Below are positions 1 to 32,000 of a stretch of 32,000 bases of DNA, piece by piece. This DNA is from Candidatus Lokiarchaeum ossiferum. Lineage in GTDB: Archaea; Asgardarchaeota; Lokiarchaeia; Sigyniarchaeales; Promethearchaeaceae. Location of the stretch: positions 3,090,001 to 3,122,000 of the forward strand of contig CP104013.1 in assembly GCA_025839675.1 (NCBI GenBank), read 5' to 3'. Under the pieces are notes generated by a model. It was not told where the DNA came from. It saw nothing but the letters and a program-made list of their open reading frames with translations, and did not search any database. The position numbers were made by a program, and so were the translations under genes. The first letter of the stretch is position 1. Every line of letters starts with the position of its first letter.

Positions 1-330
1 TGTTTCCCAAATTTCATTATCATTAATAATAGCTCCATCCGCATAATCAACGTTTGAGAAATCGGGATCTTCAATTGAAATTTCAGAATGCTTAGTTTTT
101 TTTTGAGGATTGAAATGATCATGAAGCACTTCTTTAATCAGTTTCACTTTTCCGCTACCCATAAAAAACCGAGGATTTTTCTTCCGCAAATTCTGAGTAA
201 TATAGGAATGAATCGAATATCCTGCTGTTTTAACAAGTCCAAGCATCTCTTCTTTGTCGTATGGTTTAAAAGAAGGATGAAAAATTTGGATAACCACCGC
301 CGATTTCAGATCTATCAGCGATGGGTCCAT
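1..330 (-). CDS. hflX: GTPase HflX, N-terminal part (partial, runs off the window edge)
   Basis: The minus-strand frame is open from the ATG (rc of 328-330) to base 1. It translates MDPSLIDLKSAVVIQIFHPSFKPYDKEEMLGLVKTAGYSIHSYITQNLRKKNPRFFMGSGKVKLIKEVL..., which fits the HflX N-terminal domain pattern (L..tAG..v...r...p..f.G.GK...lk). It is absent from the ORF track because it has no in-window stop. The + strand ORF 88..336 is its antisense shadow. Confidence 0.6.
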   Translation of the reverse strand, partial: MDPSLIDLKSAVVIQIFHPSFKPYDKEEMLGLVKTAGYSIHSYITQNLRKKNPRFFMGSGKVKLIKEVLHDHFNPQKKTKHSEISIEDPDFSNVDYADGAIINDNEIWET

Positions 331-369
331 TTTTAAATTTTGAGTGTGAGAATTTTTTATCATTAAATA

Positions 370-969
370 TCAATCATATTCCGGTTTTTGGCCCCGTTTC
401 TTAAAATATACCATGGATTCGGGAGCAGATTTATTTTGTTTAAGAAATTCGGAATAATCATCTTTTTCATCTGCATCCTCAATTTCTACCAATTTTAACT
501 TGTATTTTTTCTCAAACTTCCGGGCTAAATCTAAAGATAGAGCAGTTGTTCCTTTTTCAATCCGTTTATAATAGTTTTCTTTAATAAAAACGGAATTTGC
601 AAAGTCTTTGCTACTTAATTGATTAGTAGTGCGATATTTTAATAAAATATTGGTGGCATTATCAACAATTTTATATTGAGTAAATCGGTCTTTGCGAACA
701 ACTCTCTTTTTCACTTTATATGGACTATCCGGCATTCTACTTTGTGCAATAGGAGAACTTGAAGCAGATACCATCGATCGAAATTTTTCACTTCTCTGAG
801 ATCTTGCATGTGCCTGAGCTTGTCTTTTTCGATCTATTTTGGGTACATCTCCCAAATCTTGACAATTAGGACATACTTCCATAATTACTCCTTCAACCTC
901 TCTACGTAACAACGTATAAGTTTCATTTCCACAAAGTTCACATTCGCCTTTATTTCCCATTTTTCTCAC
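370..969 (-). CDS. Archaeal MBF1-like protein: N-terminal zinc ribbon plus C-terminal Cro/C1-type HTH
   Basis: The N-terminus has CELCG...CPNC (a CxxC-x22-CxxC zinc ribbon). The C-terminal segment LSSKDFANSVFIKENYYKRIEKGTTALSLDLARKFEKKYKLKL fits an XRE/MBF1 helix-turn-helix. This architecture is typical of archaeal multiprotein bridging factor 1. Confidence 0.7.
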   Translation of the reverse strand: MRKMGNKGECELCGNETYTLLRREVEGVIMEVCPNCQDLGDVPKIDRKRQAQAHARSQRSEKFRSMVSASSSPIAQSRMPDSPYKVKKRVVRKDRFTQYKIVDNATNILLKYRTTNQLSSKDFANSVFIKENYYKRIEKGTTALSLDLARKFEKKYKLKLVEIEDADEKDDYSEFLKQNKSAPESMVYFKKRGQKPEYD

Positions 970-1125
970 AAAGTTACTTATTAGTTAGAATAAAGGAAAC
1001 ATCCCAAAAAAATATGTTTCATTAATCAAATCTCAAAGCGATAACCCGAAAAATTATTTATCTAAAAAATCATAGCGGATTATGGGAAAAATCGGTTTAG
1101 AAGAAAAAGAGAAGAAAAAAAGAAC

Positions 1126-1371
1126 CTATTTGCCACCGCTGATTTTTGGAAGCACAAGAATTTCATCATTCCTTTCAATTTGCATGTTGGAGTCTGCTTT
1201 TTGACCATTAACTAAAATTGCAAAATATTTGGTTTCAATATTTAATTTTTGTATTACATCATGGACTTTTGATGCATCTTTTACACGATAAGTAGTCATT
1301 GAAGAAATTTCATTCAATTTTTCCAATCCAACCATTCGATTCAATATTTTCCCTCCGATTAAATACGACAA
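1126..1371 (-). CDS. Small beta-grasp ubiquitin-like protein (ThiS/MoaD/SAMP family), C-terminus ...SGGK
   Basis: The C-terminal half ILVNGQKADSNMQIERNDEILVLPKISGGK matches the ThiS/MoaD pattern (VNG....d..l.dgDeV.i.P.vsGG). The track start is a TTG. An internal ATG (rc of 1333-1335, MVGLEKL...) is about 13 nt downstream of a GGAGG and may be the true start, giving about 69 aa. Confidence 0.65.
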   Translation of the reverse strand: MSYLIGGKILNRMVGLEKLNEISSMTTYRVKDASKVHDVIQKLNIETKYFAILVNGQKADSNMQIERNDEILVLPKISGGK

Positions 1372-1496
1372 AAAGATCTTACCTATTTAAACTAAAAACA
1401 TATCTATAAATGTAACTAAAAGTGTTGTCCAATTCTCAATAGAGAAAAAATATCCGATATTATTGTTTTTAAAACAAACCCTGACTTAATCAACAT

Positions 1497-2150
1497 TTAA
1501 TCCCACGGATTGAATTTTTCTCGACTTTTCATGTTAAATTTTTTCTGAATATCATTAATCAATTGATTTTTGCAGTAATCATCAATGAACTGTTCAATCA
1601 ATTCTTGTTCTGAGAAATCATAGCTTTCTGCAAGATTTGAGTTTTGAGAAAAAATGTAGTTAATTATTGAAAAAGCTGTATTTGGAATATTAGAGACAGA
1701 ATGCATCCTAAAATTAGGATTCGAATTTGTTTTTAAAATTAAATTGTTCAAATGGTTTGAAAAATGAGATAAATTAGGATATTGAGCAATTTTCATTGAT
1801 TTCATGTATTCAGGATTTTCAACAATGTTCTCATCGAGAAATAAAAGGAATGATTCTGATATCTCATCTATCAAAGCATGAGAGAATGAAGGAGGTAAAC
1901 CAGTTGTTATGACTAAAACATCAACTTCTTGCTCAAATTGCTCAAAATAAGAACTTTCAAAGTCAAATAGATATTTTCCAAGTTTGATTGATCTTAGTTT
2001 ATTATTCGCTTCTTGGCTCATGGACCTCGCAAAGGTTTTTAATGCAGAGAAAAAACTGAGGAGCAAATTAGGATCGATAAATTGTTTGGAAAAAAAATGA
2101 GTAAATAGTGGAATTCCATTCCCGTCAGAAATTAGAACTGCTTCAATCAT
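1497..2150 (-). CDS. Longin-like (SNARE-like/roadblock superfamily) domain protein with a C-terminal extension
   Basis: The N-terminus MIEAVLISDGNGIPLFTHFF...LLLSFFSALKTFARSM...VDVLVITTG...ALIDEISESFLLFL reads as beta-beta-alpha-beta-beta-beta-alpha. It resembles AP-sigma/longin N-termini (MI.aiLi.n..Gk.rl..wy). This is a pattern-level call only. Confidence 0.4.
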   Translation of the reverse strand: MIEAVLISDGNGIPLFTHFFSKQFIDPNLLLSFFSALKTFARSMSQEANNKLRSIKLGKYLFDFESSYFEQFEQEVDVLVITTGLPPSFSHALIDEISESFLLFLDENIVENPEYMKSMKIAQYPNLSHFSNHLNNLILKTNSNPNFRMHSVSNIPNTAFSIINYIFSQNSNLAESYDFSEQELIEQFIDDYCKNQLINDIQKKFNMKSREKFNPWD

Positions 2151-2203
2151 AAATAACCAATATATTCCTTTAACAAATCTTGCTATTTAAATTCAATTGA
2201 AGA

Positions 2204-3457
2204 CTAAAATATAGCTTTTAAATCAGAAATGAAAGATTTTAAATGATCCCGTTTTACATGGGGCATCATCACCACTCGCATAACATCCCATTGAGAAAAT
2301 TTACCAAGAGCCCATCCTTTCGCTCGAAGCCGAGAATCAAATTGATCAAAATTGATCGAAGCCTTTGAGGTCAATTTTAAACCTAAAACATTCATTTGTG
2401 GAGTGGTAGCAATTTTCACTTCTGGGATTTGAGTAATTTGATTAGCTAAATAGAGAGTATTTTCCCAACAGCTCTTTGTTATTTTAATGAAACCATCCTT
2501 TCCAAGGAATTGTAAAAGTGCCCAAAAAGCAATGGCTGGAGCACCTGGGCGGGTCCCTAGAATATTGAAAGATTTAAAGGATCCTCCAGCGAGATAAGGA
2601 ATTTCAAATTTTGAATGAATTGTATTAGAATTCCTCACTAATATTGCACCAGAAGGATTTACTCCCATTCCCATTTTATGAGGATCAACAGTCATCGAAC
2701 AAACCTCTGGATTCCGAAAATCAAAGGTAGGATAATAGTATCCGAACTTTTCCATAAAGGGGAGAACTAATCCGCCAAACGCAGCATCTACATGAAGATA
2801 TATTTGATAATCGCGAGCAAATTGGGAAATTTTATCAATAGGATCCACAAGTCCAAGCGAACTGGTTCCAGCAATGCCCACAAGTCCAACAGTATTCTCA
2901 TCAATCAATGATTCATAGTGATTCAGATCCAGTTCATAATCCTGTTGAAGACGAGCACGCCGTAACTGTAACCCCATGAGAGCTGCTGCTTTATCAAATG
3001 AATAATGAGCAGATTCAGGAATGACAATCGAAGGATTTTTAACATAAGGTTTTGATCGTTTTGCGAGATACATTGCTATCAAATTGGCTTCAGTACCCCC
3101 ACTTGTCATATTACCTTGAATATTATTATCTCCAAGTAAATTGCCAAGTAAAGAAATAGTTTTGTGCTCAATTTCAGCGGTACCAGGATTAATTCCACGA
3201 TCTCCTAAATTTCGATTCATATATTTTGCATATACCAACTTTGCAAATTCATGAGGCTCGGTTGTCATAGCACCTAAAATTTTTCCACTAGAATAACTAA
3301 GATCGGATTTAAGAAGATTATCAAGCTGATCAATAATTTCGCCTTGGTTTTTTCCATTATTCGCGAATCCATCAGGTTGGTATAATTTTTTGGGGAAAAA
3401 TGAGTCGATATTATTTAGAATTTCAAATATGGATCTACCCTTTTCACTCATTTCCAT
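2204..3457 (-). CDS. mfnA: PLP-dependent L-tyrosine/L-aspartate decarboxylase (MfnA type)
   Basis: Group II decarboxylase motifs are present: SGGTEANLIAM, HVDAAFGG and the PLP-lysine motif DPHKMG. Length and overall pattern fit archaeal MfnA. Confidence 0.85.
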   Translation of the reverse strand: MEMSEKGRSIFEILNNIDSFFPKKLYQPDGFANNGKNQGEIIDQLDNLLKSDLSYSSGKILGAMTTEPHEFAKLVYAKYMNRNLGDRGINPGTAEIEHKTISLLGNLLGDNNIQGNMTSGGTEANLIAMYLAKRSKPYVKNPSIVIPESAHYSFDKAAALMGLQLRRARLQQDYELDLNHYESLIDENTVGLVGIAGTSSLGLVDPIDKISQFARDYQIYLHVDAAFGGLVLPFMEKFGYYYPTFDFRNPEVCSMTVDPHKMGMGVNPSGAILVRNSNTIHSKFEIPYLAGGSFKSFNILGTRPGAPAIAFWALLQFLGKDGFIKITKSCWENTLYLANQITQIPEVKIATTPQMNVLGLKLTSKASINFDQFDSRLRAKGWALGKFSQWDVMRVVMMPHVKRDHLKSFISDLKAIF

Positions 3458-3761
3458 TTGATGTAACCCCAGAATTAAATAACTTAATTAATTCCTAAAA
3501 TGATCCTTTTAAAATTCAAAATAAGGTTTTAATCTTAACTAGTATATACTACAAATCCAAGAATAATTCTCTTCAAAAAAGAATTTGATCAACTATTTTA
3601 TTGATTAAACAAAATTTTATCTAATTTATCTAACATCTGACTAATTTTTCACCGTTTTTTTGCAATTTTTCCCCAGAAGTTTAAATATCTGAATTATCCT
3701 TACAAATTTGTTTAATAAAAAAAAGAGAATTTTTTATCACAACTCATGAGGAAAATAAACC

Positions 3762-3914
3762 ATGTCAGATCAAATACATTTCAGCGACGTGATTGCTATC
3801 ATCATTCAGAAGATTCAACAAATATGGAACGAGTATGAATTCACCGAAAGTGATTTTTTGGAGGAAATACCCCCAGTTAAATTTCTTTCCAGTATAGATT
3901 ATGACTTAATGTAG
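3762..3914 (+). CDS. Possible small acidic protein (50 aa), hypothetical
   Basis: ATG..TAG ORF below the track size cutoff: MSDQIHFSDVIAIIIQKIQQIWNEYEFTESDFLEEIPPVKFLSSIDYDLM. A GAGGA lies about 10 nt upstream, and a TTTAAATA box sits at 3680-3687. There is no homology evidence. Confidence 0.2.
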   Translation: MSDQIHFSDVIAIIIQKIQQIWNEYEFTESDFLEEIPPVKFLSSIDYDLM

Positions 3915-4019
3915 AAATTTTTTTTATCTCCTTCTGTTAAAAAAAACAAATTTGTTTCGAGTTTTATTTTTAAAAATTATCAACACTATGATTTTTTTAA
4001 TTAGTGCTTACAGTGTTAT

Positions 4020-6062
4020 TTGTCAATGGGTAAAAAAAAAATAGTTCTTAGAAAAAAAGAGAACAAGATTCCTGAACGTTATAAAAAAGAATTGAATGAG
4101 GAACAATATAAAGTAGTAACTCATGAAAATGGCCCTGCATTGGTAATAGCTGGAGCAGGATCAGGGAAAACCCGAGCATTAACCTATAGAGTTGCACTTT
4201 TAATTGAAAAAAACGAGGATCCTGCCTCCATTGTATTAGTAACCTTCACTAAAAAAGCTGCCAAGGAAATGACAAGTCGGGTTGAATCACTTGTTGGATC
4301 CAAAGCGCGTGGTATAAATGCAGGCACTTTTCATCATTTAGCAAATCGAACATTACGTAAATATGCACAAACTATTGGTTTTTCTAATAATTTTACGATT
4401 TTGGATAAAACTGATCAAATTACCTTAATGAAACTAATATTAGCGCAATTCCCCAAATCAGAATCTGAAAAGCGAACTCGATTTCCAAAAGCTCAACAGC
4501 TCCTAGAAATCCAGTCAAAAAGAATTGATCTTACCATAACACTGAAACATGTGATAAAGGAATATTTCCCACAATATGCAGATCTAACTGATCCCATTAG
4601 GAAAATTTTAGATCGCTTTGTTTCCAGAAAAAAAGAAACTAATCTCATGGATTTTGATGATCTCATGGTCTATTTCTTAGTTTTTTTGGAAAAAGATGAA
4701 GCTTCGAAAAGCTTTAAAAAAAGAATTAGTCATGTATTGGTTGATGAGTATCAAGATGTAAATTCAATCCAAGCAAGAATTGTGGATAAACTCGCTGAAT
4801 ATGCTCATAGTTTAATTGTAGTCGGGGATGACGCACAAGCGATCTATAAGTTTCGAGGTGGAGATTTTACTCACATGTTAAACTTTCCAAATAATCATCC
4901 CACAGCATTACAGTATAAATTAGAGACAAATTATCGCTCAAATCCTGAGATTCTTAGTTTAGCAAATATTTCCATTGGACATAATCAGAATCAATTTAAA
5001 AAAAATCTAAAAACATCACGTCCTTCAGATGAAAAACCGATGATGGTCCCGTGTGCAGATCTGGAACAAGAAGCGGAATTAATTTGCCAACAAATTCTCG
5101 AATATCGAGATCAAGGGATTCCCTTGAATGAACAGGCAATTCTTTTTAGATCAACATATAACTCTCTAAATATTGAACAGAAACTGGTTCAGGAAAACAT
5201 CCCCTATGAAATGCGAGCCGGAATGCGATTTTTTGAACGGGCACACATTAAAGATTTACTGGCATTTCTCAGTGTGATTGTAAATCCTGCGGATCAAGTG
5301 CAATGGATGCGAATCCTTAGTTTACATGAAAAAATTAGCAGTGTGAGTGCCCAAAAAATATTAAACATCTTTTCCCCGAATTCCAATCAACTAGAACAAT
5401 TTTGCTTTTATGATTTGGTCTCGAAGCTAAAAGGTAAGCGCATTCAAAAAATAGGGATTCATAGCTTGATTAAATTACAAAATTTTTATAAAAAACTTAT
5501 TATGGACATTCCTAAAAGGTGTCTCCTCCCCACGGAGCAATTTGCATCTATCCCACAAATAATCGCGAAAATCATAAAATATCTCACCCCTATAATTAAA
5601 GAAAATTATAAGAAAAATTTTGAAGATCGATTGCGGGATCTGGAAGAGTTGATGGGTTTTGCATCAAAATATTCCGATATAACATCACTACTTGGAGATA
5701 TTCTGACCCAATTTGACATTCAAGGCGAGACTATAAAAGAAGGAGATATCGTTGAAGAAGAAAAACCCTTAATTCTATCTACTATTCATTCATCCAAAGG
5801 GTTGGAATGGAAAATTGTGTATATGATCAATTTGGCCGAAGGACGGATGCCTAGTTCAAGGGCCATTGGGAATTCGCAATCGATGGAAGAAGAACGTCGA
5901 TTATTTTACGTTGGTTGTACCCGTGCGAAAGATGTATTAATGCTAACTTATCCTAGGTTTTTACCATATCGATCATTTGATTCAATTAGTGGTCCTTCGC
6001 GATTTCTGACGGAAATTCAATCAGCAGAAGTTTTTGATGAAATCGAATTAGAAGAAGAATGA
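4020..6062 (+). CDS. UvrD/PcrA/Rep-family superfamily 1 DNA helicase
   Basis: Motifs present: Walker A AGAGSGKT, motif II VDEYQD, VVGDDAQAIYKFRG, NYRS and TIHSSKGLEW. The track start is TTG at 4020; the ATG at 4026 is the more likely start. Confidence 0.9.
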   Translation: MSMGKKKIVLRKKENKIPERYKKELNEEQYKVVTHENGPALVIAGAGSGKTRALTYRVALLIEKNEDPASIVLVTFTKKAAKEMTSRVESLVGSKARGINAGTFHHLANRTLRKYAQTIGFSNNFTILDKTDQITLMKLILAQFPKSESEKRTRFPKAQQLLEIQSKRIDLTITLKHVIKEYFPQYADLTDPIRKILDRFVSRKKETNLMDFDDLMVYFLVFLEKDEASKSFKKRISHVLVDEYQDVNSIQARIVDKLAEYAHSLIVVGDDAQAIYKFRGGDFTHMLNFPNNHPTALQYKLETNYRSNPEILSLANISIGHNQNQFKKNLKTSRPSDEKPMMVPCADLEQEAELICQQILEYRDQGIPLNEQAILFRSTYNSLNIEQKLVQENIPYEMRAGMRFFERAHIKDLLAFLSVIVNPADQVQWMRILSLHEKISSVSAQKILNIFSPNSNQLEQFCFYDLVSKLKGKRIQKIGIHSLIKLQNFYKKLIMDIPKRCLLPTEQFASIPQIIAKIIKYLTPIIKENYKKNFEDRLRDLEELMGFASKYSDITSLLGDILTQFDIQGETIKEGDIVEEEKPLILSTIHSSKGLEWKIVYMINLAEGRMPSSRAIGNSQSMEEERRLFYVGCTRAKDVLMLTYPRFLPYRSFDSISGPSRFLTEIQSAEVFDEIELEEE

Positions 6063-6091
6063 AAAAAGAAGTTCCAAAAAAATATCTCAAT

Positions 6092-7684
6092 TCAAGTGTT
6101 CATTGTTTTGTACAATTTTTTATTATTGGAATAGAGTTTCTTGAAGACTTTGAAATTCTTATCATAGTGAGCCTTATACTTCTCTTGTGGTTTGAAGACT
6201 TTTTCAATTGGGATAAATTTTTTAGCAGCTTTGAAGGATTCTATTACACCCAATCCAATTCCACAAATGATTGCTGCTCCAGTTGCACCAGCATTTTGAG
6301 GATCTTCAGGCACTTCAACAATCCTTCCTGTAACATCCGCAATTATTTGAGACCAAACATCAGATTTTGCACCGCCTCCAACGTACCTTAGTGTTTTTTG
6401 ATAAGGAATTTTCAATTCTTCAGCTTCTAAACACCATCGAAAATTGAAAGCAACACCTTCCAATACTGAACGAATCATTTCACGCTTGCCAGTGTTGAGC
6501 CCCAAATTAAAGAACATCCCTCTCACATACGGATCTTGAGCGGGAGCGCGATTTCCATGAAGCCAAGGTGTGAAAATAATGTTAGTTGGTTCGATTTCGG
6601 ACACTATGGCATTCATATAATCAAAAAGACTATTAAATTCATCATTTTTATCAACAATATTTTGCTTATCTAGATATACTCCAATTTCATCCAAAGCAAG
6701 ATGGTCTCTAACCCATTGCAAACAAATTCCTGTGGTTTCCATTTCAGCAATGTAATTATAATGATTTGGAATTCCTCCTAGTAAAGACACACAGAAATGG
6801 CCTAAATCTGCCATTCTTTTATCAACATTTGAGACGACCCAACCACTAGTTCCTGCATATAAGTGAGTATCATATAAATCCGTTGCCCCTGATCCAATGG
6901 GAATATTGCTTGCATCACCACCACCTGCATAGATTGGGATAGGACCTTCCAAACCCATTTCTAAAGCTGCTTGTTTAGTCAAATTTCCTACAATATCAGT
7001 AGCATTAACAACTTTTGGTAAGTGTTCCATATTTACTTTGACCATTTTACACAATCCTTTATGCCACCTGAGCTTTCTTGGACGAGTGTCATAAAGCCAT
7101 GTTAGCTGAGCACTATCCCCGGTCATACAATAATTTCCCGTACACTTAAAAATAAGGTAATCTTTAACATCTAACCATTTATAAGTCTGCTCAAACACTT
7201 CGGGTTCGTTATTTTTTACCCATAGATATTTAAACAGTGGATCTTTAGCAGTTCCGGGTCCACCTCCTGTAATAATCAACCATATAATTATTTTAAACCA
7301 ATGATAGCCCTCAATTCGGATCAATCCATGAGCTAACACTTTTTCAAATTCCTTTACTGCTCTTCCATCCAACCAGATCATTGGTCTTCTTAAAACTTTC
7401 CCGTTTTTGTCTACCATTATGGAACCTTGTAATTGTGTTGTAAAAGAGATACCATGGATATTTGAAGGGGAATGACCAGAATGCTTAATTATTTTTTTTG
7501 TACCAATACATATCGCATTCCACCAGTCCTTTTCATCTTGTTCCGCTCCACCATCTGGTGTTGTATAAAGAGTATATTCCGTCATAACACAATCAAGAAG
7601 TTTTACAGATCCTTTGATCTCATAAAGACAAGATTTCATCCCAGTTGTTCCAACATCATGAGCTATTACATATTTTACTTCCAT
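6092..7684 (-). CDS. FGGY-family carbohydrate kinase (xylulokinase/glycerol-kinase-like)
   Basis: N-terminal HDVGTTGMKS (actin-fold phosphate 1), an internal GTSGWV, a C-terminal YVGGGAKSDVWSQIIADV, and a length near 530 aa. All are typical of FGGY kinases. Confidence 0.8.
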   Translation of the reverse strand: MEVKYVIAHDVGTTGMKSCLYEIKGSVKLLDCVMTEYTLYTTPDGGAEQDEKDWWNAICIGTKKIIKHSGHSPSNIHGISFTTQLQGSIMVDKNGKVLRRPMIWLDGRAVKEFEKVLAHGLIRIEGYHWFKIIIWLIITGGGPGTAKDPLFKYLWVKNNEPEVFEQTYKWLDVKDYLIFKCTGNYCMTGDSAQLTWLYDTRPRKLRWHKGLCKMVKVNMEHLPKVVNATDIVGNLTKQAALEMGLEGPIPIYAGGGDASNIPIGSGATDLYDTHLYAGTSGWVVSNVDKRMADLGHFCVSLLGGIPNHYNYIAEMETTGICLQWVRDHLALDEIGVYLDKQNIVDKNDEFNSLFDYMNAIVSEIEPTNIIFTPWLHGNRAPAQDPYVRGMFFNLGLNTGKREMIRSVLEGVAFNFRWCLEAEELKIPYQKTLRYVGGGAKSDVWSQIIADVTGRIVEVPEDPQNAGATGAAIICGIGLGVIESFKAAKKFIPIEKVFKPQEKYKAHYDKNFKVFKKLYSNNKKLYKTMNT

Positions 7685-7943
7685 TCAAAATTCTTCCTAT
7701 AATCAAAATTTTCCTTAAAAAACTATAAAGCTTTCTAATTTTACGTGAAAAACCAAGAATTTAACCTCTAAAAGAGTATCTAGTTTTGTATTTTTTTACT
7801 AATCAAAAACATAAATAATACCAAAAAAAGTTAATTGGAGGGGAGTGCTTTAGATTTTGAGTGCAAAAATAGTCATATTAATATTGGGAAATGGCAATAA
7901 GTAACCAATTTCTTTGTATTACCGTACTGAAGAGTGAGAAAAC

Positions 7944-9284
7944 ATGGCAAAACAGAACACTACGAGTCAAAAAATAGTATTGCTAAGTCTTTGTAATGTG
8001 ATGTGGGGATTAATACCATTACCCGCATCAAAGTTATTTGCAAATTATTCTACCTTTCTGATTATTTTCGCTCGTTTTTTAATGATGACAATCTTCACTC
8101 TGGGGTTTATATTAATATTTATATTGTATCAGCAAATGCATTTAAAAAAAAAAAAAAAGCAATCTATTAAAATTAAGGAAATTGTGTCGTATCTAGCAAG
8201 TAAAAATGTGGAATTTTTTAATTTTCCTCAATGGCTATATTTGCTGTTCCTCGCGGTTTTTGGAATGAATTTGATGACAATTCTCTTTTTTTGGGGTTTA
8301 AAATCGGTGGGTGTAATAATAACATCAATCGGAGTCATTTTTTCTTTAGTTGTAGTCACAGCTGTTAATTGGGGGCGGGGAAAAGAAGAAATGTCTCCTT
8401 TCAAAGCTTTATACTTAATCACATTAATAGGAGCAACAGTTATACTCGGGATTATTAGCCAGAATCAACAATCTGGAGAAAATCAACAGTTTTCGTGGAA
8501 TACAATCGGAATTATTATTGCTTATGGCTTAACTCTTTCATTTTTTGTCATCAGCAGTTCAAAAGACAAGATGAGTCCAAAAGAATTTACCCTTCTACGA
8601 ATAAATAAAAACTATAGACTAATCAGAACATTTCTAAAATTAGGAATCCTTTCTTTTTTTGCCTCATTAACCTTCATTCCATTACAATTAATCTTCGGAA
8701 TTCTACCTTTAGGAAATGAAATATCTGGAGAAATCAGCCGATTTTTCTCAGAAGTTCACCTTTGGTGGACTATTTCATGGACTGGGAATGGAATTATCCT
8801 GATTTTAATCTGTACAATTGCGCCATATTTTTTATATTATTTTCTTGCAGCAAACTGGCCAAAACATACTTCTTTTGATTTATGGGTAGGAGTTTTACAA
8901 TTAATAGAACCCATAATTAACCTCATATTGGGGGTAACAATTTTAGAGGAAAATTTCCCTATTTCATGGTTAGTAGTGATCATATTCTTGATGGGTATCG
9001 CAATAGTCACCAGATATCTCAGTGAAACTGAAGCCCAGATTTTTGCCTTATTTCTTCTAAAAACAAAACCGAATCAAAATAAAGAAGCAATGACCATTGC
9101 GTACTCGTTTAAGGCGGTTCGGCAAGTTTTTTCTCTGATTGGAAATTATGACCTTATGCTGGATGTTCAGCTCCACTCATCACAAGCGTTAAATAAATTT
9201 ATCCAACAGACTATCCTCAGTCTTCCAGGTCTAATTGAATATGATATGCTGATTATTACAAATACTGAAATGGATCGAAACTGA
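7944..9284 (+). CDS. EamA/DMT-type membrane transporter fused to a C-terminal Lrp/AsnC-type RAM (ligand-binding) domain
   Basis: About 10 hydrophobic segments with an EamA-like start (LCNVMWGLIPLPASKLF...ARFLMM). The last ~86 aa (nt 9024-9281), QIFALFLLKT...VFSLIGNYDLMLDVQL..ALNKFIQQTILSLPGLIEYDMLIITN, follow the RAM beta-alpha-beta-beta-alpha-beta pattern (GeyDlll.v...d...l..f....l..ipGV). Confidence 0.7.
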   Translation: MAKQNTTSQKIVLLSLCNVMWGLIPLPASKLFANYSTFLIIFARFLMMTIFTLGFILIFILYQQMHLKKKKKQSIKIKEIVSYLASKNVEFFNFPQWLYLLFLAVFGMNLMTILFFWGLKSVGVIITSIGVIFSLVVVTAVNWGRGKEEMSPFKALYLITLIGATVILGIISQNQQSGENQQFSWNTIGIIIAYGLTLSFFVISSSKDKMSPKEFTLLRINKNYRLIRTFLKLGILSFFASLTFIPLQLIFGILPLGNEISGEISRFFSEVHLWWTISWTGNGIILILICTIAPYFLYYFLAANWPKHTSFDLWVGVLQLIEPIINLILGVTILEENFPISWLVVIIFLMGIAIVTRYLSETEAQIFALFLLKTKPNQNKEAMTIAYSFKAVRQVFSLIGNYDLMLDVQLHSSQALNKFIQQTILSLPGLIEYDMLIITNTEMDRN

Positions 9285-9319
9285 ATAAAAAATGAAAAAA
9301 AAGAATGTGATTCAACACC

Positions 9320-9562
9320 ATGGGAATTAAAATAACGAGTTTTATTAAAATTGAATTTGGTAATTCTGAGAAGTTTAATGAAGAATTAAAACAGATTCCC
9401 GAAGTAGTTAAAATTTTATCTATTTCGGGTGATTTTGACCTGTTAATCCATATATTGGTAGAAAAAAGTGAAGATTTAGTTGAAATAATTGAAAAAATCG
9501 AGAAAATCCCAGGAATTAAAGAAATTAACAGCCATTATGTTTTAGCGGAATGGGAAAAATAA
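9320..9562 (+). CDS. Stand-alone RAM domain protein (Lrp/AsnC C-terminal domain only)
   Basis: 80 aa: ITSFIKIEFG...VVKILSISGDFDLLIHILVEKSEDLVEIIEKIEKIPGIKEINSHYVL. This is a full RAM domain with no N-terminal HTH. Confidence 0.75.
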   Translation: MGIKITSFIKIEFGNSEKFNEELKQIPEVVKILSISGDFDLLIHILVEKSEDLVEIIEKIEKIPGIKEINSHYVLAEWEK

Positions 9563-9581
9563 ATTCAAGGAGAAAAGTCTA

Positions 9582-9839
9582 ATGAAAGTCAAGATATTAT
9601 CTTTTGTTAAAGTAGAATTGGGTCGAACCATGGAAATTGTGGAGAAATTACAATTGATAAAAAATGTTAAGGAAATTTATTATATCACTGGTGAATATGA
9701 TCTTGTGATGAAAATTGAAGGCGAATCGAGTGAAGAACTTCAAAAAATCATGATGACTCAAATTGACATAATAAAAGGAATTAAAAAACTAAACAGTCAT
9801 TTAATGGTAAAAAGATGGATGACAGATTCTGAAGGTTAA
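9582..9839 (+). CDS. Stand-alone RAM domain protein (paralog of 9320..9562)
   Basis: 85 aa: ILSFVKVELG...VKEIYYITGEYDLVMKIEGESSEELQKIMMTQIDIIKGIKKLNSHLMV. Same RAM pattern, in tandem with the previous gene. Confidence 0.75.
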   Translation: MKVKILSFVKVELGRTMEIVEKLQLIKNVKEIYYITGEYDLVMKIEGESSEELQKIMMTQIDIIKGIKKLNSHLMVKRWMTDSEG

Positions 9840-10150
9840 TTAAAGCGATTTTTATCTCTTTTTCGATACTTTTCTAAAACATTTTTTAATTCAAGGGTTA
9901 AATCTACTTTATAATGGTTTGCTAAACAAATTAGGCTGAAAACAGTATCAGCTAATTCCTCACCAATGGAATTTGTTGGTTCAGAGGCCTTTTTATGTTT
10001 AATATTCACCTTTGCATTGATTTCACGGGATAATTCCCCAACTTCTTCAACAACGGATGCAAGCATAGATAAAGGAGGCCAGTATCCACCAAAATCCGTA
10101 ATAAGAGAATCTACATCTTTTTGAATTTGCTTTAAAGTTTTTTCAATCAT
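9836..10150 (-). CDS. MazG-like nucleotide pyrophosphohydrolase
   Basis: EEVGELSREI...IGEELADTVFSLICLANHYKVDL...KYRKR matches the all-alpha MazG/NTP-PPase EExGE...EE.aD signature. The size of about 104 aa is typical. Confidence 0.7.
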   Translation of the reverse strand: MIEKTLKQIQKDVDSLITDFGGYWPPLSMLASVVEEVGELSREINAKVNIKHKKASEPTNSIGEELADTVFSLICLANHYKVDLTLELKNVLEKYRKRDKNRFN

Positions 10151-10275
10151 GAAGTAATCACGAAGTATTGAAATATTCTTAAGTTATTTTTTAAAAGGGT
10201 TTTAAAAATATACAATTTTCCCTTTGGAAAAATAAAGAAGTACAAATAATTATAAATCGAGATTGTGAAAAAAAA

Positions 10276-11100
10276 ATGGCTGATGATTTTAGTTTTAACT
10301 GTCCCCGATGTGGGAAAGAACCTAAACGTGGGAAATTTTTAGGATCAGAAATATGGCATGATGAATGTCTTGTCGAAGATATGGTGGAAAAGTTTAATTC
10401 TGGAACTCCACGTGAAGAAATCGAAAAAACTTTAAAACGAGTAAAAGATAAAGGTGTTGAACAAAATGTGGGTTTGAAATGTGGTTGGCCTGAATATCAA
10501 CCACCTAAATCTCAAGAGGAAATTGAAGCAGAGTATCAAGCAGAACTAGAAGCTGCAGAAGCAAAAGCAGATGCTGAAGCCGCGATTAAAGCCGCTGAAG
10601 AAGCTGAGAGTGAAGAAGCTAAAGCTGCTGCAGAAGCTGCAGTAGCTGAAGCACAATCGAAGGCTGATAATGCTTCTAAAGTTGCAGAAAATGCAAAAAT
10701 AATTCAAACTCCTTCATCTCAAAATTCTGGAGCCCCGGCATCTACATCTTCAATGCCTTCAACACCTTTGACCCCAATGGGAGCACCTCAATTTGCCCCA
10801 TATCCACCAATGACCGCACCACAGATGGCTCCAATGCCTATGATGGCCCCATCGAGATTAGAAGCTTTTAAGCCCGCACCCACCGATGAAGTTGTGAGAA
10901 ATATTGCAATTTCAGCAATGGAAGTATGCTTAAAAACTATGAAAAAAGATGTGGAATATGGAAAGTTATTATTTAAATTCATGAAAGAATTCAACTGGGA
11001 AGCTGAAGAAGATGATGATGTTGAAAAAAGTGAGGATTCTGATAAAGAAGATGTTGATGAAGAAATTGAAGATGCTAAACCATTCCTAGTTGAAGATTAA
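10276..11100 (+). CDS. Hypothetical protein: N-terminal CxxC...HxxC knuckle, Ala/Glu-rich helix, Pro/Met-rich tract, acidic tail
   Basis: Long ORF with CPRCG...HDEC, then AEAKADAEAAIKAAEEAESEEAKAAAEAAVAEAQSKAD, then PMGAPQFAPYPPMTAPQMAPMPMMAP, then EEDDDVEKSEDSDKEDVDEEIED. I recognise no family. Confidence 0.55.
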   Translation: MADDFSFNCPRCGKEPKRGKFLGSEIWHDECLVEDMVEKFNSGTPREEIEKTLKRVKDKGVEQNVGLKCGWPEYQPPKSQEEIEAEYQAELEAAEAKADAEAAIKAAEEAESEEAKAAAEAAVAEAQSKADNASKVAENAKIIQTPSSQNSGAPASTSSMPSTPLTPMGAPQFAPYPPMTAPQMAPMPMMAPSRLEAFKPAPTDEVVRNIAISAMEVCLKTMKKDVEYGKLLFKFMKEFNWEAEEDDDVEKSEDSDKEDVDEEIEDAKPFLVED

Positions 11101-11106
11101 TTTTTT

Positions 11107-12873
11107 TTATTTTGTTCTACTCCCACATTTGTTGCAAAACTTGAAATTTTTATTTAACTTTGCACCACAATTAGGACATTCAATCATATTTTTATTCGAA
11201 ACATCTCCAATAACAGAATGAGAAGTTCCAAAAATATTTGATTTTGCAGAAGTTACATTTGAAGGACCAGTGTTCGTTCCAGATGTAGTTTTTTTTAAAA
11301 AGGAAGGAATATAATCAGTTTGATTGGCAGATTTCTCAATGAATGGAGATCGACTTTCTTTATTTGTAGATTTGGGAATAATTGGTTTTTTATTGACATC
11401 TACATTTGACATAAAACCCCATGAAGTTTTTGGTTCTTTTTTTTTGATATTAGATTGAATTGAATCAGGTTTTGAAGGAGCATCAAAAAAAGAATAGGTT
11501 TTTTTCTTAGGAATGATGGATTTTGATTCGGTTGTTCCCTGTTTTGCTGGTAATGAATCTAAAAATGAATAGGATTTATTATTATCATTTGAAGATTTTT
11601 GAAATTCATTAGGTTTTTTTGGGCTGTCAAAAAATGAATAATTTTGAGTAGGTTTGATAATTTTTGGTTCTTTTTTCTCAGACCGAGTATTTCTAAAGTC
11701 AGGAGATGTAAATGGAGCAGGCTTCTTTGTATTTGATTTTGAAGATTGAGCGAGAAATGGGTTCCCTTTGATTTCTGATGAATTTCCAGATATGGATGAA
11801 GGAATGCCTTCTGAAGAAAATGATGGAGGAGAAGGTTTAGGGGGTATTTTTACAGTTGGTGGTTCTTGCTTCGAATTTGATGGAAATTGTGAATTAATTT
11901 GAACTGGAGGTAATTTGACCTCTGATTTTTTAGGAATATTTTGCTTTTGAATTGGGGTATTTTGAACGGGAGTTTTTGGTGAAAACCAATCAGGTTCTTC
12001 TACTATTGAAGATGTAAGAATATCATTACTTTTTTTCAATGCTTCTTTCTGAGGTTCCGAAGTAATATTTTCTTTAGAATTACCCAAAGACAATATTGAA
12101 GTCTCATCTATTTTCGGAATATTGAAAGGGTTGCTTGGTAATTTATTAGAAACAGGATTTTTTGATAATGAAGAATATATTGGAGCGGGTTTAGGTTTAT
12201 GAGAAACACTCGGCATAGGTTTATTTGATACTGGATCCTTAGGAGCAAACACAGGTATAGGTTGAGGTATTTTTTTTGAAATAGATTCGACGTCTATTGT
12301 TTTTTCATTATTAGGTTGCTCAGATAAGGAAGGAGAACCCCCTAACATTGCTGGAGGGATATCTTCTCCAATCATTAGCAAAGCAAGAATTCCAAAAACA
12401 TCTCCAACTCCATCTCCACTTTTCGCACTAGACTCAACATAAAACATGTTAAGATCTTTTGCAACCTCTTCAGCTTCATTTCTTGAAATAACCCTTTGAT
12501 CAACAAGATCTTTCTTATTTCCAACTAAAAGCATTGGAATAGAACCGGATTCCTTTTTAACCTCATCCATCCACTTAGGAATATGATCAAAACTCTCACG
12601 ATTTGTAAGATCAAAAAGAATGATACAACCCATTGAACCTTTGTAATAAAGAGGACGAACATACTGGAATCTCTCCTGTCCACCTGTATCCCATATTTGA
12701 AGTTTTACATTATGATTATTAATATGGATGGTTTTGACTGCAAATTCCACACCGATAGTTAATTTATAGTTTTCTTGAAAAAAGCCTTGACTAAAGCGAA
12801 CCACAAGAGCAGTTTTCCCACAGCCACCATCACCTACAGCAACACATTTAAATAGATAATCATAATTGTCCAA
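11107..12873 (-). CDS. Rab-like small GTPase with a ~390 aa low-complexity linker and a C-terminal zinc ribbon
   Basis: Rab-type N-terminus YDYLFK. G1 GDGGCGKT, switch I TIGVEF, G3 KLQIWDTGGQERF, YYKGS, G4 GNKKD, G5 SSAKSG. Residues ~171-563 are rich in P, S, K and N. The C-terminus is CPNCGAKLNKNFKFCNKCGSRTK. Confidence 0.9.
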   Translation of the reverse strand: MDNYDYLFKCVAVGDGGCGKTALVVRFSQGFFQENYKLTIGVEFAVKTIHINNHNVKLQIWDTGGQERFQYVRPLYYKGSMGCIILFDLTNRESFDHIPKWMDEVKKESGSIPMLLVGNKKDLVDQRVISRNEAEEVAKDLNMFYVESSAKSGDGVGDVFGILALLMIGEDIPPAMLGGSPSLSEQPNNEKTIDVESISKKIPQPIPVFAPKDPVSNKPMPSVSHKPKPAPIYSSLSKNPVSNKLPSNPFNIPKIDETSILSLGNSKENITSEPQKEALKKSNDILTSSIVEEPDWFSPKTPVQNTPIQKQNIPKKSEVKLPPVQINSQFPSNSKQEPPTVKIPPKPSPPSFSSEGIPSSISGNSSEIKGNPFLAQSSKSNTKKPAPFTSPDFRNTRSEKKEPKIIKPTQNYSFFDSPKKPNEFQKSSNDNNKSYSFLDSLPAKQGTTESKSIIPKKKTYSFFDAPSKPDSIQSNIKKKEPKTSWGFMSNVDVNKKPIIPKSTNKESRSPFIEKSANQTDYIPSFLKKTTSGTNTGPSNVTSAKSNIFGTSHSVIGDVSNKNMIECPNCGAKLNKNFKFCNKCGSRTK

Positions 12874-12980
12874 TTTCTTGTAACCTCTTATTTTGTTTGA
12901 ATTTCTTTTTTTAACGTTTTCTTTATATTACTTTAATTAGTATCACATAATGCTAATAATTTTTGTATATAGTATGATTA

Positions 12981-13832
12981 TTAATTTTTACTACCGCATA
13001 TAGGACAAATCTTCCAATTATTATTCATATTAGCTTTGCAAATAGCACATTTCTTATTAGTTTCGAGCACTTGAACATTTTTTAAATAGCTATTCTTTTT
13101 TTTAGGTGGTGAGGTCATTCTCCCATCAATAATTTGAGAGAAAGATAATAATGCGTTTTGGGATGATTCTAAATCCCCATAATCGGCCGAAAAAGGATTA
13201 TAAGGGATAATGGGTCGGATAACTTTACTTGAATCTATTTGAGAATTGGTTCCTTCTTCTTCAATTGGTTGATTTATATGAGAAATTTTATGAGTGTTGG
13301 CATCATTTTCGATAATCTCATTCTCACTTGATTTAATATTATGAGAAGATGCCGATCTATTAAATTCTTGCTTATCTACAGAAGATCTCTCTAAAATCAT
13401 TGTTTCTTCACCAACTATTAGATCTTGAACAACATTTTCGATAATAGACTCTTCTGCAGTAAGTTTATTATTGGAAGCTGATATTTTTGCGTCCGAATTT
13501 TCGTTTTTATTAGGAATTGATTCTTCATACAAAACTTCCTTCTGGCCTGCAATTTCAAAATAATATTGCCCATTATTATCATCAATATACTCTTTTCCAT
13601 CAGATCCAACAATTTTAAAAAGATAGAGGATCTTATTTCCAAATGGCACATTTGGAAGGGTTATTGAATATGAATGGCCCAAATTATTCATTTTTACAGA
13701 ATACCATGAATGAGCATTATCAGTACTAAAAATGAGAAATAAATTGGACAAATCACCTTCAATATTGCATTTTATTTCCACTGAAATTTTAGAATCAATT
13801 TCTGATTGTTGACTCATCCCAAGATTATTCAT
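12981..13832 (-). CDS. Hypothetical protein: N-terminal beta-sandwich-like domain (CBM-like), disordered linker, C-terminal zinc ribbon
   Basis: The N-terminal ~100 aa (VEIKCNIEGDLSNLFLIFSTDNAHSWYSVKMNNLGHSYSITLPNVPFGNKILYLFKIVGSDGKEYIDDNNGQYYFEI) resemble CBM20/48-type beta-sandwich patterns. The C-terminus is CAICKANMNNNWKICPICGSKN. It lies 108 bp upstream of the Rab-like gene on the same strand. Confidence 0.6.
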   Translation of the reverse strand: MNNLGMSQQSEIDSKISVEIKCNIEGDLSNLFLIFSTDNAHSWYSVKMNNLGHSYSITLPNVPFGNKILYLFKIVGSDGKEYIDDNNGQYYFEIAGQKEVLYEESIPNKNENSDAKISASNNKLTAEESIIENVVQDLIVGEETMILERSSVDKQEFNRSASSHNIKSSENEIIENDANTHKISHINQPIEEEGTNSQIDSSKVIRPIIPYNPFSADYGDLESSQNALLSFSQIIDGRMTSPPKKKNSYLKNVQVLETNKKCAICKANMNNNWKICPICGSKN

Positions 13833-13987
13833 TCTAATATTAGATTATAATTGTTGCATTATTAAATTTAGTCATGTTTGAAAGGTATTTAAGAGGAAAT
13901 TTCTCAATTAGCCTATGAGTGAAAAGTCAATTGAATAATATCTAGATAATATTAGGTTTATAATTCAAATATTGAGATTCTTATAAT

Positions 13988-14305
13988 ATGGCGTCTATGA
14001 ATGATTTAGTAAATCTTTATAAATTAGAACAAGCAATTCAAATTAATAAAATACAAGGAAATTACCAACAATTGCTAATCTTATATGATAAAATAATTGA
14101 AATGAAATCAAAATTATCAAATAAATTAGGATTGGCCAAAACAATTTCTGAAAAAGGATTTTTATTAGAACAATTAGGATATCATCGGGAAGCCTTGGAA
14201 CAATTCAATTTTGCAAAACATATAGCGCGAGGAACTCCAAATAAAGATTTCATTTGTATTATTGAAAATAGAATTGAAAAAATTGAAAATTCTCAATTGT
14301 TATGA
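13988..14305 (+). CDS. Hypothetical protein, possibly one TPR-like helical repeat
   Basis: 105 aa ORF. LAKTISEKGFLLEQLGYHREALEQFNFAKHIA loosely fits a TPR motif. No other support. Confidence 0.35.
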   Translation: MASMNDLVNLYKLEQAIQINKIQGNYQQLLILYDKIIEMKSKLSNKLGLAKTISEKGFLLEQLGYHREALEQFNFAKHIARGTPNKDFICIIENRIEKIENSQLL

Positions 14306-14347
14306 GGAATTATCTCGTTATTTGTTTGAAAAGGTGAAAAAAAAAAC

Positions 14348-14665
14348 TTACCACATATAAGCGCCCATTATTGCGCTGGTTAGTAATCCAATAAAAATCA
14401 AACCGAAATACCAATTGTTAAACAATCCGAGATTATTTTTATGTTCACTTATATAACTTTTCATTCCTAAACACAAGCCGGCTAGCAGTAAATAATACAT
14501 AATTGGAACCATAAAAGTTGAAGTAAAAGCCCATTTCATTATAAAGAATAAGAGGGTCGCAATAATATCAATAACTATGAAGGTCAATCCCATATATGTA
14601 AAAATTACTTCAGAACCTTGTTTTTGAGATTCTTTTTTCTGTGCTATTATCGACATATTTTTCAT
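14348..14665 (-). CDS. Small integral membrane protein (about 3 TM segments), hypothetical
   Basis: Three hydrophobic stretches: GLTFIVIDIIATLLFFIM, FMVPIMYYLLLAGLCLGM, YFGLIFIGLLTSAIMGAYMW. It lies 40 bp downstream of the NAC gene on the same strand. Confidence 0.5.
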   Translation of the reverse strand: MKNMSIIAQKKESQKQGSEVIFTYMGLTFIVIDIIATLLFFIMKWAFTSTFMVPIMYYLLLAGLCLGMKSYISEHKNNLGLFNNWYFGLIFIGLLTSAIMGAYMW

Positions 14666-14705
14666 GTTTTAAAATATATGCAGAATTAAAAAAATTTTGG
14701 AACAA

Positions 14706-15269
14706 TTAACGGGTTTTTAGATCAATTATCGCACGTGCTAAATCCCCATTCGCATCCTTCAGAGCTTTTTTTGCCACTTTATCAGATACTCCCGTTTGCA
14801 TGGCGACCAATTTAATATCTTCTTCAGTAATCTCAACAGATAGGGTTTCTTCGACATTCTCACTATTCTCAATAAAATTTTCATCTAGTATTTCGGCATC
14901 TTCGACACCAGAAGCAGAGATATCCTGCTCAGAATTTGATTCGTAAGCATAATTCCCCGCTGAACTTTCCTTAGCACTTCCTATTACTTGATATACTTCC
15001 ATTCCTTCTTGAACTACTTTAATAATTTGAGGTTCTTCAATGATTAAATCGTTTCCATCAGCACTTTGGATAATCACACGTTTTGCATCTATTTGTTCCA
15101 TGTTTTCCATTGCTTGTCCTTGTTGTTGCATCCTTCGTCTTTGTTGGCGATTCAATCCTTTTGTAGACGTTGCTCTTTGATTCATTGCGGCATTGCCTTG
15201 AGATCTTAGAGATTTACTCCTTCTTTTCTTTTGCTGCATTGATTTTGGTAATTTTCCCATTGCTATCAT
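14706..15269 (-). CDS. nac: Nascent polypeptide-associated complex protein (NAC domain plus C-terminal UBA)
   Basis: NAC beta-barrel pattern RVIIQSADGNDLIIEEPQIIKVVQEGMEVYQVIG and C-terminal UBA pattern EEDIKLVAMQTGVSDKVAKKALKDANGDLARAIIDL. The basic Q/R-rich N-terminus and the acidic linker are longer than in the archaeal NACs I recall. Confidence 0.8.
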   Translation of the reverse strand: MIAMGKLPKSMQQKKRRSKSLRSQGNAAMNQRATSTKGLNRQQRRRMQQQGQAMENMEQIDAKRVIIQSADGNDLIIEEPQIIKVVQEGMEVYQVIGSAKESSAGNYAYESNSEQDISASGVEDAEILDENFIENSENVEETLSVEITEEDIKLVAMQTGVSDKVAKKALKDANGDLARAIIDLKTR

Positions 15270-15300
15270 TCTGTTATATTTAGATTATTTATAAAAAAAA

Positions 15301-15807
15301 TTAATTCTTAAGTTTTATTGAATTAACACCTTTTCGTACTTTAACAGCGCATCCACTATTACTTGAAAGAATCAAATTCACCGGAGCATTCAATTTACCA
15401 ATCGCTAGTAGTTCATCCGATTCGTCAACTACAAAGACTTCATCACCAATTTTAAGATTTTTATCAAGCAATTCAACATGCTGAGAGAAGACAGATTTAC
15501 CTTGTCTAATAAAATCTGCTACATCATGTTGTACTTGGATTCGGTTATTTGGATTTGGAATTTTTTTTAAAATTCTAAGAGCTGCATAAAGTGTGAGTGA
15601 AAAAGTTCCGAAAGGAGATCTATAAGTAGATTGTAATTCTCCTTGATAGAATATTTGCTTCACTTTACCAGTTCTTCTAGAAAACTTGATGACCATATCT
15701 TCAAAAGGTTCTAAAAATAAATCAGCAATATTTTCACTGAATTGGTAGCTGAAAATTTGATGTAAAACATGAAATAATTGAGCTTTAGATAAAGATTGCA
15801 TCTTCAT
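15301..15807 (-). CDS. PUA-domain RNA-binding protein (pre-PUA plus PUA, Nip7/ArcTGT-C-like)
   Basis: C-terminal LKIGDEVFVVDESDELLAIGKLNAPVNLILSSNSGCAVKVRKGV is a typical PUA motif (GD.V.v.d....lia.G......m.....G.avkv). The ~165 aa size fits archaeal stand-alone PUA proteins. Confidence 0.6.
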   Translation of the reverse strand: MKMQSLSKAQLFHVLHQIFSYQFSENIADLFLEPFEDMVIKFSRRTGKVKQIFYQGELQSTYRSPFGTFSLTLYAALRILKKIPNPNNRIQVQHDVADFIRQGKSVFSQHVELLDKNLKIGDEVFVVDESDELLAIGKLNAPVNLILSSNSGCAVKVRKGVNSIKLKN

Positions 15808-15878
15808 ATTAGTTTCACCGCCGACGAAAGCATAAATGTCAGAAGTACAATAAAATCAATTAAAGAAATAAAAAAAAT

Positions 15879-17105
15879 TTATGCATATAGAGTAAATCTA
15901 TCATGAGTCTTTTTTGATCCTTTAACAACTTTTGTTATTGCTTTTTTGAAATCGGTCACAAGAATTGTGTCAGATTCCCTACGGATTGCAAACATTCCAG
16001 CTTCCATTACAATTGCTTTAATTTCCGCACCAGTTGCCCCCTCAGTAGCAGATAAAAATTGTTTGAAATTCTGAGCTTTTTTCTCAATATTCATATTTCT
16101 AGTGTGGATATGAAAGATTTGGAGTCTAGCGTCTTCATTGGGAGGAGGAAACTCGATCAATCGATCAAATCTACCTGGTCTCAATAAAGCAGGATCCAAT
16201 ATATCTGGACGATTAGTAGCACCAATTATACGAACATCACCCCTATTATTAAAACCATCAAGTTCGCTAAGAAGTTGCATTAAGGTTCTTTGAACTTCTC
16301 TATCACCAGAGGTTGCAACTTGTAGTCTTTTTGAACCAATCGCATCAAGTTCATCAATGAAAATTATGGCTGGTGTTTTCTGGCGAGCCATATCAAACAA
16401 CTCACGTACCATTCGAGCACCTTCTCCGATAAATTTTTGAACTAATTCACTACCAATAATTCTGATGAAAGTCGCATTAGTTGCATTTGCTACTGCTTTT
16501 GCGATCATTGTTTTTCCAGTTCCAGGACTTCCAAACAATAAAATTCCTTTTGGAGGGGAGACTCCAACTTTTTTGAATATTTCTGGTTTTAATAAAGGAA
16601 GCTCCACCGTTTCTCGAACTTCTTGCAATTGATCTTCTAATCCACCAATATCATCATAAGTGTATTCTGATGGTTTTTCTTCAATTTCCATTACTTGCAC
16701 CATAGGATCAACTACACTTGGCAGACGTTCCATTACTGAAAAAGTTCTTTGATTTAATGCAACACGATCGTTTACTTTCAAAGTCTCAAAATCTACTTTG
16801 CGAGCAATATTAACAATAAAAGAAGGTCCTGAACTTGATTTTACAACTGCACGCTTATCAGGAAGTAAATCAGTTAAATTTGCAGAAATCAAAGGAGGTT
16901 GACGTAGTCGATCTAATTCTTGCCTTAAATTTGCCAAATCTCTTTGACTTGATAGAAGTTCTCGCTCTAATTTTGACTTGGTGGATTCCAAATTTCTTAA
17001 ACGTCGTTCCAAGTGTCTCGTATAAGTTATGAGGTAATTCGAATCTTTTTCTTTCTCAATTGGTATGTTTGAATCTTTATCCTTTTCAATAGCCATCCTT
17101 TTCAA
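15879..17105 (-). CDS. pan: Proteasome-activating nucleotidase PAN (Rpt-like AAA+ ATPase)
   Basis: N-terminal coiled coil and an OB segment. Walker A GSPGTGKT, Walker B IIFIDELD, second region of homology, and a C-terminal HbYX motif (LYA). Confidence 0.95.
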   Translation of the reverse strand: MKRMAIEKDKDSNIPIEKEKDSNYLITYTRHLERRLRNLESTKSKLERELLSSQRDLANLRQELDRLRQPPLISANLTDLLPDKRAVVKSSSGPSFIVNIARKVDFETLKVNDRVALNQRTFSVMERLPSVVDPMVQVMEIEEKPSEYTYDDIGGLEDQLQEVRETVELPLLKPEIFKKVGVSPPKGILLFGSPGTGKTMIAKAVANATNATFIRIIGSELVQKFIGEGARMVRELFDMARQKTPAIIFIDELDAIGSKRLQVATSGDREVQRTLMQLLSELDGFNNRGDVRIIGATNRPDILDPALLRPGRFDRLIEFPPPNEDARLQIFHIHTRNMNIEKKAQNFKQFLSATEGATGAEIKAIVMEAGMFAIRRESDTILVTDFKKAITKVVKGSKKTHDRFTLYA

Positions 17106-17803
17106 CTCTATTGGAATTTTTCACTTTTCTCATGCATTTTTTTTGTTGTTCCTAATATGTCTAAGATAATCTGAGTTTATATAATTTCTTTTGGAAAAAA
17201 TCTCAATCTTCTTGGAATAAAAAAGAATTATATCTTTTGTTTAAAATCTTTTTACTATTTGTTAGTTGAATTATTTTTGATGAACTAGAGGGATTTTTCT
17301 TGAGCTTTAAAATTTATGTAAAAATTAGATTTACGTGAGAAAAAAGGCTATCTCAGAAATAAACGCATAAAAAAAGATTGTGGGAAGTTCCACTTGAAAT
17401 TCTTTTTAATGAAGAACAATTAAAACAATTTTTTATTAAATTAACTTGTTCTCTTCTTTTCCGTGATGAAAACAACCTTCGAACAGTTGAGTTGCAACAT
17501 TTTACATTATCAGTATGATTGTTACCTTACTAGATTTATGGCCAGAAGATAGTATTTTCATTTTAAGATCAAAAGGCAAATTGATGGAAACTGCAATTGC
17601 AAAATCATGCAAGAAGTTATTTATAGTTGAACAAATAATGAGGTCGCACCTTTTATATAAGAAGTATATATAAGATTAGAATTGAAGAATGTTTGGATTA
17701 ATAGAGGAAATCCTTATTATTGATTTAAAGAAGATAAGAATTTATATTCCAAATTAATTAAGAATGGATTACTACGTTAGAAATATAATCTTCTAATCAC
17801 ATT

Positions 17804-18067
17804 CTAATAAGAAATAAATTCATACAACGAAATATTCTTTTTTTCGAGTCTATGAAATTGAGTTAATTCTTGTTCAGTAGTGATTATTTCATAATCACGA
17901 ATTGAGAAATTATAGTCCATTATAATAATAAATTGATGGGAACATACAGTTCCACTTTTGATAGGGAATTTAAGCAAGGAACCTGCATCAAAATTAAAAA
18001 TATCATCTGAAAGAGTGATTCTCCGGGATTTAGAACAAACCGGACATATTATTCTAACTTTACGCAT
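17804..18067 (-). CDS. Hypothetical small Cys-containing protein (CPVC...CSH)
   Basis: 87 aa ATG ORF with AT-rich codon usage like its neighbours: MRKVRIICPVCSKSRRITL...GTVCSHQF. It lies about 95 nt downstream of the 23S 3' flank on the same strand. No recognised family. Confidence 0.4.
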   Translation of the reverse strand: MRKVRIICPVCSKSRRITLSDDIFNFDAGSLLKFPIKSGTVCSHQFIIIMDYNFSIRDYEIITTEQELTQFHRLEKKNISLYEFISY

Positions 18068-18237
18068 TTTTAGATCAATTATTTTTCAAAATTTTAATTT
18101 TAAATTTCTATATTTTTTATCAATAAAAATATATGAACCAATATCAAAAGTAGTAAAATCAGCCCATGGCAAAGTCCTGTTGTACCAATTGTATTAGCTC
18201 TGTATGAAATCCGGTTCCTTGGCTGATTCAAAGCCAG

Positions 18238-21440
<3,203 letters not shown>

Positions 21441-21968
21441 TTAATCAGGAACGAACCCTGATTACTTATCTGAGACGAATTGTCTCGAACGGTCTTCATA
21501 CTACTTCGTAGGTTATCAAAATCGTTGGGAGACTTTTGATAACCTGGAATTTTAATACAATAATTAATTGTTTTTGACTTAATATGCATTTCACGATCTA
21601 GTTACTTTGCATATATGTGTCGGTACAACATGTTATCCGAATTGAATGCTAATTGTAGTTCAAAAAGTAGAAGTGTACAAATTTAACACGAACATTGGAT
21701 CACTTTAACCTGATCAGATGTTACAAAACGAATAAGACTTTGCCATGGGACCAATGTTCATGCGTAAACGCATGCTGAACGGAGATTCGCCCGGATATTC
21801 CGACTATTCCAATCAAACTGAGTGGTGTTCTGTAACAGAACCAATAATCAGACCGATGCCTCAACGTTCCCATATCAACACGAGATCGATGTTTTTGGCT
21901 TGTTGTCGGTCAAAACATCGTCGCACTTTTGATATGCTTTTGAGATTAGATCGAGTTTGATAACTAAA
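21441..21968 (-). other. Putative pre-23S rRNA 5' leader (structured, more GC-rich than the surrounding spacers)
   Basis: It lies between a candidate TATA box (21993-22000) and the 23S 5' end. It contains several strong hairpins, for example CGATGTTTTG...CAAAAACATCG, CATGCG-TAAA-CGCATG and GGTTATCAAAA...TTTTGATAACC, plus the 5' halves of the flank pairings. The extent is inferred. Confidence 0.45.
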
Positions 21969-21992
21969 TCTAAGATAATAAGAGGTCTCTAA

Positions 21993-22000
21993 TATTTAAA
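21993..22000 (-). promoter_or_regulatory. Candidate archaeal TATA box (TTTAAATA) for the 23S transcription unit
   Basis: The minus strand reads TTTAAATA, about 25-30 nt upstream of where the GC-richer leader begins (~21965). The sequence is nearly palindromic, so strand assignment is uncertain. Confidence 0.35.
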
Positions 22001-22254
22001 GTTAATGTCGCTTCTGAAGTAAAGTTTATATTAAATGCAGCTAACTTTGATTCCCGAAACATTAGATTTAAACATTTGCTCGTAATAATATTAAATCGAA
22101 ACTTGTAATTATTGAATGTATTAAAGTCATGGAATGATAAAAAAAAATGTGCAATTTATTAGATTTTTTTTAAAGAAGATTATCAAACAATACTCAGATA
22201 TGAATCCTTGAACTACCAAAAAAATAAGTTCAAATATAGCTAAAGTGACATTCC

Positions 22255-23598
22255 ATGAAAAATCCATTTAGTACCAAAATAATAAGAGAAAAAATAATAA
22301 TTTATTTAGATTTATCCAGTAAAGTTATATCAAAGAAAAATTTACTCAAAAACATCAATTCGTTTGTAATTGCTAAATTTGAATCAAATCCTCATCATGA
22401 TTTTAGCATTTTTTACTTTAAAGAGGGTGGAGAACCTGTTATTCAAGATGGATTAATTTCATCAAAAAGTGTCAAACAAGCAATTGAAATTGCATATGAT
22501 GAAAGATCTAATACTTCAAATTACTTTGAAAATGGACTTTTCTTTTGTTTAAGTGGCATTGCTTCTTCATTTTTAGCTCAAGCAATCACTTTTAGGATAA
22601 TAGTTTTTTCAGATTTACCAAGCGAAAAAAATACTCAATATATGGATGCATTGATGAACTTAGTCGAAACTGTTCGTACATTTCCAACTTTCATCGATAT
22701 TATAAGAATTGGAGATGAAAGATTATATTCTGATGATGTTAAATTACGAATAATTACAACACTTACAAATGGTGGTTTATTTTATATTAATTCAGCAAAA
22801 AACTTAAAAGAAGCACTTGCAGGTTTAGTTCATAATAAAATTCTTCCAGATTTAAGATCTGAAGGAGGTCAATCTATTTCAGATCAACATAAATTGTATT
22901 ACATGGATCTTTCCTTGGAATTAAATCAACCTCCAATCCATCAACGATTGAAGTTAAAATGCAATTTGTGTGAAGATGGATTATGCCAGTATTGCAATAA
23001 TTCGAGTGATCTCTTGAAAACATGTCCTTCATGCGGAATAGCTTTACATGAATGTTGTTCTGCTTTGTATTCATGGAATTATAATATCGGAATGAAAAAT
23101 ATATTTCGCTGTCCTAGTTGTGGCAGTTTAATTAGATTGGATGAAAAAACAGTATATCGAGTGAATGGAGTAGAATTTCTCAATGAAATTGGAGAAAATA
23201 CGAAAGAAAAAACTTTAGAACCGGAGGAAATTGAGGAAAGTTGGAAACCTGAATCAATTCAAAAACCAAAACCGATCAAAATACCGAGTTCTATCGGAAG
23301 ACAAACTAGCAATCACGAAACAAAAAGAAAACCCTTAAAAACTAAAATGGGGTTATTTGGACCACGACCTGTGCCGTCAAATCGTGATGTTGAATTCAAT
23401 CCAACAATAGAAAATAAAGATGATAGCTTGATAAAACCTGAACCACAAAAAAAAATAACAGTAGCAGAATTGCGATTGAGAAGAGAAAAGAGAAGAGAAT
23501 CAACCAAATCACAAGTAGTCGTGTGCCCAGTGTGTTCTTCTTATGCTAAACCAGGAACTGTCAAATGTCCAAAATGTGGATGTCCTATTAGATCTTAA
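22255..23598 (+). CDS. Rpn10/Ssl1-type VWA domain protein with a C4HC3 (PHD/RING-variant spacing) zinc finger, disordered linker and terminal zinc ribbon
   Basis: Residues ~12-195 resemble the Rpn10/p44 VWA: IIIYLDLSS...AKFESNPHHDFSIFYF...FRIIVFSDLPSE...FIDIIRIGD. Residues 236-289 read C-x2-C-x4-C-x2-C-x9-C-x2-C-x4-H-x2-C-x17-C-x2-C. The C-terminus is CPVCSSYAKPGTVKCPKCG. Confidence 0.7.
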   Translation: MKNPFSTKIIREKIIIYLDLSSKVISKKNLLKNINSFVIAKFESNPHHDFSIFYFKEGGEPVIQDGLISSKSVKQAIEIAYDERSNTSNYFENGLFFCLSGIASSFLAQAITFRIIVFSDLPSEKNTQYMDALMNLVETVRTFPTFIDIIRIGDERLYSDDVKLRIITTLTNGGLFYINSAKNLKEALAGLVHNKILPDLRSEGGQSISDQHKLYYMDLSLELNQPPIHQRLKLKCNLCEDGLCQYCNNSSDLLKTCPSCGIALHECCSALYSWNYNIGMKNIFRCPSCGSLIRLDEKTVYRVNGVEFLNEIGENTKEKTLEPEEIEESWKPESIQKPKPIKIPSSIGRQTSNHETKRKPLKTKMGLFGPRPVPSNRDVEFNPTIENKDDSLIKPEPQKKITVAELRLRREKRRESTKSQVVVCPVCSSYAKPGTVKCPKCGCPIRS

Positions 23599-23640
23599 AT
23601 ACTAAATTGTAGGAAAAAAGTACTTTTCTTTTTGTTATTT

Positions 23641-24384
23641 CTATACATCGTAGGTTCCTTGAGATATCTCATATATTTTAAAAGAATTTTCACATTGAGC
23701 ACATTTTAATGTAGTAGAATCATTTGGACTAACGCTACCTGGAAATGAGAATCCCAAACCTTTTAAAAACAACGAATCACACTTTTCGCAACGAAAACAC
23801 AAATAGCCTTGATTTTTTTCTTTATAATAGTTAATGATTTCATTATCGGTCATTCCAGTTGAACCAAAAGAATAACTGCCGTTTAAATCATATTTTGAAG
23901 CCATGTAAAATGCATCTTCTCCATCTCGATAATAATGACCAATAATTCTGATTCGTTCGAATCTATGAAGCTTCTCGTAAAGAAATATCGCCCCAGCATT
24001 GGACACTCTAACTTCTAAGACATACTCTGAAATATTATATTTTGTAACAATTTCCATGCTTCTTTCAAGTAAGGCATTCGCAACACCAATCCGGCGAAAT
24101 TCAGATAAAACAGCCAAAGATACAAGATGGGCTTTTTTTACATAATCCAATCCAAATGAGGAAGGACCACGTTCAATTCTCCACATAATATAGCCAATTA
24201 TTTTCTTTGGATCATCTTCCAGATAAGCAAGTTGGAAAGAATCTGGATACCGTTCGAGAATTTGTTCATAGAAGAATAAAGGATAATTTTCAGGAAGAGT
24301 TGTTTCATTCACATCCATAACTAAGGAAATATCATCAGAAGTACATGGTCTCAAAGAGAACTTCGTATTATTCACTGCAGACAT
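23641..24384 (-). CDS. N-terminal acetyltransferase (GNAT, Ard1/Naa10/RimI-like) with a C-terminal Cys4 zinc-ribbon extension
   Basis: Acetyl-CoA motif RRIGVANALLERS and the NAT-typical YYRDGEDAFYM. The C-terminal ~60 aa contain CFRCEKC...CAQCENS. Confidence 0.8.
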   Translation of the reverse strand: MSAVNNTKFSLRPCTSDDISLVMDVNETTLPENYPLFFYEQILERYPDSFQLAYLEDDPKKIIGYIMWRIERGPSSFGLDYVKKAHLVSLAVLSEFRRIGVANALLERSMEIVTKYNISEYVLEVRVSNAGAIFLYEKLHRFERIRIIGHYYRDGEDAFYMASKYDLNGSYSFGSTGMTDNEIINYYKEKNQGYLCFRCEKCDSLFLKGLGFSFPGSVSPNDSTTLKCAQCENSFKIYEISQGTYDV

Positions 24385-24437
24385 AGTTTTATTACCATTT
24401 TATTTATTTTATTTGAGGTTTGTTGTCAATCGGGATG

Positions 24438-25214
24438 CTAAATTTTGGATTGTAAATATTGGATCATATGAATCAGTGATTGATCAAGATTTTTCTTCTG
24501 ATTAAAGTTATTTTTTATACCTTTAATTTTTTCAGCTTTCATTTTTTTCATTGAACGTGCGATATTTACCATTTTAGGAATGCATCGAATTAAATTATCA
24601 ACAATTGTAATATGAGATTTTTGGGCAGTTCTACTTAAAGGATTCAAATCAATAGCGATGACTTTCTTTCCACTCTCGATCAAAGCTTCAGCACGATCTC
24701 CATCTTCAAGTGGGATCAGAACGACATCTGCAGAAAAAATCCCATCCGGATCCACAATTCGCCGATTGGAAGAAAGATTGTTTAATTTAACAGATACTTT
24801 TTCATTTAAACCCAATATTTTATCAGCACCATTATCTCGCAAAATTTGCTCAATAGCATTTAAACGACCAGGGGCTTGATAAAATAAGTTAATTTCTAGT
24901 AAAGATCCAGTTTCATTTGAAAAATCAACAATTTCTTTAGGAATAAGTGCGGCAACATTCCCATTTACACTGATTACTGGATGTTTAGCAGACAATATCA
25001 TTGCAACTGCTGCTTCCATTGCGTTTTCTGCAGCGTCTGTGGTAGTTTCCCCAAGAATATAATCGTAAGCCTCCCCCCTACCATGTGCACATAATCCGGA
25101 AGGAGTGACTATCTTTTTTTCCATACCGTCAACTAGTACATGGCGATAATGGAGACTTTGTGCTCTAGGATGATCCTCGGGTATCGTTGGATTGTTTTTA
25201 TTATTGGACATCAT
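24438..25214 (-). CDS. Archaeal phosphopantothenate synthetase (4-phosphopantoate--beta-alanine ligase)
   Basis: Long collinear similarity to the Thermococcus-type PPS as I recall it: HPRAQSL.YR, GL.AHGRGEAYDY.LGE, SVNGNVAAL.PKE, LEINLFY, PLEDGDR.EAL, IDLNPLSRTA, ITIVDN. Confidence 0.88.
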   Translation of the reverse strand: MMSNNKNNPTIPEDHPRAQSLHYRHVLVDGMEKKIVTPSGLCAHGRGEAYDYILGETTTDAAENAMEAAVAMILSAKHPVISVNGNVAALIPKEIVDFSNETGSLLEINLFYQAPGRLNAIEQILRDNGADKILGLNEKVSVKLNNLSSNRRIVDPDGIFSADVVLIPLEDGDRAEALIESGKKVIAIDLNPLSRTAQKSHITIVDNLIRCIPKMVNIARSMKKMKAEKIKGIKNNFNQKKNLDQSLIHMIQYLQSKI

Positions 25215-25389
25215 TTATCCACCTAAAATTAACTTTTTCATTGCAAGTTAAGAATTAAATTTTTATAAACAGATAATTGTTAAAAGAAAATTTCGGATTT
25301 GAAATTAATTAAAACTACAATTTAAAAACATAAAGTTGAAAAAATTTGCACAACTCATTTTATTATAAAAAAATCAACGAGAGTTTATT

Positions 25390-26658
25390 ATGTCCACAAA
25401 ATCAAAAAAAGAAGATGATTCCTATAAACGATATGTTTTAAAAAAAAATTTAGATATCCTGAAAAATAAAAAAGGATTTCATACTGGACTAATCTCGCTA
25501 TTAATCCCACCTTCCCGAAAAGTTCACGATGTGATGAGTTATTTGAAGAACGAAGTTAGTGAAAGTTCTAATATTAAATCAAAAGGGAATAGAAAAAATG
25601 TAATGGATAGTATCAGTGCTTTAATGGGCAGATTGCGACTTATAAAATCCTTTCCACCCAATGGATTAGCAATGTATTCTGGTCAGATTCCTGAAGATGG
25701 AAAACCTGGGACAGAACAGAGCGAATTATATATGATAGAGCCCACCGAACCTCTAACAACTTTTAAATATTATTGTTCTTCGGAATTCTTAATAGATCCT
25801 TTACTCGATATGATCCGAGAGAAGGGGACTTATGGAATTGTAAATATTGAAAATAAGGAAGCTGCAGTTGGTTATATCAGTGGTTCAAAACTAGTAATTT
25901 CGAAAACTTTCACATCCGGAGTTCATAGTAAACATAAAGCAGGAGGACAATCTCAACGCAGGTTAGAACGATTAATTGAAGAGGGCGCTCAAGCTTTCTA
26001 TAAACACGTTTCGGAATTTGTCAATTCTGTGTTTGTTGATATAGAAGATCTTGAAGGAATTTATGTTTCTGGAGCTGGAATGAGTAAGGAAAAATTTGTC
26101 AATAAGGGGGATCTGGATTACCGTTTGAAAGACAAAGTTCTCGGATTTGTTGATGTAAGCTATTCAGGAGAAGCAGGAATTAGAGAAACAGTAATTAAAA
26201 TTCAAGATAAGTTACAAGATCTCCAGTATATTAAAGAAAAAAAAATCTTCAATCAATTTATGAAGGAAATTGTTAAAGATACAGGTAAAGTCACCTATGG
26301 AGAAGTGGAAGTACGCAAAGCATTGATCGCAGGAGCCATAGATGTTCTTCTTATGTCAGAAAAATTGAATAAAACAAGATTGACTGTGAGTTGCACCCAA
26401 TGTGGCCAAGAAAATTTGGTTACAATAGATCCTAGTGAGGTAGATTCCTTTTATGAACAAATTCGAATCAGTCAATGTCCATCATGTCAATCAAATCAGA
26501 ATTCAGTTTCCAGTGAGGTAGATTTAATTGAAGATCTTGGTGCAATTGCTGAAGAACAAGGAACCAAAATTATGATGATGTCAACTGATACTGAAGAAGG
26601 TACTACATTATTTCAAACATTTGGAGGAATAGCTGCATTATTGCGCTTTGTAATGTAA
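25390..26658 (+). CDS. prf1: Peptide chain release factor aRF1 (eRF1 homolog)
   Basis: NIKS motif at aa 61-64 (nt 25570-25581), GGQ motif at aa 185-187 (nt 25942-25950), and the length and three-domain layout of aRF1. Confidence 0.95.
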   Translation: MSTKSKKEDDSYKRYVLKKNLDILKNKKGFHTGLISLLIPPSRKVHDVMSYLKNEVSESSNIKSKGNRKNVMDSISALMGRLRLIKSFPPNGLAMYSGQIPEDGKPGTEQSELYMIEPTEPLTTFKYYCSSEFLIDPLLDMIREKGTYGIVNIENKEAAVGYISGSKLVISKTFTSGVHSKHKAGGQSQRRLERLIEEGAQAFYKHVSEFVNSVFVDIEDLEGIYVSGAGMSKEKFVNKGDLDYRLKDKVLGFVDVSYSGEAGIRETVIKIQDKLQDLQYIKEKKIFNQFMKEIVKDTGKVTYGEVEVRKALIAGAIDVLLMSEKLNKTRLTVSCTQCGQENLVTIDPSEVDSFYEQIRISQCPSCQSNQNSVSSEVDLIEDLGAIAEEQGTKIMMMSTDTEEGTTLFQTFGGIAALLRFVM

Positions 26659-26672
26659 TTTTTTTCTACTCA

Positions 26673-27665
26673 TCATTCAATAAAAAATGGTCCTTTATCA
26701 CAAATTTTTAAAATTTGAAGAGCAACAATGGAACTAAACCGCATGAATTCTTTTTTAACTGCTTCTACTTCACTTGAGTGACAGATACAAAAAACAGATT
26801 TCCCTAACATATTCATACTTGCACCAAAATGTGAAATCTGATTTAGAGCAGAGATTAAAGATTTTAGGTCCATTAAATTGAGGCGTTCTAAAAGCTGGGT
26901 TTCTATTAGAAACTTTTTACAGACAAACATATAATTTAATAAAGAAAAATCCGCTTTCATCCTTTTCATTGCTTTTCTTCCTTTCAAATGAATTAGTTGT
27001 TTGTAATTTGTGTCAGTTAATATAAACCTGGTTGAAATGGGCCCAAATGAACCAACTACGATACGAATTCCTGACGGAATCTCAATTTTTTGCATATTAA
27101 AAGGAAATCCTGGTTGTAAAGATATACTTAATCCACCAACAAATTGCCCTCCAACAGTACCTAATCCAGTATGATTCATTACTTCAGCAATATGAGCATA
27201 TTTTCCGAGTTCATCATTAGATAATCCCAATTTATACAACTTATTTAAACCAAAAGTGATTCCCAAGGCTCCGGCACCACTTGAACCATAGCCAGAACCT
27301 TGAGGCAAATCAAAAGTGTGATATACTATCAGCGAATCCGTACCATTTAGGTATGATTTCATCAATTCTATAGCACTTCGAGAAGTATTAGCTTTTGATG
27401 TGCAATCAATTCCATCAATGAAAATAGAATATTGCATCTTATTAGGAATTGGATGAGATTCAGAGTACTTCTGTCGAATGATAACAGTTTTTCCAAAAGC
27501 ATTTAAAGCGGGACCGCCCCCACGAGAACCAATCTTGACAAAATCATCTGAATTTCTATATTCGTGTTGATTAGATGGATCTTGCATCTGAAAAAAACCA
27601 GAAATTCGAAGAGGTACCCAAACTTCTACTCTATTTGATGAAGATTTTATTTTGGTTGAATTCAT
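26673..27665 (-). CDS. GHMP-family kinase, probable archaeal pantoate kinase
   Basis: GHMP motif PQGSGYGSSGAGALG and an N-terminal PLRISGFF. The size fits. The PoK assignment, rather than shikimate or mevalonate kinase, leans on proximity to the phosphopantothenate synthetase gene. Confidence 0.62.
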   Translation of the reverse strand: MNSTKIKSSSNRVEVWVPLRISGFFQMQDPSNQHEYRNSDDFVKIGSRGGGPALNAFGKTVIIRQKYSESHPIPNKMQYSIFIDGIDCTSKANTSRSAIELMKSYLNGTDSLIVYHTFDLPQGSGYGSSGAGALGITFGLNKLYKLGLSNDELGKYAHIAEVMNHTGLGTVGGQFVGGLSISLQPGFPFNMQKIEIPSGIRIVVGSFGPISTRFILTDTNYKQLIHLKGRKAMKRMKADFSLLNYMFVCKKFLIETQLLERLNLMDLKSLISALNQISHFGASMNMLGKSVFCICHSSEVEAVKKEFMRFSSIVALQILKICDKGPFFIE

Positions 27666-27733
27666 ATCGTCAAAGAAAAGTATCTGGGAACAAAAAAGAA
27701 TATTTTCAATCCGAACATCCTTAAATTTATATC

Positions 27734-28450
27734 ATGTCTAATAAACGCATCTTGTTAAAAGTCGGTGGATCATTGCTTTTTGATAAAAACTTAGAAATTC
27801 GTGAAGAAATCGTTAAAAATTTTGCGCAAATATTAAAAAACGCAAAATCTGTTGTTTCAGTAGTAGTTGGCGGAGGAAAAATTGCACGTACATATATTAA
27901 TGCAGCACGTGCACTTGATGCTGGGGAATCTCTCTGTGATACTTTTGGTATCGAAGTTTCTCGTCTCAATGCAAGGCTTTTGATAGCTGCTTTGGAGGAT
28001 AAAGCATACCCTGAACCTATAACTAACTTAAAAGAAGCTCGATCTTCAACACTCTGGAATAAAATCTTAGTAGCAGGAGGATTTGTCCCAGGACAAAGCA
28101 CAACATCAGTTACTTTTGAAATGGCAGAAGCTTTGAAAGCAACTGATGTTTTAATTCTTACAAATGTTGATGGAATATACGATAAAGACCCAAATAAATT
28201 TCCAACTGCTTCTAAATTTGACGAAATTGGTATCAAAAAATTAGAAGAGGTGATTTATGGGGAAGGGGGCAGTTCCCAATCAGCAGCGGGTGAATACCGC
28301 ATTTTTGATGCAGTGTCTTTACAAATTTTAAAACGAAGTCGTTTAGCTGTCAGACTCATCAATGGGGAAAAATTCGAAGAATTAAAACAGCTATTAGTTG
28401 AGGAAGACTTTGAGAATCTCATTGGCACCAAAATCCTCCACTCCTTATAA
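27734..28450 (+). CDS. pyrH: Uridylate (UMP) kinase, archaeal type
   Basis: Amino-acid-kinase fold motifs: ILLKVGGSLL, VVVGGG.IAR, LVAGGF.PGQSTT, LTNVDGIYDKDP. Confidence 0.85.
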   Translation: MSNKRILLKVGGSLLFDKNLEIREEIVKNFAQILKNAKSVVSVVVGGGKIARTYINAARALDAGESLCDTFGIEVSRLNARLLIAALEDKAYPEPITNLKEARSSTLWNKILVAGGFVPGQSTTSVTFEMAEALKATDVLILTNVDGIYDKDPNKFPTASKFDEIGIKKLEEVIYGEGGSSQSAAGEYRIFDAVSLQILKRSRLAVRLINGEKFEELKQLLVEEDFENLIGTKILHSL

Positions 28451-28507
28451 CTACGAAAGGGATCATTTCAGAAAAAATAAAAACAATGGAACTTTAATTA
28501 CCATAAG

Positions 28508-28517
28508 TTTATTTAAA
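28508..28517 (+). promoter_or_regulatory. Candidate TATA box (TTTATTTAAA) for the tRNA-Leu gene
   Basis: A/T box centred about 24 nt upstream of tRNA position 1 (28536), the usual archaeal TATA-to-start spacing. Confidence 0.5.
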
Positions 28518-28535
28518 CGCAATTTTTTTTCATTT

Positions 28536-28669
28536 GCAGGGATAGCCAAGCCTGGTCAATCTCCTATAGGCGCAAAAAATTTAGCGTCACACTCTTTTGG
28601 AGGACTATCGGCGCTGGACTCAAGATCCAGTCCTGTAGGGGTACGTGCGTTCGAATCGCACTCCCTGCA
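28536..28669 (+). tRNA. tRNA-Leu (anticodon CAA) with an insertion of about 49 nt (putative non-canonical intron) in the D-arm
   Basis: Acceptor GCAGGGA/TCCCTGC plus discriminator A. D-arm start TA-GCC-AAGCCTGGTCAA. D 3' strand GGC-G at 28610-28613. Anticodon arm CTGGA-CT-CAA-GA-TCCAG (anticodon at 28621-28623). Long variable arm TCCTGTAGGGGTAC. T-arm GTGCG-TTCGAAT-CGCAC. An oligo-T tract follows at 28671-28678. Confidence 0.85.
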
Positions 28670-28756
28670 CTTATTTTTAAAACATTAAACATCTCTCTAA
28701 AAATTTTGAAATAGGTACTAAAAAAAACTTATAAAACAGTAGGGACGAAGAATTGA

Positions 28757-29095
28757 TCAAAGAAATCCTCGAACTTTTTTAAAGAAAAATATTAATTCTA
28801 CAACAGCAGGATGCTCAGAATTTAATCTAACCATTCTTGGTGGGCTCTGAGCATGGGTTTCAATTATCTTCTCCTCAACAAAATCATTTTGCAATAGCTG
28901 ATCTAAAATCCTTTTTCCACTACTTTTTGCAACTTTTGCTTGTGAAGCAATATTAGAAAAATTCCTCCACAAAGTTTTGCCTTCAATTTGTTCTTCCAAG
29001 GCATTTCTCAGCAAAATTTCGAGAATTTTAATATTCACACTGCTTCCAAATAGCTTTGTCAAGTAAAATGACGATTTGCGGGATGGGTGACTCAT
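28757..29095 (-). CDS. Probable winged-helix transcriptional regulator
   Basis: 112 aa. NIKILEILLRN...NFSNIASQAKVAKSSGKRILDQLLQNDFVEEK fits a wHTH (helix - recognition helix - wing) pattern. Weak call. Confidence 0.4.
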   Translation of the reverse strand: MSHPSRKSSFYLTKLFGSSVNIKILEILLRNALEEQIEGKTLWRNFSNIASQAKVAKSSGKRILDQLLQNDFVEEKIIETHAQSPPRMVRLNSEHPAVVELIFFFKKVRGFL

Positions 29096-29135
29096 AAATA
29101 TTGTCTCGATCAGAAAATTAAAAAAAATTTTCCTT

Positions 29136-29378
29136 TTATCCTAGGAGTCGAGGGACGACTAGCATGGTAAATATCATAACAACGACTAACACAACAATCT
29201 GAATTGTGCTGGATCGACCTTTCTTTTTATCTGCGCTAGAATACTTTTCTTTACAATCTTGGGTACAAAAATCCCTATCCATAGGAACAGCTCTTCCACA
29301 TACCATACAATGTTTATGTTCATCATATTTGCGTGATTTTAGCGATTCTTTCCAAGTTTTATTCTTTAATTCGGGCAT
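29136..29378 (-). CDS. Small zinc-ribbon protein with a C-terminal transmembrane helix (DUF2116-like)
   Basis: HKHCMVCGRAVPMDRDFCTQDCKEKY resembles the DUF2116 zinc-ribbon pattern. The C-terminal IQIVVLVVVMIFTMLVVPRLLG is a TM anchor. Confidence 0.55.
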   Translation of the reverse strand: MPELKNKTWKESLKSRKYDEHKHCMVCGRAVPMDRDFCTQDCKEKYSSADKKKGRSSTIQIVVLVVVMIFTMLVVPRLLG

Positions 29379-29479
29379 TTATTTTCAAAAGTCTAAGGTT
29401 ATGATATTTTTTTAACTTTCAGATAATGAATAATCTTGAAAATGAATTTTTAATATAGACCGATCATTTTACTTTTATA

Positions 29480-29863
29480 ATGTCAATTAATATTTCAGGA
29501 GAAGGAATGGCAATTTTTGAAAATTTCGTTGTAAAAGCAACTTTTGTCTCCCTAAACAATAGCTATCTACTTATGGTTACGGATCAAGAACAATTTGGCA
29601 TAGGAACCGTGACCTTATCTAGTCCACCAACGGAATTTGGAACTAAAGCCACTAGTTCCCCATTTAATATCTTTGGAATGAAAAATTCAATGCTTTCCAA
29701 CGCAATTGGGAGAAATGCGAGTAAACATCTAAAAAAACCTGTACTATCTTTAGTTTTATTGGTAGAAAAAGACTTTAAGCAAGAAATTATCATTAAAACC
29801 ACAATGGAAGCGGTAAATAAGGCCATTGAAGATGTAATAAGCAAAGGAAATAATAAAATTTAA
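29480..29863 (+). CDS. Hypothetical protein, possible PAC4/PSMG4-like fold (speculative)
   Basis: 127 aa ORF. By-eye pattern similarity to human PSMG4 as I recall it: LLMVTDQEQFGIG vs VMRLTDSLFLWVG, and FGMKNSMLSNAIGRNASKHLKKPVLSLVLL vs LGDTSDTTSTGLAQRLARKTNKQVFVSYNL. Coding status is better supported than function. Confidence 0.5.
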   Translation: MSINISGEGMAIFENFVVKATFVSLNNSYLLMVTDQEQFGIGTVTLSSPPTEFGTKATSSPFNIFGMKNSMLSNAIGRNASKHLKKPVLSLVLLVEKDFKQEIIIKTTMEAVNKAIEDVISKGNNKI

Positions 29864-30441
29864 CCATTGAAATATTCTTTTTTGTTGATAAACGGAATTA
29901 AAGCCATTTGAACACCTTGTCGCGTGATATCGGTTCTAGTTATGCGCCCTTGACTATAGAATCCTATTGCACCTTCTTTATGTTTAATATTTTTGTCACC
30001 TGACAATTGTCCCATAACATCTCCTAATTCTATTTGGGGGTTATCTAACAATAATTTGACCACTTTCGGAGGAAAATCCAAGCCTGATCCAGATGAAAGT
30101 GAGAGTCTATCTTCAGAGTTCACAATAGCGCAGAATTGAAAGTCTAAATAACCAGATATAGATGATGGTATTGGAACAAATCCCGCTTCAATCCCTACAG
30201 CAAATATTTCATTATGGAAGCTAAACTCAGACAAATAATCTTTTTTAGCTTCTTGCATCACATTTTTTGCACGATTAATTGCACCTTGAGTTACCTTTTC
30301 CAGACCAATGGGTTGATCTGCAACATTGGATTTTACCTTTATCCCGACGACTTTAATTGATTCTTGAGGAAAAGCATGTTCAAATTCGATTTTGGTTGCA
30401 TTAATTTTGACAGGATTAGTAGACCCTACAAAGACCAACAT
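29860..30441 (-). CDS. Non-canonical purine NTP phosphatase (YjjX/DUF84-type inosine/xanthosine triphosphatase)
   Basis: N-terminal VGSTNPVKINA and downstream SNVADQP.G..E...GA.NRA, IEAG and the C-terminal region match the YjjX family pattern (TTNPAKI...SGV..QP.G..ET..GA.NR). Confidence 0.72.
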   Translation of the reverse strand: MLVFVGSTNPVKINATKIEFEHAFPQESIKVVGIKVKSNVADQPIGLEKVTQGAINRAKNVMQEAKKDYLSEFSFHNEIFAVGIEAGFVPIPSSISGYLDFQFCAIVNSEDRLSLSSGSGLDFPPKVVKLLLDNPQIELGDVMGQLSGDKNIKHKEGAIGFYSQGRITRTDITRQGVQMALIPFINKKEYFNG

Positions 30442-30487
30442 TTTTTCTAACCTCAGGAAAAGTATAAAAAGAACAAAATTAATACAA

Positions 30488-31015
30488 TTACTCTACTTGT
30501 TGAGCATAGTATATTAACCATTTGCTCATAGCAGTGAACATTGGTTCAATATTAAGGTTTAGCTTGGAAGAACACATCACATTCATCAAACAACTGGCAC
30601 TTTCCGCATATTGCTCTGCAACATTAATATCTACTTCGTGGTTTTCTAAATCATACTTATTCCCAACTAGAGTAATTGGAACCATCCCAGCATTTTCTCG
30701 AATTATCCGTAACCATTCAGGAATTTCTTCAAATGTCGCATAATCAGTGACATCATAACAGATAAATGCCCCACTGGCCCCACGACAATAATCACCTAAT
30801 AAAAAGCGAAATCGTTCTTCACCAGCAAAATCCCAAAGTTGCATTCTTACGTGCTCGCCTGTATCTAACGAAACATCTTTCACGCTAAATTGAGCTCCAA
30901 TGGTCATTTTATGATCTTCAATAAACGACCCAGTTACATATCGTTCAATTAAGGCAGTCTTTCCAACTCCCCCAGCACCCGCGACTACAACTTTAAAGAT
31001 CCAATTTGACGACAC
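30488..31015 (-). CDS. Small Ras/Rab-superfamily GTPase (domain only, no C-terminal Cys or extension)
   Basis: G1 GAGGVGKT, switch I TIGAQF, G3 WDFAGEERF, G4 GNKYD. 175 aa. Confidence 0.85.
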   Translation of the reverse strand: MSSNWIFKVVVAGAGGVGKTALIERYVTGSFIEDHKMTIGAQFSVKDVSLDTGEHVRMQLWDFAGEERFRFLLGDYCRGASGAFICYDVTDYATFEEIPEWLRIIRENAGMVPITLVGNKYDLENHEVDINVAEQYAESASCLMNVMCSSKLNLNIEPMFTAMSKWLIYYAQQVE

Positions 31016-31090
31016 TTTTATATCACTTCAGACATCTATTCGAGAAAAATATTAACTAATAGTTTTAACATTTGTTTGGCTAAATAGTTT

Positions 31091-32000
31091 TCATCCTTGA
31101 TCAGTCATATTTAAATCATCAATAAGCTTCTTTCCCATTTGAAAAAGTGGACAGTGCGTCACACAATTTTTGCAACTGGTACACTTTTCAGTATCAATTT
31201 TAATATTAATATCATTCAATTTGATAGCTTTTACTGGACATATACTGATACAAGTTTTGCACTGATTACAATAAATTGCACGTAAAACTGAAGTGGTTAT
31301 AAGTTTAAAGAATTGTCCATAGGAAAATTGCTGATTCGGAACTAAAAGGAAAAAACTTCCATCCGGAAATAGATTCAAACGATAAGATTCTTTTTTAAAC
31401 TGTGAACTAATAGAGATGACATTCAGATCAGAATCAAATTCATAATCTTTGGTCACTGCAGGTAAAATATTGTTTAGAATATTTAGATCAATCGGTTGGG
31501 AGAATTTGCCCTTCATAGAATACCCCGATTGTAAACAAGGAGAAAATCCCTTCGTTATATCCAAATGAAGGGGCATAGAAGGATCCGCTCCAGTATAATC
31601 CAATTGGATATTATGCTCTTCGACAATATTTTTCCATTGAGGACTTAAACGTTTGAATCGCCAGAGTCCCATGCTGATCCATTCTTGAGGAAGTTTATAT
31701 TTAAAAGCATAATCCTCCAAATAACTAAACCAACGAGCATACATTTGAGGGTGAGATGACTTTAAAAGATTGAAAGAAGCAAGATTTGCCGCGGGGCAGA
31801 GATAACAACCTAAACGTTCATGTCCTTCAAAATATAATGGATTACTTGGTACTTCAATTCTTTCCAGAGTATCTGGATGAATTACAGGGTCGAATAAGAC
31901 AAATAGCCAGAGAAGTAATGCATTCCAGGTTTTTATGGGTGTTGCTGCGATTTGGAGTGGAATAAAAGAATTCACGTAGACTAGCTTGGATTGAGCCCTA
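31091..32000 (-). CDS. PAPS-reductase-family (PP-loop ATPase-like) protein with a C-terminal 2x[4Fe-4S] ferredoxin domain; partial, N-terminus beyond the window
   Basis: The frame stays open upstream of the track's GTG (31975) to base 32000. ERLGCYLCPAAN resembles the conserved Cys motif of the PAPS reductase family. The C-terminus has CNQCKTCISICP and CTSCKNCVTHCP (two CxxCxxCxxxCP clusters). Confidence 0.6.
   Translation of the reverse strand, partial: RAQSKLVYVNSFIPLQIAATPIKTWNALLLWLFVLFDPVIHPDTLERIEVPSNPLYFEGHERLGCYLCPAANLASFNLLKSSHPQMYARWFSYLEDYAFKYKLPQEWISMGLWRFKRLSPQWKNIVEEHNIQLDYTGADPSMPLHLDITKGFSPCLQSGYSMKGKFSQPIDLNILNNILPAVTKDYEFDSDLNVISISSQFKKESYRLNLFPDGSFFLLVPNQQFSYGQFFKLITTSVLRAIYCNQCKTCISICPVKAIKLNDINIKIDTEKCTSCKNCVTHCPLFQMGKKLIDDLNMTDQG

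Follow-up and report, generated by a model that had tools for sequence, protein, structure and literature searches.

A complete open reading frame, starting with ATG and encoding 447 amino acids plus a stop codon, occupies positions 22255..23598 (+) in the ORF list of the window, the whole 32,000-nucleotide stretch of Candidatus Lokiarchaeum ossiferum DNA analysed here. Its product is 100% identical to NEF87_002629 of that organism and has 252 representative relatives at E ≤ 1e-10. The initial annotation had described this frame as we find it, and the strings it quoted are present in the sequence. The DNA ahead of the frame is rich in A and T and has TATA-like runs 15-35 nt from the ATG. As that annotation also stated, the window contains a PAN gene and a Ubl gene; they lie at 15879-17105 (-) and 1126-1371 (-), and the latter encodes a ThiS/SAMP-like Ubl ending in ...ISGGK. 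Both lie on the strand opposite to NEF87_002629, PAN 5 kb away beyond a 23S rRNA gene and the Ubl gene 21 kb away with the rRNA gene in between. A weak PAC-like gene is also found in the 32-kb window.

NEF87_002629 consists, in this order, of a VWA domain of the Rpn10/p44/p34 type, a C4HC3 finger, a disordered linker and, at the C terminus, a C4 zinc ribbon, and the modules named earlier (VWA, C4HC3-type finger, disordered region, terminal zinc ribbon) are thus all found. This architecture is a variation on the already known combination of a VWA domain with zinc fingers. The protein shows neither a signal peptide nor a membrane segment and is predicted to be soluble and cytosolic; a membrane protein was considered and rejected, the sole hydrophobic window being the buried helix α3 of the VWA domain. 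Single-sequence searches of Pfam, NCBIfam and PDB with NEF87_002629 returned only weak zinc-ribbon and bL32-like matches, and no VWA, PHD or RING model of Pfam matched the protein itself. Because zinc-ribbon matches swamped the comparison of the full-length family profile with PDB, the domain-specific profiles A3 and A4 were built. A role in anti-phage defence was rejected, as no PADLOC model matched NEF87_002629 or representatives of the tandem gene pairs described below. Full-text searches of the literature retrieved no account of an Asgard VWA-RING/PHD family; it may have been mentioned earlier in work on prokaryotic RINGs.

Residues ~10-195 (22282..22839, +) are confidently predicted to adopt a VWA fold. 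In the AF2 model, the element order β1-α1-β2-β3-α2-α3-β4-α4-β5-α5-β6-α6 follows the canonical VWA topology, with pLDDT values mostly of 87-96 and one 10-residue block at 81. The matches ranked first by Foldseek for NEF87_002629 are p44/Ssl1 and Tfb4 (E 4.7e-11 to 1e-9), with a probability of 1.0 against p44, Tfb4 and Rpn10 and TM scores of up to 0.78 to solved VWAs, specifically 0.75-0.78 for the p44 VWA alone and 0.66-0.71 for Rpn10. The alignments with p44/Ssl1 and Tfb4 span ~350 columns; at an RMSD of 13-20 Å against full-length p44, the superposition holds only domain by domain. Additionally, the VWA-only family profile A3 retrieves Rpn10/PSMD4 (8.7e-11), p44 (6.7e-7), BABAM1 (1e-5) and Tfb4 (1.4e-5) from PDB; the extracellular VWAs of complement C2, anthrax toxin receptor and integrin rank below these, and the alignment with Rpn10 includes the K-x-x-SNP and FIDIIR/VDIINFG motifs. 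The assignment to the Rpn10/Ssl1 class made in the initial annotation, including both motifs it quoted, therefore agrees with structure and profile alike. The homology of NEF87_002629 to curated VWA models appears transitive, running through the family VWA profile and the distant relative P0219, which profile A1 found at 1.4e-25 across VWA plus finger and which scores above threshold against Pfam VWA_2 (72 bits), VWA (48.7 bits) and Ssl1 (30.7 bits). Within PDB and Pfam, the VWA domain is closest to Rpn10, p44 and p34; the ranking is valid for these two databases only, because a search across the protein universe for prokaryotic VWAs that might outrank Rpn10 brought up just 6 family fragments with the VWA profile, and nothing with the finger profile.

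The β1-loop motif D19-L-S-S-K23 (22309..22323, +) is a degenerate MIDAS, as had been noted from the sequence, compared with the canonical DxSxS that the distant tier of relatives retains (for example, 'LDISRSM'). D19 is kept in 47/53 relatives and 39/53 have T or S at position 21, whereas an intact MIDAS (DxSxS ... T ... D) is absent, the third Ser and the Thr having been lost and D19 and D120 kept. Membership of the VWA superfamily does not demand a MIDAS. The family-conserved VWA residues, D19, E92-N93-G94, D120, S123, R151 and D160, sit at the C-terminal ends of strands and the N-terminal ends of helices, that is, on the MIDAS face. The domain is followed by a linker (residues 196-231, 22840..22947, +) in which AF2 places a conserved helix at residues 210-219 and in which I208, Y216, A220 and L223 are conserved.

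The finger (residues 232-296, 22948..23142, +) emerges from conservation, a domain model, profile comparison and Pfam as a C4HC3 variant of the PHD/RING class, the class to which it had been assigned. Its sequence has the spacing C244-x2-C247-x9-C257-x2-C260-x4-H265-x2-C268-x17-C286-x2-C289, with C236-x2-C239 upstream. The initial annotation had let the C4HC3 pattern begin at C244; the spacing stands, but the first pair does not, since the true one is C236/C239, which it had regarded as extra. Among 230 finger-covering relatives, which extend down to ~20% identity, the eight core positions read CCCCHCCC in 208 and CCCCHHCC in 11 (219/230 together), so that the Cys/His positions are conserved in relatives, and the ligand pattern lies far beyond chance. 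Because C236/C239 form an invariant first pair and C244/C247 are missing from whole subgroups, the predicted core ligands are C236,C239 / C257,C260 / H265,C268 / C286,C289, which would be paired in cross-brace fashion. C244/C247 co-vary with D252 and C267, and these four residues would most probably make up a third, accessory zinc site; the finger probably carries three zinc ions.

Structure and sequence place the finger differently within its class. The isolated domain model (pLDDT 86.5) has a 10-residue helix after H265, and its Foldseek neighbours are the RINGs of NSE1, RNF4, Slx1, TRIM2, EL5 and APC11. On the other hand, the best PDB matches of the finger profile are PHDs (MTF2 1.7e-6, 1wev 1.7e-5, DPF3 3e-5), with the RINGs of Arkadia, Doa10 (1e-3) and FANCL also matched. 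Among 36 finger segments, Pfam PHD was matched by 24 and zf-RING_2 by 19. Three relatives pass the PHD threshold (PF00628, 24 bits) over the full model with 31.6, 31.1 and 26.4 bits; the finger of NEF87_002629 has no match to the PHD model at E<0.1. The best RING scores, all from relatives, are 25.9 bits for zf-RING_2 (threshold 27.3), 26.8 for SLX1_C (27.2) and 24.6 for Prok-RING_1 (29.1), and no curated RING threshold is passed by any relative or by NEF87_002629. In the 219 fingers with the conserved core, positions of the E2-contact type are kept (C1+2 hydrophobic in 97%, C6+4 aromatic in 97%, C7+1 Pro in 61%), a linchpin Arg/Lys at C8+1 is absent, and PHD hallmarks are present, namely F/Y ahead of the His in 70% and, in 95%, a Phe two positions before C7. 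The family finger has the PHD spacing, C4HC3 with C-x2-C-x4-H-x2-C, and many subgroups bear a RING-like 'H-x2-C-x3-W' signature. Taken together, the finger lies between PHD and RING, its sequence leaning towards PHD and its structure towards RING.

The NSE1 vRING, the C-terminal RING of SLX1 and RING-CH (Doa10/MARCH) have the same ligand order as the family finger, which, taken in isolation, structurally matches NSE1 best (probability 0.99, rmsd 2.8 Å, 29% identity); however, these lack the accessory Cys3-Asp site and the invariant F-R-C motif of the family, and the scores against C4HC3 RING variants all stay below threshold, the SLX1_C score coming from one relative. PHD fingers such as those of MTF2, DPF3 and KMT2D share the C4HC3 order, the C-x2-C-x4-H-x2-C spacing and the aromatics before the His and C7, but usually lack the long helix after the His. 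In the three-zinc RING-H2 of Rbx1/APC11, the third zinc site comes from an insertion that separates ligand pairs one and two. APC11 matches the finger structurally (TM 0.69, rmsd 2.9 Å), yet that finger of Rbx1/APC11 is a RING-H2 rather than C4HC3 with a Cys3-Asp accessory site, and NEF87_002629 has no cullin partner.

Beyond the finger, residues 310-420 (23182..23514, +) form a linker predicted from pLDDT and composition to be disordered. Here the earlier description of a basic disordered region is matched by pLDDT values below 50 at residues 313-396 and by a pI of 9.65 over residues 310-420, with an acidic N-terminal and a basic C-terminal end. The linker aligns poorly among relatives and contains a short motif, G366-L-F-G369 (23350..23361, +; family consensus G-[FLY]-F-G), in which G366 is kept in 124, F368 in 138 and G369 in 121 of ~144 relatives with the region. 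The protein ends in a C4 zinc ribbon (residues 421-447, 23515..23595, +; C424-x2-C427-x10-C438-x2-C441), predicted by AF2 at pLDDT 86-90, with weak Zn_ribbon and bL32-like matches. As expected of the terminal ribbon proposed before, C424, C427, C438 and C441 are invariant in 53/53 relatives.

The family of NEF87_002629 is multi-copy and confined to Asgard archaea. Gene neighbourhoods were compared at 84 loci, to which two were added later (86 in all). Two family genes stand in tandem in 65/84 loci, and the first (pos1) and second (pos2) genes represent two distinct, anciently diverged orthologous groups, with ~67% identity within each group and ~40% between partners; the two-paralog pair is kept in at least 63 genomes. 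Such pairing is compatible with an obligate hetero-pair. NEF87_002629 itself belongs to a third clade and is single-copy at its locus. The conserved neighbours encode a CDP-alcohol phosphatidyltransferase, LOR, Rho_N/HeH, HEAT, DeoC, an aminotransferase, EamA and HypB, whose functions are unrelated, and the long shared synteny was treated as inherited gene order; a conserved, divergent neighbour of 659 aa matches nothing in Pfam, PDB or PADLOC. Across the 86 loci, no ubiquitin, E1, E2, JAB, proteasome, XPD or XPB gene recurs beside the family, and no TFIIH gene is linked to it. The proposal that NEF87_002629 is a component of an Asgard Ubl/proteasome or TFIIH-like system is therefore unsupported, as none of these genes is linked in the 86 loci and PAN and the Ubl gene of the window lie 5 and 21 kb away. 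In MK-D1, Harpocratesius and L. ossiferum alike, members of the nearest paralog clade (P0007-type) adjoin both an actin gene and a gene for an Arf/Ras-family GTPase, and an Arf/Ras GTPase gene lies directly downstream of P0004, a 54%-identical ortholog.

We tentatively favour the explanation that NEF87_002629 is a bridging adaptor, in its preferred version a RING-variant E3-like ligase or adaptor. For the binding partners, oligomerization and any catalytic role of the protein, we infer the following arrangement. One partner protein would dock on the VWA domain, at its conserved MIDAS face, and a second on the finger, so that NEF87_002629 would bridge two partners within an assembly of several proteins, in which it would probably oligomerize with paralogs from the same family. 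In the most probable version, the RING-variant finger would recruit E2~Ub/Ubl to the partner held by the VWA domain. The adaptor is supported by modules that are modelled by AF2 and matched by Foldseek, by profiles and by relatives above Pfam thresholds, and also by a finger that preserves both its core and its E2-contact-type positions. Docking through the VWA domain is supported by the clustering of its family-invariant residues on the MIDAS face, and oligomerization with paralogs by the frequency of the tandem pair, an argument that covers NEF87_002629 only by extension because its gene is single-copy. The nearest relatives, Rpn10, p44, p34 and BABAM1, are non-enzymatic subunits of large complexes, which likewise supports an adaptor role. 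Against the explanation as a whole stands the failure of NEF87_002629 itself to match a VWA, PHD or RING model.

The E3-like version meets further objections. Known archaeal and bacterial RING E3s reside in Ub-like operons, and none of the ubiquitin, E1, E2, JAB or proteasome genes is linked to the family in the 86 loci; additionally, there is no linchpin Arg/Lys after the last Cys, the PHD hallmarks are present, and three relatives pass the PHD threshold and none a RING threshold. PHD fingers are not E3 ligases. As for precedent, plant proteins are reported, RGLG1/2 (PMC7155146) and WAV3/SOR1 (PMC5924906; see also PMC11047095), in which a VWA domain shares a cytosolic polypeptide with a RING-type finger and which show E3 activity. 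The RINGs of these ligases are canonical C3HC4/RING-H2, and RGLG has a copine-like VWA that binds Ca2+; the plant proteins are not among the top structural or profile matches of the NEF87_002629 family.

Rather than an E3-like adaptor, the protein could be a non-catalytic VWA-finger subunit in the manner of p44-p34, with the finger of one paralog seated on the VWA domain of another to form a hetero-oligomeric platform regulating another enzyme such as a helicase or ATPase, which we consider unlikely, though the best placed of the alternatives. Like NEF87_002629, p44 (GTF2H2/Ssl1) and p34 (GTF2H3/Tfb4) of TFIIH carry an intracellular, MIDAS-poor VWA domain followed by zinc fingers, and they are a paralogous VWA-finger pair, as is the Asgard tandem pair kept in so many genomes. 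The top Foldseek matches over ~350 columns, the Pfam Tfb4 matches of three family members and the Ssl1 score of P0219 speak for such a subunit, and the binding of the p34 VWA to the p44 RING, as reported in PMC5737387, provides a precedent for it and for the preferred adaptor alike. However, p44 combines a C4 finger with a C4C4 C1_4 RING where NEF87_002629 has a C4HC3 finger and its probable accessory site; p44 also lacks the long disordered linker and terminal ribbon, and superposes only as separate domains. Pfam Ssl1 (PF04056), Tfb4 and C1_4 have no match in NEF87_002629, C1_4 is not among the listed matches, Ssl1 is not among the top families of 53 close relatives, and in P0219 the Ssl1 score (30.7 vs 27 bits) is exceeded by that of the generic VWA_2 (72). 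NEF87_002629 is therefore not a p44 member, having no Ssl1/C1_4 match and a C4HC3 instead of a C4C4 finger. Furthermore, neither XPD, XPB nor another recurrent enzyme is linked, and the NEF87_002629 gene is unpaired.

It is rather improbable that the finger is a true PHD reader of a histone or other peptide tail, with the VWA domain as its tether, in an adaptor for chromatin or peptide marks that is not a ligase. The PDB profile ranking, the Pfam segment counts with three relatives above the curated threshold, and the aromatics before the His and C7 all point to a PHD, but the structural neighbours are mostly RINGs, the central helix after H265 is RING-typical, and the 'H-x2-C-x3-W' signature recurs in many subgroups.

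A proteasomal receptor like Rpn10, its VWA domain on PAN/20S and its finger or ribbon capturing Ub/Ubl-tagged substrates, is very improbable. Of all PDB sequences, Rpn10/PSMD4 (S5a) matches the profile of the VWA domain best (8.7e-11), aligning at K-x-x-SNP and at FIDIIR/VDIINFG and likewise having a degenerate MIDAS, but this ranking may reflect how few prokaryotic VWAs PDB contains; PAN, the SAMP-like Ubl and the weak PAC-like gene share the window. Rpn10, however, has UIM helices and no zinc finger, and docks on the 19S lid, which to our knowledge is absent from archaea. NEF87_002629 is not an Rpn10 member, there being no UIM among the Pfam families listed for it or among the 25 most frequent in 53 relatives, and neither PAN nor Ubl, unlinked in the window, recurs near relatives. 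Least probable of all is an adaptor of Sec23/24-like logic, in which a VWA-fold trunk and a zinc finger would cooperate with an Arf-family small GTPase on cytoskeleton or membranes: the GTPase and actin genes beside the P0007-type clade and P0004 would favour it, but no GTPase adjoins NEF87_002629 or the tandem-pair clades, a GTPase next door in 2 of ~6 contexts may be a coincidence in Asgard genomes, which are very rich in small GTPases, and a Sec23/24 relationship was rejected, with Sec23/24 absent from the top 50 matches of Foldseek and the top 60 of the profile, a different domain order, and none of the extra folded domains (β-sandwich, helical, gelsolin) in the AF2 model.

We know of no recognised archaeal counterparts of Rpn10, p44 and p34, and a widespread Asgard family whose VWA domain is nearest to these proteins in PDB offers a concrete candidate for their origin. 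That this Asgard-only family is the stock of eukaryotic p44/p34 and/or Rpn10, with a finger intermediate between PHD and RING and a p44-p34-like pos1/pos2 heterodimer, is a long shot in our estimation; if true, it would add the family to the eukaryotic signature proteins, among which it has so far gone unrecognised. Prokaryotic RINGs are rare and PHD is regarded as essentially eukaryotic; the family straddles their boundary, some members passing the PHD threshold and others falling less than 1.5 bits short of RING thresholds, and so offers a route to studying how the two fingers diverged. Because the family occurs in the cultured organisms P. syntrophicum MK-D1 and L. ossiferum, partners, zinc content and E3 activity are directly testable. 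Even if the family were no more than a lineage-specific scaffold, over 250 clusters of 'hypothetical proteins' would still gain a usable annotation.

The window gene (22255..23598, + strand) starts with ATG and encodes a 447-aa protein that is 100% identical to the hypothetical protein NEF87_002629 of Candidatus Lokiarchaeum ossiferum, whose automatic UniRef name is "VWFA domain-containing protein". The G+C content around the gene is ~30%, the same as in the remainder of the window with the exception of the 23S rRNA gene. Searched by itself against Pfam and NCBIfam, the protein has no VWA, PHD or RING match and displays only weak C-terminal zinc-ribbon and bL32-like similarities. The initial annotation had described an Rpn10/p44-type VWA domain fused to a C4HC3 finger, and every sequence feature it listed is present: DLSSK at residues 19-23; the spacing C244-x2-C247-x9-C257-x2-C260-x4-H265-x2-C268-x17-C286-x2-C289, with C236-x2-C239 upstream; and a disordered basic region followed by a terminal zinc ribbon. 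Specifically, residues 313-396 form a low-confidence segment in the AlphaFold2 model, residues 310-420 have a pI of 9.65, and the ribbon cysteines C424/C427/C438/C441 are invariant in 53/53 aligned relatives. The protein comprises four modules, all conserved in a family of several paralogs. Within the otherwise unalignable linker, a G-[FLY]-F-G motif (23350-23361, residues 366-369) is conserved at equivalent positions in relatives and matches no known short linear motif; in the clades encoded by tandem gene pairs, the motif is longer, R-[IV]-G-G-F-F-G-K-x-Y-T-V-K-K-x-G-D-K-L-V-Y.

The VWA domain (residues 10-195) is predicted by AlphaFold2 from a 53-sequence alignment with pLDDT mostly 87-96 and the canonical VWA strand/helix order. 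Its top Foldseek matches in the PDB are TFIIH p44/Ssl1 and Tfb4/p34 (E 4.7e-11 to ~1e-9), with TM scores of 0.75-0.78 to the isolated p44 VWA, 0.66-0.71 to Rpn10 and ~0.62 to vWF A1. A VWA-only profile, built from 24 diverse family members and searched against the PDB, ranks Rpn10/PSMD4 first (8.7e-11), followed by S. pombe Rpn10 (1.2e-8), p44 (6.7e-7), BABAM1 (1e-5) and Tfb4 (1.4e-5); complement C2, anthrax toxin receptors and integrin I-domains rank lower. Its alignment pairs the two motifs singled out earlier, K..SNPxx, and FIDIIRIG with VDIINFGEE. Additionally, the Helarchaeota relative P0219, found by the family profile over VWA and finger (E 1.4e-25), exceeds the Pfam thresholds for VWA_2 (72 bits), VWA (48.7) and Ssl1 (30.7). 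The proposed Rpn10/Ssl1 class is supported, and "closest to Rpn10/p44" applies only within PDB and Pfam, the former holding few prokaryotic VWAs. The canonical DxSxS MIDAS is kept in the distant family tier but lost in the window subfamily; the MIDAS face, which carries the family-invariant residues D19, E92-N93-G94, D120, S123, R151 and D160, is likely the binding surface of the domain.

The finger (residues 232-296) displays the ligand pattern C-C-C-C-H-C-C-C in 208 and C-C-C-C-H-H-C-C in 11 of the 230 family sequences covering its eight positions, a conservation that places the pattern beyond chance. Six of the eight ligands first assigned (C257, C260, H265, C268, C286 and C289) stand, whereas the first pair is the invariant C236/C239 rather than C244/C247. 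Entire subgroups have C244 and C247 deleted or replaced, and lose C267 along with them; of the 141 sequences retaining this trio, 132 have Asp and four have Cys at position 252, which is variable in the 78 lacking it. Because of this co-variation, the binuclear core is read as C236,C239 / C257,C260 / H265,C268 / C286,C289, and C244/C247/D252/C267 would bind a third, accessory zinc in the loop that separates the first and second ligand pairs, where the third zinc of Rbx1/APC11 also sits.

Modelled alone (residues 225-308, pLDDT 86.5), the finger shows one beta-hairpin bearing C257/C260/H265 and another hairpin bearing C286/C289; a helix of 10 residues starts right after H265. Its Foldseek neighbours, with the weak E-values expected at 84 residues, are overwhelmingly RINGs, namely NSE1 (probability 0.99, rmsd 2.8 Å), APC11 (TM 0.69), RNF4, Slx1, TRIM2, EL5, TRIM23, FANCL and Listerin, with PHDs few in number. 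A finger-only profile instead matches PHD fingers best, MTF2 (1.7e-6) and then 1wev and DPF3, with Arkadia, the Doa10 RING-CH, FANCL, EL5, Listerin, NSE1 and SLX1 following at 5e-4 to 2e-2. Among 36 diverse finger segments, Pfam matches comprise PHD (24), zf-RING_2 (19), Prok-RING_1 (18), SLX1_C (9) and the NSE1-type zf-RING-like model (6). Over the full length of the PHD model, three relatives score 31.6, 31.1 and 26.4 bits, above its curated threshold of 24, and others fall narrowly below the RING thresholds (zf-RING_2, 25.9 vs 27.3; SLX1_C, 26.8 vs 27.2). Across 219 sequences, RING-like positions (C1+2 hydrophobic, 97%; C6+4 aromatic, 97%; C7+1 Pro, 61%) coexist with PHD-like ones (F/Y before His, 70%; Phe two residues ahead of C7, 95%); the linchpin Arg/Lys is absent, and a family-specific Arg, R285, precedes C7 in 217. 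Taken together, the finger leans RING by structure and PHD by sequence with mixed diagnostic positions, so that the earlier assignment to the C4HC3 cross-brace type at the PHD/RING-variant boundary is supportable.

Searching 1.84 billion representatives with the family profile recovers 252 proteins at E<=1e-10, including ~1,100-aa forms and the MIDAS-bearing distant tier, and all named members are Asgard (Promethearchaeota, Lokiarchaeia or Helarchaeota). With one genome scanned per GTDB species, 143 relatives are found, of which the 80 listed are all Asgard, P. syntrophicum MK-D1 and Harpocratesius repetitus among them. Six long members (P0174, P0176, P0178, P0184, P0189 and P0192; ~1,090-1,120 aa) carry ~650 extra C-terminal residues without a Pfam match and a ~45-residue charged insertion in the VWA; for P0174, PADLOC gives a very weak DndD-like (coiled-coil/SMC-like) match. 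In 65/84 loci, two family genes lie head to tail (L013-L083, e.g. L015:9803-12700; L001:4484-7350; L002:6001-8737), and the first and second genes form separate orthologous groups of 63 members each, ~67% identical within each group and ~40% between partners. By these comparisons the pair is an ancient duplication held in fixed order, and this retention suggests that its products act jointly. A third clade, which shares ~34% identity with either group, includes the window protein and splits into two sub-lineages, the window type (P0001-P0006) and the P0007 type.

Rpn10, p44, p34 and BABAM1, the nearest VWA relatives, all serve in large complexes as docking subunits without enzymatic activity, and the finger combines PHD hallmarks with a hydrophobic patch of the kind used by RINGs for E2 binding. 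VWA+RING E3 ligases are described in plants (PMC7155146, PMC5924906), and the p44 RING is reported to be bound by the p34 VWA (PMC5737387). For these reasons we favour, at somewhat under an even chance overall, a bridging adaptor that probably oligomerises with family paralogs, its MIDAS face binding one partner and its finger a second; the most probable specific version would be an E3-like ligase. The p34-p44 contact would also suit a purely structural pair of that type, which we consider possible at clearly lower probability. A PHD-type peptide reader, in keeping with the PHD-first profile matches and set against the RING-leaning fold, is doubtful.

An Rpn10-like proteasome receptor, which the VWA ranking would suit, is improbable on genomic context. 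The PAN gene and Ubl gene noted initially are both in the window: PAN (15879-17105, - strand) lies 5 kb from the window gene on the opposite strand, beyond the rRNA gene, and the latter is probably the 81-aa ThiS/MoaD/SAMP-like protein ending in ...ISGGK (1126-1371, - strand), 21 kb away. Neither is a recurrent neighbour of the family in relatives, and at none of the examined loci is the family linked to a gene for ubiquitin, E1, E2, JAB, the proteasome, XPD or XPB. Gene positions therefore lend no support to the suggested membership in a Ubl/proteasome or TFIIH-like local system; the initial interpretation is supported for the architecture but not for the system membership. The window also encodes a NAC+UBA protein (14706-15269) and a 127-aa protein (29480-29863, + strand) that matches PAC_bac, a bacterial proteasome-assembly-chaperone-like family, below threshold (E 2e-4, 21.4 vs 27 bits); none of these proteostasis genes, PAN included, adjoins another. 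Just upstream of the window gene, a complete archaeal 23S rRNA gene (18257-21441, - strand) stands alone; Rfam detects no 16S or 5S rRNA in the whole 32-kb window, and the rRNA genes appear unlinked here. A defence system was rejected, PADLOC giving no match.

Recurrent neighbours of the tandem pair encode CDP-alcohol phosphatidyltransferase, LOR, Rho_N/HeH, HEAT, DeoC, class-III aminotransferase, EamA, a HypB-type GTPase and an unannotatable ~659-aa protein whose gene is always divergently adjacent; the annotated ones have unrelated functions, and the arrangement is read as inherited gene order. Several conserved neighbours at other loci (LOR, HEAT proteins) bear N-terminal zinc ribbons. Convergent with the window gene, 42 bp past its stop codon, lies a GNAT acetyltransferase gene (23641-24384, - strand) whose product has a ~70-aa C-terminal extension with two zinc-ribbon-like CxxC pairs; the same gene follows the window ortholog at L085. 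The ortholog P0004 (54% identical) shares downstream GNAT, phosphopantothenate synthetase, aRF1, GHMP kinase and amino-acid kinase genes. Several unrelated window proteins (11107-12873, -; 12981-13832, -; 22255-23598, +; 23641-24384, -) end in a zinc ribbon or paired CxxC motifs, in many cases after a long stretch of low complexity, as if this were a module appended repeatedly in the L. ossiferum genome.

A small-GTPase-coupled adaptor is the least probable reading, a very unlikely one, although the P0007-type sub-lineage, the nearest paralogs, adjoins an actin gene and an Arf/Ras-family GTPase gene. This arrangement is seen in MK-D1, Harpocratesius and a second L. ossiferum genome; GTPase-context loci are L084:4824-8359, L004, L005, L006, L007, L010, L001 and L085:853-3379. 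A 326-aa Arf/Ras GTPase gene directly downstream of P0004 is missing in the window, which holds two Ras/Roc/Arf-family small GTPase genes elsewhere (11107-12873, -, with a ~420-aa C-terminal extension ending in a zinc ribbon; 30488-31015, -).

We found no description of the Asgard VWA-PHD/RING family in the full-text literature searched, a scope outside which the key prokaryotic-RING paper falls. VWA plus a RING-type finger is an already known eukaryotic layout; what is new is its Asgard-wide, multi-paralog version, with a finger intermediate between PHD and RING that carries a putative accessory Cys3-Asp site, a linker motif and terminal ribbon, and a conserved hetero-pair gene arrangement.
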